Of a stretch of 64,000 bases of DNA, positions 1 to 64,000 are shown piece after piece. Within the stretch, counting starts at the first letter, position 1. Every line of letters begins with the position of its first letter. The stretch spans positions 13,880-77,879 of the forward strand of contig JBBISL010000001.1 in the NCBI GenBank assembly GCA_037441285.1, given 5' to 3'. The DNA comes from a candidate division WOR-3 bacterium. GTDB taxonomy: Bacteria; Hydrothermota; Tepidihabitantia; Tepidihabitantales; Tepidihabitantaceae. A program made the position numbers and the translations under genes. The notes beneath the pieces were generated by a model. It was not told the origin of the DNA. It saw only the letters and a list, made by a program, of their open reading frames with translations, and did not search any database.

Positions 1-2
1 AT

Positions 3-2771
3 TTTGGCCGGTACCACTCCTATCAGGAAATAATGGACACATTCGCCCTGATTGCTGCCACCTATCCGAACATCTGTCAACTGGAGACGATTGCGGTCTC
101 GCCAACCGGTAAGTTTTTAATCGCTTTGAAGATTACTCAGAACCCAACGGTTGAGAATCATCGGCCCAGACTGGAGTGGGATGGTTCAATTCATGGCAAC
201 GAGAACATCGGGACTGAAATCTGCTGGTATATTACCCGACGCCTGACCGAAGGTTATGGGTCAGACCCGCTAATTACTCATCTGGTCAACACCAGGGAAA
301 TCTGGGTGGTTCCCTGTATGAATCCGGAAGGTTTGATTAACCGCAGTCGGAGTAACTCCAATGGCATTGATATGAACCGCGATTTTGGTTATGCCTGGAA
401 TCAGGAGTCCGGGGCTGATGTTCCCTGGAGTCAACCCGAGATTCAGGGGTTCAGAAATTTTATGCAGCGCCAGCCGTTTGTGATTACGATGACCTATCAC
501 AGCGGCACCAGGTCGGTAATGTGGCCCTGGAGTTACTCTCAAATCGCTACCCGGGATAGCGTTGCCCATCAACAGTTGTGTGAGTTGTACGGTAGTATCA
601 CCGGATATCCGGCATTTCAGATTTCCCGGGGGCTTTATGTGTGTTCCGGTACCTCCTCGGACTTTACCTATGGGGCGGAAGGTGCCTTGGGTCTGGCGGC
701 TGAAGTGGCAAACGGTCAACCACCACCTCAGGGTGATATTGATACAATCTGTCGGGCGAACTGGACTGCAAGCGTTCAGTTGATGATTCGTGGTGCGTGG
801 GGGATTCGTGGCCAGATAACCGATTCCGTTACCGGTTTGCCCATAAAGCGGGCGATTGTAGTCCCGGTGCCGACAAACTGGATGGTGTACGCCGATACTA
901 CCGGCTGGTTTTTTAAATATGTTTTACCGGGGACATATACCCTAAAGGTGATGGCGGATGGTTATCGGACCAAGACGGTCAGCGGCATCGTTGTTCCTAA
1001 CGACACCTTTGTTGTGGTCAATGTGGCATTGAATCCGGACTCGACCGCACCAATTACCGGTTACAAGGTTACCACCTGGATTTGTAAGAGTGCAACCGGT
1101 GCCGGTTCAACAATGGGGCTTGCGGCTCTGGGCAAAAGGGATAACAGTACGCTGAGTTTAACCACGCGGGGTATGGCGGTTATTGAACTTTCCGAAGAGA
1201 TAATAAACGGACCCGGAACCGATTTTACGGTCTATTCTACTACTAACAAACCCTGTTCGGTGTTCGTGTCGAGTGAGTGGAATGGACCCTGGTCGTTCTG
1301 TGCTTATGGTTCGGGTAACATCACCTGCGACCTTGCCAGTGCCGGGATTAATATCGCAAAGTTCGTTCGACTCAACGATGCGGGCCAGAATTACGACCTT
1401 GATGCTGTCGAAGGGGTGGTTGTTAATGCACCGGCGTTGGTTTTTCAGAATAAAACGGTAATCGATTCACCACCTGGAGGTAATGGCGATGGGAAACTTG
1501 ACCCGGGTGAGAGCGCGGCATTGACCGTGGCGTTGCGTAATGCCGGTCGGCTGGGTGCAAGCAATGTTACCGGTGTGCTTCGAACTTCCAGCCCGTTTGT
1601 TTCGGTCATTGATTCAAACGGAACTTTTGGCGACATTCTCCCTGATTCGGTGGCAACAAACAGCGCAGACCGGTTTATGGTTGTTGCCGCACCCGAGACA
1701 CCGCGGGAGCACCAGGCGGAGATGAAACTTTATCTATCAGGCACCGGTTATTCCGATAGTGTCAGTTTTATCGTTACGGTGGGTGAGTTGCGAGTCGTTG
1801 ACCCAATACCCGATAATGCAAACCCGGTAATTTATTGGGCTTACGATGAAATTGATACGCTTTATACCGAACATCCTGAGTTCAACTGGGTGGAGATTAG
1901 AAACCTCGGTACAAGGCTAACTTTAAGCGACGACCAAACCGTCCAGATAACTCTACCACCATCTTTTGGTCCTTTCATCTTCTATGGACAGCCCTACACT
2001 CAGGTTTCGGTCTGTTCTAACGGCTGGCTGGCGCCAGGATACACAACATCAACTGCGTATCAAAATACCAGTTTGCCCAACAGTTCAATGCCACAGTTGC
2101 TTGCGGTAAACTGGGACGACCTGTATCCACCCAGTGGCAATGGTGTTTGGTACTATCACGACAGCGCCCATCACCGTTTTATTGTGGAATGGGATTCGGT
2201 TCGTTATTTCAACCCTAATACGATATGGGAAAAGTTCCAGATAATTCTTTACGATACCACGCTGGCGGGTGAGGATGGCAACTGTAAGTTTGCCTTTCAG
2301 TATCTAACTGCGAACTATCCAGGACATTCAGCAACTGTCGGGGTTCAGGACCAGGGTGGGGCTCGGTTTATTCAGGTACTCTACAACGGGACCTATCACC
2401 GGGCGGCATCGCCCTGGATTCCAGGTCATGCGATAGAGTTTTCGACCGATTACCAGACCGGAATTGCTGAGAGCCGGGTATCAGGATTATCAGCGGCACG
2501 CTTAGCACTGCGGGTGGTGGAAAACCCCGCTCCGAGTAGAGTGGTCCTGCATTACTCTTTACCTTTTGCCGACCGGGTAAATCTGGATGTGTTTGACCGT
2601 TCGGGCAGGTTGATACGCCGATTTGAATTGGGCGAACAGCGTTCGGGAAATTACAAAGTCCAGTGGGATGGACGCGATAATCAAGGACATACAGTTCCAG
2701 CCGGAATTTACTGGGTTCGGCTTTCAACCAGCCGACAGTTAAAAACGGTCAAGGCGGTACTGGTGCGCTGA
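3..2771 (+). CDS. Secreted M14 zinc carboxypeptidase with carboxypeptidase-regulatory/Ig-like domains and C-terminal FlgD-Ig/T9SS-like domain (5'-truncated by window edge)
   Basis: M14 motifs HGNE, NPEG...R.NSNGIDMNRDF and YH. C-terminus has VQWDGRDNQGHTVPAGIYWVRL. The frame is open back to position 3 (FGRYHSYQEIM), so the true start lies upstream of the window. Confidence 0.9.
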   Translation, partial: FGRYHSYQEIMDTFALIAATYPNICQLETIAVSPTGKFLIALKITQNPTVENHRPRLEWDGSIHGNENIGTEICWYITRRLTEGYGSDPLITHLVNTREIWVVPCMNPEGLINRSRSNSNGIDMNRDFGYAWNQESGADVPWSQPEIQGFRNFMQRQPFVITMTYHSGTRSVMWPWSYSQIATRDSVAHQQLCELYGSITGYPAFQISRGLYVCSGTSSDFTYGAEGALGLAAEVANGQPPPQGDIDTICRANWTASVQLMIRGAWGIRGQITDSVTGLPIKRAIVVPVPTNWMVYADTTGWFFKYVLPGTYTLKVMADGYRTKTVSGIVVPNDTFVVVNVALNPDSTAPITGYKVTTWICKSATGAGSTMGLAALGKRDNSTLSLTTRGMAVIELSEEIINGPGTDFTVYSTTNKPCSVFVSSEWNGPWSFCAYGSGNITCDLASAGINIAKFVRLNDAGQNYDLDAVEGVVVNAPALVFQNKTVIDSPPGGNGDGKLDPGESAALTVALRNAGRLGASNVTGVLRTSSPFVSVIDSNGTFGDILPDSVATNSADRFMVVAAPETPREHQAEMKLYLSGTGYSDSVSFIVTVGELRVVDPIPDNANPVIYWAYDEIDTLYTEHPEFNWVEIRNLGTRLTLSDDQTVQITLPPSFGPFIFYGQPYTQVSVCSNGWLAPGYTTSTAYQNTSLPNSSMPQLLAVNWDDLYPPSGNGVWYYHDSAHHRFIVEWDSVRYFNPNTIWEKFQIILYDTTLAGEDGNCKFAFQYLTANYPGHSATVGVQDQGGARFIQVLYNGTYHRAASPWIPGHAIEFSTDYQTGIAESRVSGLSAARLALRVVENPAPSRVVLHYSLPFADRVNLDVFDRSGRLIRRFELGEQRSGNYKVQWDGRDNQGHTVPAGIYWVRLSTSRQLKTVKAVLVR

Positions 2772-2776
2772 GCGGT

Positions 2777-3292
2777 ATGAGAAAGGACAAAGAAAAAAAA
2801 CAGAGCAGGGGAAGTCTCAATCCTACCCGAAACAGGTTGCAATCATGCCCGCGTAAGACTTGGGATGAGTATTTTATCGCCATCGCCCGCCTTGTGTCAG
2901 AACGGTCTACCTGTTTACGACGGAAGGTTGGTGCAATTCTGGTTCGGGAAAAACGGATTCTCTGTACCGGTTACAATGGGGCGCCGCACGGATTGCTCCA
3001 TTGTGAGAAAGTGGGTTGTCTGCGCGATGAACTTAGGATTCCAGCCGGAGAGCGGATTGAGATTTGCCGGGGAATTCACGCCGAGCAGAATACGCTGGTT
3101 CAAGCGGCGGCATTCGGTATCAGTGTTTCCGGAGCTACTCTTTATTGCACCCATGCACCTTGTATTACCTGCGCCAAGATGTTGATCAATGCGGGTATCC
3201 GGGAGTTTGTTATTGCGGATGACTATCCGGACGATTTTGCTCGCTCCTTTCTGGTTGAGGCGAGCGTTGTGGTGCGACGGATACGGGGGTAA
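2777..3292 (+). CDS. dCMP deaminase / cytidine-deoxycytidylate deaminase family protein
   Basis: WDEYF, RSTCLRRKVGA, TGYNG, HAEQN and PCITC zinc-deaminase motifs. Confidence 0.92.
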   Translation: MRKDKEKKQSRGSLNPTRNRLQSCPRKTWDEYFIAIARLVSERSTCLRRKVGAILVREKRILCTGYNGAPHGLLHCEKVGCLRDELRIPAGERIEICRGIHAEQNTLVQAAAFGISVSGATLYCTHAPCITCAKMLINAGIREFVIADDYPDDFARSFLVEASVVVRRIRG

Positions 3293-3364
3293 AAGAAGTC
3301 CAGAGTGCACTGATGGTAACAGTTGACCTTGAGAGGTAGCACATTATATTTACCACCGAGAGCG

Positions 3365-3625
3365 ATGATTAAAGAAGAGTTGATTATTGGCGGTCCGGTT
3401 GGTCTTCATGCTCGGCCCGCAGCGGAGTTTGTCCGGCTTGCCGAAAAGTTTCAATCGCGGGTGAGGCTTGCCAAGGATGGCATCTGGGTTAATGGCAAGA
3501 GTATTCTCGCGATTCTGACCCTGGCAGCGGAGAAAGGAAGTGTTGTAACGCTCGAGGTGAGTGGCGTTGATGAGGAAGAGGCGTTTCGGGTTTTAAAGGA
3601 GAAGTTGACCAAGAATGATTCGTAA
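3365..3625 (+). CDS. ptsH: Phosphocarrier protein HPr
   Basis: GLHARPA (His15 motif) and KSIL (Ser46 motif). Start moved from TTG 3323 to ATG 3365 to give a typical HPr length. Confidence 0.93.
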   Translation: MIKEELIIGGPVGLHARPAAEFVRLAEKFQSRVRLAKDGIWVNGKSILAILTLAAEKGSVVTLEVSGVDEEEAFRVLKEKLTKNDS

Positions 3626-5423
3626 ACCGGTGGATTCCCGTTTGCGCGGGAAACCAAAAGAAAGAATTATCCGGTCAATCCCGGTGTCGGCGGGTTTCGC
3701 CCGGGGCAAGGTTTTTATTTATCGAGTGTATTTACCAGAGGTTGAGGAAAGAACCATTTTCCCCACAGAGGTAACAAGAGAGATTGAGCGATTCAAGAAA
3801 GCGATTAAAATTACGAACGATGATTTACGGAAGTTGAAAGAGCGGGTGAAAAAAGAGATGGGGCGGGATTTTGCCGATTTTATCGATGTTCAACTGGCGG
3901 TGTTAAACGATGAGGAGGTGCTTAAGAAAACTGAGCAGTTCATCCGTGAGCGGTTACGAAACGCCGAATTCGCTTATACGCAAACTCTAAAACAGCTTAC
4001 CGCCAATGTGAGCCGAGCCGGACTGTCCTTTTTCCGCGAGCGGTTTGTCGATGTCGCTGATGTTTCGGCTCGGGTACTTTCCGTACTGCTCGGAGATGAG
4101 CTGCCCTCGATTCATACGCTCGAGCCGGGTTCGATAATAGTTGCCCATGAGTTACCGCCTTCGGAGACGGCACTACTTGACCCGGGAAAAGTTGCGGCTG
4201 TGGTCCTTGAAGCCGGGGGCAAAACATCGCATACCGCAATTATGGCAAAGGCGAAGGAGATTCCTGCGGTAGTAGGGGCAGAAGGCATTCTGCGCGAGGT
4301 TAAAGATGGTGACGATGTGTTTGTTGACGGGTATCGGGGAATTGTGTTCGTTAACCCGACGCCCAGCCGTCTTAATACCTACAAAAATGAGATTGAGCGT
4401 TACCGTGCGCACCGGGCGTCACTTAAAGCACTGGTTGAAGAAGAGGCGGTCACGCTTGATGGTAAGGTAATCGACCTGTCGGCGAACATCGAATTTCTCA
4501 TTGAGGCGAAAGTTGCCCGGGAAAACGGTGCGCGTGGCGTCGGTTTGTTTCGTACCGAGTACATTTATCTGGCAAAGCGCCGGCCGCCAACTGAAGAGGA
4601 GCAGTATGCGGTGTATCGTGATGTTGCCGAAATGTTTAAGCCCTATCCGGTGATAGTGCGCACCTTTGATTTAGGAGGTGATAAGGTAATTCCCGGTTAT
4701 TCTGAGGCAAATCCGTTTCTGGGCTGGCGGGCAATCCGATTGTGTCTTGATGACCCGGCATTGTTTAAAACGCAGTTGCGAGCAATTTTGAGGGCATCAA
4801 GCCACGGTAATGTCAAGGTGATGTTCCCGATGATTGCGACAATTGAAGAGTTACGACGGGCAAAGCTCTTGCTTGAAGAGGCGAAGAAGGAGTTGCGCCG
4901 CGAAGGCAAAGGTTTTAATGAACAAATTGAGGTCGGGGTGATGGTTGAGACACCATCCGCGGCACTGCTGGCACAGCAGTTTGCCAGCGAATGTAATTTT
5001 CTATCCATCGGCTCCAATGACCTGACGCAGTATACACTGGCGGTTGACCGTGGTAATGAACTTGTTGCAAAGTTGTTTGACCATCTACACCCGGCGGTGC
5101 TGCAGTTGATTAAACTGACGATTGATGCGGCACACCGTCAGGGTATCTGGGTTGGAATGTGTGGTGAGTTTGGCGCCGACCCGCTGGGTATTGTTCTGTT
5201 ACTGGGGATGGGAATTGATGAGATTTCAGTAGTACCGGGAATGATCCCAGAGGTGAAAAATATCATCCGTTCGGTTGACACAACTATTGCCCGGGAGGTA
5301 GCATCCCAGGCGTTGGAGCTTTCGACCGCACTGGAGGTTGAGCGATTGCTCTATCGGGAGTTACACCGGCGTTTTCCCAAACTGTCGCAGTCGCTGTTTG
5401 CCCTCGGCGAGAGAAAGAAGTGA
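3615..5423 (+). CDS. ptsI: PTS enzyme I (PEP-protein phosphotransferase)
   Basis: GGKTSHTAI phospho-His motif, plus GVGLFRTE, RTFDLGGDK, NPFLGWRAIR, SIGSNDLTQY and GMCGE. Confidence 0.97.
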   Translation: MIRKPVDSRLRGKPKERIIRSIPVSAGFARGKVFIYRVYLPEVEERTIFPTEVTREIERFKKAIKITNDDLRKLKERVKKEMGRDFADFIDVQLAVLNDEEVLKKTEQFIRERLRNAEFAYTQTLKQLTANVSRAGLSFFRERFVDVADVSARVLSVLLGDELPSIHTLEPGSIIVAHELPPSETALLDPGKVAAVVLEAGGKTSHTAIMAKAKEIPAVVGAEGILREVKDGDDVFVDGYRGIVFVNPTPSRLNTYKNEIERYRAHRASLKALVEEEAVTLDGKVIDLSANIEFLIEAKVARENGARGVGLFRTEYIYLAKRRPPTEEEQYAVYRDVAEMFKPYPVIVRTFDLGGDKVIPGYSEANPFLGWRAIRLCLDDPALFKTQLRAILRASSHGNVKVMFPMIATIEELRRAKLLLEEAKKELRREGKGFNEQIEVGVMVETPSAALLAQQFASECNFLSIGSNDLTQYTLAVDRGNELVAKLFDHLHPAVLQLIKLTIDAAHRQGIWVGMCGEFGADPLGIVLLLGMGIDEISVVPGMIPEVKNIIRSVDTTIAREVASQALELSTALEVERLLYRELHRRFPKLSQSLFALGERKK

Positions 5424-6441
5424 GTAAAATGGAAGATAAAAAAATGCTAAAACTTATCTATGGGTTGCCCGAACAACTTGGTCAGGCAGCTGCAATTGGC
5501 CGGGGCGGTCCAATAGTTTTTAAGAGGGAATTGGAGAATGTCGTAATTGCCGGTATGGGTGGTTCGGCAATGGGCGGTGATGTAGTGCGAACCGTATTGA
5601 ACGAAGAGGCTTTGTTACCAGTTGCGGTCTGGCGAGATTACCGGTTGCCAGCGACAGTCGGGAAAAAGACACTTTTGTTTCTTAGCAGTTACTCTGGTAA
5701 TACAGAAGAGACAATCAGTGCCTATGAGGAAGGACGGCGACGCGGCGCTTTGATATTTGTCATTACCAGCGGTGGCAAAATGGCTGAAATGGCAAAGGCG
5801 GACGGTTTTCCCTTGCTTCTTGTTCCAGGGGGAATGCCGCCGCGAACCGCCGTGGGCTATATGAGCGTTCCGATATTAATGGTGCTCTTCCGGCTCAAGA
5901 TGTGCCGGGATTATACATCAGACATCATTGAGGCGCAGCGGCTGATAAAACAGCGGCTCAGAGTGTGGCAGAGGCGGGCAACTGTTTTCGCGCCGCTTTT
6001 ATTGAATCGCCTGCCCGCGATTTATTCAACCGCCCGGCTGCTTGATATCGCGGCTTATCGCTGGCAGTGTCAGTTGAATGAAAACGCCAAGGTGTTCTGC
6101 CATAGCGGTATGCTGCCCGAGCAGAGCCATAATGAGATAATGGGTTTCGGCGCGCCGCAATTTCTAAAGCGCAAAATTTATACGGTTGTTCTTGTGGACA
6201 AAAACTCTCACCCCAGGACCTTGCAGCGTTTGCGGGAGATGAGAAAACTTGTTGAAGGAAGTTGGGCGGGTATGCACATCGTAAAAACCGAAGGTGTTTC
6301 GCCGCTGGCACGCCTGTTTTCATCAGTGGTGATGGGCGACCTGGTAAGTGTTGCCCTTGCTCAAAAAAGAGGTGTTGACCCGATAGGTATTCCCCGGATT
6401 GATAAATTAAAACAGGCGCTGGCAAGAAGGAGCAAGGTAAA

Positions 6442-6445
<4 letters not shown>
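5420..6445 (+). CDS. Bifunctional phosphoglucose/phosphomannose isomerase (SIS domain)
   Basis: GMGGSAMGG, SSYSGNTEET, QLNENAK and PEQSHNE motifs. Confidence 0.9.
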
Positions 6446-8582
<2,137 letters not shown>

Positions 8583-8598
8583 ACCATAGGAGGCATAA

Positions 8599-9741
8599 AT
8601 GAGGATAATAACAACCGTAGGTACCATCTGTCTGATGCTCGGTCTGGGCATATTTGCCTGCGGTCCGGGCAATGTTATCAAAATCGGAGTAGTTGCTCCT
8701 CTAACCGGAGATGTTAAAACCTTCGGTGAGTCAACGATCAACGGTATTACCCTGGCGGTAGAAGAGGCAAACCGTGCCGGTGGGATTAACGGCAAACAGA
8801 TAAAACTGTTTATCTCGGACGACAAGAACGACCCGACCGAAGCAGCAAATGCTGGTGGTAAGTTGATTGAGCTGGATGGAGTGGTGGCGATTATCGGTTC
8901 GGTCTCGACTAAGTGTTCTTTGCCACTGGCAGACAAGTGTCAGGTGGCAAGGATTCCGATGCTGACCCCGACATCAACCAATCCTAAAGTAACGGTGACC
9001 GATGATGGCAAGCACAAAGAGTTTATCTTTCGCGCCTGTTTTACCGATTCTTTCCAGGGTGTGGTTGCTGCCCGGTTTGCGGCTGAGAGCTTAAAAGCGA
9101 AAACCGCGGCGGTAATGTTTGATGTCGGCAATGACTATTCCAAAGGACTGGCTGAGTATTTCAAGCGTTTCTTTGAACAGGCGGGCGGTAAGGTGGTCGC
9201 ATTTGAATCCTATCAGAAAGATGATGCCGACTTCTCAGCGCTTTTGACCAAGATTAAACAGCAAAAGCCCGAGGTAGTTTTTCTACCGGATTACTACAAC
9301 AAGGTCGGTTTGATTGTTAAACAGGCATATCAACTCGGTCTGGAGACGAAATTCTTAGGCGGTGATGGCTGGGATTCTCCGGCGATGCTCGAAATTGCTG
9401 GTAAGGAGGTAGCGGGAAGTTATTTTGTCAATCACTATTCTGCCGATGACCCCAGACCGGAAGTACAGAACTGGGTAAACAAATACCAGGCGCGGTTTGG
9501 CCAGAAGCCGGATGCGATGGCAACACTCGGGTATGATGCGGCGCTGTTGTTGATTGCCGCCCTGAAAAATGCGCCTACTGCTAAACCGGATGAAATCCGT
9601 CATGAACTGAGTCAGATTAAAGATTATCCCTGTGTTTCAGGTGCAATCTCTTTTGACGAGTGGGGTAACCCGATTAAGCGCGCCGCAATTATCCAGTGGA
9701 CCGAAACGGGGCAAAGGTATGTTACTTCGTTCAATCCCTAA
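8599..9741 (+). CDS. Branched-chain amino acid ABC transporter substrate-binding lipoprotein (LivK/LivJ family)
   Basis: Lipobox-like IFAC, IKIGVVAPLTG, GGINGKQIKL, FRACFTD.FQG and GGDGWDS. AGGAGG RBS upstream. Confidence 0.92.
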   Translation: MRIITTVGTICLMLGLGIFACGPGNVIKIGVVAPLTGDVKTFGESTINGITLAVEEANRAGGINGKQIKLFISDDKNDPTEAANAGGKLIELDGVVAIIGSVSTKCSLPLADKCQVARIPMLTPTSTNPKVTVTDDGKHKEFIFRACFTDSFQGVVAARFAAESLKAKTAAVMFDVGNDYSKGLAEYFKRFFEQAGGKVVAFESYQKDDADFSALLTKIKQQKPEVVFLPDYYNKVGLIVKQAYQLGLETKFLGGDGWDSPAMLEIAGKEVAGSYFVNHYSADDPRPEVQNWVNKYQARFGQKPDAMATLGYDAALLLIAALKNAPTAKPDEIRHELSQIKDYPCVSGAISFDEWGNPIKRAAIIQWTETGQRYVTSFNP

Positions 9742-9773
9742 GTAGAGGCTTAAAGGCAGATTCGGCTCGACCG

Positions 9774-9803
9774 CAGGGGTGTGAAAAACACCCCTGTTTT
9801 ATT
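9774..9803. terminator. Intrinsic terminator hairpin between convergent genes
   Basis: CAGGGGTGT-GAAAA-ACACCCCTG (9-bp stem) followed by TTTTATT. Confidence 0.75.
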
Positions 9804-11136
9804 CTATCCATTCAACATCGGGCAAGTTAAGCTCTTCCTTTGTGACATTACCCATTATTACCATAATATAGTGGTCAGGAAACAGATGTTGTTTTGCCGC
9901 TTCGTTTACTTGTTGTAATGTTGTTGTCCGTACCCGAGCGGGAAACTGTTCCAGCCAGTCGATGCCCAAATGGTAAAGTTCAATTTCCGTCACCCGGTCC
10001 AGTTTGCCTTGATTTGAACTGTAGGAGAGCGGAAAACTGCCCGTAAAATAATTTTGTGCCTTGAGTAATTCGGATTGAGTTGCCCCTTTTTCGTGCATTT
10101 GCCAGATTTCCGCAAGCATCTTTTCTATCGCCTCTTTTGGTTTTGCGGTCTGCACAGTGGCGCGAAAGGCACCGGGTAAAATGCGGCGGTCAAACCAGCA
10201 TCGGACATCGTAGGCAAGTCCACCATATTCCCGGACGGCAAGACCCATCCTTGAGGAAAGAGGAGGACCTCCAAGAATATAAGACATCAAGCGTATCGCG
10301 ATTAAATCCTTATTGAACATTGAAATACCTGGGTGCCCAAACTGGATGTAAGTTTGGTTCATGTCTTTCCGAGTAATCAATTTGACCTGAATTTTTTCAG
10401 GTACGGTAAGTTCGGGCGGTTGCGGGTTACTGACCGGTCCGGATTGCCAGTTACCAAAACGACGATTGACTTCGTTTTTTATGTCATCGTGGTCGACGGC
10501 ACCAACGAAGACGATAAAGCAGTTGTTAGGGACAAAATGAGACTTATGGAAGTTTTTCAAATCGTCGCGCGTAATCTTTCGGATTGTTGCGGTATCGCCC
10601 CGAGGAGGCAACGAATAACGATGTTTACCGAAGAGAAGGCGGTCAAACTCCATCCCGACAACCGAACTTGGATAGTCATAAGCGCGACGCGCACCACTCA
10701 GTGCCTGTTCCCGGGCGCGCGTAAACTCATCAATCGGAAAGGTTGGTTCAAGAATTATCTCTGATAAGATGTCGAGTCCGGTGGTTAGGTCTTTACTCAA
10801 AAGTCGGAGGTTGATGAAACTGTGGTCAAAATCGGTTCCGGAACCATAGCGGGCACCGATGAAATCGAGAGTCTGGGCGATTGAGTCAGCGGTCAAGTTT
10901 TTTGTACCCCGCAAGAGCATATCAGTACAAAGACTGGCGGTACCGGCTTTACCATCAGGGTCAGAAACAGCACCGCTTCGGCAAACGAACGAGATGTCCA
11001 CCATTGGTAAACGGTGGTCTTCGTAAGTAAGGATGATAAGTCCGTTGGGCAGTGAGTCACGAAAAAGCATTGCCCCGGACAGATTACCGATAACGACCAA
11101 GAGACTAATTAGATGTTGTTTACCCGGGAAGTTCAT
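9799..11136 (-). CDS. M16 (pitrilysin) family peptidase, non-catalytic subunit
   Basis: M16 fold motifs (LPNGL, DPDGKAGTA, RGTK, SSRM..VRE..GLAY) without HxxEH. Overlaps the upstream partner by ATGA. Confidence 0.88.
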   Translation of the reverse strand: MNFPGKQHLISLLVVIGNLSGAMLFRDSLPNGLIILTYEDHRLPMVDISFVCRSGAVSDPDGKAGTASLCTDMLLRGTKNLTADSIAQTLDFIGARYGSGTDFDHSFINLRLLSKDLTTGLDILSEIILEPTFPIDEFTRAREQALSGARRAYDYPSSVVGMEFDRLLFGKHRYSLPPRGDTATIRKITRDDLKNFHKSHFVPNNCFIVFVGAVDHDDIKNEVNRRFGNWQSGPVSNPQPPELTVPEKIQVKLITRKDMNQTYIQFGHPGISMFNKDLIAIRLMSYILGGPPLSSRMGLAVREYGGLAYDVRCWFDRRILPGAFRATVQTAKPKEAIEKMLAEIWQMHEKGATQSELLKAQNYFTGSFPLSYSSNQGKLDRVTEIELYHLGIDWLEQFPARVRTTTLQQVNEAAKQHLFPDHYIMVIMGNVTKEELNLPDVEWIE

Positions 11137-12476
11137 CTTGCCTCCTTATCCGAAAGAAGGACGCCGACGATGCGCCGTTTTTCAGTTAGATATTGTTTAC
11201 AGAAAAAAATAACCTGTTCCGGGGTAGTTTTCTCGATATGTTCGATTTGCTGCAAAAAATGGCGCCAGTTGCCGGCGGTAATCTGCGAAGTAGCAAGTAA
11301 CCAGGCGATATCAGAAATGTCGTCACGGTCAAACAGTGCCGCGGCAAGGGTTTGATTTTTTACCCGTTGCAGTTCTTGGGCGCTTACCGGCTCGGTTGCC
11401 ATCTTTTTTAGTTCAGTAAGAATGATGTTCTCGATGCGAGGTATGAGGCTCTCGGCTTTGGGGGTAACGCTGATTTCGAGAATTCCCGGGTCGCGTTCCA
11501 CTGAGTTCCAGGCGGAAACCGAAGTGGCAAGGCCGGAGTCAATAACCAGTGTTCGATAGAGACGGGAGTTTCGCCCACCACCTAAAATCGCTGCCACCAC
11601 ATCTCCAACAATGTAAAGTGAATCGCGAATTCCGGGTGTCGGAAAGCCGATTAAGAGCGTGGGGACATTGACGCGTTTGCGTAAAACAAGTCGCCTTTCA
11701 CCCGCCAGAGCAGGCTCGATATCGTAAAAATCTGGTCTTTTGACTGGTGTACCTTTCATTCTGCCGTAATACTTTTCCGCTTTTGACCTTACTTCTTCCG
11801 GTCGCACATCACCGGCGATGACGATGACCGCATTTGCCGGGTTATAATATTTTTTGTACCAGTCGCGGACCTTTTCAACGGTAAACTTTCCCACATCATC
11901 AGCCCAGCCGATTGTGGGATTACGGTGGGGATGGGCAAGAAAGGCAATTGCCTCAAACTGTTCCCAGAGGGCACTGGTCGGACGGTTATCCTGCAGGCGC
12001 CTTTCTTCAGCGACCACTTGATGCTCGCTTTCAAACTCGGAGTCGGGAAAGATGCAATTATTCATTCTCGCTGCTTCCAGTTTTAGCGCCAGTTCCCAGT
12101 GTTCTTTTGCCAGTTCTTCATAATAACCGGTGTAATAGGTTGAGGTAAAGCCGTTGTTGTTGGCGCCTACCGAATCAAGCATCCGGTCGAAGTCACCGGG
12201 TTTGTAGATATCAGTATGCTTGAAACTCATATGTTCTACCATATGGGAGATTCCGGTACTGCCGGTTTGTTCATCGTAGGAACCAACACGATAATAGACA
12301 TTGACGGAAACAACGGGCGCCGAGGAGTCAAAGTAGTGGATGACATGCAAGCCGTTTTTCAGGTTGAATTCGGTAACACGGGATTCGATTGCGGTAATTT
12401 CTCCTTTGGTTTCGTGATGCTCAACTTCTGATGGCACTGTAAAGACAAAAAACAAGAAAAGGACATTGTATAGCAT
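11133..12476 (-). CDS. M16 family zinc peptidase, catalytic subunit
   Basis: GISHMVEHM (HxxEH), NGFTS and VVAEERR. N-terminal hydrophobic signal. Confidence 0.92.
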   Translation of the reverse strand: MLYNVLFLFFVFTVPSEVEHHETKGEITAIESRVTEFNLKNGLHVIHYFDSSAPVVSVNVYYRVGSYDEQTGSTGISHMVEHMSFKHTDIYKPGDFDRMLDSVGANNNGFTSTYYTGYYEELAKEHWELALKLEAARMNNCIFPDSEFESEHQVVAEERRLQDNRPTSALWEQFEAIAFLAHPHRNPTIGWADDVGKFTVEKVRDWYKKYYNPANAVIVIAGDVRPEEVRSKAEKYYGRMKGTPVKRPDFYDIEPALAGERRLVLRKRVNVPTLLIGFPTPGIRDSLYIVGDVVAAILGGGRNSRLYRTLVIDSGLATSVSAWNSVERDPGILEISVTPKAESLIPRIENIILTELKKMATEPVSAQELQRVKNQTLAAALFDRDDISDIAWLLATSQITAGNWRHFLQQIEHIEKTTPEQVIFFCKQYLTEKRRIVGVLLSDKEAR

Positions 12477-12480
12477 ATAA

Positions 12481-14481
12481 TCACCTCGTTATTATTATCC
12501 GCAGCGGCTGAGCACCGTCAAAGCGGACAAAATATACCCCGGGACTGACCTTATTCCCATTCCGGTCTTTCCCGTTCCAGAGCAACTGGTTGCCTAATAC
12601 CGGTAAGTTGGCAACGAGTTGTCCGCTCAGGTCAAAAATTTTTAGCGCCCCACTCTGTGCTGCATAGTTGGTTGTAAATCTTACTGGCAAGGCGGTAGGG
12701 TTACAGTGGGGTTTAATAACAACCGGCTCGGGTGCTTGATGTTGGGACGTGCTGATGCCAACATTGCTTACCCCTTCTATCGCATCAAGATGAAACTCGC
12801 CCGAGGCGGTGACTTTTATGTAGCGGGCGCTGTCCAAGCCAACAGCACCGATGTCCAACAGACTCTGGTTAGTGTTGGCGGTGCCAATATCGGTCCAGGG
12901 TCCTTGCCAATCATTCGCCCCTTGAACTAACGCCGTACCGCTGCCCGCGGAGCGATAGACAATTAAATCCATACCTTCTTGATTGCGAACCGGTGTATGC
13001 ATATCAAGACAGATGTACTTACCGTTGTCGAGCCGGAACCCTTCACCATCGTGAGGACCGAGCGCCCGAATCGGATAGGTCCGATTTACTGATGGGTTGA
13101 CATAGTTGTTGGAGATATTGCGGAAGGCAAAAAGCGGTGCTGATGGGTCCGGGGTTAACTGGACATCAACCGTTGTCACTGAGTCTCCGGAATCGGGTAC
13201 AACAACATCGATTAAAGTCGTTTCCCGGTATCCGGGCGCGCGAAATGTTAACTGATAGGTTCCGGGAAGATAAAAGCGGTGAAAGTCACCCAGTTCGGGG
13301 TCATTATAACTGAGCCAGTTTGCGGGACTGACCCAGATTTGGCAGGGAACCGGCTCTCCCGTTGTTGCATCGGTGACAGTACCCCTAATTCCCTGACCGG
13401 CGTGATGCATCAAGGCAAGCATTGCTGGCTTGTTCAAATTGAAAGTCGGGTCAATTTCAGAAGCAGGTGGGGTTTTCTCGATGTGCACTTCAATTGACCA
13501 GCCCATCATTCCATAGCCATAGTCAAAATCTTTGGTTGAGCCATTAATTAGATACATACTGTCCGCACCCTGCCCATAGGTGTAGTGGGTGAAGGCGTCG
13601 TAGCGGGCTGAGAGAAATTGAATCAGGGTCAGTTCCGGAATAGTGTTTTGATAAGAGAAGCAATAACTCCAGGGATGGGAGATGAAGGTAGTGCCGGCGT
13701 GATAAGAGACATAGGTTACTGCAGGATTACGCCAGATGTGGGCTAAAGCCGCTCTATTTTCCGGCTCGGAAAATGGGGCGGCGCCCTGACTTACTTCATC
13801 ACCCCACATCCAGCCCCAGTTACGATTTAAGTCAACATTGTTGCCATTGTAACGGCGGCCCGCGATATAGCCGTCGGGATTGTACATTGGTAGAAAGTAA
13901 ATTTCCCGGTCGTTCACCAGTCGGGTAACAAGGGTGTCGGTGCCGTAGTTTTGAACAAGGTATTTTATCAGTTCGAATACAATCGCCCAACCGATTTTCT
14001 CATCGCCATGGATATCTCCTTCGAAATGAACTACCGGCTCATTTTCATCGCTTTGGGGGTTGTCTGAGATTTTCATTATGAGGATTAAATTACCATTATA
14101 ACTCAAACCCAGCGTTTCCAGTTTGCAAATATTGGGGTTATTCTGGGCGATAATTGCCATTGTGTCCCGAAACTCGGTGTAGGTTAAATACCGACCGTCG
14201 CTGCCAGAGGCAAGGAAGTTTTGCTCGTATACCCTGGTAATGTCTCGGGTAAGAATTTCAATTGAATAACCGCTACTCCTTAATTTATTCTGTTCTTCTA
14301 CCGTTGCTTCAGCTACTACACCCTTGTTGTCAATGTAGTTGACAATTACTCCGATTTTTTCTAATGCGCGCATCTCATTGCGACCGGCTCCTACAATCCG
14401 TACAAGGTCTCTGGACTTGTCAATATGGGCACTCGCCATGGTAAGGGTTGTAAAGATAAAAAAAACAATCCTTGGTTTCAT
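12481..14481 (-). CDS. Secreted M14 zinc carboxypeptidase with C-terminal FlgD-Ig/T9SS-like domain
   Basis: HGDE, NPDG...RYNGNNVDLNRNW, FSEPE and YH motifs. C-terminal LWNGKDRNGNKVSPGVYFVR. Start chosen at ATG 14481 (AAGGAG RBS, signal peptide follows). Confidence 0.9.
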   Translation of the reverse strand: MKPRIVFFIFTTLTMASAHIDKSRDLVRIVGAGRNEMRALEKIGVIVNYIDNKGVVAEATVEEQNKLRSSGYSIEILTRDITRVYEQNFLASGSDGRYLTYTEFRDTMAIIAQNNPNICKLETLGLSYNGNLILIMKISDNPQSDENEPVVHFEGDIHGDEKIGWAIVFELIKYLVQNYGTDTLVTRLVNDREIYFLPMYNPDGYIAGRRYNGNNVDLNRNWGWMWGDEVSQGAAPFSEPENRAALAHIWRNPAVTYVSYHAGTTFISHPWSYCFSYQNTIPELTLIQFLSARYDAFTHYTYGQGADSMYLINGSTKDFDYGYGMMGWSIEVHIEKTPPASEIDPTFNLNKPAMLALMHHAGQGIRGTVTDATTGEPVPCQIWVSPANWLSYNDPELGDFHRFYLPGTYQLTFRAPGYRETTLIDVVVPDSGDSVTTVDVQLTPDPSAPLFAFRNISNNYVNPSVNRTYPIRALGPHDGEGFRLDNGKYICLDMHTPVRNQEGMDLIVYRSAGSGTALVQGANDWQGPWTDIGTANTNQSLLDIGAVGLDSARYIKVTASGEFHLDAIEGVSNVGISTSQHQAPEPVVIKPHCNPTALPVRFTTNYAAQSGALKIFDLSGQLVANLPVLGNQLLWNGKDRNGNKVSPGVYFVRFDGAQPLRIIITR

Positions 14482-14559
14482 CAATACTCCTTTCAGGACC
14501 ATATTTTAAATGATATTGCGGTTCAAGTAATTGTCAAAATAATTGTTATTCGACATGTC

Positions 14560-14581
14560 AATGTCATATTAATGTCATATT
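14560..14581. promoter_or_regulatory. 11-bp tandem direct repeat AATGTCATATT x2 (Pho-box/OmpR-family-like site)
   Basis: Exact tandem repeat with TGTCA cores 11 bp apart. Further TGTCA at 14532 and 14556. Confidence 0.45.
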
Positions 14582-14621
14582 AGAGTAAGAGTAATGGTTG
14601 TTTTAACCTGTCGCAATTTGT

Positions 14622-14646
14622 TAACATATTGATTTTGTGTTAGTTA
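14622..14646. promoter_or_regulatory. IHF-like site (TAAC-N17-GTTA)
   Basis: The reverse strand contains AATCAATATGTTA, an exact WATCAANNNNTTR match. Confidence 0.55.
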
Positions 14647-14708
14647 TTGTCCTTGACGCACTTTAGTAAGTGCGGTCGCATTAAACAATTTTGTTTCGGT
14701 TGTTGTTC

Positions 14709-14733
14709 TAACTTATTATTTTTTTATATGTTA
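14709..14733. promoter_or_regulatory. Second IHF-like site (TAAC-N17-GTTA) just upstream of the sigma54 promoter
   Basis: TAACTTATTATTTTTTTATATGTTA has the same 25-bp geometry and lies about 20-45 bp upstream of the -24 box. Confidence 0.45.
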
Positions 14734-14750
14734 GAATTTCAGGCTGTTGG

Positions 14751-14766
14751 TGGCACAGATAATGCA
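14751..14766 (+). promoter_or_regulatory. Sigma54 (RpoN) -24/-12 promoter
   Basis: TGGCACAGATAATGCA versus consensus TGGCAC-N5-TTGCW. GG and GC are exactly 10 nt apart. Intergenic, with AT-rich IHF-like sites upstream. Confidence 0.7.
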
Positions 14767-14876
14767 TTTAATGGCTTTCGGTGTTTTTAATAAGAAACGG
14801 GAAGGGGTTAGGTGAAATTGACAGAGTTCTGTTTAATTTTTGTCAATAAGTTTGCTCTTTACAAGCGGGAGTTTTT

Positions 14877-15463
14877 GGGTCCACCGGGCTGCCTCATAAA
14901 TTGAGTACAATTCTGTAAGACGGGTAGCTACGGAGTCGAGAGGAAGCGCATTGTTCTCTCTGCTCTCTGTTCCGTTGCCTTTGAGGCGCACCCGAAATAT
15001 TAGTACTCCATAGTTTACTCGTCTTCAAAATTGGTGGGTTGCGGAAGGAGGGATACCATTATCCCTTTTGGGAAGGAGGGATAATGACCCAAAGATAAGC
15101 GGACCCCGGATGGTAGTTGGTAAAATGAAGGAGCAGAACAAAAAGAAGAGAACCTTTGACCGAACTCGAGACAAGTAAATGCTCCTTAAAGGCCGGAGAA
15201 GTTAAGGTTTAACCAGTAACCTTCGGGGTCCGCCTTAAGATTATCTCCTGGGGCCGGCATCTTAGCCTCCTTCTTGGGATTTTGTAAGCCCACGCCCAAG
15301 TCCTACCATAATCGGCCCCTTTTTCTACGCCCGGTGGGCCCCATTATTTGAAGGAGCTGCGGTACGCCTGAAGGGTGTTCTATACCTTTTTAAATGGGGA
15401 GAGCATGCCGCCTTTTTAAAATATCAGGCACTCTGGAACGCTCACAGGGTAGCCGCGGCTCCT
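14877..15463 (+). ncRNA. Candidate large structured non-coding RNA or giant 5' leader (family unrecognised)
   Basis: Nested helices read by eye: 14877-14889/15329-15341, 14908-14936/15005-15033, 15034-15046/15280-15293, 15071-15079/15266-15274, 15099-15110/15222-15233, 15128-15135/15180-15187, 15352-15363/15452-15463 and 15373-15382/15434-15443. Non-Watson-Crick positions are mostly G-U on the + strand. No long ORF. Confidence 0.65.
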
Positions 15464-15495
15464 GTAAGATTTACCGGGGGAGAAGGAGGAAAACG

Positions 15496-17451
15496 ATGTT
15501 GAGGGTAAAGGGGTGTAGGTTCAAATATTTTACTTTTACTCTTTTGATGCTCATTGCCTTTGGTGGCTCTTGCCTTAAGCCACCAGCATTGCCGCAATGG
15601 GATGTCAGTCTGAAAATACCAGTTTATCAGCGAACGATTCGTTTAGGTGAACTTCTGTCAAACAGTGAAAAGTTCCAGATTCAGCCTGATTCATCTTTTG
15701 TAATCAATCTTACCCATCAATGGGGGCCCGTGGCGGTTGATAACGCTGTTTCTTTGCTTGCGATTGAAGAGAGAGAAAAAATCGGGTTGGCGGATTTCGT
15801 TTTTTTCAATTTAGGCAGCGGTAGAGATGGAATAAGCTGTGAGGAAATTTTTGGCCCGATTCCCGATTCGGGTTTGAAGTTACAGGTTGAGCCGTTTAGC
15901 AATAATTTTCAGAAGCACTGCGTTATAGAGAATATTCAGACTGTTGACATTCTCGAAGGTGTGGTTATTGTGCGACTCGAAAATCGCACACCGCTCAGTT
16001 TTGATTCGATTGATATCAAACTATTGGGGACGGTAGTCCATCTCGGCGGTATTAGAGCCGGAGAGTTCCAGGAAGAGAAGTTAAGATTGGGAGGAGCAAG
16101 GGCGGTTAACCCAATTGATTTCGATGTTGTTGTTCATTCGATGGGGAGTGGTCGGGATACAGTAAGAATTTTCCCTCAGGATAGTCTTGTGATAAACATT
16201 GAACCGGAGTCACTTAAAATTGGAGGCGGCCGGTTAAAAGTTGTTGATGCTCAAGCCGAGAAAAAAGTAGAAATAAGGATGGTCGCCCGCAATCCTTTGA
16301 GAATTGACAGTCTTGTTCTATCACAAGGACAGTGCGTTTTCACGGTGGGTAACCGTTTGCCGGCAGCAATAAATCTAAACTATGAGTTTCGTAAGATTGG
16401 TGTTAGTTCGTCCCGGACAGTTGAGGCCGGAGAAGGGATGACGGCTGAATTCAACCTGGCCGAGGTTGGAATCGACAATTTACGGAAAACGGGTGGAATA
16501 CTCGAACTTCAGACGCGGATAAAGTTCGACTCCCGAGGAGAATTTGTTGATGTGACAAAAGATTGTGCGGTGGACATCGGATATGTAATTCTGGACGCTA
16601 AACCGCGATTTCTTGTCGGGATGTTTCGGGAACCAGTGTATGTTTTTTCCCATGTTGAGACCTTACCCGAATTAGTACCTTTTAATTTGCACGGCGTACG
16701 GTTTTCCACAGCACAGCTGGTGTTGGCAGGAGAAAATGGTGTTGGTTTTCCGATGGATGTCTTTGTTGCTTTAAAGGCGATAAAGAATCAGCAAATAGTG
16801 GCGACCGTTGAAGATGTGATTACCGTAATGCCCGGACAAAGAAACCAACCCGGTACTTTTGAGCGCATGTTTCCGATAACTACGCTACTTAACACCGGAC
16901 CGGATTTTATCACCTGCGAATACAATGTCCGGATGAGAGGTTACGGTCGATTTGAGAGTGGACAGTCTGTTTCCGGGACGGCGGTTTTGAATGTTCCAAT
17001 GCGAGTGGCATTTGTGCCGGATACGGTAATTTTGCCCGATAAAAGGATTGAATTGTCCGATGGAGAACGGCAATCGGTGCAAAACTATCTTGTTGATGGC
17101 CAAGCAGGAATCAGGTTGAAGACGGCACTGCCGTTTGGGATGAATGGGCGGCTGGTGTTAAAACCAGGTTCTTTGAGCGAACCGAATGTTCTTGTTGACT
17201 CCGTTGCAATTCCATTTGTTGTACCGGCCGGGGTGGTTAACAACCAGGGGAGATGTGTTGCCGAGCGGGATACCGCAATCTCAGTTTGTCTTGATAGCAT
17301 GGCGGTTACCGTTTTCCGGAGTTACCCGTTGAGTGCCAGATTGATATTCGAGTTACCGGCAACCGATACAGTGGTTGTTTATACCAATGACCAGATAAAA
17401 CTGGACGCAACTGTGGAAGTCCGAATACGGGTTAATCACAGTCCCAAATAA
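15496..17451 (+). CDS. Large beta-rich putative outer-membrane lipoprotein of unknown function
   Basis: AAGGAGG RBS before ATG 15496 (track start 15394 rejected). Signal peptide ends GGS-C, followed by PQWDVSLKIP. Sequence is beta-strand-rich. Confidence 0.75.
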   Translation: MLRVKGCRFKYFTFTLLMLIAFGGSCLKPPALPQWDVSLKIPVYQRTIRLGELLSNSEKFQIQPDSSFVINLTHQWGPVAVDNAVSLLAIEEREKIGLADFVFFNLGSGRDGISCEEIFGPIPDSGLKLQVEPFSNNFQKHCVIENIQTVDILEGVVIVRLENRTPLSFDSIDIKLLGTVVHLGGIRAGEFQEEKLRLGGARAVNPIDFDVVVHSMGSGRDTVRIFPQDSLVINIEPESLKIGGGRLKVVDAQAEKKVEIRMVARNPLRIDSLVLSQGQCVFTVGNRLPAAINLNYEFRKIGVSSSRTVEAGEGMTAEFNLAEVGIDNLRKTGGILELQTRIKFDSRGEFVDVTKDCAVDIGYVILDAKPRFLVGMFREPVYVFSHVETLPELVPFNLHGVRFSTAQLVLAGENGVGFPMDVFVALKAIKNQQIVATVEDVITVMPGQRNQPGTFERMFPITTLLNTGPDFITCEYNVRMRGYGRFESGQSVSGTAVLNVPMRVAFVPDTVILPDKRIELSDGERQSVQNYLVDGQAGIRLKTALPFGMNGRLVLKPGSLSEPNVLVDSVAIPFVVPAGVVNNQGRCVAERDTAISVCLDSMAVTVFRSYPLSARLIFELPATDTVVVYTNDQIKLDATVEVRIRVNHSPK

Positions 17452-17453
17452 CC

Positions 17454-18653
17454 ATGTTGAATATTCTTTGTTTAACGCTTGGTGTCTTGAATCCCGTTTT
17501 TAGTACAGGAAGTAATGCCCTTTTGATAAATCCGGCAAACCTCGGGTTGACAGAAAACCCGATTTTTTCCTGCGAGATTGTTGATTTGAACGCCGGGTTG
17601 GAAAACAACGCCTTCAACATCGTCCAATATAATCGTTACAGCGGAGCGTTTATTGACGAGACGGCAAAAAAATTACTATTAAGGTCGGTACCCAAAAGCG
17701 GACTCGCAATTAACACGGGATTTAATGGGGCAATGCCCCGGTTCAGTTACCGTAATTTTGCGGTTTCGGTCCAAAGCGATGCCGGTGCCGAAGTGGTAGT
17801 GCCCAAAGACCTGATTGACTTAATTCTAAATGGCAATGAGTTAGACCGGATGTACAGTTCAAATGGTGCGCGGGCAAAGTTGACCGCCCTATTGCGGTCA
17901 GGTATAGGAACGGGCAAACGCTGGGGGAATTTTTTAGTAGGCGCATCTTTTAATTATATCCGAGGTCTGTTCTATAGTCAGCTTCTTAACCATGAGGCAC
18001 GGATTGTTACAACTCGGGAAGGTTTTACGGGCGAAGGCTGTGTTGGTTATTTGAAAGCACAGGGTGGTAATGGCTGGAGCATTGATGTGGGTGGTGCCTA
18101 TCAGAAAGCTCGACTTTACCTTGGGCTGTCGGTATTTGACCTGAGTCCTGGGATAGTGTGGCACGAACAGGTTGAGGAGGGGTACTGGACATTCAGGGTT
18201 GATTCAGTCAATCTTTACGAACTATTTGCGGGCTCAGATAAGATTTACTCTCGGGTAAATCGGGTCAGTAGTAATGAGATTTTAACTTACTTACCGATCA
18301 AATTAAATATGAGCATAGGTTATCAAATCCAACCGGGTGTTAATGCCGGTGTTGTTTTGCATCCGGTTTTGGACTTAGAACCCTTCGGTTTAAGTCGGTT
18401 CACTGCCGAACTCATATCAGAAGTGACAATCAAGAAACTGGTGCCGATTTGTTTAACCGTCGGATATGATAACCGCTTTGGGGTTATTACGGGCATAAAC
18501 ACCGGTTTAAATCTGAGAGGTTGGAGTTTTCAGTTGGGAGTTAAGGAGGTTGGTGGCCTTTTGTTTTTCGGAAAGGGGGCTGAGGTCAGATTGGCAATCG
18601 GTTATGCGGTTTTCCAAAGAGCGGCAGTTCCTAAATCGGTTATTAAAATCTAA
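17454..18653 (+). CDS. Putative outer-membrane beta-barrel protein (DUF5723/TraF-like)
   Basis: Signal peptide, N-terminal NPANLG motif, alternating amphipathic strands (e.g. GWSIDVGGAY). Starts 2 bp after the lipoprotein gene. Confidence 0.7.
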   Translation: MLNILCLTLGVLNPVFSTGSNALLINPANLGLTENPIFSCEIVDLNAGLENNAFNIVQYNRYSGAFIDETAKKLLLRSVPKSGLAINTGFNGAMPRFSYRNFAVSVQSDAGAEVVVPKDLIDLILNGNELDRMYSSNGARAKLTALLRSGIGTGKRWGNFLVGASFNYIRGLFYSQLLNHEARIVTTREGFTGEGCVGYLKAQGGNGWSIDVGGAYQKARLYLGLSVFDLSPGIVWHEQVEEGYWTFRVDSVNLYELFAGSDKIYSRVNRVSSNEILTYLPIKLNMSIGYQIQPGVNAGVVLHPVLDLEPFGLSRFTAELISEVTIKKLVPICLTVGYDNRFGVITGINTGLNLRGWSFQLGVKEVGGLLFFGKGAEVRLAIGYAVFQRAAVPKSVIKI

Positions 18654-18699
18654 TCGATTTCGCTTGACGAAAAAATTACATTGATTATTATACTGATAA

Positions 18700-18772
18700 G
18701 GGGCTGTAGCTCAGTTGGGAGAGCACCTGCTTTGCAAGCAGGGGGTCGCCCGTTCGAATCGGGTCAGCTCCA
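18700..18772 (+). tRNA. tRNA-Ala (TGC), CCA not encoded
   Basis: GGGGCTG/CAGCTCC acceptor stem with G3:U70, D arm GCTCAGTTGGGAGAGC, anticodon arm CCTGC-TTTGCAA-GCAGG, T loop TTCGAAT. Confidence 0.97.
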
Positions 18773-18810
18773 TTTACCTGCCTGCCGTAAGCCTCGTAAG
18801 GCTACAATCG

Positions 18811-20934
18811 TTAAAGCAAAATCCGGGCGTCAATCACCAGCGCCCCTTTACCTTCTTCATAAACAAAGAGCGGGTTGATATCAATTTCATCAAACTCCGG
18901 AAAATCCATGACCAACTGCGATAGGCGCTGAATCGACTCTTTAATCTTCTGTTTATCGCGTGCTGGTTTTCCCCGGAATGGTTCAAGCAGGCGATGCGCC
19001 CTGATACCGGTAATCATTGACTCGGCCGAGAGGTCGTTTACCGGCGCAACCCGGAAGACAACATCTTTAAGGACTTCAACTAAAATTCCCCCCAGACCAA
19101 ACATCAACAGCGGACCAAAATGGGGGTCGCGTTTCATCCCGAGAATTGTTTCCAATCCACCGCTCGGTGCCATCTTTTGGACCATTACACCCCAGATTTC
19201 GGCATCGGGCTTTTTGTTTTTAACTGTTTCCAGCATTGCGGTATAGGACTCTTCGAGTTGCTCGTTACTGTTGATATTGATGCGGACACCACCGAAATCG
19301 GTTTTGTGAATGATGTCCGGAGAAACAATTTTAATCGCAACCGGATACCCGATTTTCTGGGCGATTGTTAACGCCTCAGTAATGTTGGTGGCGAGTTCGA
19401 ATTCCGCCACCGGTATGCCGTAGGCTTTCAGGATTTGATGGCATTCAGGTTCAGAGATGAATGGGCGGGGTCGCTTTTTTGCCCGGGTAACAATCTGGCG
19501 TACTTGCTCAGGGCGAACATCGGTAAATTTGACAACCTCTCCGGGGGGACGGCGGCTTAATCGGCCGAATTCAGCCATCGTTGCCAGGGCGCGAGCCGCA
19601 TTTTCGGGAAAGAGAAAATGAGGGATTCGAACGCGGAGTAAGGCACGCCGGATTGCGGTATTGTCACCCATTGTCTGAATGCAGGCGATGATGGGCTTGT
19701 CTGTATTTTGAGCTTCTTCGGCGATGACATTGGCAACATCAATCGCTTCTGCCATTACGGTTGGTGTCCATATCGGGATTATGCCGTCGATATTTTCGTC
19801 CTGAAGGAGGATACGAAATGCGGCACGATAGCGATTGGCATCACCATCGCCGATGATATCGACCGGGTTGTTAATCGCAGCTGCTGGGGGCAAAACCTTT
19901 TTAAGTTCGGTGCGGGTTTTTTCGGTTAAAGGTGCGATTTTTAGTCCGTATCGCACACAGGCATCGGTCGCCATAATTCCCACTCCACCGGCGTTGGTGA
20001 TAATGGCGACTCTGGGACCGCGCGGCGGAGGCTGGTAGGCAAGGACGGCGGCTTTGGCGATTAACTCGCTTACTGTGTCAACTCGCAGGATGCGTGCCTG
20101 GGCAAAAAAGGCGTTGTATGCCTCGTCTGAACCGGCAAGGGCACCGGTGTGGGAAGATGCGGCACGGGCGCCTTCGCTTGTTCGGCCCGCTTTGATGGCA
20201 AGAATCGGTTTGGGCCTTTTGGCGTGGGAGGTTATTTCTCGAGCAATGCGCATAAATTCCGGCGGGTTAACTAAATCTTCAAGATAGAGCGCGATGACAT
20301 CAGTTTCTTCGTCGTCCTTCAAATATTCGAGCAGGTCACACTCGTTTATGTCCGCTTTATTACCAATTGAGATGAATTTAGAAAGACCAACCTCTTCGGA
20401 TTCGGCATATTCGAGTGCGTTGACCCCGACCGCACCGGATTGTGAAATCAGGGCGATGTTTCCGGTTCGGGGCATTACACGACCGAAAGTGGTGTTCAAT
20501 CTTACTGCCGGACTGGTGTTTATCATTCCAAAGCAGTTTGGTCCGATAAGGCGAATACCCCAGGTGCGAGCTCTTTCCTTAACCGCTTGCTCGAGTGCCG
20601 CACCGGTGGCACCGAGTTCTTTGAACCCGGCCGAGATGACAATGGCACCTTTTACCTTCTTCTGGCCACATTCAGCCAGAACCGCAGGCACGGTTATTGC
20701 CGGGACAATGAGTATCGCAAGGTCGATTTCGTCTTCGATATCAAGAATCGATGGGTAGGCTTTTACACCGAGGATGCTCTTTGCCCGGGGATTAACGGGA
20801 AAAACGACGCCGGTGTAACCGTTAAACAGGATATTGGCGAACAGGGCGCGTCCTACCGAACCTTCTTTGCTCGAGGCACCGATGACCGCAACAGAACGGG
20901 GCTTGAAGATAAAGTCTAAGTTATTTGCTTTCAT
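18811..20934 (-). CDS. ADP-forming acetate/acyl-CoA ligase, alpha-beta fusion
   Basis: CoA-binding SVAVIGAS, GPNCFG, SQSGA, SHTGALAG (catalytic His retained), TNAGGVG, and ATP-grasp IIHKTDFGGV and DINPL. Confidence 0.92.
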   Translation of the reverse strand: MKANNLDFIFKPRSVAVIGASSKEGSVGRALFANILFNGYTGVVFPVNPRAKSILGVKAYPSILDIEDEIDLAILIVPAITVPAVLAECGQKKVKGAIVISAGFKELGATGAALEQAVKERARTWGIRLIGPNCFGMINTSPAVRLNTTFGRVMPRTGNIALISQSGAVGVNALEYAESEEVGLSKFISIGNKADINECDLLEYLKDDEETDVIALYLEDLVNPPEFMRIAREITSHAKRPKPILAIKAGRTSEGARAASSHTGALAGSDEAYNAFFAQARILRVDTVSELIAKAAVLAYQPPPRGPRVAIITNAGGVGIMATDACVRYGLKIAPLTEKTRTELKKVLPPAAAINNPVDIIGDGDANRYRAAFRILLQDENIDGIIPIWTPTVMAEAIDVANVIAEEAQNTDKPIIACIQTMGDNTAIRRALLRVRIPHFLFPENAARALATMAEFGRLSRRPPGEVVKFTDVRPEQVRQIVTRAKKRPRPFISEPECHQILKAYGIPVAEFELATNITEALTIAQKIGYPVAIKIVSPDIIHKTDFGGVRININSNEQLEESYTAMLETVKNKKPDAEIWGVMVQKMAPSGGLETILGMKRDPHFGPLLMFGLGGILVEVLKDVVFRVAPVNDLSAESMITGIRAHRLLEPFRGKPARDKQKIKESIQRLSQLVMDFPEFDEIDINPLFVYEEGKGALVIDARILL

Positions 20935-22786
20935 TTTTCAAACCTCAAAGTTAAGGTATAAACGCCGTCCTCCCATTTGGTTTCAAGCGGGAAGCCGGTT
21001 TTGGTTACAAGTCGGTATGCCCGGGTGTTGGAATCCAGAACATAGCCAACGAACCCTTTGACGCCTTTTATCCGGGCGATGCGAATCAGGTGGTTGAAAA
21101 GGGCGGTTCCGATGCCTTTATTCTGAAACTCGTCCTGAATTTCAATGGCAAATTCAGCAAGTCCAGTCGAAGGGTCGACATAGTATCGGGTTGAACCAAC
21201 GATTTGCTCTTCACCATTTCGGCGCAGGACCGCGACCAGCGCCATCTCCTTTTCGTAATCGATATTGACGAATCTGGTCAGTTTCTCGTGAGGCATCGCC
21301 TTGATGTAACTGAAGTAGCGATAGAAAACTGTGTCCCGGGAGAATGAGTAAAAGAGTTCGCGCATTGCCGGTTCGTCGGTTGGTTTAATGGGCCGGATCA
21401 GGATGGTTTCGCCATTCGGCAGACGCACCTTGGTTTCAAACTCTTCGGGGTAGCGCGCCGAAACCAGAGCATCCTCGGGTTGGTCCTGATAAACGAAATT
21501 TCGCTGTTTTGCCTGTTTTAGCAATTCGGCGCGGAATTTCGGATGGGCGATTGATATCAGGGCAAGGGCGCGTTCCCGGATTGATTTGCCATGGAGATAG
21601 GCAACACCCCATTCGGTTACGACATAGTGGACATCACCGCGCGATGTGACAACACCGGCACCTTCCGAGAGCACGGGAACAATGCGAGAAAAACGGTCGT
21701 TGTCCCGGGTTGATTTTAAGACAATAATCGGTTTTCCCTCTCGGGCACGCGCTGCACCACGGACAAAGTCCAGTTGCCCACCAATACCGGAATAGAAGAG
21801 GGAACCGATGGAGTCGGCGCACACCTGACCGGTTAAATCAATCTCAAGTGCCGAGTTGATTGACACCATTTTATCGTTCTGGGCGATGACAAAGGGTCGT
21901 TGGTATAGTCCACCGGATGAAACTCGAACCTCGGGTTGTTGTTAATGTAGTGGTAAAGCCGCTGTGAACCCATCGCAAAAGAGGCAACAACCTTTCCGGG
22001 GTGCAGGGTTTTCTTGCGATTGGTGATGACACCGCTTTCAATCAAATCGATAATGCCGTCGGAGAAAACTTCGGTATGGACGCCAAGGTCTTTTTTATCT
22101 TTCAGATAGTAAAGAAGGGCATTGGGAATACCGCCGTAGCCGATTTGAATCGTCGCGCCATCGGGTATGAGTTCGGCAACATTTTTCGCAATACGCTGGG
22201 CAACTTCGCTTGGTCCAGGGGTGGTAAACTCATATATCGTGGTATCATTTTCAACAATGGAATGAATCTGGGAGATGTGAATAAAACTGTCGCCCAGGGT
22301 TCGAGGCATTTGTGGGTTCACTTCAGCAATAACATATTTGGCGACCTCGGCGGCGGGTTTTGTGATGTCAACCGAAACCCCGAGGCTGCAAAAGCCGTGC
22401 TCATCGGGCGGGGTAACCTGAATCAAAGCAACATCAATCGGTAGTCGGCCCGAGCGTAACAGGCGCGGTAGTTCCGAAAGAAATATTGGAGTGTAGTCGG
22501 CTCTGCCTTTCTGCACCGCTTCCCGGACATTGGCACTGATGAAGAAGGAGTTTGCCCGATAGCGTGCGGCGAGCGCTTCTTCGGCATAGGGGGCAACACC
22601 CAGTGTTAAAATATGGGTTACCTCAACATCTTCTACTGGACGGTCGGCAAGTGCCCTAACCAGTTTTTGGGGTGTGCTGCAAGCTGAGCCGATAAATATC
22701 CGGTCTCCGGGCTGGACAACTTCTAATGCCTGCTGGGGCGTTTTGATCTTTTCCTTAAATCTCATCTGCCAGTTGTTGGTTGTCAT
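20931..22786 (-). CDS. Acetyl-CoA hydrolase/CoA-transferase fused to a C-terminal GNAT domain, split by a single frameshift at about 21890-21896
   Basis: The N-part (21833-22786) carries QIGYGGIP and GVHTEVFSDG. The C-part (20931-21869) carries INSALEIDLTGQV, SGIGGQLDF and a GNAT motif (FQNKGIGT). One extra base restores TNDPFVIAQNDKMVSINSA. Confidence 0.85.
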
Positions 22787-23643
22787 AAATTTTCATCCTC
22801 CTTAATTTGTTCAAAATGATATTTATCATCCTGCAGGGTAATTTTTCCGATTATGTTTTCCGTGTCGTGTTCAAAGAACGAAAGCCAGTTACCGTTGACC
22901 GCCTGATTCAAAAGTTTTTCCTTCTGGTCCATTGAGTCAAGCGGAAACAGGTCGTAGCCCATAATGTAGGGCACCGGAATGTGGCTTTTAGTTGGAATCA
23001 TATCGGACCAGAAAATCGCGGTTTTGTTGTCACTGCGAATTTTAACCAGCTGCATACCTCTGGTGTGGCCCCCGGTATGAATCAACTCAATTCCGGGATA
23101 AATTTCGGTTGAACCGTTGATCAACTCAAGCTGGTTGGCTTCTTTTAACGGCAGGAAATTTTCTCCCAGATAGGAGGCACGGGAGCGACGATTGGGCTGG
23201 ATTGCGTCGTTCCATTCGGTATGTTGAACGATGTAGCGAGCGTGGGGAAAAGTCGGGACCAGTTTGCCGTCTTTTATTCGGGTTGAGCCACCACAATGGT
23301 CAAAGTGTAAATGGGTAAGGATTACCGTGGTAATATCTTCGGGTTTAAAACCCAGACGGGCAAGACCGGACAGTAATGAGTCAGTTTTCTCGATGCGATA
23401 CCGTTCCGCAAAACTGGCGTCGTATTTGTCTCCAATCCCGGTGTCGATGAGGATAAGTTTTTTGGCAGTTGCCACGAGAAGGGGCCGCAGGGCAAGTTTT
23501 ATTCGATTCCGTTCGTCCGGGGGATGGTTTTTTTCCCAGAGAGGTTTCGGTACGACACCAAACATCGCACCACCATCCAGACCAAAGAACCCATCACAAA
23601 GAGGGTACAGCTTAAATCTGCCAAAGTCCATTGGAATTAACAT
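22783..23643 (-). CDS. MBL-fold metallo-hydrolase (YtnP-like)
   Basis: LDGGAMFGVVPK, THLHFDHCGG and GGHTRG motifs. The start may be ATG 23631. Confidence 0.9.
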   Translation of the reverse strand: MLIPMDFGRFKLYPLCDGFFGLDGGAMFGVVPKPLWEKNHPPDERNRIKLALRPLLVATAKKLILIDTGIGDKYDASFAERYRIEKTDSLLSGLARLGFKPEDITTVILTHLHFDHCGGSTRIKDGKLVPTFPHARYIVQHTEWNDAIQPNRRSRASYLGENFLPLKEANQLELINGSTEIYPGIELIHTGGHTRGMQLVKIRSDNKTAIFWSDMIPTKSHIPVPYIMGYDLFPLDSMDQKEKLLNQAVNGNWLSFFEHDTENIIGKITLQDDKYHFEQIKEDENL

Positions 23644-24084
23644 TTTAAATGTGTTCTAACCAAAGTCAATATTACATAGAAGAGGTTTCAAAATTTGTTA
23701 TCTAATACTGGCTAATCAGAATGAACGCGCAAGAGCCTTTGTATTCTAAGGTGAAAATCCAGGCGCCAGAAAGAAGGGGAAAACTGGATTTTGATAATGC
23801 GCGGGAATAGTATACTTTAAAGTATAATAAGACAGTCAGGCAATTTTTACATAACCCTTTGCAATCTTGATGGTTATACTGTATTAGCCCGATTTTCCCC
23901 ACCCAACCCCGGGGTAGTATCGGGGATAGTATGGAAAATTAATAGGAACGCTGTATATCGGGTTGATTTTTATTGGAAAATGGTGTGCATTCAACGGGTT
24001 ATTTTGTTGACATTAGCAAGTCTAATGGTATAATTAATTGTCTCGGCGGTCAAAGGGACTAGGTAAATAGAAAAGGAGGGAGGA

Positions 24085-24810
24085 ATGTTTCATAGTAGAT
24101 GCGCGGTCGCTCTGGGCGCATTAATCTTCGCCGCGGTTCTCATCACAACAGGATGTAACAGCAATAATAAACCGATGATTGCTTCTATTACTGCCAGTCC
24201 ATCGGACACGGCAACTCCGGGTGGGGTCGTATTGTTGAAAGTTTATGCCAGCGATGCCGATGACGACCCGCTAAGTTTTACCTGGACGGCTACGGCGGGA
24301 ACACTTTCCAGCACCACCGGAGATAGTGTTTTGTGGACGGCTCCAACTTCACCCGGTAGTGCAACGGTGACGGTGGTTTGCGACGACGGTAAGGGAGGAA
24401 CGGACACAGAAACGATGACCTTGAATGTCCGGGCGTGGCGCATTGGAAATGTTGACGAGACCTTTGACGGTCCAGTGTCGATACCCAATCCCGGTTCGGT
24501 TGAAGTCAGTCTTGACCTTTCCAATGAAGTTCCTCAAGGCGCCGTTGCGGAGTCGGTCTGGATTACGGTTGAATTTGACCCCGATACGCTGGACGGTGAG
24601 TTTTTTGAGATGCGCCTGGTAGCACCTTCCGGGAGAGAAGTTCTCTTCTGGGATAATCGTACCGGTCCGCTGGAAGTTGACGGTGAGTTGATTCCGGGCC
24701 TTACTGATGAACCGGTAAAAGGCAACTGGCGTTTGAAGATTATCCGTGAGGTAGCAGGCGAAGAAGGGGTACTCGATGCCTTTAACCTCAACATCGACTA
24801 CCGCTGGTAA
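24085..24810 (+). CDS. Lipoprotein with Ig/PKD-like domain and proprotein-convertase P-domain
   Basis: Lipobox TTG-C, DADDDPLSFTW...G.L and DDGKGG Ig-like motifs, P-domain-like LVAPSG...GNWRLKI. Strong RBS. Confidence 0.75.
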   Translation: MFHSRCAVALGALIFAAVLITTGCNSNNKPMIASITASPSDTATPGGVVLLKVYASDADDDPLSFTWTATAGTLSSTTGDSVLWTAPTSPGSATVTVVCDDGKGGTDTETMTLNVRAWRIGNVDETFDGPVSIPNPGSVEVSLDLSNEVPQGAVAESVWITVEFDPDTLDGEFFEMRLVAPSGREVLFWDNRTGPLEVDGELIPGLTDEPVKGNWRLKIIREVAGEEGVLDAFNLNIDYRW

Positions 24811-24824
24811 CGGTTAAGGGAAGT

Positions 24825-25421
24825 TTATTGCAATCGGGCATTAAGCGGCGGGATTAGTTCCAGTCCCGCCGCGAATGCTTTTAAGTTTAACTCAACCAAT
24901 TGGGATTTGACCAGAGTACTGATAACCTGACGGTAAAGGTTTGAAGGAAATTCGAAAAAGCGGGACACGGCACCGAGCATAACCGTATTTTGCAACCGGG
25001 GGTTGCCCAGTTTGCAGGCAACTTCAAAAGCGGGGACCGGATAGTTTTTCGGTGCCCGCATCTTGATACGTTCGTCAAGTAGGGAATCGGGCATTTTTTC
25101 TACCGCTCCGATTAGAACCGGTAAAGGTTCAATTCGCAGGGGGTCATAGATTAAACTTCCCGATGGGGATAAGAAGTGAATATACCTCAGCGCTTCTAAT
25201 TTTTCAAATGCGATGAGGATGTCGGCCGTGCCTTCTTCAATCAGGGGTGAATAAACTTTTCTACTCCAGCGGATATGGCTGGTAACACTACCACCCCTCT
25301 GTGCCATCCCGTGGACCTCGCTTTTTTTGACATCAAGTTTCGCCATAAGGGCGATATGAGATAGGATGTCAGAGAAGAGTAAAACCCCCTGACCGCCAAC
25401 GCCGCAGACGAGGATGTTCAT
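24825..25421 (-). CDS. iorB: Indolepyruvate:ferredoxin oxidoreductase beta subunit
   Basis: GVGGQGV, SEVHGMAQRGGSV and NTVMLGA motifs. Confidence 0.93.
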   Translation of the reverse strand: MNILVCGVGGQGVLLFSDILSHIALMAKLDVKKSEVHGMAQRGGSVTSHIRWSRKVYSPLIEEGTADILIAFEKLEALRYIHFLSPSGSLIYDPLRIEPLPVLIGAVEKMPDSLLDERIKMRAPKNYPVPAFEVACKLGNPRLQNTVMLGAVSRFFEFPSNLYRQVISTLVKSQLVELNLKAFAAGLELIPPLNARLQ

Positions 25422-27139
25422 TCAATCGCCTCCTTGGGGCAGATTTCAACACACATCGCGCAGCCGGTGCAGGCGGTAGCGATGATAAGCGCTTTGTTGT
25501 CGGCAAAGGAGATTGCCGGACAGCCAAGGGCAAGGCAGGCGCGACAGCCAATGCACTTTTCTGGATTAACAGTCTTTGCTTCACCTTGTTTGCCGAGGAT
25601 GAGTGCACAGGGGCGCTGTGATATGACAACCGCGCTTTTATTCTCCTTCAGCAGGTTTTGAATTGTCTTTTTGGTTTCCCGCGGGTGGTAAGGGTCAACA
25701 CGAAATACCTGCTCGACCCCGCAGGCACGGCAGAGCAGTTCAAGGTCAATCGGTTTAGTCTGTTCGCCTTTTAATGTTTTGCCGGTTCCGGGATGGTCCT
25801 GGTGTCCAGTCATTCCCGTAGTTCGGTTATCGGTGATTATTGTTATGACATTGGATTTATTGTAAGTGGTGTTAATCAACCCGGTGATGCCAGAGTGAAA
25901 GAAAGTGGAGTCACCAAGAAGGGCGATGCGCGGTCTGGGGTCAGATTTGCCAAGGGCTTTGTCGGTACCATGGGCAAAGGTGATTGAGGCACCCATATCA
26001 ATACAGGTGTCCATTGCACTGTGGGGTGGTAGTGCGCCGAGTGTGTAACAGCCAATGTCGCCCGCGATGATTGCTTTCTGTTTCTGCAAAGCATAGAATA
26101 GTCCCAGATGAGGACAGCCCGGACAGAGTGCAGGCGGGCGATTGGGAATTTCCTCTTCCGGATGCGGTTTTTCGACATTATTATCGGCAAGGGCGCTGCG
26201 GATAATTCCCGAGTTGAGTTCACCCCAGCGCGGTAGCCGGTCTTTGCCCTTGACTTGCAAACCGAGGGCGCGGGTATGTAGTTCGATAAATGGGTCGACT
26301 TCCTCAATAACAATCAGTTCTTTTACTTTTTGAGCAAAGTTAAGCACCAGGTTACGGGGGAAAGGGTAAACGAGTCCCAGTTTAAGAAATGATGCATCCG
26401 GGAAAACCTCCCGGGCGTATTGATAGGCAACGCCATCGCAGATTATCCCGAGGTTAGCATTACCGAGCTCGACCCGGTTGAGCGGTGATTTTTCGGCGTA
26501 ATCCTGCAAACGCACCAGACGCTTTTCGAGGTCGATGTGTCGCACCCGGGCAAAAACCGGCAGTAAGGTGGTTTTGGAAAGCTTTTTTTCGTAGCCGCGC
26601 GGTTTTTTATCGATACGGGGTTCGAGACTTACTATTGAACTGGAGTGGGCGATGCGGGTTGTAAGTCGAAGTAAGACTGGTATGTCGTACTCTTCTGATA
26701 GGTCAAATGCCAGTTTTGTAAAATCTTTTGCTTCCTGACTGTCTGAGGGACAGAGCAGGGGAATTTTTGCCGCCAGCGCATAAAAACGGTTGTCCTGTTC
26801 ATTCTGGGACGAGTGAAGTCCCGGGTCATCGGCGGTAACAATTACCAGACCGGCATTTACCCCAATGTAAGCCGCTGAGAACAATGGGTCAGCAGCAACA
26901 TTCAATCCAACATGCTTCATTGCTGCCAGACTCCGGACCCCGGCATGTGCGGCTCCCAGGGCAACCTCCAGTGCCACCTTTTCATTTACTGACCATTCGC
27001 AATAGACATCTTGATAACGGGCAAGTGCTTCAAGGATTTCGGTTGAAGGTGTTCCGGGGTAGGCAGCGGCGACCGAGCAACCCGCTTCCCAGGCACCGCG
27101 GGCAACCGCTTCATCACCCAGTAGTAGTTCGCTGTTCAT
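25418..27139 (-). CDS. iorA: Indolepyruvate:ferredoxin oxidoreductase alpha subunit
   Basis: YPGTPSTE, MKHVGLNVAAD, SSQNEQD, LCPGCPH, GDSTFFHSG and two C-terminal [4Fe-4S] motifs. Confidence 0.95.
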   Translation of the reverse strand: MNSELLLGDEAVARGAWEAGCSVAAAYPGTPSTEILEALARYQDVYCEWSVNEKVALEVALGAAHAGVRSLAAMKHVGLNVAADPLFSAAYIGVNAGLVIVTADDPGLHSSQNEQDNRFYALAAKIPLLCPSDSQEAKDFTKLAFDLSEEYDIPVLLRLTTRIAHSSSIVSLEPRIDKKPRGYEKKLSKTTLLPVFARVRHIDLEKRLVRLQDYAEKSPLNRVELGNANLGIICDGVAYQYAREVFPDASFLKLGLVYPFPRNLVLNFAQKVKELIVIEEVDPFIELHTRALGLQVKGKDRLPRWGELNSGIIRSALADNNVEKPHPEEEIPNRPPALCPGCPHLGLFYALQKQKAIIAGDIGCYTLGALPPHSAMDTCIDMGASITFAHGTDKALGKSDPRPRIALLGDSTFFHSGITGLINTTYNKSNVITIITDNRTTGMTGHQDHPGTGKTLKGEQTKPIDLELLCRACGVEQVFRVDPYHPRETKKTIQNLLKENKSAVVISQRPCALILGKQGEAKTVNPEKCIGCRACLALGCPAISFADNKALIIATACTGCAMCVEICPKEAIE

Positions 27140-27216
27140 TTACGATTTATACCTTCTTAGGAGGACCTTAAGTAAATATTTAACTAAAAACCGGTCATTG
27201 TGTCAAATCAGGCGTG

Positions 27217-28446
27217 CTACTTTATGAAAATGAACCGGATGGGTTTACCATTTTCCATTTGAAAGAAAACGCCGCTGGAAACCGGTTTGCCTTTAACAAC
27301 TTTTCGGCCTGTGGCGTCGTAGAACTCACCGGTAATAAACAGTGAGCCCTGTGCTGGATTGGTAAGAATATTCGGCACCGGGTAGAACGCCTGTGGCTCA
27401 AAAATTGCCGGGGGGTAGGTACCGTTGGCTTCAAGATACCGGGTAAGAATCTCGTTGCGGAAGCGTTCCGTAACCGCCGGGTTGGTCAAAATCAGTGTAT
27501 TTTCATCGTTGTTGAAGTTGGCGTTTTGAGACCAATTGGCAGAACCGGTGATGATAAAGCTTGAGTCAATGAGCATAATTTTCTCATGCAGGACGCCGGC
27601 GCCAAATGGGACTGAGTCAACAAGGATTGGAATGTGCCAGCTGCGCAGCCGCGGATATTCCGAAGCCGGGTCATTAGCACCGGCTTTGTCAATGGTGCCG
27701 GCAACGGTCAGTCCACGATTCCAGAGGGCGATTAATGTTTCACCGAGTGGGTCATAAGTAAAGGAGTTGATGGCGAAAAATATTTCACTGCGGGCACGGC
27801 CGGCAAATGCGGCAATGGTATCAACCACGCGGTTTTGGGGTGAGAAATAGAGATATGCCGGATATCCATTGATAAGAAATTGATGGGATGGGAGAAAGTC
27901 CTGTTTTGAAGAATGAAAACGGGCGCTTTCCGGGACCGGATTTGGTCCCGTAGTACCCCACATCTGGTTGAATTCGGCAAGATAGGCAGCACCGAGCGCG
28001 CTATTTGGTATTTCGAGAGCGCAGTCGGCGAAGAGTTCATTCTGGTTGGGATTGTAAGAGGCAACCCAGAGAATGTCGTTTGTTGAGTCTTCATCGGCAA
28101 AATCCCGAATGGCAAATTTGTTGTGCATATAAGCCGAGCGTTCGGAAGAAACTGAGTCGGACCATACAGTGATACCGGCGGCACGCAGGTATGCGACCCA
28201 TTCGTTGTTACGCCTTGAATCATCGGTAATTACCCTGATTCGCACACCCCGGTTATGGGCATTGATTAAAGCAAGTGTGACATCGGCACGAGATGAGTTA
28301 TAGCAACAGTAATCTATTGAAGAAGTTGCACCGTTAAAAAATTCAACAAGGCGTAAACCGATGCTGTCCTGAGCAAACCAGACTTTTATTGTATCGGGTG
28401 GTGATTGGACAAGAAAAAGAAAGAGGGATAAGAGATGCGTTATCAA
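27217..28446 (-). CDS. Secreted phospholipase D/nuclease-superfamily protein with two HKD motifs and a short C-terminal sorting-like tail
   Basis: HNKFAIRD and HEKIMLID...TGSANW. Tail FYDATGRKV...SSGVFF. Confidence 0.85.
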   Translation of the reverse strand: MITHLLSLFLFLVQSPPDTIKVWFAQDSIGLRLVEFFNGATSSIDYCCYNSSRADVTLALINAHNRGVRIRVITDDSRRNNEWVAYLRAAGITVWSDSVSSERSAYMHNKFAIRDFADEDSTNDILWVASYNPNQNELFADCALEIPNSALGAAYLAEFNQMWGTTGPNPVPESARFHSSKQDFLPSHQFLINGYPAYLYFSPQNRVVDTIAAFAGRARSEIFFAINSFTYDPLGETLIALWNRGLTVAGTIDKAGANDPASEYPRLRSWHIPILVDSVPFGAGVLHEKIMLIDSSFIITGSANWSQNANFNNDENTLILTNPAVTERFRNEILTRYLEANGTYPPAIFEPQAFYPVPNILTNPAQGSLFITGEFYDATGRKVVKGKPVSSGVFFQMENGKPIRFIFIK

Positions 28447-28648
28447 GTCGAAGGTAATGTTTGACAGGAGCCAGTTAGATGGTGAAAGTAAATATTTCTT
28501 AAAATTCGCAATGGAATTAATCTCGCATTACAGTGCATCACCATATTCTTATCTAATCTATTTTAGTCATTGTTGAATAATTGTCAATGTTCGGGACAAA
28601 ACTTGACAGCAATTGAATTGGTGGATAATTTTGAACAGGAGGCATAGT

Positions 28649-29221
28649 ATGAAATTAATTGGCAGGCTAGTTGCAATTGGTTTGTTTTTGTGCTATTGTG
28701 GCGGAGCAAAGCCAACTCCCAAAGTAGCCCAAATAGAAAAAAGTGATTCCGGTTCTCTTCCGAGGGTGCAGCTTTTAAGCCCGGCGTTTGCCCCAGAAGC
28801 GAAAATACCGGTTCGCTATACAGGTGATGGCGAAGATATCTCTCCGGAGATAGTTTGGGACAGTGTTCCTGACGGAGTAAAGAGTTTTGCCCTGATTTGT
28901 ACCGACCCGGATGCACCGCTCGGCACATTTGTTCACTGGGTGATTTACAATATTCCCGGTGAGGTTCATCGGTTGCCTGAAGGGGTAGTAAAAAAAGAGC
29001 AACTCGACGACGGAACTAAACAGGGCGTAAACTCTTTTCAACGCGTCGGTTATAACGGGCCAAAACCGCCACCCGGAAAACCGCATCGCTACATTTTCCA
29101 GTTGTACGCGCTTGATACAATACTTGATTTACCGCCCGGAGCTTCCGCCGGGAAACTTCAGGAGGCAATGACCGGTCATATCCGGGCTAAGGCACAGTTG
29201 ATAGGGATTTATGGCAGATAA
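28649..29221 (+). CDS. YbhB/YbcL (PEBP, Raf kinase inhibitor-like) family lipoprotein
   Basis: DPDAP, FVHWVIYNIP, GYNGPKPP..HRYIFQLYALD. AGGAGG before ATG 28649. Confidence 0.92.
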   Translation: MKLIGRLVAIGLFLCYCGGAKPTPKVAQIEKSDSGSLPRVQLLSPAFAPEAKIPVRYTGDGEDISPEIVWDSVPDGVKSFALICTDPDAPLGTFVHWVIYNIPGEVHRLPEGVVKKEQLDDGTKQGVNSFQRVGYNGPKPPPGKPHRYIFQLYALDTILDLPPGASAGKLQEAMTGHIRAKAQLIGIYGR

Positions 29222-29741
29222 AGAAAAACGATTTACTCAACTGGACAACTTGTCTCGAGAGGATTTAATCGGTCTACTGGAAGATGCTGCTAAAAACTGG
29301 CTGGCGCACGACGGGTTGTGGTTTCAGGCGGTGGAGTCAAAATTCGGGATGGACGCAGCGATTGAACTTGACCGTGAGGCGTGGCGCCGGTTCACGGTTA
29401 TTGAGGCAAACCGGATTATGGAGCGGCATAAGATTTTGCCGGGCGGTGGTATTCCAGCGCTTGTCAGGGCACTGTCTTACCGTCTTTATGCCTATATCAA
29501 TCGCCAGGAGGTACTTGAGGCCGGTCCAGACCGGGTTGTGTTCCGGATGAATGACTGCCGGGTACAAAGTGCGCGGCAACGTAAAGGATTGCCCGATTTT
29601 CCCTGCAAACCAGTAGGACTTGTTGAATACGAGTGGTTTGCGAAAACGATTGATGAACGGATTGAGACAAGGTGCCTTTATTGCCCGCCTGATAAGCATC
29701 CCGCAGATACCTGGTGTGCCTGGGAGTTTGTGATTAGATGA
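29211..29741 (+). CDS. DUF6125-like uncharacterised protein with conserved cysteines
   Basis: WLAHDGLWF, CRVQ.AR..KGL..FPCK and CPPD....WCAWEF pattern, recalled as the DUF6125 family. Confidence 0.7.
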   Translation: MADKEKRFTQLDNLSREDLIGLLEDAAKNWLAHDGLWFQAVESKFGMDAAIELDREAWRRFTVIEANRIMERHKILPGGGIPALVRALSYRLYAYINRQEVLEAGPDRVVFRMNDCRVQSARQRKGLPDFPCKPVGLVEYEWFAKTIDERIETRCLYCPPDKHPADTWCAWEFVIR

Positions 29742-30448
29742 AAAACGAGTCGGGAGCAGAGCGCCGGCGATTTACAATGCGGGACCTGCCGGTTGCTGAA
29801 CGGCCGCGAGAGCGGTTGCTGCGTTACGGTGCCGATAAACTGTCGGGCGAGGAGTTACTGGCGGTTTTGATCAGCCGTGGTACCAGCGGAGTTCCGGTGC
29901 GTGACATCGCTCATGAACTACTGGTCCAATTTGGTTCAATCGCAGCAATTGCCGATGCAACGATTGAAGAGTTAAAGCGCGTGTCGGGAATCGGGACGGC
30001 AAAAGCGTGCCAGATTAAAGCGGCGTTTGAGCTGGCGCGACGGTTTCAGGAAAGCCTCACCCCTGATGCCCGGGAGGCTTTGACTTCACCGGAGGCGGTG
30101 GTTCGACTGATCAAGCCGAGGTTAGTGGAGAGAAAGAAGGAGTGTTTTTTTACGGTGCTTCTTGATGCGCGTAACCGGCACATCCGCACCGAGCAGGTTT
30201 CGGTCGGAAGCCTTGATGCAACAATCGCCCATCCCCGTGAGGTGTTTGACCCAGCGGTGCATGACCACGCCCCTTCAATTATTGTGGTTCACAACCATCC
30301 TTCAGGCGACCCAACACCATCTAATGAAGACATCAGTCTTACCCGACGCTTGAGTGAAGCCGGCAAAGTTTTAGGAATTAAACTCCTTGACCATATCATC
30401 ATCGCCGGCGAAAAGTATTACAGTTTTCGGGCTCAGGGGTTGATATAA
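29738..30448 (+). CDS. radC: RadC (JAB domain) protein
   Basis: ERPRERL, HhH GIGTAKA, HPREVF, HNHPSGDPTPS.ED and LLDHII motifs. Confidence 0.95.
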   Translation: MKNESGAERRRFTMRDLPVAERPRERLLRYGADKLSGEELLAVLISRGTSGVPVRDIAHELLVQFGSIAAIADATIEELKRVSGIGTAKACQIKAAFELARRFQESLTPDAREALTSPEAVVRLIKPRLVERKKECFFTVLLDARNRHIRTEQVSVGSLDATIAHPREVFDPAVHDHAPSIIVVHNHPSGDPTPSNEDISLTRRLSEAGKVLGIKLLDHIIIAGEKYYSFRAQGLI

Positions 30449-30450
30449 GC

Positions 30451-30675
30451 TTATAGCGGTTCAGGCGGGGGCCAGACCGCCATACAGGTAGGATTAGCAC
30501 AGCGTACCGCTTCCGGAGCGGTCATTTGAAGACAGCGCGGGCAGGGAGATGAGTGAATCGTGCCGCTGGGGTCAAGTTCGGCTTCCTCTTCCCAGTTGTA
30601 GTCACACTTAGCGCAGAAGTATTCAGCCCAGGTTTCTTTACCATTACAATTTGGACAGCGACAGCGCTGATTCAT
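30451..30675 (-). CDS. Small Cys-rich putative zinc-ribbon protein
   Basis: CPNC, CAKC, CPRC and CANPTC pairs. Has its own promoter-like TTGACC-16-TATCAT just upstream of ATG 30675. Confidence 0.65.
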   Translation of the reverse strand: MNQRCRCPNCNGKETWAEYFCAKCDYNWEEEAELDPSGTIHSSPCPRCLQMTAPEAVRCANPTCMAVWPPPEPL

Positions 30676-30720
30676 GCTTACAATATGATACACCATTTTA
30701 AGCCATGGTCAAGCAAATTA

Positions 30721-32046
30721 TCAGCGGCTGAGGCGTGGGCTCCAGGTTGGATATTGGGCACCGCCAGTACGGGTAATTTGTCGTTGATTGGCACCGTTCC
30801 AGTCCATCGTGTAAATTTCCCAAACGCCAGTGCGATTGGATGCAAAAGCAAGGTGCAAACCATCAGGAGACCAAACCGGGTCTTCGTTGTTGCCGGCACT
30901 GGTCAATCTCAGGTAAGTATCGCCAAGAATGTTGGTAACACAGATTTGATTCGAGCCCTCGGGCTGGCGTTGAACAAAGGCAATCAAATCGCCTTTAGGC
31001 GACCAGGCAGGTGAAGTGTTGTAGGAACCGGAAAAGGTCAATCGACGCTGGTCAGTACCATCGATATTCATTATGTAAATCTGGGGCGTGCCAGTACGGT
31101 CGGAGACAAAGGCAATTTCTCTGCCATTGGGTGAAAAGGTAGGGGAGATGTCGATTGCCGGACTGTTGGTAAGTCGGCGGATGTTTTTGCTCGTGGCGTC
31201 CATTAAATAAATCTCGGAGTTGCCTTCATAAGTGAGTGAGACGGCAACGAATTTGCCATCCGGTGAGAAGGCAGGTGTTGTGTTAAGTCCTTTGCGGTCA
31301 GAAAGTGTTGTTACCCGGCGAGAGTTAAGGTCAAGGCAGTAGATATTTAACGAACGGTCGGAGTACGAACAGTAGGCGATGCGGTCACCTTTGGGTGACC
31401 AGTCGGGATACAACTTCAGTCCACCCGACGATGTCAGTTGCTCGACTCCTCCTCCATCGTAGTCCACCACCGCCAATTCTTTGTGACCGGGACCGATGTT
31501 CCGGGAAAAGGCGATACGGGTGCAACTGACTCCATCCTCACCGGTTAAAAGCTTTATTACTTCATCTGCCATTTTATGGGCAACCCAGCGATAGTTACCG
31601 GTAAGCGAGTAACTTTTAGTTGCGATTAGTTTGGAACTGGCAAGGTCATACAGTCGCAAAACGATTCCGGTGCCACCTTTTTTTATAACAAAGTCTCCGC
31701 AGATTAGTACCTCGGCGCCGGTTGTTGACCAGCCTTTGAGGTCCGGTTTCTTCTGGTCGGTAGAAAAGTTGTAAACCTCGCCCGATTCAGGTTCTTCAAA
31801 ACTGAAGTAAAGGGAGAAGCGCAGGTCGGCTGTAAAAACATCCTGAATCGCCTTTATCAGCGCTGTGGTTTCCGGTTTTGTGCCTTTCGGAATAGTAAAA
31901 TCGGCAATGACGAGAGACATAAGTTTGCGGGTGCCAGAAAGTGTTATTTTGAGCCACAGCTCATCCGCCGAGTATGTTTGTTTCGGTGTTGTATCCGGAA
32001 CCTGATTGAGCAGGATTAAAAGAGTGGCGGTAAAGGAGAAAAACAT
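30721..32046 (-). CDS. tolB: Tol-Pal beta-propeller protein TolB
   Basis: TolB N-domain (DLRFS, AHKMADEVIKLLTGEDG) and multiple PD40 repeats (P.WSPDG/FSPDG). Start moved to ATG 32046 on the basis of signal peptide and promoter. Confidence 0.9.
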   Translation of the reverse strand: MFFSFTATLLILLNQVPDTTPKQTYSADELWLKITLSGTRKLMSLVIADFTIPKGTKPETTALIKAIQDVFTADLRFSLYFSFEEPESGEVYNFSTDQKKPDLKGWSTTGAEVLICGDFVIKKGGTGIVLRLYDLASSKLIATKSYSLTGNYRWVAHKMADEVIKLLTGEDGVSCTRIAFSRNIGPGHKELAVVDYDGGGVEQLTSSGGLKLYPDWSPKGDRIAYCSYSDRSLNIYCLDLNSRRVTTLSDRKGLNTTPAFSPDGKFVAVSLTYEGNSEIYLMDATSKNIRRLTNSPAIDISPTFSPNGREIAFVSDRTGTPQIYIMNIDGTDQRRLTFSGSYNTSPAWSPKGDLIAFVQRQPEGSNQICVTNILGDTYLRLTSAGNNEDPVWSPDGLHLAFASNRTGVWEIYTMDWNGANQRQITRTGGAQYPTWSPRLSR

Positions 32047-32166
32047 AGAAAGATGATTATAGAGGAGAAAGTTCAGGGGGTCAAGATTTATTGTTTTCCT
32101 GGTGCGTTGTGCGCAATATTCTATTGCTTTTGTTGACTCTAACTGTTCAATTGCTATAATATAGCG

Positions 32167-32445
32167 GTGCACGGGAAGGGCGGGAAATTGTTTTTGTGTC
32201 ACCATTGTGGTGGCAACGTACCCAATTACAGTTATTTTTGTCCTTTTTGTGGTCGGCGAACTAACAAAAAAAGCATTCCAGAAAAAAAACCTATCCACGG
32301 TCAAAGAAAAATGCAACGATTAATTGCACCCCTGCGCTGCAGCGCTTTTCAGCATGAACTTTTGCTTCGGCTTTTTCATTACCGGTTCTGTCCTGAATGC
32401 GGGATGGAACTTTGCTGGGGTCCGCCTGGTTTGGAACCGCTGTAG
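32167..32445 (+). CDS. Small double zinc-ribbon protein
   Basis: CHHCG...FCPFCG and C...FCPECG motifs. Near-consensus promoter TTGACT-16-TATAAT (extended -10) directly upstream. Confidence 0.65.
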   Translation: MHGKGGKLFLCHHCGGNVPNYSYFCPFCGRRTNKKSIPEKKPIHGQRKMQRLIAPLRCSAFQHELLLRLFHYRFCPECGMELCWGPPGLEPL

Positions 32446-32446
32446 T

Positions 32447-33073
32447 TTATCGAATTAATGGAAGCCAGTCGTGAAACAGGAAGTAGAAACGACCAATCAA
32501 AAGTGAGATACGAGCCATTACGGTGTAGCCAAATGAGGCACCGAATGCCACCATAATAAAAACAATTCCAATGCGGGAAAGAATTCCGAGAACCCCGGTG
32601 TGTTCTCGGGAAAAGTAGAAGTAGGTCAGAGTGGTAATAACCCCGATGTAGATTACCGCGTTGTTTAAGGTTATTAAAGGACGCAATGTGTCGGATATCT
32701 GGGGTAAGAGATAACCCTGTACACCCGCAATTAGCCCCAACCCGGCGCCGATACCGATAGTAAAAGATATGGGCCAGCGCGAAAGCCAGACCAGTTTTGG
32801 TATTGAACGCAAAAGCATTACTAGTCCAAGTAGCGCCGGGATGATAAGGATGTAGGCTTCAAAGTAGTTGCGAGCGTTGAGGTTGGTTTTGAAGGCATCA
32901 ATGAGCATCGGGTAAACATCAAATGCCCAGGCATAGATGACGGCGAAACCGGCAGAGATACCAACATAGATATGTTCGGCGGCTCGATAGAGCGGATTGT
33001 CTTTGTAGAGAAATGAGAATATGGCGATAGTTAAGGTTGCCGCAATCCAGGTGCCGATGGTATCAGAAAGCAT
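32447..33073 (-). CDS. Uncharacterised multi-pass membrane protein (gene 4 of membrane operon)
   Basis: About 6 hydrophobic segments. Motifs FSFLYKDNPLYR.AEH..VG and FGASFGYTVMAR. Confidence 0.8.
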   Translation of the reverse strand: MLSDTIGTWIAATLTIAIFSFLYKDNPLYRAAEHIYVGISAGFAVIYAWAFDVYPMLIDAFKTNLNARNYFEAYILIIPALLGLVMLLRSIPKLVWLSRWPISFTIGIGAGLGLIAGVQGYLLPQISDTLRPLITLNNAVIYIGVITTLTYFYFSREHTGVLGILSRIGIVFIMVAFGASFGYTVMARISLLIGRFYFLFHDWLPLIR

Positions 33074-33080
33074 TTTATGT

Positions 33081-33902
33081 CTACCTCTTCTTCTTTCGGG
33101 AAAGGAGAAAACCGATATTGCCGATGATAAGTAGTAAAATCAGAAGGCCATGAGCCGCTGATTGGGCGGGCATTCCCAGTGTCGCAGAGCCAGGTTTTTC
33201 AACCAGTGTTTCGTATTCTGATGCACCTTGGAGCCCACCGATTATTCCTTCAATTTGATGGGCGCTGTAATACTGAAACATCCCCGGCGCATTGACACCA
33301 GTACAACCGACAATGATTTTCTCTTTAAAACGGGCACCAGCATACTGAATCCAGGCATCGGCGACTGCGCCGTGGGCTAATGAAACAAGCAGGGCGATAT
33401 CGTGGTAGTTGTGAACATTGCGCATAAATTCGAAACTGTCAAGCGGTATCCCCCGGTAATCGGTTTTAAAAAAGTCACGAATTTCCCGCCCGATGCCGAC
33501 CATCATTGCGGCATAACCCGGGCGATAGCCAATGTTAACATAATCCTTCCCGTACACCTTCTGGTATTCAGGTGCTACCTGGTTTAAAGCAATTTCCCCG
33601 AGCGGTAAGCCAAGTGCCAGTTGTCCGGTGAGAATAACCCTAATGTTTTTTCTGAAACAGTGGCGCAATAGGGCGATAAGCATCGGTTGAACTTCAGGGG
33701 CGGAGGAAGGGTCAAAATCAATGGAAATCATTACTACCGAATTGGGCGGAAGTTGTTCGATTGCGTTGTAGGCAGCACGCACCGGCTCCGATATACGAAC
33801 GGCGATTTTGGGTTTGATTATTAAAGGAAGAATCACTATTAAAGTAAGAATGGCGTAGATAATGCGACGGTCAATTGTTGCAAGGCGTTCCCAAAGTTTC
33901 AT
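33081..33902 (-). CDS. Uncharacterised membrane-anchored protein with central soluble alpha/beta domain (gene 3 of membrane operon)
   Basis: N- and C-terminal TM helices. Motifs DFDPSS.PE.QP, YGKDYVNIGY and GLQGASEYE. Start set at ATG 33902, 1 bp from the upstream stop. Confidence 0.8.
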   Translation of the reverse strand: MKLWERLATIDRRIIYAILTLIVILPLIIKPKIAVRISEPVRAAYNAIEQLPPNSVVMISIDFDPSSAPEVQPMLIALLRHCFRKNIRVILTGQLALGLPLGEIALNQVAPEYQKVYGKDYVNIGYRPGYAAMMVGIGREIRDFFKTDYRGIPLDSFEFMRNVHNYHDIALLVSLAHGAVADAWIQYAGARFKEKIIVGCTGVNAPGMFQYYSAHQIEGIIGGLQGASEYETLVEKPGSATLGMPAQSAAHGLLILLLIIGNIGFLLSRKKKR

Positions 33903-33903
33903 A

Positions 33904-34608
33904 TCAAGATGAGAGATAAGTGCGTTCAATTCCGAGGATAATGCGCAGCGACATCGCAATTCCACCCAGGGCAAGTCCGATACCAATACCTCTCCCGGCG
34001 GCGGCTTGAGGTATTGCCATCAACCAGTCTTTTATCTGGGCAAAGAGTTCAATTCGATACAGGGCATTGAGGTCGGCGTTAGGAAAAAGAAGATGGACGA
34101 ATCGGCTGATTGACTGCCAGATGGAACTGCCAAGAGGCACATTGCCCAGCATTACCAAACAGGCGGCAATTAAAAGCAAGGTAGCGGCAAGATTCCGAAT
34201 GCGAAATGCTCGATAAGCAGCCGAGAAGATGAAAAAGGCGAGGGTGGCAAACATCGTCGCCTGCAGCGGGATAATCATATACTTGTAGAGCCACATAAAT
34301 GGGGCACGTAAAGCGAAGGGGCTGGAAAATTTCACCCAGGAATAAAGCCCAAGTCCCAGAGTTGCAAAGAGGCTTAAGACTAAAAGAAGACTGTAGAACC
34401 AACCTTTTTCACGGCGGATTACCTTAAGTAAATGGTGTCGCGTCAAAGAATCAAGCCCTAAAAGAAAGGTAAAACCAGAGATTATTGCGTACCAGTTTAG
34501 GAAACGAGATTCGAGATTACCGAAAGGTTTATGCGGTATAAAAAAGGCAACGATTAACAATAGGGCGGTAAAGAGGACAATGAAAAGCGGAATATTGCGC
34601 TGGAGCAT
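33904..34608 (-). CDS. Uncharacterised multi-pass membrane protein (gene 2 of membrane operon)
   Basis: About 6 TM segments. Motifs PLQATMFATLAFFIFSAAYRAFR and RIILGIER. Confidence 0.8.
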   Translation of the reverse strand: MLQRNIPLFIVLFTALLLIVAFFIPHKPFGNLESRFLNWYAIISGFTFLLGLDSLTRHHLLKVIRREKGWFYSLLLVLSLFATLGLGLYSWVKFSSPFALRAPFMWLYKYMIIPLQATMFATLAFFIFSAAYRAFRIRNLAATLLLIAACLVMLGNVPLGSSIWQSISRFVHLLFPNADLNALYRIELFAQIKDWLMAIPQAAAGRGIGIGLALGGIAMSLRIILGIERTYLSS

Positions 34609-34611
34609 AGA

Positions 34612-35751
34612 CTAAGAGGGTGGTGCAAACCAGTTGACAATTGCTTCGAACACCTGTTGCAGCGTTGGAACCTGTTTGTTGAAAAGCGCGGCGATGGTAC
34701 CAAAGAAGACGAGGGCAGAAATGATAACAATCAAGACCATTTTGATGAAATCTTCACCTTTGATTGTGCCCAGCATTACTGGTTCTGGTTTGAGATAGCA
34801 GGAGGCGGCGTAAATCTCTTCACCAATCATCGTGTAGTCACAAGCGGCAACAAAGAAAGGTAACTGGGTGGTTTCGGTTGTACCGGCAAGTTGAATGGCA
34901 CCTACTGTGTGTCCGGTCTCTGCAAGGATGAGGGACTCGGCATAAAAATACCCGAGCCAGAAAATCGCACCTGGGCGTTCCCGCAGAATAATACCATCGA
35001 CCCCGGCGGCGTAGCCGAACTGGTCCGAAGTCAGAAAGGTGATGTTATCCGGATTGTAAAGGTCGGGGCGACCTGCTTCGGTGTATGCCTCTTTGACCGT
35101 TTCCTGGGCTGCGGTCATTACAATCGGGTCGGAGTTAGGGACGATTAAACGGACCGCATATTCCGCAGACTTTTTGCCAATTCGACGCAAAAGCGGTAGC
35201 GCAGCGATGACTACCATATCGGTTATGTAGCCCAGACCAAAACTAAATAAAATCGGTTTGCCCATTTCTGTAGCTCGGCCCAGGGCATCATCAATTGCAT
35301 CGAGACCGCTGATTTTTCTAATAAACATCCTGATTCCTCTGCGTGCCCGTATGATATAATAGAGAAACAATGCTGAAATTATCAAAGTCAAAATTAGGAC
35401 ATTTAATCGACCGGTGTTAAACCATTGGGCACGGGAAGTTACAGGTCCGGCAATATCAGAATCTGCGGAATCGGTTGCTGAATAGGCACGGACAAGATAG
35501 TAATAAGCGACACCGTCTCTTAACAAGGTGTCGGTATCGAGATAGTCAGTACGGTTCAGAAGTTCAGCATCAACGGGCGAAAAATTTTCCGTTGGTGAGG
35601 TTGAGCGGAATATCCGAAAGCCGAGGATTGATTCCGGCGCCGGATGAGTCCATGTTATTACAATCGCCTGCCCCTGGTCATTGGGGTTGTCTTTAACTAA
35701 CACCGACGCTGGGGGTGTTAGGGCAAATAGGGTCAAAAAGAGATGTAACAT
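34612..35751 (-). CDS. Signal peptide + fibronectin type III domain + TM + DUF6754-like domain protein (gene 1 of membrane operon)
   Basis: FN3-like ITW...GFRIFRS...YYYLVRA, then IRKISGLDAIDDALGRATEMG...AESLILAETG...QLPFFVAACDY..IGEE.YA. Start ATG 35751 after AGGA and a TTGACA promoter. Confidence 0.78.
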   Translation of the reverse strand: MLHLFLTLFALTPPASVLVKDNPNDQGQAIVITWTHPAPESILGFRIFRSTSPTENFSPVDAELLNRTDYLDTDTLLRDGVAYYYLVRAYSATDSADSDIAGPVTSRAQWFNTGRLNVLILTLIISALFLYYIIRARRGIRMFIRKISGLDAIDDALGRATEMGKPILFSFGLGYITDMVVIAALPLLRRIGKKSAEYAVRLIVPNSDPIVMTAAQETVKEAYTEAGRPDLYNPDNITFLTSDQFGYAAGVDGIILRERPGAIFWLGYFYAESLILAETGHTVGAIQLAGTTETTQLPFFVAACDYTMIGEEIYAASCYLKPEPVMLGTIKGEDFIKMVLIVIISALVFFGTIAALFNKQVPTLQQVFEAIVNWFAPPS

Positions 35752-35857
35752 TAGAAGCAGTCCTGTTTTTGAGGATAGCGACAATTTTGTTTATGTCAAA
35801 TTGATTTTTCTTGACCGGAATGAATTAGCAGTTATCATATGATGAAAATTAAAGTTT

Positions 35858-37117
35858 TTGAGGCATAATAAGTTTAGTTTTGGACCACGGACCCTGCAGG
35901 TCTATTTTGTCATTGGTTTGATTGGGCTTGCTGGTGTCTGGTTTTTCTATTCTCAATTTTTGCTGCTAAGACTTTCGCGCCTGTGGCGCGATTATGCAAC
36001 TACCCTCTTGACCCAACTGGAGAACGAAACCCAGGTACGGACCAATATTTATGCCAAGTTTATGAGCCGGATAACCGAACCAGGTGAACCCGGTTCGCCA
36101 GAACTGGACATTATCTTCGACGAGGTGATTCAGAAAATCGACTTTCCGGTGGTAATTACTGACCCCAATGGAGTACCTATCGCCTATCGGAATTTGCCTG
36201 TATCTGATACAAGTCAAAGTGGACTGTTGAAAGTTGTCGCGGAACTGGACCAAGAGCACGAGCCGATTCCAGTTCTAATAAGGGAAGGTGATTCGCTGCG
36301 CTGTTTGAATGTGATTCACTATGGGGTCTCGCCTTCGACGGTAACTTTGCGGAAGATTAGCGTTAGTTTGGCAAATTCGGTGCGGCAGTTGCGTTTGTTT
36401 TCTTTTGTCCAGTTGGTTTTGTTCTTAGGCTTTATGCTCATTGGTATCTGGGGGGTTCTAACATACAAGCGGCAGGAGGAGGAGCATATCTGGACCGCAC
36501 TCGCCAAGGAAACAGCGCATCAACTGGCAACCCCAATATCTTCTTTTTCCGCCTGGCTCGAGATGCTTAAAGAGAACGGACAAAAAGAGATTGTGTCGCA
36601 GATGGAAGAGGACCTAACGCGAATGAAAGAGGTGCTTTCGCGATTCAGTCGCATCGGGTTGCCGCCCGACCTCGAGTTGCAACAGCTGGGGGATTTAATC
36701 CGGCATTCGGTTGAGTTCGTGCAGCGCCGTTCACCTCAGGGGGTGTGTTTCCAGGTCGCAATTGAAAACGACCCATTGGTTAAGGTTGATGGCGTACTTT
36801 TTTCCTGGACACTGGAAAACCTTTTGAAGAACAGTGTGGATGCGATTGGTGAACGGGAGGGCAAAGTGCGGGTGCGATTAGCTTTGACCCCAGACCACCG
36901 TTTTGCCGAAATCTCAGTTACCGATACTGGGGAAGGTGTGAAGATAGCAAAACTGTTTGAGCCCGGTGTGACCACGAAACCTTATGGTTGGGGTGTAGGG
37001 TTGACACTGGCAAGGCGAATTGTTGAAGGGTACCATCAGGGACGGTTAATTCTAAAGGAGTCACACCCGGGACGAACGGTTTTTGCCATCTATCTGCCGG
37101 TAGAAAGAGAGGAATAA
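35858..37117 (+). CDS. Membrane sensor histidine kinase
   Basis: Two TM helices, H-box AKETAHQLATP, N-box ENLLKNSVDA, DTGEG and FEPGVTTK..GWGVGL. Confidence 0.93.
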   Translation: MRHNKFSFGPRTLQVYFVIGLIGLAGVWFFYSQFLLLRLSRLWRDYATTLLTQLENETQVRTNIYAKFMSRITEPGEPGSPELDIIFDEVIQKIDFPVVITDPNGVPIAYRNLPVSDTSQSGLLKVVAELDQEHEPIPVLIREGDSLRCLNVIHYGVSPSTVTLRKISVSLANSVRQLRLFSFVQLVLFLGFMLIGIWGVLTYKRQEEEHIWTALAKETAHQLATPISSFSAWLEMLKENGQKEIVSQMEEDLTRMKEVLSRFSRIGLPPDLELQQLGDLIRHSVEFVQRRSPQGVCFQVAIENDPLVKVDGVLFSWTLENLLKNSVDAIGEREGKVRVRLALTPDHRFAEISVTDTGEGVKIAKLFEPGVTTKPYGWGVGLTLARRIVEGYHQGRLILKESHPGRTVFAIYLPVEREE

Positions 37118-38626
37118 TTGAAGATATTGTGGATTGACGATGAGATAAATCTTTTGAGACCATTTATCTATGCTCTGGAGAAAAAGGGGTATACAGTAAC
37201 AACCGCAACCAATGGACCGGATGGTCTGGCAATTTTGAAAAAGGAAAGTTTTGACCTGATTTTACTGGACCAGATGATGACCGGTATGCAAGGGCTGGAG
37301 GTACTGCGCCGGCTCAAAGAGGTTGACCCGCAGGTTCTGGTGGCAATGGTCACCAAATCCGAGGACGAGGCGTTGATAAACGAGGCGCTTGGCAAACTGG
37401 TTGATGATTTTATCATCAAACCTTTTACGCCAACCCAGCTGCTGGCGGTGCTGAAGCGGCTGCTGGAGAAACGGCAACTGATTGCCGGACATATCGCTCA
37501 GGAGTATCTTGCAACGATGAACCAGGAACGGGACTTTACTACTCCTGAGGGCTGGGCCGACTATTACCGAAGTCTTGGTTACTGGGAGACGGTACTTGCC
37601 CGATTTGGTGAAAAGTCGCTAATTGAGTTACATCAGGACCGGCGGCGCGAGGCAAATGACCGGTTCAGTCGATTTGTAGAGGAGAACTATCGCTCCTGGG
37701 TTAAAGGTTCAGGTCCAATTATGAGTCATCAGTTAATGGAAAAGATGATAAAACCGCTCTGGGAAGAGGGGCAGACTTACCTTGTGGTTCTGGATTCGAT
37801 GCGTCAGGACCAGTGGGAGGCGATTGTGCCGCTTATAAGGGATTTTCTCAATGTTGAGACCGGTTACTATTACGCAATTTTGCCGACGGCGACCCCTTAT
37901 TCTCGTAATGCCATTTTTAGTGGGCTTTTGCCCCTTGAAATTTATCGCCGGTATCCTCGTTGGTGGGTCTTTGATGAGACGGGACAAAACCGTTATGAAC
38001 CGGAACTTTTAAGTGAGTTGTTGAACCGGCTGGGGTTTAAGTGGCGTTACTCATTTGTTAAGGCATCACGCAGCGATGAATTGCAGGCGACCCGTTCTAT
38101 TCTGTTTGATAACAATCTCCGTTTGGTGGTCCTGGTTATCAACTTTCTCGACCTTTTGATTCATTCGGTCAAGTCCACCCGGCTTTTGGACGAGATTATT
38201 CCGGATGACGCGGCACTCGTCGGAACAACGCGGGTGTGGTTTTCCTCTTCACCGATATATGAACTCTTAAAGGAATTGTCCCGGCGGAATTGTCGAATTG
38301 TAGTTACCAGCGACCACGGGTTTATTCGGGTGAATCGGCCAACGCTAATATACGGCTCAAGAGAAATTTCCGCCAATCTCCGTTACAAGCATGGTGCCGC
38401 ATTGCGGGTTGAGGAACGGGACGCCTTTTTACTTCACCATCCTGAGGAGTTTTTCCTGCCGGTTGAACATCCCGGGGTGAAGTTTGCCATTGCTAAATCT
38501 GATTTCTATTTTATCTATCCGACAAAACCCCGGGAGTATGAAAAGACCTACAAATGGACATTCCAGCATGGGGGGATTTCGCTGGAAGAGATGATTGTAC
38601 CGTTTGCGGTCCTGAAGCCTCGTTAG
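37118..38626 (+). CDS. porX: PorX-like response regulator (receiver + PglZ/alkaline-phosphatase-like domain)
   Basis: ILWIDDE, LLDQMM, VTKSE receiver; ILPTATPYSRNAIFSG, TSDHG and FQHGGISLEEMIVP PglZ motifs typical of Bacteroidota PorX. Confidence 0.85.
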   Translation: MKILWIDDEINLLRPFIYALEKKGYTVTTATNGPDGLAILKKESFDLILLDQMMTGMQGLEVLRRLKEVDPQVLVAMVTKSEDEALINEALGKLVDDFIIKPFTPTQLLAVLKRLLEKRQLIAGHIAQEYLATMNQERDFTTPEGWADYYRSLGYWETVLARFGEKSLIELHQDRRREANDRFSRFVEENYRSWVKGSGPIMSHQLMEKMIKPLWEEGQTYLVVLDSMRQDQWEAIVPLIRDFLNVETGYYYAILPTATPYSRNAIFSGLLPLEIYRRYPRWWVFDETGQNRYEPELLSELLNRLGFKWRYSFVKASRSDELQATRSILFDNNLRLVVLVINFLDLLIHSVKSTRLLDEIIPDDAALVGTTRVWFSSSPIYELLKELSRRNCRIVVTSDHGFIRVNRPTLIYGSREISANLRYKHGAALRVEERDAFLLHHPEEFFLPVEHPGVKFAIAKSDFYFIYPTKPREYEKTYKWTFQHGGISLEEMIVPFAVLKPR

Positions 38627-38686
38627 TTTATAAATTGGTGTCTCAAGGTTGACTTAAAATGGATTTATTGATAAAGTTAAATCTTT

Positions 38687-39463
38687 ATGACAGCGATGCC
38701 CCAAAACGGTTTGTTTCAGGAAGTGGTCCACTGGATACATGCTGACCAGTTTTTAAAGGGTTTGCATCGGGTTAATATTTTTGTCGGTGGTTACGGTTCA
38801 GGGAAAAGTGAAGTAGCAGTGAACTTTGCCATTTCCTTAACGGAGCACGGCCGCACGGTTAAGATTGGAGATTTGGATATTGTGAATCCTTACTTCCGGA
38901 GTCGTGAAGCACGGACCGTGTTAAAAGAGTTTGGGGTAGAATTACTCTTGCCTCCACCCGAAATTATGGAGTCGGATTTACCGTTGATTCAACCGGAAAT
39001 CGTGGGTGCACTTCAGAATCCAACTGGATTTCTGGTACTCGATATCGGCGGTGACTCGGTTGGTGCCAGAGTTCTGGCAAGTATGCGGGGAAAGATTCTC
39101 GAGGATAATTTTGACTGTTTCTTTGTATTAAACTCTCGAAGACCTTTTAGCGGTACCGTCGCTGAGGTCAAGAAAATGGTTGAAGCGATTGAGCAAGCAA
39201 GCAGTGTCTTGGTGACCTATCTGGCGATTAATTCCCATTTGATTGAAGAGACGAGTCAGGAGGTAATTGAAGAAGGGATTCAACTTGCTGAGGCGGTGCA
39301 AAAGGAAATAAAGAAACCGATTGGATTTGTAGCGGTTGAGCGCCGTATGCTCAACGAATTTGATGTCAGTTGGCTTCCTTATCCGGTGCTTGTTCTTGAC
39401 CGGCAGCTTTTGAAACCCTGGGAGACAAGAGAAAAACTCGGTTCGGGAAAATTTAAACTTTGA
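38687..39463 (+). CDS. P-loop NTPase commonly found upstream of vor-type oxidoreductase operons
   Basis: GGYGSGKSE Walker A, DLDIVNPYFRSRE and DIGGD motifs. Confidence 0.8.
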   Translation: MTAMPQNGLFQEVVHWIHADQFLKGLHRVNIFVGGYGSGKSEVAVNFAISLTEHGRTVKIGDLDIVNPYFRSREARTVLKEFGVELLLPPPEIMESDLPLIQPEIVGALQNPTGFLVLDIGGDSVGARVLASMRGKILEDNFDCFFVLNSRRPFSGTVAEVKKMVEAIEQASSVLVTYLAINSHLIEETSQEVIEEGIQLAEAVQKEIKKPIGFVAVERRMLNEFDVSWLPYPVLVLDRQLLKPWETREKLGSGKFKL

Positions 39464-39471
39464 GGTGAAAT

Positions 39472-39720
39472 ATGGCAAGAAAGGCTAAGGTTACAATTGA
39501 CCGAAATCGCTGTAAAGGGTGTGAGTTGTGTGTCCGGTTCTGTCCCAAACAGGTCTTGGCGATGTCCCGAGAGATTAATGACAAGGGGTATTTCTTTGCC
39601 CAGGTGGTTAATCAAGAGGCGTGCATCGCCTGTCGTTTTTGTGGATTCATCTGTCCGGATACGGCGATTGAAATTGCCCTTGAGGTAGAAGGGGAAAAAG
39701 TGGAGGCGAAAAATGGGTAA
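39472..39720 (+). CDS. 2x[4Fe-4S] ferredoxin-like delta subunit of 2-oxoacid oxidoreductase
   Basis: CKGCELCVRFCP and CIACRFCGFICP. Confidence 0.92.
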   Translation: MARKAKVTIDRNRCKGCELCVRFCPKQVLAMSREINDKGYFFAQVVNQEACIACRFCGFICPDTAIEIALEVEGEKVEAKNG

Positions 39721-40774
39721 GGTCTTAATGAAAGGAAATGAAGCGATTGCCGAATCCGGAGTCCGGGCAGGCGGGCTTTTATACTTTGGCTACCCGATAA
39801 CACCCCAGTCCGAGATTGCTGAATATCTTGCCCGGCGGATGCCTGAAGTAGGCGGATGCTTTTTGCAGATTGAGAGTGAAGTTGCGGTCGCAAATGTGCT
39901 CTATGGTGCAGCAGGTGCTGGCGTCCGGGTCTGGACTTCGTCTTCAAGCCCGGGTATCAGTTTGATGATGGAAGGGGTGTCGTACATCGCGGCGGCAGAA
40001 CTACCCTGCGTCATTGTGAATATCGTTAGATGTGGTCCAGGACTTGGAGGAATTCTTCCATCCCAGGGCGACTACTTTCAGGCGGTAAAAGGCGGTGGGC
40101 ACGGTGATTACCGATGTCTGGTGTATGCGCCCTCTTCGGTTCAGGAAGCGGTAGATATTATGCCTCTGGCATTTGACCGGGCGGACCGTTATCGAAACCC
40201 GGTCATAGTAATTGGTGACGGGATGATTGGACAGATGATGGAGCCGGTTGAGTTTAAAGAGCAGCGGTTTCCGCCGCTGCCACCAAAAGACTGGGCGACT
40301 TCCGGCTGTAAAGGTAGAAAGCCCAATGTTATAAATTCACTTTACCTTGACCCGGTTGAGGAGGAAAAACTCAACTTCAAACTGGCGGCAAAATATCAGG
40401 AAATGAAACGAAATGAGGTGCGGTTTGAGGAGTTTAATACCGAGACCGATTTTCAGGTTCTGCTCGTTGCCTACGGCACGACCGCCCGGGTTTGTAAAAC
40501 CGCAATTCGCCAATTGAAAGACAAAGGGGTCAATGTGGCACTGTTGCGACCGATAACCCTTTTCCCATTTCCTGACCAGCGGGTATTTGAACTGGCACAG
40601 CGTGCCGAATTCGTTATGTCGGTGGAGATGAGCACCGGTCAAATGGTTGAGGATGTTCAGCTGGCGGTTGGCAGGACCAAACCGGTGTTCTTTTATGGCA
40701 GAACCGGGGGAATGGTGCCATGCCCGGAAGAGGTGGTTGTTGCGGTTGAAAGACATCTGGGAGGCAAAAAATGA
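39713..40774 (+). CDS. vorB: 2-oxoisovalerate (3-methyl-2-oxobutanoate):ferredoxin oxidoreductase alpha-type subunit
   Basis: MKGNEAIAE, GYPITPQSE, SSSSPGISL and KGGGHGDY motifs. Confidence 0.88.
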   Translation: MGKVLMKGNEAIAESGVRAGGLLYFGYPITPQSEIAEYLARRMPEVGGCFLQIESEVAVANVLYGAAGAGVRVWTSSSSPGISLMMEGVSYIAAAELPCVIVNIVRCGPGLGGILPSQGDYFQAVKGGGHGDYRCLVYAPSSVQEAVDIMPLAFDRADRYRNPVIVIGDGMIGQMMEPVEFKEQRFPPLPPKDWATSGCKGRKPNVINSLYLDPVEEEKLNFKLAAKYQEMKRNEVRFEEFNTETDFQVLLVAYGTTARVCKTAIRQLKDKGVNVALLRPITLFPFPDQRVFELAQRAEFVMSVEMSTGQMVEDVQLAVGRTKPVFFYGRTGGMVPCPEEVVVAVERHLGGKK

Positions 40775-41529
40775 AGGTGATTTTTAAACGGCCTGAGTCA
40801 TTGAGCAATACCCCAACCCATTACTGTCCAGGATGCACTCATGGGGTTGTGCACCGGTTGATTGCCGAGGTGATTGATGAATTAGGGTTTCGGGAGAGAA
40901 CCGTAGGGATAGCTCCGGTTGGTTGTTCGGTACTGGCGTTTAACTATTTTAACTTTGATTTCCAGCAGGCGGCGCATGGTCGGGCACCAGCGGTTGCTAC
41001 CGGGATAAAGCGTGCCCGTCCCGATTTGATAGTATTTACTTATCAGGGCGATGGTGACCTCGCCTCAATCGGAATGAGCGAAATTGTCCATGCGGCAAAT
41101 CGGGGAGAAAAGTTTACCGTGGTATTTATCAACAATGCGATTTACGGCATGACCGGTGGCCAGATGGCACCAACCACGATGCCCGGCCAGGTTACTACCA
41201 CATCACCGCGGGGCAGAAATGTAGCAGATGTCGGTTATCCTATTAGAATGTGCGAACTTCTGGCAAGTTTACGGACCCCGGCGTTCATTGAACGGGTTGC
41301 GGTACACAACCCCAAACAGGTGGTTAACGCAAAAAGGGCGCTTAAGGAGGCTTGCACCTTGCAGCGGGACAATGTTTGCTTCTCGTTTGTGGAGTGTCTT
41401 TCAACCTGTCCAACGAACTGGGGATTATCACCCTATGATGCGACTAAATGGTTGGAGGAAAATATGATACCATACTATCCAGTTCAGAACTTTAAGCGTC
41501 CGGAGAAGGGAGAGCAAGATGCAGATTGA
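40771..41529 (+). CDS. 2-oxoacid:ferredoxin oxidoreductase TPP-binding (beta) subunit
   Basis: YCPGCTHG, HGRAPAVATG, GDGDLASIG, NNAIYGMTGGQ and CPTNW motifs. Confidence 0.92.
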   Translation: MKVIFKRPESLSNTPTHYCPGCTHGVVHRLIAEVIDELGFRERTVGIAPVGCSVLAFNYFNFDFQQAAHGRAPAVATGIKRARPDLIVFTYQGDGDLASIGMSEIVHAANRGEKFTVVFINNAIYGMTGGQMAPTTMPGQVTTTSPRGRNVADVGYPIRMCELLASLRTPAFIERVAVHNPKQVVNAKRALKEACTLQRDNVCFSFVECLSTCPTNWGLSPYDATKWLEENMIPYYPVQNFKRPEKGEQDAD

Positions 41530-42073
41530 GGTTGTGTTTGCCGGATTTGGCGGGCAGGGCGTAATGCTCGCGGGCAAAGTTCTTGCTGAAGTTGGAATGA
41601 GGATGGGCAAGGAGGTTGTCTGGTTGCCTTCATACGGTCCGGAGATGCGCGGTGGAACCGCCAATTGCACGGTAATAATCGCTGATGAACCCATCGCTTC
41701 ACCCATTATCGCCCATCCCCGGGACACGGTTGTGATGAATAAACCGTCACTGGAAAAGTTTTGTCCGACCCAGAAGCCTGGTGGAGTTGCGGTGGTCAAC
41801 AGTTCTCTAATTAACAGCAGGCCCAACCGTGACGATATCCTGATAGTTGAGGTACCGGCAAACGAAATAGCGATTGAAGCGGGCAGCGCTCGTTCCGCAA
41901 ATATGGTGATGCTTGGTGCTTATGCCGGTGCAACCGGAATTGTGCCCCTGGAGATGATTATTGAACAGGTAAAAGAGGAGTTTGAAAAAAGGCCGAAACT
42001 TATTCCGACAAATCTCAAATGTGTTGAGCAGGGGTTCGAACTTGCCAGTTCATTAGTGCAGGGTAAAAGATAA
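41519..42073 (+). CDS. 2-oxoacid:ferredoxin oxidoreductase gamma subunit
   Basis: AGFGGQGV, PSYGPEMRGGTA and NMVMLGA motifs. Confidence 0.92.
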   Translation: MQIEVVFAGFGGQGVMLAGKVLAEVGMRMGKEVVWLPSYGPEMRGGTANCTVIIADEPIASPIIAHPRDTVVMNKPSLEKFCPTQKPGGVAVVNSSLINSRPNRDDILIVEVPANEIAIEAGSARSANMVMLGAYAGATGIVPLEMIIEQVKEEFEKRPKLIPTNLKCVEQGFELASSLVQGKR

Positions 42074-42494
42074 GTCCGCTTGTTAACTCAACCAGAAGGT
42101 CTATTCAATAATATAACCGACATATTATCAATATGATACGCATTCAATCACCTATAAGGTTTTACAGTAATACGAGAGTATAACGGGGTTGAATTGGGAT
42201 GGGCGCATAAAATAGGGAGGTGTAACCCCAGATTCGGTTAATAGTTACTACCCTCTTTACGGTGAAGATAATTTACTAATTATAGCAATAACATACTATA
42301 TTGTGAAATGTTATGAGTATTTATGTTATTAACCTTAGCGCAACTCCCATAGTTGCTGTGGGGGTAGCACCGGGCATGCCCTCAAGTATTGTATGAGCAG
42401 TAGTTGTGGTGAGGATTGATAAATCTGATACTCTGTCTGTTGAGAATCTTAGAATCGAATATTTCGTAACGGTGGTCTAAATTGTTGATTAACT

Positions 42495-43049
42495 ATGAGT
42501 AACGAAAAGAAAGGCCCTGTTCAGGAGTTAAAGGAACGCCTGGCTATTCTTGAAGCCCGGGTTAAGGAATTAAATTCTGATTACCTGCGAGCACTGGCGG
42601 ACTTTGACAACTTTCGTAAGAGGGTTGAGCGGGATTTAGAGGTTAAACAGCGTGCTGGCATTGACTCTTTGCTTGAGGCGTTGATCCCGGTTCTGGACAA
42701 CTTTGAGCGGGCGCTCAACTTTTCTCAGCCACCAGAAGCGACCGGTGACAACAAAGCGGTTGAGAGCTGGAAAAAAGGTGTAGAATTAATTTACCAGCAA
42801 TTGTGCGAACTGCTTGGCCGGTTCGGTTTGCAGGGGTACACTTGTCTTAGGGAGAAGTTTGACCCACGCCGGGCAGAGGCTATTGGTTTCGTCGATACCA
42901 CGGAGGGTGAAGACAATGAGGTGATAGAGGAGGTGTGCAAAGGGTATGAGTGTGCGGGCAGGGTACTCAGACCGGCAAAAGTTAAAGTGGCACGAAAAAA
43001 GGAAATTGAGAAAGAAATCCCGGAGGAAAAAAATGAGTCTAATAAATAG
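42495..43049 (+). CDS. grpE: Nucleotide exchange factor GrpE
   Basis: LRALADFDNFRKR, LIPVLDNFERA, FDP...EA and KGY....VLRPAKV motifs. Confidence 0.95.
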   Translation: MSNEKKGPVQELKERLAILEARVKELNSDYLRALADFDNFRKRVERDLEVKQRAGIDSLLEALIPVLDNFERALNFSQPPEATGDNKAVESWKKGVELIYQQLCELLGRFGLQGYTCLREKFDPRRAEAIGFVDTTEGEDNEVIEEVCKGYECAGRVLRPAKVKVARKKEIEKEIPEEKNESNK

Positions 43050-43108
43050 GGGGAAAGGGTTAGTAAGGAGTATTAAGGTAAATTGGCGTTGAAAAAGGAG
43101 GAGTATAA

Positions 43109-44995
43109 ATGAGTAAGGTTATAGGTATTGATTTAGGGACAACTTTTTCTTGTGTCGCGGTTATGGAGCGGGGGCAACCGGTTGTTATTCCTAACCCAGA
43201 AGGGGGAAGGACAACACCCTCGGTTGTTGCTCTGGGTAAGGAAAGGCTGGTGGGAACCCTTGCAAAGCGTCAGGCGGTAATTAACCCCGAATCAACCATT
43301 TATTCAATCAAACGATTTATGGGCCGCCGCTACTCCGAGGTTACCGAGGAAATTAAGCGTGTGCCCTACCGTGTGGTTGAGGCAGCAAATGGCGACGCCT
43401 GGGTTGAGGTGGATAGTAAACGGTACTCTCCACCGGAGATTTCCGCGATGATTCTTGCCTATCTCAAACGGGCCGCCGAGGCATATCTTGGTGAGGCGGT
43501 AACTAAAGCGGTAATTACTGTTCCCGCCTATTTCAACGACTCGCAGCGACAGGCGACCAAGGACGCGGGTAAAATTGCCGGACTTGATGTATTGAGAATT
43601 ATCAATGAGCCTACAGCAGCATCGCTGGCTTACGGATTGGACAAAAAGCGGTCTGAGAAAATTGCAATTTACGACCTTGGTGGTGGAACCTTTGACATCT
43701 CAATTCTTGAGATTGGCGAAGGGGTTTTTGAGGTATGTTCGACGAATGGTGATACCCATCTTGGCGGTGACGATATCGACCAGCGGATTATGGATTGGAT
43801 TATCGAGGAGTTCCGCCGTGAGCAGGGAATAGACCTGTCCCGGGACAAAACGGCATTGCAACGGATAAAGGAGGCGGCAGAAAAAGCGAAGTGTGAACTC
43901 TCGACCTCAATGGAGACAAATATCAGCCTGCCGTTTATCTATGCGGACGAAAAGAAAGGACCATTACATATTGAAATGCGGCTGACCCGGGCAAAACTGG
44001 AGGCGCTGGTTGAAGACCTTTTGCAGCGGACTTTAGGACCGGTGAAACAGGCACTGGCAGACGCTAAATTGACGCCACGGGATATCGATGAGGTGATTCT
44101 GGTAGGGGGGCAGACAAGGATGCCCAGAGTACAGCAACTGGTGCGAGACTTTTTTGGAAAGGAGCCGCATAAAGGTATTAACCCTGATGAGGTGGTAGCG
44201 ATTGGCGCAGCGATTCAGGGTGCGGTTCTTGCCGGTGAAGTGAAAGATGTCGTGCTGCTTGATGTCACACCGCTTTCCCTGGGAATTGAAACCTATGGCG
44301 GGGTTATGACCAAAATTATTGAGCGTAATACCACGATTCCCACTCGCAAGAGTCAGGTGTTTACTACGGTTGAGGACAACCAGACAACGGTGAGCGTTCG
44401 AGTTCTCCAAGGCGAGCGGGAAATGGCAGCGGACAACCGGCTGCTTGGACAGTTTGACCTGATTGGAATTGCGCCGGCACCGCGCGGGGTTCCGCAAATT
44501 GAAGTTACATTTGACATCGATGCTGATGGAATTCTTCATGTTACCGCCAAAGATAAGTTAACCGGAAAAGAGCAAGGGATTAAAATAACCGCATCTTCCG
44601 GTTTAAACAAAGAAGAAATCGACCGGATGATAAGTGAAGCCCAGGCATATGCGGCTGAAGACCGGCGCCGGCGTGAGATTGTTGACAGTCGCAATAGAGC
44701 GGATACCATTATATATCAGACGGAAAAGACGCTAAAGGAGTTAGGCGAGCTGGTTTCAGCCGAAGAACGACGGCAGATTGAAGCAGCGATTACTCGGGTG
44801 AAAGAGGTGATGAAAGGAGATGATAAAGCAGCAATCGACCGAGCCGCGGATGAGTTGCAGCGGTCATTGAGTACGGTTGCCGAACGGCTCTATCGCGAAC
44901 AAGCAGCACAGGAAAAAGGCGGCGCAAGCAAAGACCGGGATAAAAAAGTTGAAACCGATTACACGGTAATAGATGGAGAAGATAAAAAAGAGTAA
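43109..44995 (+). CDS. dnaK: Chaperone DnaK
   Basis: [34 protein letters not shown] and [13 protein letters not shown] motifs. Confidence 0.99.
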
Positions 44996-45073
44996 TAGAT
45001 AGGAGGTAGAATTAAAATAAAGGTTGTAAGGAGGTGGAGTTTTTAGCCCGCACCTTCGGGCAATTAATAACAA

Positions 45074-46219
45074 ATGGCGGTAACAAAACGGGACTACTAT
45101 GAGGTCCTGGGTGTTTCTCGTAATGCAACGCCCGAAGAAATTAAGAGCGCCTATCGGCGCTTAGCCAAAGAGTATCATCCTGACCGGAATCCCAACAATC
45201 GGGCTGAAGCAGAAGAAAAGTTTAAAGAGCTGTCCGAAGCATACGAAGTCCTTGCTGACCCGGAAAAACGGCGAGTTTATGATATGTATGGTCATGAAGG
45301 GGTTGCAGGACAATTTGGACCAAATGGATTTGATTTTCGCCGTCATTTTACCCACAGCGATGACCTGGAGGATATCTTTGGCGACATTCTTAGGGGATTT
45401 GGCGGTGAGGGCGGCACAATTTTTGACTTGCTATTCGGAGGCGCGGCGCCGCGTGCCACAGGAAGACGGGCGCGAGGCCGTGATATCATTGTCCGGATGC
45501 GGCTAAGCCTGGGGGAGATTGCCGAAGGTGTGACAAAGGAGGTGTCATTTTCCCGCTATGAACCCTGTTCCGAGTGTGGAGGTGCAGGCGGTGCGGGCAA
45601 GATTGCCTGTCCAACCTGCCGCGGACAGGGACGGGTTAAACAGCAAACCCGGTCGGTTTTCGGACAGTTTGTTCAGGTTTCAACCTGTCCGGACTGTGGA
45701 GGTACCGGCGAACGTTACCGCAACACCTGTCGCCAGTGCAGCGGCGAAGGTCGGGTTCGGCGTCTGAGGACATTGAAGGTACGCATACCGGCTGGTGTTT
45801 CTGCCGGTACCCCAATTGTCCTTCACAACGAAGGGCATTGGGGACCAGGTGGTCAAGGCGATGTTGTAATAGAAATTGAGGAGAAGGAACATCCGCTTTT
45901 CCTGCGTCAGGGAGACAATATCATTGTGGAGGTTCCGGTCTCTATTCCCACCGCAATTCTGGGAGGGAAAATAAATGTTCCTACCCTTAATGGGGTGAAG
46001 GAGATTGAACTACCACCTGGCACTAACTCCGGAACTGTTTTGCGCATCCGGGGCGCGGGTATTAAACGGTTAGAAGGGGGGGGCAGTGGTGACGAACTGG
46101 TTAGAATTGTAGTGCATATCCCCAAACATCTCAGCCGGGAGGAAAAGATGCTCTACAAACAGCTGGCAGCAAATCAATCCGAATCACTGCCAGAACCCAG
46201 GAAACCACAGTCGATGTAA
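45074..46219 (+). CDS. dnaJ: Chaperone DnaJ
   Basis: J domain with HPD, G/F region and four CxxCxGxG repeats. Confidence 0.98.
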
Positions 46220-46220
46220 A

Positions 46221-46943
46221 ATGGAGCTGTTTTACATTCCTCAGTTAAAGCAGGTCGATGTCCCGCTGGAGATTTCCGGGGCTGAGGCAAGGCACATTGC
46301 GCGGGTTTTGCGCCATAAACCCGGTGATGTTGTATATGCGACCAACGGCCGTGGTGAGGAGTTTCGTTTGGTTCTAAAAAAAGTTGAACCTGCGCGAGTA
46401 ATTGCCCAGGTTCTGGAGAAAAAGACCGGTGAGCGGGAACCAAAACACAGATTGGTTTTAGCCCAGGCGGTTTTGAAAGGGGACAAACTTGCCCAGGTGA
46501 TTGAAGGTGTTACTGAACTGGGGGTAAGTGAGGTTATTCCATTTTTATCGGAACGGGTTGTTGGCCGCTTAACCGATTCGAAATACCGGCGTCTGGAAGG
46601 TGTTGCCGTAAGCGCAATGAAAAGCTGCACGAGAACGGTATTACCCCGCATTGGGCGATTAATAGAACTTGAGGGGTTAGTAGAAACTTTTCATAGTTTT
46701 GACCAGGTGATAGTCGCTTACGAGGAAGAAAAAAGACAAGGGCTGGTTCAGGTTTTGAACCGCGATGTTAAAACGACACTGGTGGTGATTGGACCTGAAG
46801 GCGGGTTTAGCGAAGGGGAAATTGTTAAAATGAGTGATGCCGGTGCGGTGTGTTGTTCGCTGGGCCCAAGGCGGTTACGAGCCGAAACGGCTGCGATAGC
46901 GGCGGTTTCGATTATCTTCGGGCTCATCGGTGAGTTAGGATGA
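46221..46943 (+). CDS. rsmE: 16S rRNA m3U1498 methyltransferase
   Basis: HIARVLR, TELGV, IGPEGGFS and LGPRRLRAETA motifs. Confidence 0.95.
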   Translation: MELFYIPQLKQVDVPLEISGAEARHIARVLRHKPGDVVYATNGRGEEFRLVLKKVEPARVIAQVLEKKTGEREPKHRLVLAQAVLKGDKLAQVIEGVTELGVSEVIPFLSERVVGRLTDSKYRRLEGVAVSAMKSCTRTVLPRIGRLIELEGLVETFHSFDQVIVAYEEEKRQGLVQVLNRDVKTTLVVIGPEGGFSEGEIVKMSDAGAVCCSLGPRRLRAETAAIAAVSIIFGLIGELG

Positions 46944-46974
46944 AAAATTTGCCACGAAAGGAGGTGCAGGACTA

Positions 46975-47169
46975 ATGGTAAGTATCACCGTAAAAGAAGG
47001 CGAGCCGTACGAGAGTTTTATTCGTCGGTTCCGGCGTGCCTGCGAACAGGCAGGTATTCTGCGCGAAGTGAAGCGCCGGGAATTTTACGAGAAACCGAGC
47101 GAGCGTCGTAAGCGAAAGATGGCAGAAGCTCGGCGTCGGCTTTATCGGAAACAGATGGGTGAGAGATAA
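46975..47169 (+). CDS. rpsU: 30S ribosomal protein S21
   Basis: IRRFRR...GILREVKRREFYEKPS. AGGAGG RBS. Confidence 0.96.
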   Translation: MVSITVKEGEPYESFIRRFRRACEQAGILREVKRREFYEKPSERRKRKMAEARRRLYRKQMGER

Positions 47170-47199
47170 AGCGTTTTAAAAACAACAATACGGAGTAAA

Positions 47200-49518
47200 G
47201 TGGACCGAGAAACCTTAGAAGCGCTCGACTTCCCTCGCATTCGGGAAATACTTGTCGATTTCTGTTCAACCGAACTGGGCAAGGAAAAGGCGCGTCAGTT
47301 TGGACCTTTTCTGAATTTAAGTTCAGTTCAAACAAAGCTCGACCAATTGGAAGAAATCATAAAATTTGATGGCGAGCCATCGTTGAGCGGAGTCCATGAC
47401 ATCCGGGTTATCATCAACCAGACAGAGGCGGGTGCAATGCTGGGTACCGAAGAGTTGCTGAAGGTGGGCGCAACCTGCCGGGGCTTTGCTGAATGTCAGG
47501 AGTTTTTTAAGGCAAATAAGGAGCATATCTCTCATCTCAAGCCCATAGCCGATGGAATCGTTGCTATCCCCAAACTGCAGCGGGCGATTGAGAAGGCAAT
47601 TGATAACTCCGGCGCAGTGCGCGATACGGCAAGTCCCAAGTTGCAAGAGTTGCGAGACGAATTGCGGATGCGACGGAATCTACTGGTAGACCGTCTGGAG
47701 CGGATAATTGAAGACAATCCCGATTGGTTTGAAGGTCCAGTGATGGTGCGACGCGAACGGTTTGTCGTTCCAGTTAAACTCGAATACCGTAACCAGGTGC
47801 CGGGTGTAGTACATGGGGTATCGGCAAGTGGTCAAACCGTCTTTATCGAGCCGATGGCGTCCATTTTAGAACAAAACCGATTGCAGGAGTTGCGCGATGC
47901 GGAAGCCGAGGAAGTGAACCGGATCTGTCGCGAATTATCGTCCCTGGTAGCTCATTACTACAATGAGCTTAGCACCGGAATCGAGATGGTGTCCGAACTC
48001 GATTTTCTTCTGGCAAAACGGCGATTTGCGAGAAAGTTTGAATGTAGCCGGCCCGTAATTAACGGTGACAGAACCGTAGCGCTCGTTCGAGCCCGCCATC
48101 CTTTACTTCTTTTGCACAAAAATGATGTGATGCCGCTTGATTTTCAATTGCCCGATAACACCAATGTCGTGGTAATTTCTGGACCCAATGCGGGCGGTAA
48201 GACGGTGGTACTGAAAACCCTGGGAATTTGTGCATTGTTGTTAAAATCCGGGATGTTTATCCCGGCTGCTATCGGAAGCAAAATGCCGTGGTGGGAACAG
48301 GTGTTTGCCGATATCGGTGACGAGCAATCTTTAGAGGCAGACCGGTCTTCGTTCACCGCTCATCTTTTGCGGCTGAAGGAAATTCTTGCCTATGCCCGGG
48401 CAAGTAGTCTGGTGTTGATTGATGAAATCGGTGCCGCCACCGCACCAGAAGAAGGAACCGCATTGGCAATTGCAGTACTGGAGGAGTTGCGAGAAAGAGG
48501 GGTAATAACGGTTGCAACAACCCACTTCAACAATTTGAAGATATTTGTGCAAAATGAACCGGGGATGAGCAATGCGGCAATGGAGTTTCGTAACGGTCCG
48601 ACCTACCGGCTGATTATGGGGATTCCCGGTGAATCAAGCGCGTTTGAGATTGCCGAGCAGCTTGGTTTGCCATCTCAGCTGTTAGAACGGGCGCGAAAGT
48701 TTGTCGGCAAGGAGTGGCTCAACTTAAACTTAAAATTAAGAGCAGTGGAAGAAGAGTTGCGTAAACTAAAAGAAGAAAGACAACAAATAGCGGTGGAAAA
48801 GAAAAAAGCAGATGAATTAATTGCTGCCTACCAGGAACGCCAAGCCCAGTTTGAGAAGTGGCGACAGCAAGAGGAACGGCGTGTCCGCGACGAGCACGAG
48901 CGGTTGTTAAAAGAGACCCGGCGCCAGGTGGAAAACCTGGTACGGGAGTTACGAGAACGAAATGCGGACCGGCAGAGTGTTGTTAAAGCGAAACAGTTTA
49001 TTGAAGAAAATCTCGGCCGGTTGAAAAGTGAGCTGCCGCTTGAGAAACCGACAGAAATCCCTTCCCCGGTTTCTTTTGCGATTGGTGACCTGGTGGAGTC
49101 AAAGGTATTTCGACGGCGCGGCCGTGTGCTGGAGGTAAAGGGAAAAGATATTTTGGTTGCCTTTGGTCAAATTAAGATGACGGTAGGTGCGGACACGCTG
49201 ACTCGTTTAGAATCAAAATTACCTGAAGCCCAAATTGAACCGGGGAACGAATTTGAATTTGTGCCCCGGCTCAACATTCGGGGAATGACCACAGAAGAAG
49301 CCCAGATTGCTCTCAACCAGTTTCTTGCTGAGGCGGAAGCCGCGGGCGTAAAAGAATTGTCGATTCTCCACGGCAAGGGTACCGGTACTTTGCGTCGGAT
49401 GTTGTGGCACCGACTGCGTAAAGACCAACGAGTGTGTGAAGTGAGATTTGCTGAACCAGCCGAAGGCGGCATGGGTGTAACCCTGGTCAAATTGCGAGGC
49501 GAAGATGATCAAGCCTGA
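47200..49518 (+). CDS. mutS2: MutS2 endonuclease / ribosome-collision factor
   Basis: SASGQTVFIEP, ISGPNAGGKT, DIGDEQS, DEIGAAT, coiled coil and C-terminal Smr domain (ILHGKGTG). Confidence 0.95.
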   Translation: MDRETLEALDFPRIREILVDFCSTELGKEKARQFGPFLNLSSVQTKLDQLEEIIKFDGEPSLSGVHDIRVIINQTEAGAMLGTEELLKVGATCRGFAECQEFFKANKEHISHLKPIADGIVAIPKLQRAIEKAIDNSGAVRDTASPKLQELRDELRMRRNLLVDRLERIIEDNPDWFEGPVMVRRERFVVPVKLEYRNQVPGVVHGVSASGQTVFIEPMASILEQNRLQELRDAEAEEVNRICRELSSLVAHYYNELSTGIEMVSELDFLLAKRRFARKFECSRPVINGDRTVALVRARHPLLLLHKNDVMPLDFQLPDNTNVVVISGPNAGGKTVVLKTLGICALLLKSGMFIPAAIGSKMPWWEQVFADIGDEQSLEADRSSFTAHLLRLKEILAYARASSLVLIDEIGAATAPEEGTALAIAVLEELRERGVITVATTHFNNLKIFVQNEPGMSNAAMEFRNGPTYRLIMGIPGESSAFEIAEQLGLPSQLLERARKFVGKEWLNLNLKLRAVEEELRKLKEERQQIAVEKKKADELIAAYQERQAQFEKWRQQEERRVRDEHERLLKETRRQVENLVRELRERNADRQSVVKAKQFIEENLGRLKSELPLEKPTEIPSPVSFAIGDLVESKVFRRRGRVLEVKGKDILVAFGQIKMTVGADTLTRLESKLPEAQIEPGNEFEFVPRLNIRGMTTEEAQIALNQFLAEAEAAGVKELSILHGKGTGTLRRMLWHRLRKDQRVCEVRFAEPAEGGMGVTLVKLRGEDDQA

Positions 49519-51169
49519 GATAATTGACCGAATTCGCCAGGAGACCGATATCGTCGAGCTGGTCGGGAGTTATGTATCTTTGAAGAAGGTGGGCCGAAAT
49601 TATCGCGGGCTGTGTCCATTTCATGCCGAACGGTCACCATCGTTCTATGTCAGTCCCGAGCGCCAGTCGTACCACTGCTTTGGCTGTGGTGCTGGGGGGA
49701 CAGCGATAACTTTTGTGATGGCATATGAGAAACTGGAATTCCCTGAGGCGGTAAAGTTTCTAGCCAAACGGTTGGGAATAACAGTGGAGGAGGAGCGAGG
49801 AAATGAAAACCGCCAGACACTTTACGACATCTGCGAACGGGTGACACGATTTTTCGAAGATAACCTTGCGAAGTCCAGCGAAGCCCAGGCTTACATTGAG
49901 AAGCGGGGTTTGAGCAATCCAACCGTAAAGCGTTTTCGGCTGGGATTTGCTCCCGGCGGGAATGTGTTAAGAGGAGCGGCACGGCGTTTAGGCGTTACTG
50001 AAGAACGTTTGTTGCAGGCGGGATTGGTTGTTAAAAAAGATGATGGGTACATCGATTATTTCCGTGAGCGAATTATCTTCCCCATTTTTTCTATATCAGG
50101 AAAGGTCATCGGTTTTGGCGGCAGGATAATCGGCGCGGGAGAACCAAAGTATTTAAATTCGCCGGACAATCCAATTTTCCATAAAGGAGAAATTCTCTAC
50201 GGCTTTTATCAGGCAAAATCCTATATTCGTGCTGAAATCCCGATACTGGTCGAAGGTAATTTTGACTTGTTAACCCTTGTTGATAAAGGTTTTAACAATG
50301 TAGTTGCTGGTATGGGGACGGCCCTTACTTCCGCGCAAGCCGCACTCATTCGGCGCTACAATCGGCAAGTTATTATCTGTTATGATGGCGATGAACCAGG
50401 GAAAAAAGCATGCCGGCGGTCAATCAGTACATTGCTGGCAGCTGGTATTGACCCGGGCATTGTATTGCTTCCCGAGGGCAGCGACCCGGATAGTTATCTC
50501 CGTACCCGAGGACGGGAGGATTTTCTTGAACTGTTAAACCGGCGGCAGGATTTTGTCGACTTTGTGATTGGCGAAAAAATGCCGCAAACTGTGGCAGAAC
50601 AGCGAGTGATTATTGAAGAGTTACGTTCGTTAATTGCACTAATTCCAGATGGGGCAAGCCGCGAACTTTACGCCGTCCGTATCGGAAAGATTTTTAACAT
50701 TGACCAGCGCATTTTGCTTGATGTCGATACAGTTGAAAGTCCCGATATTGAAAAAGTTAAAAAATCGGCACAATCTATTGGTCCCCGGCTTGAAGAAAAC
50801 CTTGTTGCCGCTCTGGTCCAGAAGCGGGAATTTGCGCTCGCAGCGGTTGAATTTTCCTTTTCCGATGCGGTCCAGGATAAGATGCTTAAGAAAATCGCCC
50901 GGATTGCCGAAGAGTCATGTGATGAACCCGGGTTCGGTCCTGCTTTATTAATGGACTTAGTTGATGATGAGGAGGCACGCCGCTGGATTGCGCGCGCCGT
51001 ATTCAGTGAGTCCCAGTTACCATCGGAGGAGAAGTTTCGTAACCGTCTCCGACAGTTTCGGGCGCGCTGGCTGCACCAGCAAATTGAACAAGCCGAGCAG
51101 GCCGGGGATAAAGCTCAGGTTGAGGTTTTGCTCAAGGAACGAAATCGGTTGTTAAAAGGATTGGTTTAA
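49505..51169 (+). CDS. dnaG: DNA primase
   Basis: [15 protein letters not shown] zinc finger, FGGR, KYLNSP and Toprim VEG.FD, YDGDEPG, DPD. Confidence 0.97.
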
Positions 51170-51180
51170 GAAAGGAGCAG

Positions 51181-52881
51181 GTGATTATGAAAAAAAGGGG
51201 TGAACATAAAGTGAAAGGTTTACGGGAAGGATTGATAAAGAGAAAAAATAAGAGAAGTTTAAAAATTAAGGAAGATACCTTAGAGTCTAATCCGCCGGAC
51301 TGGTTGGAGGTTGTTTATAAAAAAGCGGCGATAGATAAACAAATCACCTATGACGAACTGGAAGAGTTGTTACCCGATGAGGTGTTGACCGCCCCAGAAA
51401 AACTTGAAGAACTTATTGCCGATTTGGACCGGAATGGGATTCAGATGACCGAGAGCCATACACCGGAAGAAGATGTGATGATACCCCGGCGCGGTCCTAA
51501 ACCGGTAATTCAAAGGACCGACGACCCTACCAAGGCATACTTTCGGGAACTGGCAAAGTTGCCCTTGCTATCACGGGATGAAGAGGTTAAGTACTCCCGC
51601 GAAATGGAGGAGGGATACAATAGTCTGATTCAGTATTTGTTTGAACCGATAGCAATGATGAAGCGGTTGGTTGAGGATTGCAAATCAATTGAAGAGGGAA
51701 CCCGGTCTCTGGACCAGGTGGCACGGGTCGAATTCGAATGTCTCTTTGACAAAAAGGCGCTTGCCAAGGAACAGAAAGCGTTTGTGCGAAGGGTACGGGA
51801 GGTGGGAAGAATTGCCGAAGAGATAGAAAAGTTAGAGAAGGGCGGTTCGTCTCCTCGAAAAAAGACGCAGATCAAAGAACTGCGCAGTCGAGTCATCAAA
51901 CGTATTCAGGAAATGTCGCTGCAGCATCATATTATCAACAACTTCCTGAACGAATTCAAATCGGTTGCCCAAAATGTTCTGACACTACGCGACCAATTGC
52001 GTCGGTTAGAAGAGGAAAGGAAAGGGAAAAGTGAAGAGGCGCGAGAGTTAAAAAAGCAGCTCAGAAACACCGCTGGCTTTCTGGGGAAGAAGACCTCGGC
52101 GCAAATCAAGCGGATGCTCCAGGCAATGGCTGAGTACGAACGACAGATTTTGTCCGCCCGGGACCGAATGATTGAAGGCAATGTACGCCTTGTGATTTCC
52201 ATCGCCAAACGGTATGTTAATCGCGGTCTGGAGTTTGCTGACCTGTTAGAAGAAGGCAATGTGGGATTAATCAAAGCGGTTGAGAAGTTTAATTACCGTA
52301 AAGGGTTTAAGTTTTCTACTTATGCAACATGGTGGATAAAACAGGCGATTACCAGGGCAATTGCTGACCAATCCCGAACGGTAAGAGTTCCTGCCCATAT
52401 TATCGACGCAATCAACAAGGTAGCAAAGGTGCAGAGGCGCTTTCTTCAGTCCTGCGGTCGGGAAGCGACCATTGCCGAACTGGCGCAGCGACTTTCGACG
52501 CCGAAGGAAAAACTGGAGGCGTTAGAAAAAATTGCGCAATTTGGGGTTTCGATTGATAAACCGATTGATGAGGAAGAGTCAAGCTTTATCGGCGACTTTT
52601 TGTACGACGACAAAACTGTTTCCCCTTCCCATGATGCTGCCGTTAAACTGTTAGGCGAAAAACTGGAAGAAGCGTTAAAAACATTGACGCTCCGCGAGGA
52701 GAAAGTTCTTCGTCTCCGGTTTGGCTTAGGAGATGGACAACCCCGAACCCTGGAAGAGGTTGGTCAAATATTCAATATCACCCGGGAAAGGGTACGGCAG
52801 ATTGAATCCAAAGCACTACGGAAACTACGGCATCCCTTAAGAATCGGTGAGCTTTCAGAATTGATCAAGTTGCTGCGATGA
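51181..52881 (+). CDS. rpoD: Primary sigma factor sigma70
   Basis: Region 1.1 and non-conserved insert, [27 protein letters not shown] and [18 protein letters not shown]. Confidence 0.96.
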
Positions 52882-53351
52882 CCCGCATCGGATTAATATC
52901 AGACACACACGACAACCTTGATCGGGTTCGTTCCGCAGTGAAGTTGTTCAACGAATTACCGGTGGAACAGGTGTTCCATTGTGGGGATCTGGTAGCACCA
53001 TTTGTGCTGAAGGAGTTCAAACCGCTCGCCGTTCCTTTGCTGGTTGTACTTGGTAATTGCGATGGTGACCGTGTGGCATTAAAAGAGGTCGCCAAACAAA
53101 TGGGGTTTGCTATTTTTGATACCCAGGCCGAACTATCAATTGCCAATAGAAAAATTTGCATCACGCACCAACCGCTAAACCCCGTTCCCCGCTGTGATTT
53201 TTACATTCATGGACACACCCATCGCATCCGTTACGAACCGGGGAGTCCGATAATCGTTAATCCGGGAGAAGCGGGTGGGTGGCTAACAAATCGCAGCACG
53301 ATTGCGACGCTTAACATCGAGACCGGCGAAGTTGAATTTCTTGACCTGTGA
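52878..53351 (+). CDS. YfcE/MJ0936-family metallophosphoesterase
   Basis: SDTHDN, HCGD, GNCD, HGHTH and NPGE motifs. Confidence 0.9.
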
Positions 53352-54079
53352 AAGCATCGCTCCAACAAAGATTGCCTGCCGGTCTCTATGTAGTTTCAAC
53401 CCCGATTGGCAATTTGGGAGATATTACGCAACGGGCGCTCGAAGTTCTTGCAAAAGCCGATGTAATTGCCTGTGAAGATACCAGACGCACCGGATTACTT
53501 TTGACTCATTTCGGGATAAAAAATCGTCTGGTGTCTTACCATGAATACAACAAGTTGCGCCAGACCCCAGAGATTATTAAGTTATTGGCAGAAGACAAGG
53601 CGGTTGCCCTGGTAAGCGATGCTGGGACACCGGGAATTTCCGACCCCGGGTTTTATCTAATTCGCGAAGCGATTGAACAGGGATTCCGAATTTTCCCGGT
53701 ACCCGGGGCATCGGCTTTACTGGCGGCACTGGTAATATCAGGGTTGCCGTCGGACCGATTTGCTTTTGAAGGCTTTTTACCCAAAAGAGCCGGACGCAGG
53801 CAGAAACGATTGAAGGCATTGGCGCGGGAGCCCAGAACAATGATTTTCTGTGAATCAGCGTTACGAGTTAAACAATCTCTCGAAGAAATGAGAACCCTGT
53901 GGGGCGAAAGGAAAGCAGTTTTGTGTCGGGAATTAACAAAGAAATTCGAGGAAGTAATACGGGGTACACTCTCAGAAATTTTGGAGAAAATCGGGACACG
54001 AGAGTTAAAAGGTGAAGTTGTTGTTGTTGTCGCAGGTACAGGGTTAAAGTTCGATACGATTTATGAAGAACCAGACTAA
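53348..54079 (+). CDS. rsmI: 16S rRNA Cm1402 methyltransferase
   Basis: TPIGNLGDIT, ACEDTR, SDAGTPGISDPG and RELTKKFEE motifs. Confidence 0.96.
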   Translation: MKASLQQRLPAGLYVVSTPIGNLGDITQRALEVLAKADVIACEDTRRTGLLLTHFGIKNRLVSYHEYNKLRQTPEIIKLLAEDKAVALVSDAGTPGISDPGFYLIREAIEQGFRIFPVPGASALLAALVISGLPSDRFAFEGFLPKRAGRRQKRLKALAREPRTMIFCESALRVKQSLEEMRTLWGERKAVLCRELTKKFEEVIRGTLSEILEKIGTRELKGEVVVVVAGTGLKFDTIYEEPD

Positions 54080-54641
54080 AGAACAGGGAAGAAAATTACT
54101 GAGGCCGTTAGTTTATTTGCTGGCACGACTTGGTATACCACCAACTGCGGTGACCTTGACCGCGATTCCGCTGAGTGTTTTAGCCGCTTGGCTTTTTGCC
54201 TCGGGACAATTTTTCTGGGCCGGTTTACTGGTAATATGCATCGGGCTTTGTGATACGCTTGATGGTGAGTTATCCCGAAGGACTGGAAAGGTTTCCCAAA
54301 CGGGTGCTTTGCTGGATTCCACGGTTGACCGCTTTAGCGAAGGTGTAGTTTGGGCTGGAATCGGCTGGTATTACGGACTAAAAAACCACTGGGGAACTCT
54401 GGCGGTTTTTGGGGCACTAATATTTTCTTATCTGGTGAGTTATGTTAGAGCCCGGGCTGAAGGTATTGGTAAACAGTGCCAGGTCGGTTTATTTGAACGC
54501 CCGATACGGGTTATGATAATGGTGTTTGGGGCATTAATACTGAAGGAAAAACTGTTTGTCTGGGCAATAGTAGTGATTGCACTGGGCTCTTTGGTAACAT
54601 TTATCCACCGAGTCTTTTTTGTTTTGAAACAACGCAGTTAA
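54063..54641 (+). CDS. CDP-alcohol phosphatidyltransferase family protein
   Basis: DTLDGELSR....S..GALLDSTVDR signature and SYVRARAE. Confidence 0.92.
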   Translation: MKNQTKEQGRKLLRPLVYLLARLGIPPTAVTLTAIPLSVLAAWLFASGQFFWAGLLVICIGLCDTLDGELSRRTGKVSQTGALLDSTVDRFSEGVVWAGIGWYYGLKNHWGTLAVFGALIFSYLVSYVRARAEGIGKQCQVGLFERPIRVMIMVFGALILKEKLFVWAIVVIALGSLVTFIHRVFFVLKQRS

Positions 54642-55891
54642 TGAGTACCCGAATTTTGCTAATTGCTGTAATAAAAACGGGCCGGCAGCGGTGGCAAAAG
54701 ATGGAGGCACTCGACGAGCTGGCAGCGCTGACCAGGACTTCTGGGGGCGATGTTGTCGAACGGCTCGTGCAAGTGCGCCCTCATATTGACCCGGCAACAC
54801 TAATAGGTAAAGGCAAAGCGTTAGAAATCAGGAACTTGTGTCATCAATATGAAATTCAACTGGTAATATTTGATGATGAGTTAACTGCTACCCAATTGCG
54901 AAACCTCGAGGAAATCATCGGCGTAAGGGTAATCGACCGAACCGCGGTGATTCTGGACATCTTTGCACTTCATGCCCGAACCGCTGAGGCGAAAGTTCAG
55001 GTCGAACTCGCCCAGCTCGAATATATCAAAACGAGATTAACCGGTTTAGGGGTAGCGATGTCCCGATTAGGGGGTGGTATCGGAACCAGAGGTCCTGGAG
55101 AAACAAAACTTGAAATTGACCGGCGGCGAATTGAACACCGAATTACGGTGTTGCGGCGGCAGCTGAAGAAGATTGAGCAGGAGCGAGCAGTACAGCGGAA
55201 ACATCGCAATAATGTTATTCAATTAACCCTTGCCGGTTACACAAATGCCGGCAAGTCAACATTATTTAATCGTTTAACCAATTCTCAAGTAAAAGTTTCC
55301 GAACAACTGTTTGCGACTCTGGATGCCAGCACCCGGATGTTGCCCTGGCAGCGCGGTGTTCCGGTTGTACTTACCGATACAGTGGGATTTATCCGCAATC
55401 TTCCTGCTCAGTTAGTTGCAAGTTTTCGTTCAACCCTGGCAGAGATTAAAGACGCCGATTTGATAATTCATGTTGCTGATGCCAGTGATGCCTTAGTCGA
55501 GCAAAGAATTGATGTCGTTAACGATACGCTCCGTACTATCGGCGCGTGGGGAAAACCCATCATTCTCACTTTTAATAAAATTGATCGACTTTTTGACGAT
55601 ATTATGCTGCGACGCTTAAAAGAACATTATCCGGATGCGGTTTTTATTTCTGCCGTCACCGGTGCTGGAATTGATGAGTTGACAAAACGCATTGCCACTT
55701 TTTTAGATAGCCAGCTGGTTGTGCGAAGGTTTACCGTGCCCAATGAACGCTGGGATCTGATAACCCGGATAATCAGCAGTGGAAAGGTTGTTAGTGATGT
55801 TGAAGTTGACGGTAAACGCCGATTCCGGGTCAAAGGATTACCGGGCGAACTTGCCCGCTTACGCAAACAGATAAATACGGCGCTAAAGTAA
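54641..55891 (+). CDS. hflX: Ribosome-splitting GTPase HflX
   Basis: GPGETKLEIDRR, GYTNAGKST, LFATLD, DTVGFI and NKID motifs. Confidence 0.97.
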   Translation: MSTRILLIAVIKTGRQRWQKMEALDELAALTRTSGGDVVERLVQVRPHIDPATLIGKGKALEIRNLCHQYEIQLVIFDDELTATQLRNLEEIIGVRVIDRTAVILDIFALHARTAEAKVQVELAQLEYIKTRLTGLGVAMSRLGGGIGTRGPGETKLEIDRRRIEHRITVLRRQLKKIEQERAVQRKHRNNVIQLTLAGYTNAGKSTLFNRLTNSQVKVSEQLFATLDASTRMLPWQRGVPVVLTDTVGFIRNLPAQLVASFRSTLAEIKDADLIIHVADASDALVEQRIDVVNDTLRTIGAWGKPIILTFNKIDRLFDDIMLRRLKEHYPDAVFISAVTGAGIDELTKRIATFLDSQLVVRRFTVPNERWDLITRIISSGKVVSDVEVDGKRRFRVKGLPGELARLRKQINTALK

Positions 55892-55903
55892 CTTTAGCGC
55901 CGT
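55877..55903. terminator. Perfect 13-bp inverted repeat over the hflX stop codon, probable bidirectional terminator
   Basis: ACGGCGCTAAAGT-A-ACTTTAGCGCCGT between convergent hflX and ferredoxin genes. Confidence 0.6.
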
Positions 55904-55947
55904 TCGGTTGAACTATTATATTTTAGGGCTTGGCGTTACAGTGCAAT

Positions 55948-56133
55948 CTATTCAACCTTAATAGCACTTGCCGGACAGTCTTCTGCTGCCTGCTGCACGC
56001 ACTCTTCTGCTCCTGCCGGAACTTCATCGACTTTCACTTTCGCAAAGTCGCCTTCCAGTTCAAATACATCGGGACAGGAGTCGGCACAGAGCCCGCAACC
56101 GGTGCACAGTTCCTTATCGACCGTTACTTTCAC
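55948..56133 (-). CDS. Single-cluster [4Fe-4S] ferredoxin
   Basis: CTGCGLCADSCP...AAEDCP. GTG start at 56133 after AGGAGG. Confidence 0.92.
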   Translation of the reverse strand: MKVTVDKELCTGCGLCADSCPDVFELEGDFAKVKVDEVPAGAEECVQQAAEDCPASAIKVE

Positions 56134-56193
56134 TTTTTCCTCCTTTATTTTTGCCTTCAATCTAATAGCGAAAAAAACGCATTTGTCAAGAAA

Positions 56194-57292
56194 TTATTGG
56201 GTACTTTGTTTCAGGGTTAAAAAAGCATGTACAAACCCTTCGATATGGCCATCGAGCACTGCAGCCACATCATGGGTTTCAAATCCGGTTCGATGGTCTT
56301 TTACCAGTTGATAAGGGAATAAAACATAAGACCTAATCTGGTGACCCCAGGCAATGTCGGTTTTTGCCGAAGTAAATTTTTGCATCTCGGCTTCCTGTTT
56401 CCTTTTGTAGTGGTCGTAGAGTCGCGAGCGGAGAACTTTGAGGGCATTCTGTTTGTTTTGAAATTGGGAGCGTTCATTTTGACAGGTAACAATGATACCG
56501 GTCGGAATATGGGTAATGCGCACTGCAGAACTTACTTTATTCACATTCTGTCCACCATGACCACCAGCGCGAAATGTTTCAATTTTCAGGTCCTGGGGAT
56601 TGATATCCACCTCAATTTCATCGGCTACGGGTAGTACAGTTACGGCAGCAAAACTGGTATGGCGCCGCTGATTGGCATCGAATGGTGAAATCCGCACCAA
56701 CCGATGCACACCCATTTCTGATTTCAAAAGTCCATAAGCGTAAGGGCCGGTAATCTCAATAGTGGCATCTTTTATCCCTGCTTCTTCGTTGGGTTGGTAG
56801 TCGAGGATTTGGTATTTCAACCCCTGATTTTCAATATAATGGATATAGAGACGGAGGAGCATTTCTGCCCAGTCGCACGATTCTGTGCCGCCGGCTCCGG
56901 GGTGGATTGAGAGAATTGCATCTCGGTTATCATCCGGAGAATTGAATAAAGCCCTTTCTTCCAACGCTTCAAGGTGTTGTTCAATGCGATGGATATGTTC
57001 CTGAAGTTCCCGAGAAATCTTTTCGTCATTTTCTGGGGCAAAAAGTTCATCCAATTCCCTGGTTTCCTGTAACTCCTGCTGGAGTCGGTCCACGCGGGTA
57101 ATTAAATCAGTAATCATCGCTATGCGTCGCATCACCGCTTGTGCCCGTTGGGGGTCGTTCCAGAAATCTGGTCGAGAAACCTCTTTGTTTAGTTGAACGA
57201 GTTCGGCACGCCGATGCTCAATCTCAAAGAAACTCCGCAAGTTTCTTTAATCTGCTCTCCAGGAATTCTATTTGTTCAGCAGTAATGCTCAC
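56194..57292 (-). CDS. prfB: Peptide chain release factor 2 with programmed +1 frameshift
   Basis: SPF and GGQ motifs. The upstream ORF from GTG 57292 ends ...GCGGAG TTT CTT TGA (57229-57224), and a +1 shift continues in the long frame. Confidence 0.95.
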
Positions 57293-57298
57293 TGAATG

Positions 57299-57517
57299 TT
57301 ATTTATTTTTCCGGGGCTCGCTTTGACCGTAGCGGCGGCGGAATTTTTCGACGCGGCCAGCCGTATCAACAATTTTCTGTTTACCGGTAAAGAAGGGATG
57401 ACAGGCTGAGCAGATTTCGACATGGAGTTTCTGTTTCGTGGAGCGGGTCTTAAAGGTGTTACCACAGGCACAGGTTACAATGCACTCACCATACTTGGGG
57501 TGAATTTTAGGTTTCAT
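57299..57517 (-). CDS. rpmE: 50S ribosomal protein L31 (zinc-binding type)
   Basis: [23 protein letters not shown] and GRVEKF motifs. Confidence 0.97.
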
Positions 57518-57529
57518 TGTTTTACTCCT

Positions 57530-58801
57530 TTAACTTTCACTCATTGATTCTAAGAACTCTTTATTATTACGGGTCAATCGCATTTTGTCAAGAACGAATT
57601 CCATCATCTCCACCGGATTGAGTTCAGCAAGGAGTTTGCGCAACACCCAGATGCGATTTAGTTCGAATTCCGTAAGCAAAAGTTCCTCTTTACGGGTCCC
57701 GGAACGTTGCAGGTCAATTGCCGGAAAGATGCGCCGGTCAGCAAGGCGCCGGTCAAGAATAAGTTCCATATTGCCGGTGCCCTTGAACTCTTCGAAGATA
57801 ACCTCATCCATGCGCGAACCCGTTTCAATTAAAGCGGTGGCAATGATGGTAAGACTGCCACCTTCTTCAATATTACGGGCTGAACCAAAAAACTTTTTAG
57901 GTTTTTGAAGGGCGTTGGAGTCTAAACCGCCCGAGAGGGTTCTGCCTGAATGGGGGACAACAAGATTGTGAGCACGTGCTAAGCGGGTAATGGAGTCGAG
58001 CAAAATCACGACATCGTGTTTATTTTCGACCAGTCGTTTGGCTTTTTCTAAAACCATATCGGCGACTTGGGCATGGCGTTCCGGAACTTCGTCAAAGGTC
58101 GAACTAATAACTTCTGCCTTTACCGAACGTTCCATATCTGTTACCTCTTCGGGTCGTTCATCAATCAGAAGGATAATCAGTTTAATTTCGGGATGGTTAA
58201 CCGTGATGCTATTGGCAATCTTCTGAAGCAGTACCGTTTTCCCAGCACGGGGTGGTGAGACAATGAGGCCTCGCTGCCCTTTGCCAATTGGTGTAAACAG
58301 GTCAACGACACGCATTGAAAGGTCGTTTTGCTGAGGGACCTCAAGTTTAATGCGTTCCTGAGGGTATAGTGGGGTCAGGGCATCAAATGGTATCCTTGGC
58401 CTTTCCGCAGAGAGGGGGATACCATTGATTGTTTCTATTTTTAAGAGCGCGAAATAACGCTCACTGTTTTTCGGGGGACGGGCAAGACCAGTTATTGTGT
58501 CGCCGGTGCGCAGACCAAACCGTTTTATTTGAGAAGGCGAAACGTAGATATCGTCAGAAGAAGGAAGGTAACTGTACTCGGGTGAGCGTAGAAAACCAAA
58601 CCCTTCTTCGAGGATTTCTAAGACGCCATCGACCTGAACACCACCTTCACTTCCTTCGGTTGCTTGCTGTCGTGCTTCGGCTTCGAGTATCGCCATTATC
58701 AGTCCATGTTTCTTCTTATCCCGGTAGTCTGGGATGTTAAGCGACTCTGCAATCTCGTAAAGTTCACTTATTTTCTTATTTTTCAGTTCTTCCTGGGTCA
58801 T
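57530..58801 (-). CDS. rho: Transcription termination factor Rho
   Basis: [40 protein letters not shown] and [11 protein letters not shown] motifs. Confidence 0.98.
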
Positions 58802-59053
58802 AACTTCTCCTTTTGAATTTTATCTCCCGGCAAGAATTTTAGGTGTTAAACGGTCCTTTTACTCCGGATTATTGCCGAGGGCACACATAAGAGTTTTTAA
58901 CATTTATGCTGATTACTATTATAAGGATTTTCCCCCGACTGTCAAGCAAACACAATGCTCAATTGGTAAGACATTAACATAAGGTTTGAATGCTGACATA
59001 TTCGCAGCAAGAGAAAGTTTGCACACTTCTGGAAAGTAAGTTAGAATAAAACG

Positions 59054-59635
59054 GTGTTTAGTTTTCGATTTAACCGTAACATTAAGAGAAACAATGAAGA
59101 TATCGGTTTGGCTGAGAAGATAAGAAGCATTAGGGGAGCACAGCGAAGACGGAGTTACTGGATTAGCATCGTTTTCCTTGCTGGTTGTGCGGTATTAAGT
59201 GGTTTGATTTTCGGACCGGGTTTGAAAAGTAAGGGGTCGGTTTTTCCTCGTCCGACACATCCTGAACCGGTCTACCAGTTGCTGTCTATTAAGGAGGTCC
59301 GGGTCAATAAATTAAAGGGATTAACGGTTTTGGCGCAGACCGCTATTCAACCGGAGGTTGATTCGTTGCAGGTAGTATTAGACTGGATTTTGTATTCGGT
59401 GCTGGACAAGTACAACCGCCAACAGAAAGACCGTATCCGTGTTGTTTGGGTTTATGTTTACAAAGATTCGGTTGAAAATATGGCACAATGGCGAGCAATG
59501 GCAATCTGGGTTGACCCGAAGTTACCCCGAGCCTCCTGGCCGGAAGCAGCACGAATTGGAGGAGATGCAATCAGGAAAGGGGCGGTGGAGTACGATTTTA
59601 CCAATCCTTTGAAAGGCTTGTCGAAAAAGGAGTAG
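59054..59635 (+). CDS. Hypothetical single-TM membrane-anchored protein
   Basis: 193-aa ORF with one hydrophobic segment. Promoter TTGCAC-17-TAGAAT immediately upstream. Confidence 0.65.
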   Translation: MFSFRFNRNIKRNNEDIGLAEKIRSIRGAQRRRSYWISIVFLAGCAVLSGLIFGPGLKSKGSVFPRPTHPEPVYQLLSIKEVRVNKLKGLTVLAQTAIQPEVDSLQVVLDWILYSVLDKYNRQQKDRIRVVWVYVYKDSVENMAQWRAMAIWVDPKLPRASWPEAARIGGDAIRKGAVEYDFTNPLKGLSKKE

Positions 59636-59711
59636 ATTATTCACGGCTAATGATAGAAGGTCCCAAATTTCAAGGAAAATCAACGACACCTTCATAGGAG
59701 GTGATGTTTAT

Positions 59712-60305
59712 ATGAGATGGTGTTGGGTTATGCTGTTAGTCGTTTTCAATGTCCTTGGTGCTCAGACTGTTCAAACTTCAGTAGGGAACGGTAACGCTCC
59801 ATTTGCAAAGGGTTGGCTTGGTATAATTGCAGAAGATATGAGCACGGCAATGCTTATCGCTTTAGGAATCGAACAAGGCGTGCTGATTAGCGATGTAATA
59901 GAGAATAGCCCAGCGGCAAAAGCAGGCATAAGAACAGGAGATGTGGTTGTAGAATTCGATGGCAAGCCAGTTGATGATATTGATAGTTTGCGTAAGATGG
60001 TTCGGGCGCGCCCAGGAGTAGTTGTTGAAATGGTAATTGTCCGACAGCAGAAACGGCTGAAAATAAAGGTCCAAATTGGAAAACGGTCTGGGGTTAGCGG
60101 TAAAACCGAATTCAAGTCGCAGTTTCCTTTACGCGAGATATACCGTTCGCTCCTTGAAATCTTTAAGAAAGTCGAACCGCAGCTGCAGACCGGGAAAAAG
60201 ATGTATGAGCAGTCGCTTGATTCAATTCAGATGGAAATTGAGCGTTTAAAGAAGGAACTGGAAACGTTAAAGAGAAGATTGGAGGCAGAAAAGATAGAAA
60301 GATAA
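59712..60305 (+). CDS. Secreted PDZ-domain protein with C-terminal coiled coil
   Basis: Signal peptide, GWLGI...GVLISDVIENSPAAKAGIRTGDVV PDZ motif. AGGAGG RBS. Confidence 0.85.
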   Translation: MRWCWVMLLVVFNVLGAQTVQTSVGNGNAPFAKGWLGIIAEDMSTAMLIALGIEQGVLISDVIENSPAAKAGIRTGDVVVEFDGKPVDDIDSLRKMVRARPGVVVEMVIVRQQKRLKIKVQIGKRSGVSGKTEFKSQFPLREIYRSLLEIFKKVEPQLQTGKKMYEQSLDSIQMEIERLKKELETLKRRLEAEKIER

Positions 60306-60363
60306 ACAGTTTCAGAGTTGACCTGATAGACCGTTTTGCTATTGTCAATTTAAAGGAGTAGCG

Positions 60364-61962
60364 ATGAAACGAAACTTTGTTTTGCTTTTAGTTTCTGGTC
60401 TGGCGTTGGCAATGCCGCCCAAACCAGGGTTTAAGGGCCCAGTTCCAATCTTTCCACCTGAGGTTGAGGTTCCGGGACCAAATCGACTCAAAGGATATGA
60501 CTTCTGTGAGACGGTTACGATTCTGATGCAGTTCCCAGACAATCGGGCGGACACAATTGAGCACTCACCAGCTCGTTTTGACTCAATGCTGTACTCTACC
60601 GGAGTTTACAACGGACAACCCTATCGAGCCGGTAGTTTAAACGACTTTTTCCTGGAAAACTCTTATGGAAGTTATTCGGTGCGTGGAGGGATTGCCGGGA
60701 ATCGCTGGTTTCTTTCAAACTACAACTATTCCCGTTATTATGATGGTAATTATATGCTTTCTACGGGCGGACAAATGGCACGGGAAAATGTCCAGCAGGT
60801 TGACCAGTTTGTCGATTTTCGCCAGTTTGACCTGAACAATGACGGTTATATTGATGCAATGTTTATGGTTCATGCCGGTGCCGATGGTGCTGACAATGGC
60901 GATGTCAATTGCTGCTGGTCGCACGCAATTCCCTATTTCAATTACCGAACAAACGATGGTGTGACAATCCGAGGGGTAACAAATGTACCAGAATTTGCTA
61001 TGGTTACTCAAACCCGTGAAACAACCCTTTGTTGCATAGCGGTGATGTGTCATGAATTAGGACATCTGGTTGGACTGCCAGACCTTTACGATTATTCGCG
61101 ATACTCCTGGGGTGTTGGTTACTGGGGTTTAATGGGGTATGGTGCATGGGGTGCGGGTGGAAATACACCGTGGAGTCCTGCTCATATGGAGGCGTGGAGT
61201 AAAGTCGAAGCGGGTTTTGTCACACCAATCGTTATAACTCGTGATACATTCAACCTACGGATTGTTGATGTTGAAACAAATCCGGTGGTTTATAAAGTCT
61301 GGCGTAATGGATTAGATTGTGACACCTGTTTTTACCTCGAAAATCGGCAAAAGAAGGGGTTTGATGCACCGTTGCCCTGGTCCGGACTTCTCATCTGGCA
61401 CATTGATCCGGGTGCAGGCTCAATGGATGATGTCGTTGACCTTGAGGAGGATTCAACTAATCATCTGGACCGTGGTAATGGCATTCGTCCGGACCCTCAC
61501 ATCTATCACGAAGCGTTAGGTGATAGTTCAGACCCACTGCCTGGAATCTGGAACCGCCGTGTTTTTGACAACTGGTCCAACCCTTCAAGCCGGGCACGGA
61601 ACAGCCGACCTACCTATGTAAGTGTTCGTAATGTTCAGGAGATTGGTGACACAATTATCTGCGATGTAACAATCGATTCAGCGCCAGCCGGAGTACAAGA
61701 GCAAAAAAGACCGCAAGGGATACTTAAAGCAAACCCGAACCCGTTCTTTAACCAGACATTGATTGAACTCAATTCGGACAAACCTGCTGCAGTGGCAATT
61801 TACAACAGTCTTGGTAAACGAGTCTACCAAGGCGTTGTTCGTAATAGGTTTGTATTGAACGCCCGGGATGGAAAAGGAAATATATTACCCGCAGGTGTTT
61901 ATCTGGTTCGCTTAAAATTGGATGGTTCAGGTGTAAGTTACAAACTTATCCACAAAAATTAA
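60364..61962 (+). CDS. M6 family (immune inhibitor A-like) secreted metalloprotease with C-terminal T9SS-like domain
   Basis: HELGHLVGLPDLYD, WGLMGYGAW and YLENRQKKGFD. C-terminal NPNPF...IYNSLGKRV...PAGVYLVRL. Confidence 0.92.
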   Translation: MKRNFVLLLVSGLALAMPPKPGFKGPVPIFPPEVEVPGPNRLKGYDFCETVTILMQFPDNRADTIEHSPARFDSMLYSTGVYNGQPYRAGSLNDFFLENSYGSYSVRGGIAGNRWFLSNYNYSRYYDGNYMLSTGGQMARENVQQVDQFVDFRQFDLNNDGYIDAMFMVHAGADGADNGDVNCCWSHAIPYFNYRTNDGVTIRGVTNVPEFAMVTQTRETTLCCIAVMCHELGHLVGLPDLYDYSRYSWGVGYWGLMGYGAWGAGGNTPWSPAHMEAWSKVEAGFVTPIVITRDTFNLRIVDVETNPVVYKVWRNGLDCDTCFYLENRQKKGFDAPLPWSGLLIWHIDPGAGSMDDVVDLEEDSTNHLDRGNGIRPDPHIYHEALGDSSDPLPGIWNRRVFDNWSNPSSRARNSRPTYVSVRNVQEIGDTIICDVTIDSAPAGVQEQKRPQGILKANPNPFFNQTLIELNSDKPAAVAIYNSLGKRVYQGVVRNRFVLNARDGKGNILPAGVYLVRLKLDGSGVSYKLIHKN

Positions 61963-61977
61963 AAGAGGAGACGAAAA

Positions 61978-64000
61978 ATGAAACGAGTTATGCTGCTGGT
62001 ATTGGTTTTAGCCGGATTTGCTTTCGGGAGAGGAATAAAGAAAGCGGATAGTCTTGATGTGCTCTTTCATAATACGCTAACTCAAGCACTTGAGATACAG
62101 GGGATGAAAAAAGAAGAATTGGGTTTTTTCAAATTTTGGGCGGTTGACAGTTTTTTCCGTCTTAAGATTGTTGACCGGTTACTTTCCCATCCCCTTGAAG
62201 TAGCGCCTTATGTAGAGAGTAGTGCGGCACGGGTTGAGCGTTTATCAAAATCGCCCAACCAGATGATTTTCGAACAGTATCGAGCAATTGATTTGGATTT
62301 GTCTTATGCCGATACCGTTAGAATTACCCGAGAGATAACCCGACGGGAAAAATTAATAAGACGGGAAGAAAACGAAGACAGAGTGATGCGAGCGGTTAAT
62401 ACAATTCTTGTAAGTTTTGAGGTGGCGGATAGTTTTTTAAAACAGGCAGTTGCCCAAATTCCGGAGCAAGAACTTAACATTTTACTGGGTGAAGCACCCG
62501 AATTCTGGAAGGATGAGGACGACACACTCGAAAAAGGGTTCAGTGGCATTCTCCACCGGGAGTTTGGAAAGGATTACGACACTACTATTCAAGTGAAATC
62601 TGAAACGCTGTTAGCTTATGCCCGAAAGATTGACCGCCGGGCGCTTGCTTTAGCCGGTATGACCGTAACAATGGGTGCAACCCGGGCAATCGAGTTGTTA
62701 AAAGAAATGAATACAAGTCAGGACACCTGGAGAAATAGCCCGACTGTGTTTGAGACCAGATGGGGAAAGGTGATCATTGGGACCATCGGCGATGATGTGT
62801 ATCGAGAAGATGCTGCGCTAATCATTGAACTGGGAGGGGATGACCGGTATTTTAATCGTGCTGGGGGTACGGTAGGGATTCTAAATAAACCTTTTTCCGT
62901 AGTCATTGACCTTGAAGGTAATGACATTTACCAGACCGAAAAGCTTTTTTCGCAGGGTGCAGCGCTATTTGGATGCGGAGTTCTCTTTGACTTTGCCGGT
63001 GACGATGTTTACCGGTCTCGTCATTACGCTCAGGGCGCAACGATATTTGGCACCGGAGTACTGTGGGATGTTTCAGGACACGATATTTATGATGCCGGTT
63101 TCTTTGCTCAGGGTGCAGGTCACTATGGAGTTGGGCTTTTAATCGACAATGCGGGCAACGACTCTTATCGCTGCTTCTGTTATGGTCAGGGTTTTGCTGG
63201 AACCTGGGGTTATGGGTTACTTGTTGAGGGAAGTGGGCAGGACCTTTACTATTCCGGGGGAAGGTACTTACATGAACCGTTGCTGCCTCGAGAATATCGG
63301 TCTTTTGCTCAAGGCTTTGCGATTGGGGTGCGACCTGATGCCAGCGGCGGGATCGGTTTTCTTTGTGATTTTAAAGGCAATGACTTTTACAATGCTGAGG
63401 TGTTCTGTCAGGGAACGAGTTACTGGTACTCCTTAGGGATGCTTTACGACCGGGAAGGTTTTGACCACTACACCGCGGCCCAGTATTCCCAAGGAGCTGG
63501 GATTCATCTTTCAATCGGCGCTTTAATTGATGAAGAGGGTAATGACTCATATTTTTCCCGTCTTGGTCCATCACAAGGAGAAGGACACGACCTTTCCGTC
63601 GGGGTGCTTTTTGACCGCAAGGGGGATGATGGCTATTACGCATCAGGAGGCCAGGGTATCGGTTTGACCAATTCCGTTGGACTTTTTCTTGATGCCGATG
63701 GTCAGGATTGGTATATGACCTCGGAATCGTTAATTGCCCAGGGCAGTTCCAACTGGGCAAGAGGGTTCGGTGGTATTGGTGTATTTCTTGACTTTGCTGG
63801 CAAAGACCAGTACCCGGCAAAAAACATTGCTGAAAACCAGAGTTTCTGGACAAAAGGAACTTATGGTTCTGGAGTTGACCTTGACCGTCCGGCAACGGTA
63901 ATTGACTACGAGCCCGATGTCGACACCTCTGAAGCAAGTATTGATTCGATAATTACCGCACCGGTGGAAAGTGTGTTTAAAACAGCATCAATCTGGGCGG
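61978..64000 (+). CDS. Large secreted tandem-repeat protein (G.L.D..G.D.Y....QG repeats), 3'-truncated, absent from the ORF track
   Basis: GAGGAG RBS, ATG 61978 and signal peptide MKRVMLLVLVLAGFAFG. The frame stays open to the window end and has more than 10 repeats such as VLFDFAGDDVYRSRHYAQG and LLIDNAGNDSYRCFCYGQG. Confidence 0.85.
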   Translation, partial: MKRVMLLVLVLAGFAFGRGIKKADSLDVLFHNTLTQALEIQGMKKEELGFFKFWAVDSFFRLKIVDRLLSHPLEVAPYVESSAARVERLSKSPNQMIFEQYRAIDLDLSYADTVRITREITRREKLIRREENEDRVMRAVNTILVSFEVADSFLKQAVAQIPEQELNILLGEAPEFWKDEDDTLEKGFSGILHREFGKDYDTTIQVKSETLLAYARKIDRRALALAGMTVTMGATRAIELLKEMNTSQDTWRNSPTVFETRWGKVIIGTIGDDVYREDAALIIELGGDDRYFNRAGGTVGILNKPFSVVIDLEGNDIYQTEKLFSQGAALFGCGVLFDFAGDDVYRSRHYAQGATIFGTGVLWDVSGHDIYDAGFFAQGAGHYGVGLLIDNAGNDSYRCFCYGQGFAGTWGYGLLVEGSGQDLYYSGGRYLHEPLLPREYRSFAQGFAIGVRPDASGGIGFLCDFKGNDFYNAEVFCQGTSYWYSLGMLYDREGFDHYTAAQYSQGAGIHLSIGALIDEEGNDSYFSRLGPSQGEGHDLSVGVLFDRKGDDGYYASGGQGIGLTNSVGLFLDADGQDWYMTSESLIAQGSSNWARGFGGIGVFLDFAGKDQYPAKNIAENQSFWTKGTYGSGVDLDRPATVIDYEPDVDTSEASIDSIITAPVESVFKTASIWA

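What the first reader, a model, noticed from the sequence alone, without database searches (positions are those of the whole stretch)
14751..15495. Sigma54-driven, ~590-nt highly structured RNA of no recognisable family
Seen in sequence: the only large ORF-free gap in the window folds into nested domains. A 13-bp closing helix GGGUCCACCGGGC/GCCCGGUGGGCCC (14877/15341) spans about 465 nt. Inside it lie a ~26-bp stem (14908-14936/15005-15033) and a ~260-nt rod. The rod is built from 15034-15046/15280-15293, 15071-15079/15266-15274, 15088-15098/15241-15252, GCGGACCCCGGA/UUCGGGGUCCGC (15099/15233) and AAGGAGCA/UGCUCCUU, and ends in a 44-nt purine-rich loop. A separate ~110-nt hairpin follows (15352-15463). 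Imperfect positions are mostly G-U on the + strand, which points to RNA-level selection rather than a DNA palindrome. A sigma54 -24/-12 box sits about 110 nt upstream. Established: I see no RNase P, tmRNA, SRP or common riboswitch hallmarks, and the size resembles large bacterial ncRNAs such as OLE or ROOL. Inference: a new large ncRNA class or a giant regulatory leader under enhancer control.
Basis: partly seen in the sequence, partly recalled or inferred. Interest (0 to 1): 0.9.

Follow-up and report, generated by a model that had tools for sequence, protein, structure and literature searches.

The report
New sigma54-driven large structured RNA
A roughly 700-base RNA with a conserved, co-varying fold and a conserved sigma54 promoter sits in front of a lipoprotein gene in one order of uncultured bacteria; it matches no known RNA family and its job is still unknown.

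Summary
The finding holds. Window 14503-15495 is the largest ORF-free gap. Its + strand folds better than shuffles (z -6.6; z -4.1 over 14777-15470).

No Rfam family matches. RNase P RNA and tmRNA lie elsewhere in the genome.

Covariance models find one copy in 30 of 132 genomes of the class, all in the window's order. None was found in 124 sampled genomes of the phylum outside that order.

On 31 full-length homologues, 52 of 98 predicted pairs show compensatory changes against 31.7 in shuffles. 90% of cells pair, against 40-48% when partners are slid.

Three inner "rod" helices clash with a conserved local core hairpin.

A sigma54 -24/-12 box and TGTCGCA upstream sites occur in all 35 homologues with enough flank.

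The RNA directly precedes an orthologous lipoprotein gene in 23 of 30 genomes. In 7 it persists without that gene, four times followed by tRNA-Ala.

Whether it acts as a stand-alone RNA or as a giant leader is unresolved. No expression data were available.

The parts
14609..14615 (+). Distal upstream site TGTCGCA, a presumed binding site for an enhancer-binding protein
   Evidence: All 35 homologues with enough upstream flank carry at least one TGTCGCA-like site. Most carry two, 65-68 bp apart. The sequence was read. Binding is inferred.
14674..14680 (+). Proximal upstream site GGTCGCA
   Evidence: It lies about 75-85 bp upstream of the -24 element in most homologues.
14751..14766 (+). Sigma54 -24/-12 promoter TGGCACAGATAATGCA (GG at 14752-53, GC at 14764-65)
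   Evidence: 27 of 35 homologues match TGG[CT]A[CT]-N5-NTGC at the equivalent place. All 35 match that or a looser form. The G000 genome encodes several proteins with a sigma54-activator domain.
14777..14854 (+). 5' leader of the RNA; the start near 14777 is inferred from the promoter geometry
   Evidence: Inference only; no RNA data. In most f1 relatives this part is a long hairpin (GAAGGGGGUGCC ... GGCACCCCCUUC) whose loop holds UCCUCCGUUUGGCGA.
14855..14864 (+). Conserved motif CUCUUUACAA (family consensus UUCUUUGAMAA)
   Evidence: Present in all 28 genomes examined, including the short f4 form, and in the f3 form.
14877..14889 (+). P1 closing helix, 5' strand
   Evidence: Pairs with 15329-15341. 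12 of 14 pairs show changes on both sides across 31 sequences (helices 2 and 3).
14908..15033 (+). 5' domain; its conserved stem P2 is 14919-14935 with 15006-15023
   Evidence: 17 of 19 stem pairs show changes on both sides (helix 6). The inner sequence UCUCUCUGC... is conserved. The domain is absent in family f4.
15031..15057 (+). G-rich, Shine-Dalgarno-like stretch AUUGGUGGGUUGCGGAAGGAGGGAUACC
   Evidence: Conserved in f1. A 25/26-identical copy lies at a second locus in most f1 genomes.
15099..15233 (+). Central rod; its base is GCGGACCCCGGA 15099-15110 with UUCGGGGUCCGC 15222-15233
   Evidence: A G-U-tolerant 6-nt complement of the 3' strand was found in 24 of 31 sequences, GCGGA-type in 22. 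The helix extension differs between lineages yet stays complementary: CCCCGG/UCGGGG, CCGCCC/GGGCGG, ACUGCAAC/GUUGCAGU, AUACCGCA/UGCGGUAU. Rod length varies; the rod is absent in f3.
15250..15319 (+). Core hairpin: GGGGCCG/CGGCCCC closes an internal loop holding CCUCC (15266-15270) and an inner hairpin CUUGGG 15273-78 / CCCAAG 15295-15300
   Evidence: This is the most conserved block. Invariant columns are listed. The outer helix has a C-G to U-A/U-G change; 4 of 6 inner-hairpin pairs change on both sides across f1, f3 and f4. The f3 form has UCUCC in place of CCUCC.
15329..15341 (+). P1 closing helix, 3' strand
   Evidence: helices 2 and 3.
15353..15462 (+). 3' hairpin of about 110 nt with invariant CCUG/CAGG and AUGCC blocks
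   Evidence: 13 of 33 pairs change on both sides (helices 13 and 14). It is followed by 6 or more U in the next 10 nt in 13 of 36 homologues, but not in this genome. No terminator-like site was found here by the scan.
15483..15498 (+). Shine-Dalgarno AAGGAGG and the ATG of the downstream gene
   Evidence: Read. The gene start is conserved in relatives.
15496..17451 (+). Gene for a 651-aa predicted lipoprotein of no described family
   Evidence: No Pfam or NCBIfam match. The N-terminus, with a signal peptide and a Cys, was read; the lipoprotein call is my reading. An orthologue lies directly downstream of the RNA in 23 of 30 RNA-bearing genomes.
17454..18653 (+). DUF5723 protein gene
   Evidence: PF18990, E 8e-15.
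18700..18772 (+). tRNA-Ala(UGC)
   Evidence: The same tRNA follows the RNA by 109-130 nt in G007, G011, G019 and G047, which lack the two genes in between.

Best explanation
This is a previously undescribed family of large structured RNAs. It is about 690 nt here and about 350-700 nt across the family.

Shown:
- The fold is conserved and co-varies.
- The + strand is the RNA strand.
- There is one copy per genome.
- The family is confined to four families of one order.
- The promoter architecture is conserved.

Inferred: an enhancer-binding protein sits on two TGTCGCA sites and activates sigma54 RNA polymerase at the -24/-12 box (14751-14766). Transcription then starts near 14777.

The transcript folds into these parts:
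- a leader;
- the motif UUCUUUGAMAA;
- a long closing helix (P1) that encloses an optional 5' domain, a G-rich linker, an optional rod and an almost invariant core hairpin;
- a conserved 110-nt 3' hairpin after P1.

My committed reading is an inference. The RNA is functional in its own right. In this genome it is made as the first part of the lipoprotein-operon transcript. Its working parts are the unpaired, almost invariant anti-Shine-Dalgarno-like CCUCC loop(s) and the Shine-Dalgarno-like G-rich stretch. These pair with purine-rich ribosome-binding sites or pyrimidine-rich partners, first of all the ribosome-binding site just downstream. A sigma54 signal would thereby be turned into control of translation.

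The confidence given (0.45) is for this committed reading. That the element is a real, conserved, sigma54-linked structured RNA of no described family I hold at about 0.9.
For: Reality of the structure:
- Folding z -6.6 and -4.1 on the + strand against -3.6 and -3.0 on the - strand.
- On 31 sequences, 90.4% of cells pair against 39.7-48.4% when partners are slid.
- 52 of 98 pairs have double changes against a shuffled mean of 31.7 (0 of 500 shuffles reach it).
- Covariation score 0.287 against at most 0.115 slid.
- On 25 sequences of f1, f3 and f4, 20 of 43 pairs have double changes against 9.5 (this alignment is fitted to the model).
- Many conserved G-U pairs sit on the + strand.

New family: no Rfam match.

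Promoter: 27 of 35 homologues match the strict sigma54 pattern, all 35 the strict or loose form, and all 35 carry upstream sites.

Functional without the gene:
- In G011, G019, G047, G007 and G009 the RNA keeps its promoter, upstream sites and paired helices with no lipoprotein orthologue downstream.
- G058 and G062 also lack it.
- A U-run follows the 3' hairpin in 13 of 36 homologues.

CCUCC:
- It is invariant in the 31-sequence alignment and in f4, and it is unpaired in the consensus fold.
- f2 and f4 forms carry (A)UCACCUCCUUA. This equals 10-11 nt of the 16S rRNA 3' end read in relatives.
Against: - There are no expression data at all, so the start, the end and the existence of a discrete RNA are unproven.
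- In this genome no terminator separates the RNA from the gene. Physically it is a 5' leader here.
- In 23 of 30 genomes the same gene follows directly. RNA and adjacent orthologue are present or absent together in most genera.
- A scan of the genome for extended complementarity to the core loop gave 9 sites of 11-12 nt. That is about what chance predicts, so there is no sign of specific trans targets.
- Any strong ribosome-binding site is complementary to any CCUCC. That complementarity is therefore weak evidence.
- The G-rich stretch does not keep pairing with the core in g8 or f2.
Confidence: 0.45

Rival explanations
1. It is purely a giant cis-regulatory leader of the lipoprotein/DUF5723 operon. 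The structured RNA senses a ligand, a protein or temperature. The conserved 3' hairpin (terminator-like in some lineages) or pyrimidine tracts that mask the ribosome-binding site then decide whether the genes behind it are expressed.
For: - The RNA lies on the same strand directly upstream of the orthologous gene in 23 of 30 genomes, 28-110 nt from the start codon.
- f4 and f2 have the classic layout: structured RNA, hairpin plus U-run, ribosome-binding site.
- RNA and adjacent orthologue are lost together in g12, g7 and most of g13.
- CCUCCUUCU of the core can pair with the downstream GAGAAGGAGG (read).
Against: - The RNA is retained with promoter, upstream sites and compensated helices in 7 genomes without that gene downstream. 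In four of them a tRNA-Ala comes next.
- A size of 350-700 nt and the many invariant loop nucleotides exceed any described leader (the comparison is recalled, not tested).
- No known aptamer matches.
Confidence: 0.3
2. It is a protein-binding or self-assembling ornate RNA. It would be a scaffold or sponge, as in OLE ribonucleoprotein, CrcZ, or the GOLLD/ROOL assemblies. The invariant loops would then be protein or RNA-RNA contact sites rather than base-pairing seeds.
For: - Blocks that never vary lie in loops and in helices, for example CCUG/CAGG and AUGCC in the 3' hairpin and GCCCA in the core loop.
- The architecture is modular, with optional domains.
- The same 26-nt G-rich sequence recurs at a second conserved locus. 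This suggests a shared partner.
- Like GOLLD and ROOL it lies near a tRNA gene. That trait of GOLLD/ROOL is recalled, not checked.
Against: - No partner protein is encoded next to it in a conserved way. The neighbours are a secreted lipoprotein and a DUF5723 protein.
- No CsrA gene was found in the 96.8%-complete genome, so it is not a CsrB-type sponge.
- There is no evidence on oligomers.
Confidence: 0.2
3. It is not a functional RNA of a new family. It could be a divergent member of a known family, a protein-coding region, or a DNA-level element such as palindromes or a decaying gene.
For: Rfam models can miss very divergent members. The 6S model finds only 5 of 14 control genomes.
Against: - No Rfam hit appears even at E 10.
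- RNase P RNA and tmRNA are present elsewhere.
- The longest ORF differs in strand, frame and place among the 36 homologues, with a median of 72 aa.
- G-U pairs and the stronger fold are on the + strand.
- Compensatory changes are far above the shuffled and slid controls.
Confidence: 0.03

Closest known systems
OLE RNA (ornate, large, extremophilic; Rfam RF01071)
   Same: It is about 600 nt, with an intricate conserved fold interspersed with highly conserved nucleotides, and its biochemical function is unknown (abstracts seen in the listings: PMC9723947, PMC12054373). From recall: it is embedded in an operon and co-transcribed with neighbouring genes.
   Different: There is no match to the OLE model. 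The phylum differs: OLE is found in Bacillota, whereas this element is in a lineage whose lipoprotein homologue is labelled candidate division WOR-3. The promoter here is sigma54-type. No oapA-like partner gene lies next to it.
CrcZ/CrcY of Pseudomonas (sigma54- and CbrB-dependent sponge RNAs of about 400 nt); all details recalled, no paper read
   Same: It is a large regulatory RNA transcribed from a sigma54 promoter with upstream activator sites, and it carries repeated short motifs.
   Different: There is no match to any Rfam model, CrcZ included. The repeated motifs here are CCUCC/GGAGG, not A-rich Hfq/Crc sites. This RNA is larger and has long co-varying helices. It sits in front of a lipoprotein gene.
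Staphylococcus aureus RNAIII (514 nt; recalled)
   Same: It is a large multi-hairpin regulatory RNA under a signal-dependent activator, and its C-rich loops pair with Shine-Dalgarno regions.
   Different: There is no homology. RNAIII encodes a peptide, whereas no conserved ORF exists here. Trans targets are unproven here.
GOLLD and ROOL RNAs
   Same: They are large ornate bacterial RNAs found by comparative genomics (abstract of PMC12286853 in the listing). From recall: they often lie beside tRNA genes.
   Different: There is no model match. Here the RNA is chromosomal, single-copy and syntenic in one order, not phage-borne. Nothing is known about oligomers.
Riboswitch or attenuator leaders
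   Same: The layout is structured RNA, then hairpin with U-run, then ribosome-binding site, as seen in f2 and f4.
   Different: It is several times larger than described leaders (recalled). No known aptamer matches. It is kept in genomes without the regulated gene.

Membership tests
Any Rfam 15 family (including OLE, ROOL, GOLLD, raiA, HEARO, 6S, CrcZ, riboswitches, group I/II introns) | A score at or above the family's gathering threshold against its covariance model | tested here: not met
   In the whole window only the tRNA at 18700-18772 passes. On 14500-15600 at E up to 10 there are only Plastid-psbA-2 (19 bits against 55.8), Plastid-psbA-4 (17.7 against 56.8) and osmY (14.8 against 46.9).
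RNase P RNA / tmRNA | It would be the genome's only copy of these universal RNAs | tested here: not met
   RNase P RNA lies at G000:C17:17453-17821 (293 bits). tmRNA lies at C3:62759-63112 (176 bits).
Sigma54-dependent promoter | GG and GC elements spaced as in TGGCAC-N5-TTGC | tested here: met
   TGGCACAGATAATGCA at 14751-14766. 27 of 35 homologues match the strict pattern and all 35 match the strict or loose one.
Sigma54-dependent promoter | Upstream activator sites and an enhancer-binding protein in the genome | tested here: met
   TGTCGCA-like sites occur in all 35 homologues, mostly as two sites 65-68 bp apart. Seven matches to PF00158 score above 40 bits in G000. Which protein binds was not determined, and none is encoded in the flanks of 33 RNA loci.
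Sigma54-dependent promoter | Transcription start mapped about 12 nt after the GC | not testable with these tools
   No RNA run was listed.
Structured RNA (general criterion) | Compensatory base changes that keep helices, above controls | tested here: met
   No shuffle of 500 reaches any of the five measures, and the slid controls are far lower.
Intrinsic terminator at the 3' hairpin | A G+C-rich stem directly followed by a U-run | tested here: inconclusive
   The scan found none in window 14400-15700. 13 of 36 homologues have 6 or more U in the 10 nt after the hairpin; this genome has 4.
CsrB/RsmZ-type sponge | A CsrA protein is present in the genome | tested here: not met
   PF02599 was not found in G000, which is 96.8% complete.
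Protein-coding gene | An ORF conserved in frame and position | tested here: not met
   The longest ORF differs in strand, frame and position among the 36 homologues.

The most novel reading that the evidence does not exclude
This would be an enhancer-controlled mimic of the ribosome's own mRNA-docking site. The RNA displays copies of the 16S rRNA 3' tail: CCUCC in the invariant core loop, and (A)UCACCUCCUUA in f2 and f4. It also displays a built-in Shine-Dalgarno/anti-Shine-Dalgarno-like duplex. When a sigma54 signal switches it on, it would titrate Shine-Dalgarno sequences of mRNAs, or proteins that handle the 16S tail. Translation initiation would then be re-set genome-wide. The identical G-rich 26-mer behind a clpB-like gene would be part of the same network.
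Probability: 0.1. Interest if true: 0.92.

Novelty: categorically new. Interest (0 to 1): 0.78.

Why it matters
Large, intricately folded bacterial RNAs are rare. The few known classes (ribosomal RNAs, RNase P, group I/II introns, OLE, GOLLD, ROOL, raiA) have repeatedly led to new biochemistry.

This one has three features that make it unusually tractable:
- It has a defined regulatory input: a sigma54 promoter with conserved activator sites.
- It has natural deletion variants. The f4 form lacks the 5' domain and the f3 form lacks the rod. Together they mark a core of about 350 nt suited to structural work.
- It has almost invariant motifs resembling the 16S rRNA tail. These suggest a testable link to translation.

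It also shows that uncultured lineages, here a lineage probably of candidate division WOR-3, hold RNA classes absent from Rfam.

"Categorically new" is meant at the level of the RNA family: no homology to any described family was found. The umbrella "large structured ncRNA or leader" is of course known.

Tried and rejected
**Known families**
- Rfam at gathering score and at E up to 10 gave nothing.
- The 6S model found nothing in G000, but it rings in only 5 of 14 control genomes, so it is uninformative.
- A CsrA sponge is rejected because no CsrA was found.

**Expression**
- The look-up of sequencing runs listed no RNA holder. Only DNA runs with at most 0.34 of the words were listed. I did not lay reads.

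**Trans targets**
- A scan of G000 for 11 nt or more complementary to the core loop gave 9 sites, about the number expected by chance.

**Regulator**
- No enhancer-binding protein gene lies in the flanks of 33 RNA loci.
- Six of 50 sigma54-like sites in G000 have a TGTCGCA-like site within 260 nt. I did not establish a regulon and did not run phylogenetic profiling of the activators.

**Downstream protein**
- There is no Pfam or NCBIfam family.
- The Atlas gave only unnamed Bacteroidota-labelled clusters.
- The homologue search gave 9 proteins, one labelled candidate division WOR-3 at 33% identity. This is my only basis for the taxon name.
- I did not fold the protein.

**Family f5 and other paralogue loci**
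- I read 9 loci upstream of lipoprotein homologues. Seven had none of the five signals sought (sigma54 box, motif, upstream site, CCUCC, core start). One (L106) had a single TGTCGCA only. The f3 genome G030 had all five.

**BLAST counts**
- The counts (23 of 41) are inflated by the separate 26-nt element. I use the covariance-model counts instead.

**Alignment and scripts**
- mafft-qinsi is not installed. MAFFT misaligns the variable rod, so the rod base was judged with a script rather than with the count of structure pairs.
- The pattern scan of genome contigs returned only 6 loci, fewer than genome search found. I cannot say why.
- Script crashed and was corrected.
It was re-sent with the field added.

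**Literature**
- The search 'WOR-3' + 'noncoding RNA' found 0 papers.
- Three further searches listed only papers on OLE, raiA, GOLLD/ROOL and unrelated topics. I saw listings and abstract starts only and read no paper.
- Supplements were not consulted.
Full report
**What is in the window.** Window 14503-15495 lies between two genes. On the - strand is an M14 carboxypeptidase gene (12481-14502). On the + strand is a gene for a 651-aa protein with no described family (15496-17451). That gene is followed by a DUF5723 gene and a tRNA-Ala(UGC). This is the largest ORF-free gap in the window.

**Folding energy.** The + strand folds better than dinucleotide shuffles: z -6.63 for 14860-15480 with 20 shuffles, and z -4.09 for 14777-15470 with 150 shuffles, none as good. 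The - strand is weaker, at z -3.60 and -3.04. It also has half as many G-U pairs, 18 against 35.

**Known families.** Rfam 15 finds only the tRNA in the whole window. In the region itself it gives three chance-level hits at E up to 10. RNase P RNA and tmRNA are encoded elsewhere in the same genome. No CsrA gene was found.

**Distribution.**
- The element is single-copy in its genome.
- A covariance model of the 3' half (R1) finds it in 28 of 66 genomes of the order and in none of the 66 other genomes of the class.
- A second model that includes divergent members (R2) finds it in 30 of 132 genomes of the class. By family, G000 excluded: f1 20 of 43, f2 2 of 2, f3 1 of 4, f4 6 of 6, f5 0 of 10, all others 0 of 66.
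- In a sample of 151 genomes of the phylum, all 14 hits fall in the order. The 124 genomes outside it have none.
- An exact-pattern scan adds 27 metagenome contigs and 6 MAG contigs.
- After removing duplicates I had 36 sequences less than 97% identical.
- The only taxon label I obtained is 'candidate division WOR-3 bacterium', on a 33%-identical homologue of the downstream protein. The name is therefore tentative.

**Structure and covariation.** I aligned 31 full-length homologues (A2) and used the RNAalifold consensus of 98 pairs.
- 90.4% of cells pair, against 83.4% in shuffles and 39.7-48.4% when the 3' partners are slid.
- 52 pairs show changes on both sides against a shuffled mean of 31.7.
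- The covariation score is 0.287, against 0.171 shuffled and at most 0.115 slid.
- No shuffle of 500 reaches any of the five measures.

By helix:
- Closing helix P1 (window 14877-89/15329-41): 12 of 14 pairs compensated.
- 5' domain stem P2 (14919-35/15006-23): 17 of 19.
- 3' hairpin: 13 of 33.

The core and 3' hairpin were re-counted on 25 sequences from f1, f3 and f4. 20 of 43 pairs are compensated against 9.5 in shuffles. That alignment is fitted to the model, which favours the structure.

The rod base GCGGAC/GUCCGC is conserved. Its extension differs between lineages while staying complementary.

They cross the local core hairpin (15250-56/15313-19 and 15273-78/15295-15300), which is the most conserved block of the family.

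No ORF is conserved. The longest ORF changes strand, frame and place among homologues.

**Modular anatomy.** All forms share these parts:
- upstream sites and a sigma54 box;
- the motif UUCUUUGAMAA;
- P1;
- the core hairpin with an unpaired CCUCC (UCUCC in f3);
- the 3' hairpin.

The 5' domain is missing in f4, whose RNA is about 350 nt. The rod is missing in f3. f2 and g9 carry an insertion between the core and the 3' hairpin. In f2 and f4 the 5' strand of P1 contains (A)UCACCUCCUUA, paired with a GGAGG-rich strand. The 16S rRNA 3' end in three relatives reads GGAUCACCUCCUUUCUA.

**Promoter.** Of 35 homologues with enough upstream sequence, 27 match TGG[CT]A[CT]-N5-NTGC. All 35 match that or a looser form at the same relative place. 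All 35 have TGTCGCA-like sites, usually two sites 65-68 bp apart, with the proximal one about 75-85 bp upstream of the -24 element. The genome encodes several sigma54 activators. None lies near the RNA locus in 33 loci examined. A start near 14777 is inferred from this geometry only.

**Stand-alone RNA or leader?**

For a leader:
- An orthologue of the lipoprotein gene follows directly in 23 of 30 RNA-bearing genomes.
- RNA and orthologue are mostly present or absent together.
- In f2 and f4 the 3' hairpin plus U-run lies 28-40 nt before the ribosome-binding site.
- In this genome no terminator intervenes.

For an RNA with its own function:
- In G011, G019 and G047 (one genus), in G007 and in G009, the RNA keeps promoter, upstream sites and compensated helices although the gene is gone.
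- In four of these genomes tRNA-Ala(UGC) follows after 109-130 nt.
- G058 and G062 also lack the gene downstream.
- A U-run follows the 3' hairpin in 13 of 36 sequences.

My odds: an independently functional, possibly dual-function RNA 0.45; a purely cis-acting leader 0.30; a protein-binding or self-assembling RNA 0.20; an artefact or a known family 0.03. The idea that the invariant CCUCC acts by pairing with Shine-Dalgarno-like tracts is inference. A genome scan for extended targets found nothing above chance.

**Limits.**
- There are no RNA data.
- Taxonomy is tentative.
- Covariation was measured with the session's counting tool, not R-scape.
- Related sequences are not independent.
- The middle of the RNA is poorly aligned by MAFFT.
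- Comparisons with CrcZ and RNAIII, and the tRNA association of GOLLD and ROOL, rest on my recall.
- For OLE, GOLLD and ROOL I saw only abstract starts in search listings.
- I found no paper on such an RNA in four searches.

Noticed in passing
window 15031-15057; second locus e.g. L028 about 2190-2260, L113-L124: The G-rich 26-mer of the RNA recurs 25/26 identical in most f1 genomes, including genomes without the big RNA. It sits in the invariant ~38-nt loop of a 12-bp hairpin whose stem co-varies (AGG/CCU against GGG/CCC). The hairpin lies just past the 3' end of a ClpB/ClpC-like gene. There is no Rfam match. On the clp strand the loop is C-rich and complementary to the big RNA's G-rich stretch. 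The transcribed strand is unknown. The element is missing from the G000 assembly.
   Followed up: partly
G000:C26 about 14874 (+), outside the window: A sigma54-like box TGGCACGGTAAATGCA has an inverted TGCGACA...GAGTCGCA upstream and no ORF of 70 aa or more for about 447 nt downstream. It may be a second sigma54-driven non-coding RNA.
   Followed up: no
G000:C21 about 16731 (+), outside the window: A sigma54-like box with a TGCGACA site lies just after an enhancer-binding protein gene. It is followed by a strong ribosome-binding site, an 18-codon proline-rich ORF and a hairpin.
   Followed up: no
L128 (G030:C2:12931-13091): The f3 genome G030 holds a second, partial copy of the RNA, with a 5'-domain-like part and the 3' hairpin. 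No sigma54 box, upstream site or motif was found by my patterns. It lies upstream of tRNA-Leu(UAG).
   Followed up: partly
window 18700-18772: tRNA-Ala(UGC) follows the lipoprotein-DUF5723 pair here. It follows the RNA directly, by 109-130 nt, in G007, G011, G019 and G047. The RNA-to-tRNA linkage is therefore older than, or independent of, the two genes between them.
   Followed up: partly
window 15394-15495: The longest ORF of the downstream gene starts at an ATG at 15394, inside the RNA's 3' hairpin. The conserved start with a Shine-Dalgarno sequence is at 15496, and relatives start at the equivalent TTG/GTG. An automatic annotation could overcall the 5' end.
   Followed up: partly
L029 2326-2502 (G007:C1 about 2114325-2114501): A group II intron D1-D4 match (59.3 bits) lies about 200 nt from the clp-linked G-rich element in G007.
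   Followed up: no
window 18811-20934 (-): This gene resembles ADP-forming acetate/acyl-CoA ligases. The best model is 4-hydroxybutyrate-CoA ligase, at 745.6 bits, below its 1300-bit cut-off.
   Followed up: no

Follow-up and report, generated by a model that had tools for sequence, protein, structure and literature searches.

A large structured RNA with a conserved sigma-54-type promoter upstream of an envelope-protein operon in a candidate division WOR-3 bacterium

Upstream of a lipoprotein gene in this candidate division WOR-3 bacterium lies a large structured RNA (14778-15462), conserved and covarying among relatives, which in our judgement probably represents a previously undescribed class of large RNA that has a function of its own and is co-transcribed with an envelope operon. 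Coordinates refer to the window, that is, the whole stretch of 64,000 nucleotides analysed, and are collected in Table 1. In the model we favour, an activator-dependent sigma-54 promoter (the box together with two GTCGCA sites) would drive the RNA, and transcription, meeting no terminator, would most likely continue into the operon encoding the lipoprotein and a FadL-like DUF5723 barrel. The RNA itself would be the unit under selection: a helix spanning ~450 nt closes its core, which is made up of four sub-domains whose loops are invariant, and it may serve as a trans-acting regulator, a protein-binding scaffold or a catalyst under a sigma-54-controlled condition. An anti-Shine-Dalgarno look-alike within it, CCUCCUUCUU, would have a choice of pairing partners, two GGAAGGAGG repeats inside the RNA or the Shine-Dalgarno of the operon, and this choice would couple the fold of the RNA to translation of the lipoprotein.

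Table 1. Features of the locus in window coordinates
Feature	Position	Strand	Remarks
M14 carboxypeptidase gene, T9SS-type C-terminal domain	12481-14502	-	divergent upstream neighbour, context
Distal GTCGCA site	14610-14615	+	~-142 from GG of sigma-54 box
Proximal GTCGCA site	14675-14680	+	~-77 from sigma-54 box
Sigma-54 type -24/-12 promoter TGGCACagataATGCA	14751-14766	+	box conserved in position among relatives
Large structured RNA, ~685-690 nt	14778-15462	+	alignments A1 and A2, consensus fold, model R1; both ends putative
H1 5' strand GGGUCCACCGGGC, long-range closing helix	14877-14889	+	pairs with 15328-15341
P2 domain around conserved UCUCUCUGC block	14919-15023	+	stem 14919-14935 with 15006-15023
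Two purine-rich repeats GGAAGGAGGGAUA, Shine-Dalgarno-like	15043-15055, 15071-15083	+	
H2 domain	15099-15233	+	stem GCGGACCCCGGA 15099-15110 with UUCGGGGUCCGC 15222-15233, variable insert between
H3 domain	15250-15319	+	GGGGCC/GGCCCC stem, invariant 22-mer, CUUGGG/CCCAAG hairpin
Invariant 22-mer GCAUCUUAGCCUCCUUCUUGGG	15257-15278	+	part of H3
CUUGGG/CCCAAG hairpin of H3	15273-15278 with 15295-15300	+	
H1 3' strand CGCCCGGUGGGCCC	15328-15341	+	pairs with 14877-14889, -30.1 kcal/mol
3' domain (H4, H4b, H5)	15353-15462	+	consensus fold, pair counts, duplexes
H4	15353-15361 with 15453-15462	+	3' domain
H4b	15364-15370 with 15445-15450	+	3' domain
H5	15403-15409 with 15427-15433	+	3' domain
Shine-Dalgarno GGAGAAGGAGG and ATG of lipoprotein gene	15479-15498	+	SD 15479-15489, ATG 15496
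Lipoprotein gene, 651 aa	15496-17451	+	ORF
Outer-membrane barrel gene (DUF5723, FadL/TodX-like), 399 aa	17454-18653	+	ORF; starts 2 bases after lipoprotein ORF
tRNA-Ala(UGC) gene and sigma-70-like promoter site	18664-18772	+	downstream boundary of unit

A conserved, covarying RNA fold

Model R1 scores 195.9 bits on this genome (G000 C1:29124-29342, equivalent to window 15245-15463). On folding, the RNA is more stable than 20 of 20 shuffled sequences (z = -5.4), and its G+C content is 0.476 versus 0.294 in the promoter-side spacer. That it is more than a product of chance follows from its conservation and covariation across relatives, for which a single sequence would be insufficient. Among 26 non-redundant (distinct) relatives' RNAs, 96.6% of cells are paired over the 58 pairs of 9 helices, compared with 38.6-53.6% when the partners are slid, and compensatory change affects 24 pairs (124 cells) as opposed to 6-12 pairs (14-29 cells), counts in which related genomes do not amount to independent samples; the observed values were reached by 0 of 500 shuffles. 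For 10 RNAs outside the model, 85.2% of cells are paired versus 33-51% on sliding, with 20 compensatory pairs, and the helices of the 3' domain are kept in these sequences, none of which was used in model building. The structured RNA postulated by the initial annotation is thus real. Because the G-U pairs of its 3' domain (GU13, UG21 and UG9) would be mismatches on the opposite strand, it is the + strand that is the RNA.

The closing helix H1 joins bases ~450 nt apart and carries compensatory changes in 6 of its 8 pairs in A2 (UA12/CG10, GC13/AU11 and CG18/UA6). The P2 duplex amounts to -19.3 kcal/mol in this genome, from which its coordinates were taken, since A2 has the rows of this genus out of register; in the homologous helix of A2, each of the 12 pairs has compensatory changes. 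The stems of H2 differ in sequence outside a GCGGAC core; its duplex was computed for 24 of the 26 RNAs, and 22 gave -15.8 to -30.5 kcal/mol where shuffled sequences averaged -7.8 to -16.7; two were weak, and the domain is absent from one of the 26. The H3 block varies little or not at all among all 26 RNAs. Conservation of the internal purine block extends over family f1 and not to f2. The RNA measures ~690 nt here, ~570-830 nt in f1 and f2 and ~370-390 nt in f4. Its start would fall near 14778, judging from textbook sigma-54 spacing, and its 3' end, any processing and read-through into the genes are likewise putative; among the listed sequencing runs that contain this stretch, none is of RNA.

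The RNA is more conserved than the neighbouring lipoprotein: its 3' ~230 nt keep 72% nucleotide identity where the protein keeps 33-34% amino-acid identity. A search of Rfam 15 with the window RNA gave no family at E<=10, and seven other representatives gave nothing but tRNA at E<=0.1.

Promoter, neighbouring genes and distribution

The box TGGCACagataATGCA is the sole match to TGGCAYN5WTGCW in the window; taken alone it would be weak evidence, because 0.21 matches are expected by chance and at least one match occurs in 19 of 100 shuffles. Across relatives, the box named in the initial annotation is nevertheless kept in place. Of 20 homologous loci, 12 have a GG-N10-GC box 716-858 nt 5' of the start of the lipoprotein gene, and two more have a variant box. 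Measured from the invariant 22-mer, the box lies 395-601 nt upstream in the majority of 43 loci, and it is present at stand-alone RNA loci too. The -12 element has TTGA or TTGT in place of TTGC in f4 and G030. Among 35 loci (not de-duplicated), 31 have two phased GTCGCA/GTCACA sites on the same strand near -150 and -85, and all have one or more; the sites are also present at f4 loci and at stand-alone RNA loci, where they were seen in 4 of 7 genomes. The distal GTCGCA is likely the site of an enhancer-binding protein, and this genome contains nine matches to the activator domain PF00158. A search of this assembly (96.8% complete, 38 contigs) did not detect rpoN; the gene is present in 12 of 12 relatives searched.

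On the + strand of 14503-15495 there is no long ORF besides an upstream extension of the lipoprotein frame, and simple scans of that strand found neither terminator-like sites in 14300-15729 nor sigma-70-like sites in 14651-15878. The layout drawn by the initial annotation, with no intrinsic terminator between RNA and ribosome-binding site, a lipoprotein gene and an NPANLG barrel gene 2 bp apart, and a tRNA-Ala promoter bounding the unit, agrees with these scans, with the two ORFs and with a TTGACG-16-TATTAT site (18664-18691) preceding the tRNA-Ala(UGC) gene (18700-18772). The same tRNA also lies 3' of the barrel gene in G003, G001, G002, G018 and G022. The divergent neighbour in most other genera is rimP-nusA rather than the M14 carboxypeptidase.

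The 651-aa product is predicted to be a beta-sandwich lipoprotein belonging to no named family: it has a lipobox-like FGGSC (Cys26), has no match in Pfam or NCBIfam, and yields an AlphaFold2 model of beta-sandwich domains (pLDDT 85.6), the best structural match of which is 4h3w_A (Z 16.5). The latter is a secreted Parabacteroides protein of unknown function. The barrel (model pLDDT 87.3) carries an N-terminal NPA motif, LINPANLGL, and matches PF18990 (DUF5723) with an E value of 8e-15; its Foldseek matches comprise TodX, FadL, BamG (9hjm_F, 9hiv_F, 9n2d_B) and PorV (6h3i_F), with TM of 0.40-0.54.

With up to 2 mismatches allowed, 19 of 272 genomes from the phylum contain the 22-mer (control matches, 0), and the RNA is present in one copy per genome in 30 of 30 genomes with a match. 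Of the 30 RNA-bearing genomes, which belong to one order, 22 have the lipoprotein gene immediately 3' of the RNA on the same strand, as do 23 of 24 metagenome loci. This linkage spans families f1-f4, and the FadL-like DUF5723 barrel gene comes next wherever the flank reaches. Seven of the 30 genomes (G009, G220, G011, G019, G007, G205 and G216, from four genera) have the RNA with no downstream lipoprotein homologue. Matched to the whole length of the model, these stand-alone RNAs reach 97-167 bits; the copies in genus g8 and in G007 have 97-115 bits versus 135-210 for most linked f1/f2 copies. The next gene is convergent in G009, G011, G019, G205 and G007, while a short co-directional ORF and also a TPR gene follow in G220 and G216; in G011, G019, G205 and G007 the RNA is succeeded by hairpins and then tRNA-Ala. 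Conversely, homologous gene pairs throughout family f5 and in G017 lack the RNA, the sigma-54 box and the GTCGCA sites, these operons having sigma-70-like promoters, and the second paralogues in G018 and G025 are without the RNA. The RNA, the lipoprotein gene and the barrel gene are therefore separable parts, and of the three-part system envisaged by the initial annotation what stands is that the parts adjoin in most RNA-bearing genomes, not that their association is obligate.

What the RNA might do

Since the RNA persists by itself in genomes from which the operon is absent, we infer that it has a function of its own, although the stand-alone copies could be recent leftovers, and the usual place directly before one gene family would be the pattern of a cis-regulatory leader. 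It is indeed possible, if rather doubtful, that the RNA is nothing more than a very large cis-acting 5' leader, riboswitch-like or otherwise signal-sensing, which controls translation or elongation of the operon by exposing or masking the Shine-Dalgarno and does nothing else. This would fit the linkage across f1-f4, the simple scans of the stretch between RNA and ORF, and the position of the Shine-Dalgarno in f4, about 25-40 nt after the last RNA helix. It would also fit the 10 bp duplex (-17.4 kcal/mol) that the invariant CCUCCUUCUU forms with GGAGAAGGAGG, for which the internal purine repeats compete as two decoys (-16.0 and -16.9 kcal/mol). From composition, an anti-Shine-Dalgarno-like string is expected to be able to pair with a Shine-Dalgarno. 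However, such a leader would hardly be looked for in seven genomes that keep a full-length, high-scoring RNA and its sigma-54 box with no lipoprotein gene behind them, with convergent genes in five, a short ORF and a TPR gene in two, hairpins and tRNA-Ala in four, and GTCGCA sites in four. The invariant loop is kept at these loci, where there is no Shine-Dalgarno to mask, whereas the homologous operons of f5 and G017 manage with no such leader; moreover, at 570-830 nt and with a ~450-nt closing helix, the RNA is far larger than any cis-regulator known to us. A secondary cis role is plausible nonetheless: besides its own function, the RNA may mask the operon's ribosome-binding site as well, and to that extent the earlier proposal that it gates expression keeps its place, CCUCCUUCUU being able to pair with the Shine-Dalgarno or with the internal repeats.

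The other proposal of the initial annotation, that the RNA is a physical partner of both envelope proteins in a membrane ribonucleoprotein, like OLE RNA with OapA, strikes us as quite improbable. The three genes do adjoin in most RNA-bearing genomes, and OLE offers a precedent for a large ornate RNA with a membrane-protein partner. Yet one of the two proteins carries a signal peptide and a lipid-anchor cysteine, and the other is an outer-membrane barrel of the FadL type, so that both would work beyond the inner membrane, away from the cytoplasm in which the RNA is produced, and each side occurs without the other, as detailed above. Scarcely credible is the view that there is no functional RNA at all, and that conservation reflects DNA-level regulatory sites, a small protein gene or a decayed mobile element. 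The box and the GTCGCA repeats of the promoter-proximal part are indeed DNA-level sites, and each RNA copy contains open frames of 67-143 codons, but these vary in strand, frame and place, with no ORF common to the RNAs. Compensatory changes in 24 pairs, between partners up to ~450 nt apart, and strand-specific G-U pairs agree with an RNA fold and not with DNA sites, and a single copy in conserved synteny, with rimP on one side and tRNA-Ala on the other, is unlike a mobile element. The pair counts, in the 26 RNAs and in the 10 outside the model, contradict this view. Our preferred reading thus remains that of an RNA with its own function, probably co-transcribed with the operon.

Comparison with known systems

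For BamG-BamH, and for the BamG2-BamH2 operon, a FadL-like barrel is reported to be encoded beside a lipoprotein that binds it (PMC12578637). Here too a FadL-like barrel gene adjoins a lipoprotein gene, and the predicted barrel resembles FadL and TodX and their Bacteroidota relatives BamG and PorV in its modelled fold and has an N-terminal NPA motif. It differs from FadL/TodX in that Pfam places it in DUF5723, not Toluene_X, and the lipoprotein differs from the surface lipoproteins of BamG-BamH in having no acidic residue among the six after Cys26 (CLKPPAL).

As for the RNA, it resembles leaders that mask a Shine-Dalgarno (riboswitch platforms, RNA thermometers) in lying on the same strand 5' of an ORF and in possessing a pyrimidine stretch complementary to the Shine-Dalgarno with an internal competitor; it departs from them in size, in architecture and in persisting with no downstream ORF in seven genomes. 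GlmY/GlmZ, Qrr and NrsZ are sigma-54-dependent small RNAs of ~100-230 nt, simple hairpins that turn an envelope or nutrient signal into post-transcriptional control. Ours would likewise be a non-coding RNA made from a -24/-12 promoter under an enhancer-binding protein, but its length is 3-8 times theirs, its fold is closed and multi-domain, and it would usually run into an mRNA. GOLLD and ROOL are giant ornate RNAs that form RNA-only cages and are often found near tRNA genes. Similarities to these lie in the 500-800 nt class, the long-range helices, the many conserved loops and the narrow, patchy distribution, as well as in the position directly before tRNA-Ala at four stand-alone loci, whereas this RNA has no Rfam match, was seen in no phage or prophage location but as one copy in a conserved chromosomal place, and is served by a sigma-54 promoter of its own, complete with activator sites.

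OLE RNA of the Bacillota is described as a highly conserved, multi-domain RNA of ~600 nt and unknown biochemistry that is encoded beside membrane-protein genes and linked to stress adaptation. The present RNA belongs to candidate division WOR-3, matches no Rfam family at E<=10, has a sigma-54 promoter, adjoins genes for extracytoplasmic proteins (a lipoprotein and an outer-membrane barrel) rather than inner-membrane partners, and is also found apart from them; what it has in common with OLE is that it is a large, multi-domain and highly conserved RNA encoded beside membrane-protein genes.

A structured RNA ahead of the lipoprotein gene

All the features that the initial annotation had listed for this locus, namely the sigma-54 box, a spacer without a terminator, the ribosome binding site, a gene pair 2 bp apart and the tRNA-Ala promoter, are found in the window. 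The spacer, which separates the divergent carboxypeptidase gene from the ATG of the lipoprotein gene, spans 993 bases without a convincing ORF, and simple scans of its plus strand from the box to the ORF recognized neither a terminator-like nor a sigma-70-like site. The carboxypeptidase also carries a CarboxypepD_reg domain and, as a weak match, a C-terminal sorting domain of the T9SS type. In most other genera the divergent neighbor is rimP-nusA (about 24 loci of f1, f2 and f4, families of the same order), which is not so in the window's genus.

Features of the RNA locus, in coordinates of the window
Feature	Position	Strand	Remark
M14 zinc carboxypeptidase gene	12481-14502	-	divergent from the RNA promoter
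Sigma-54 box TGGCACagataATGCA	14751-14766	+	
Large RNA	14778-15462	+	about 685-690 nt; both ends inferred
Helix H1	14877-14889 with 15328-15341	+	
String shared with the ~70-nt element	15031-15057		
Purine-rich repeats GGAAGGAGG	15043-15055, 15071-15083	+	Shine-Dalgarno-like
Helix H2	15099-15110 with 15222-15233	+	
Shine-Dalgarno sequence	15479-15489	+	strong; before ATG 15496
Lipoprotein gene, 651-aa ORF	15496-17451	+	from ATG; lipobox-like FGGSC
Barrel gene, 399-aa ORF	17454-18653	+	begins 2 bases past the 651-aa ORF; NPANLG at residues 26-31
tRNA-Ala(UGC)	18700-18772	+	own promoter-like site upstream

The structured RNA claimed for this spacer has proved real. In single-sequence folding none of 20 shuffles matched the RNA region in stability (z = -5.4), and its G+C content is 0.476, the spacer on the far side of the box having 0.294. 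Among 40 relatives, the 3' ~230 nt of the spacer are about 72% identical in nucleotides in genera whose lipoprotein is only 33-34% identical. An invariant 22-mer, GCATCTTAGCCTCCTTCTTGGG, was matched at no more than two mismatches in 19 of 272 genomes of the phylum, with zero control matches, and led to four loci in genome contigs and 24 in metagenome contigs. Dropping copies at least 97% identical left 29 distinct ones, 26 of which form the alignment A2, which begins at the promoter box and extends through the last helix that is conserved; one locus cut at its 3' end was left out, as were G138 and G148, two genomes whose 22-mer matches (two mismatches) were put down to chance, with no match at E<=1 to R1, a covariance model of the RNA's 3' part, and no correctly placed box.

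RNAalifold predicted 61 pairs on A2; three "pairs" falling within the promoter were discarded, and compensatory changes are seen in 24 of the 58 counted. Across these 58 pairs, 96.6% of cells are paired, as opposed to 38.6-53.6% when the partners are slid by 1-3 columns, compensatory change occurs in 124 cells versus 14-29 upon sliding, and none of 500 shuffles reached the observed pairing measures. In a further set of 10 RNAs outside model building, 85.2% of positions were paired versus 33-51% when slid, with 20 compensatory pairs, in an alignment that was fitted to R1 and hence leans towards the model; relatives also have common ancestry, so that counts across genomes or RNAs are not independent. 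The most telling helix is H1, in which UA/CG (12/10), GC/AU (13/11) and CG/UA (18/6) switches occur across genera. MAFFT misaligned H2, which was thus examined sequence by sequence; duplexes computed for 24 of the 26 RNAs reach -15.8 to -30.5 kcal/mol in 22 with sequences that vary outside a GCGGAC core, two are weak, and one RNA is without the domain. Since A2 misplaces parts of the rows of the window's genus in domain P2, the coordinates of P2 and H2 in the window's own genome were taken apart from it. The idea of a universal pseudoknot joining CCUCCUUC to the internal purine block was dropped, the block being absent from f2.

Frequent G-U pairs place the RNA on the plus strand. A protein-coding reading of the region was rejected: the longest open frames of the copies vary in strand, frame and place, and therefore nothing in it is coding. 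Taken together, the large RNA is strongly supported by covariation, multi-domain and under strong selection.

Several relatives also contain a separate element of about 70 nt, near-identical across genera (L090 516-541 in G001, L088 509-534 in G015, L089 492-517 in G023), in which a 12-bp stem GUCGGGAGCAGG/CCUGCUCCCGAC closes a G-rich loop. The loop holds 26 nt, UUGGUGGGUUGGGAAGGAGGGAUACC, common to the center of the large RNA. Most f1 genomes have a single copy of the element, and some of these are devoid of the large RNA; no Rfam family matches it, and a search of the assembly of the window's own genome did not find it. It may represent another, small RNA with a partner in common with the large RNA.

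Promoter, distribution and the link to the operon

By itself, the TGGCACagataATGCA box is not significant in the window. Across relatives, the box that the initial annotation had read as a sigma-54 promoter is conserved in position: the sigma-54 consensus TGGCAC-N5-TTGCW has GG and GC elements 10 nt apart, and nearly every locus has a GG-N10-GC box at the corresponding site, the exceptions being a shortened spacing in G001 and G002 and a -12 element that reads TTGA or TTGT in f4 and in the genome G030. In 31 of 35 loci it is preceded by two phased, same-strand GTCGCA sites, at distances of about 85 and 150 nt, and all 35 have at least one; such sites occur at stand-alone and f4 loci as well. 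A box with paired upstream sites is the layout of an activator-dependent sigma-54 promoter. The window's genome has nine matches to the AAA+ activator family PF00158, five of them above 170 bits. The sigma factor gene itself, rpoN (PF04552, PF04963), was not found in this assembly (96.8% complete, 38 contigs), and PF04963 is present in all 12 relatives searched, four of them of the window's genus; the absence is probably an assembly gap.

When R1, which covers the 3' 213 positions, was searched against 132 genomes of the class, 30 yielded exactly one copy each. The matches fall in 20 of 43 f1 genomes (the window's own not counted), two of two in f2, six of six in f4 and one of four in f3, with none in the 10 genomes of f5 or in the 66 of the other nine families. 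The f4 RNA is a mini-form, its box lying only ~190-210 nt before the 3' domain. This form, ~370-390 nt long in f4 and G030 (loci L085-L087, L025 and L023), does without the large P2 and H2 expansions and keeps the UUCUUUGAAAA block, the CCUCC loop and the 3' domain.

The RNA is usually, not invariably, followed by the gene pair. A lipoprotein homologue comes directly after it in 22 of the 30 RNA-bearing genomes (all but G204 were checked), and the same order is seen in 23 of 24 metagenome loci, the 24th being cut off. Of 20 loci examined for the barrel gene, 18 have it next to and downstream of the lipoprotein gene, and two end within the latter. In seven genomes of four genera (G009, G220, G216, G011, G019, G205 and G007) the RNA is full-length (97-167 bits) and lacks a lipoprotein homologue downstream; six of the seven show the sigma-54 box. 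In G011, G019, G205 and G007 hairpins come after the RNA, and after them tRNA-Ala, the tRNA that stands after the barrel gene in the window; thus the gene pair is missing from exactly the interval between RNA and tRNA. The next gene is convergent in five of the seven, including G009, and a short ORF and a TPR gene come after the RNA in G220 and G216. Downstream of the RNA in G009 (locus L076), MAFFT placed a degenerate stretch, GTGTTGCAAGTTCAAGGGTTGGCAG, opposite the conserved beginning of the lipoprotein ORF; this may be a leftover of a deleted operon. Conversely, f5 and the genome G017 have the gene pair behind short spacers that contain neither RNA, box nor GTCGCA and look sigma-70-like by eye in two of four loci, and G018 and G025 possess a second paralogue without the RNA. 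Of the co-occurrence proposed at the outset, then, the usual association of RNA, box and gene pair stands, and its strict form does not, given RNA without the genes in seven of 30 genomes and genes without RNA in f5 and G017: the linkage of the RNA to the envelope operon is usual but dispensable.

The two envelope proteins

The predicted lipoprotein belongs to no Pfam or NCBIfam family, and its relatives are annotated only as "hypothetical". By eye, its N-terminus is hydrophobic and has a lipobox-like FGGSC, whose Cys26 at least 90% of 20 homologues retain; conservation continues past this putative lipid cysteine in the motif CLKPPxLPxWD, with Pro33 and Trp35 invariant among homologues. The first codons, GTTGAGGGTGAAGGGG, reading (M)LRVKG (15496-15520), are conserved in nucleotides across genera whose proteins are ~35% identical, and in many genera an AGGAG directly adjoins the TTG, so that translation may in fact begin two codons further on, at the GTG; alternatively, GTTGAGGGTGAAGGGG may be part of an RNA structure. 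The protein is modeled as a chain of beta-sandwich domains (pLDDT 85.6). Its profile matched PDB sequences at E>=0.13 only, and Foldseek returned generic beta-sandwich matches with TM<=0.17. Among the 50 matches listed in a second look with VIA, only 4h3w_A is outstanding (Z 16.5, 285 residues aligned, rmsd 5.9; next best Z 7.7). This is BDI_1231, an uncharacterized secreted protein of Parabacteroides distasonis, and the match between model and structure hints at a wider protein family of the FCB group that has no Pfam model. BamH chains are not among these 50, which says nothing either way.

The barrel protein is a DUF5723, FadL-like barrel by its Pfam match (PF18990, 55.8 bits, cut-off 26.8), its fold and its N-terminal NPA. 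Its model (pLDDT 87.3) is FadL/TodX-like and also resembles BamG and PorV, with Foldseek probability 1.00 to TodX and FadL at a TM of ~0.5. A T9SS PorP/SprF barrel was rejected, PF11751 scoring 15.0 bits against a cut-off of 22.3, and the DUF5723 literature yielded nothing related to the window's barrel. That the barrel and the lipoprotein form a complex is a reasonable guess by analogy, because BamG binds the surface lipoprotein BamH and a BamG2-BamH2 operon exists, according to PMC12578637.

Possible roles of the RNA and its place among large bacterial RNAs

The arrangement suggests the following course of events. Some signal would act through an activator at the GTCGCA sites to fire the sigma-54 promoter; the RNA would then fold, its P2, H2 and H3 domains enclosed by H1 and its H4-H5 domain placed 3' of that helix; and, in the window's genome, polymerase would read on into the lipoprotein and barrel genes. 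Among the 12 sequencing runs listed, no RNA run contains this stretch. We favor a function of the RNA's own, and hold it to be rather probable, because the RNA outlives the operon. If the RNA instead acted purely in cis on the operon, a concrete mechanism would be at hand, as two kinds of duplex are predicted for the invariant anti-Shine-Dalgarno-like string CCUCCUUCUU, one with the Shine-Dalgarno sequence (-17.4 kcal/mol) and the other with one or the other GGAAGGAGG repeat (-16.0 and -16.9 kcal/mol). Such pairing is, however, partly expected by composition, f2 lacks the internal purine block, and a cis-leader or riboswitch would always lie upstream of, and share a transcript with, the gene it controls, yet in seven of the 30 genomes with the RNA a lipoprotein homologue is missing downstream; we consider a purely cis-acting RNA improbable. 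The initial annotation had also entertained a functional partnership, in which the RNA would directly engage the two envelope proteins in the manner of OLE. This, too, is unlikely, because both proteins would work outside the cytoplasm; an OLE-like complex would call for membrane proteins with parts facing the cytoplasm, and the putative export signals or outer-membrane barrel form of the two argue against contact with the RNA.

As for what an RNA with its own function might do, it is conceivable, albeit speculative, that its ornate fold is that of a machine: made upon a sigma-54 signal, it could use CCUCCUUCUU and the paired Shine-Dalgarno-like repeats to bind mRNA starts and/or the 30S subunit and so reprogram translation in envelope or nutrient stress, or it could have ribozyme activity or assemble itself into RNA particles as GOLLD and ROOL do, the operon being a mere passenger on its transcript.

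Large, intricately folded bacterial RNAs are rare and make up few classes: ribosomal RNAs, RNase P, group I and II introns, OLE, GOLLD, ROOL and HEARO. To our knowledge, each known class has opened new biochemistry. The present RNA offers several points of entry: a defined, regulated promoter provides a handle on when it is made, the forms with the operon, without it and of short length (~370-390 nt) together mark the essential core, and sizes of ~370-830 nt fit cryo-EM. Its source lineage is uncultivated, with experimental RNA biology almost nil. For annotators, the spacer before these lipoprotein genes (~1 kb here) is not empty.

The only Rfam 15 match at gathering score in the window is the tRNA; over 14450-15600 at E<=10 the best score was 19 bits against a threshold of 55.8, and seven other representatives gave tRNA only at E<=0.1. 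None of the known families (OLE, GOLLD, ROOL, HEARO, raiA, riboswitches, RNase P, tmRNA, 6S, SRP) came near threshold. No description of the RNA was found in the literature on WOR-3 non-coding or structured RNA, sigma-54, Rfam and covariation; the main texts of the 2026 preprints on RNA discovery with genome language models contain no WOR-3, sigma-54, rpoN, lipoprotein or rimP, and their supplements could list it. We rate it as a new class within the known kind of large ornate bacterial RNAs. It is like OLE, GOLLD and ROOL in size, ornateness and unknown function and a member of none of these families; compared with large ornate bacterial RNAs in general, its sigma-54 promoter and its natural linked, stand-alone and mini forms are unusual.
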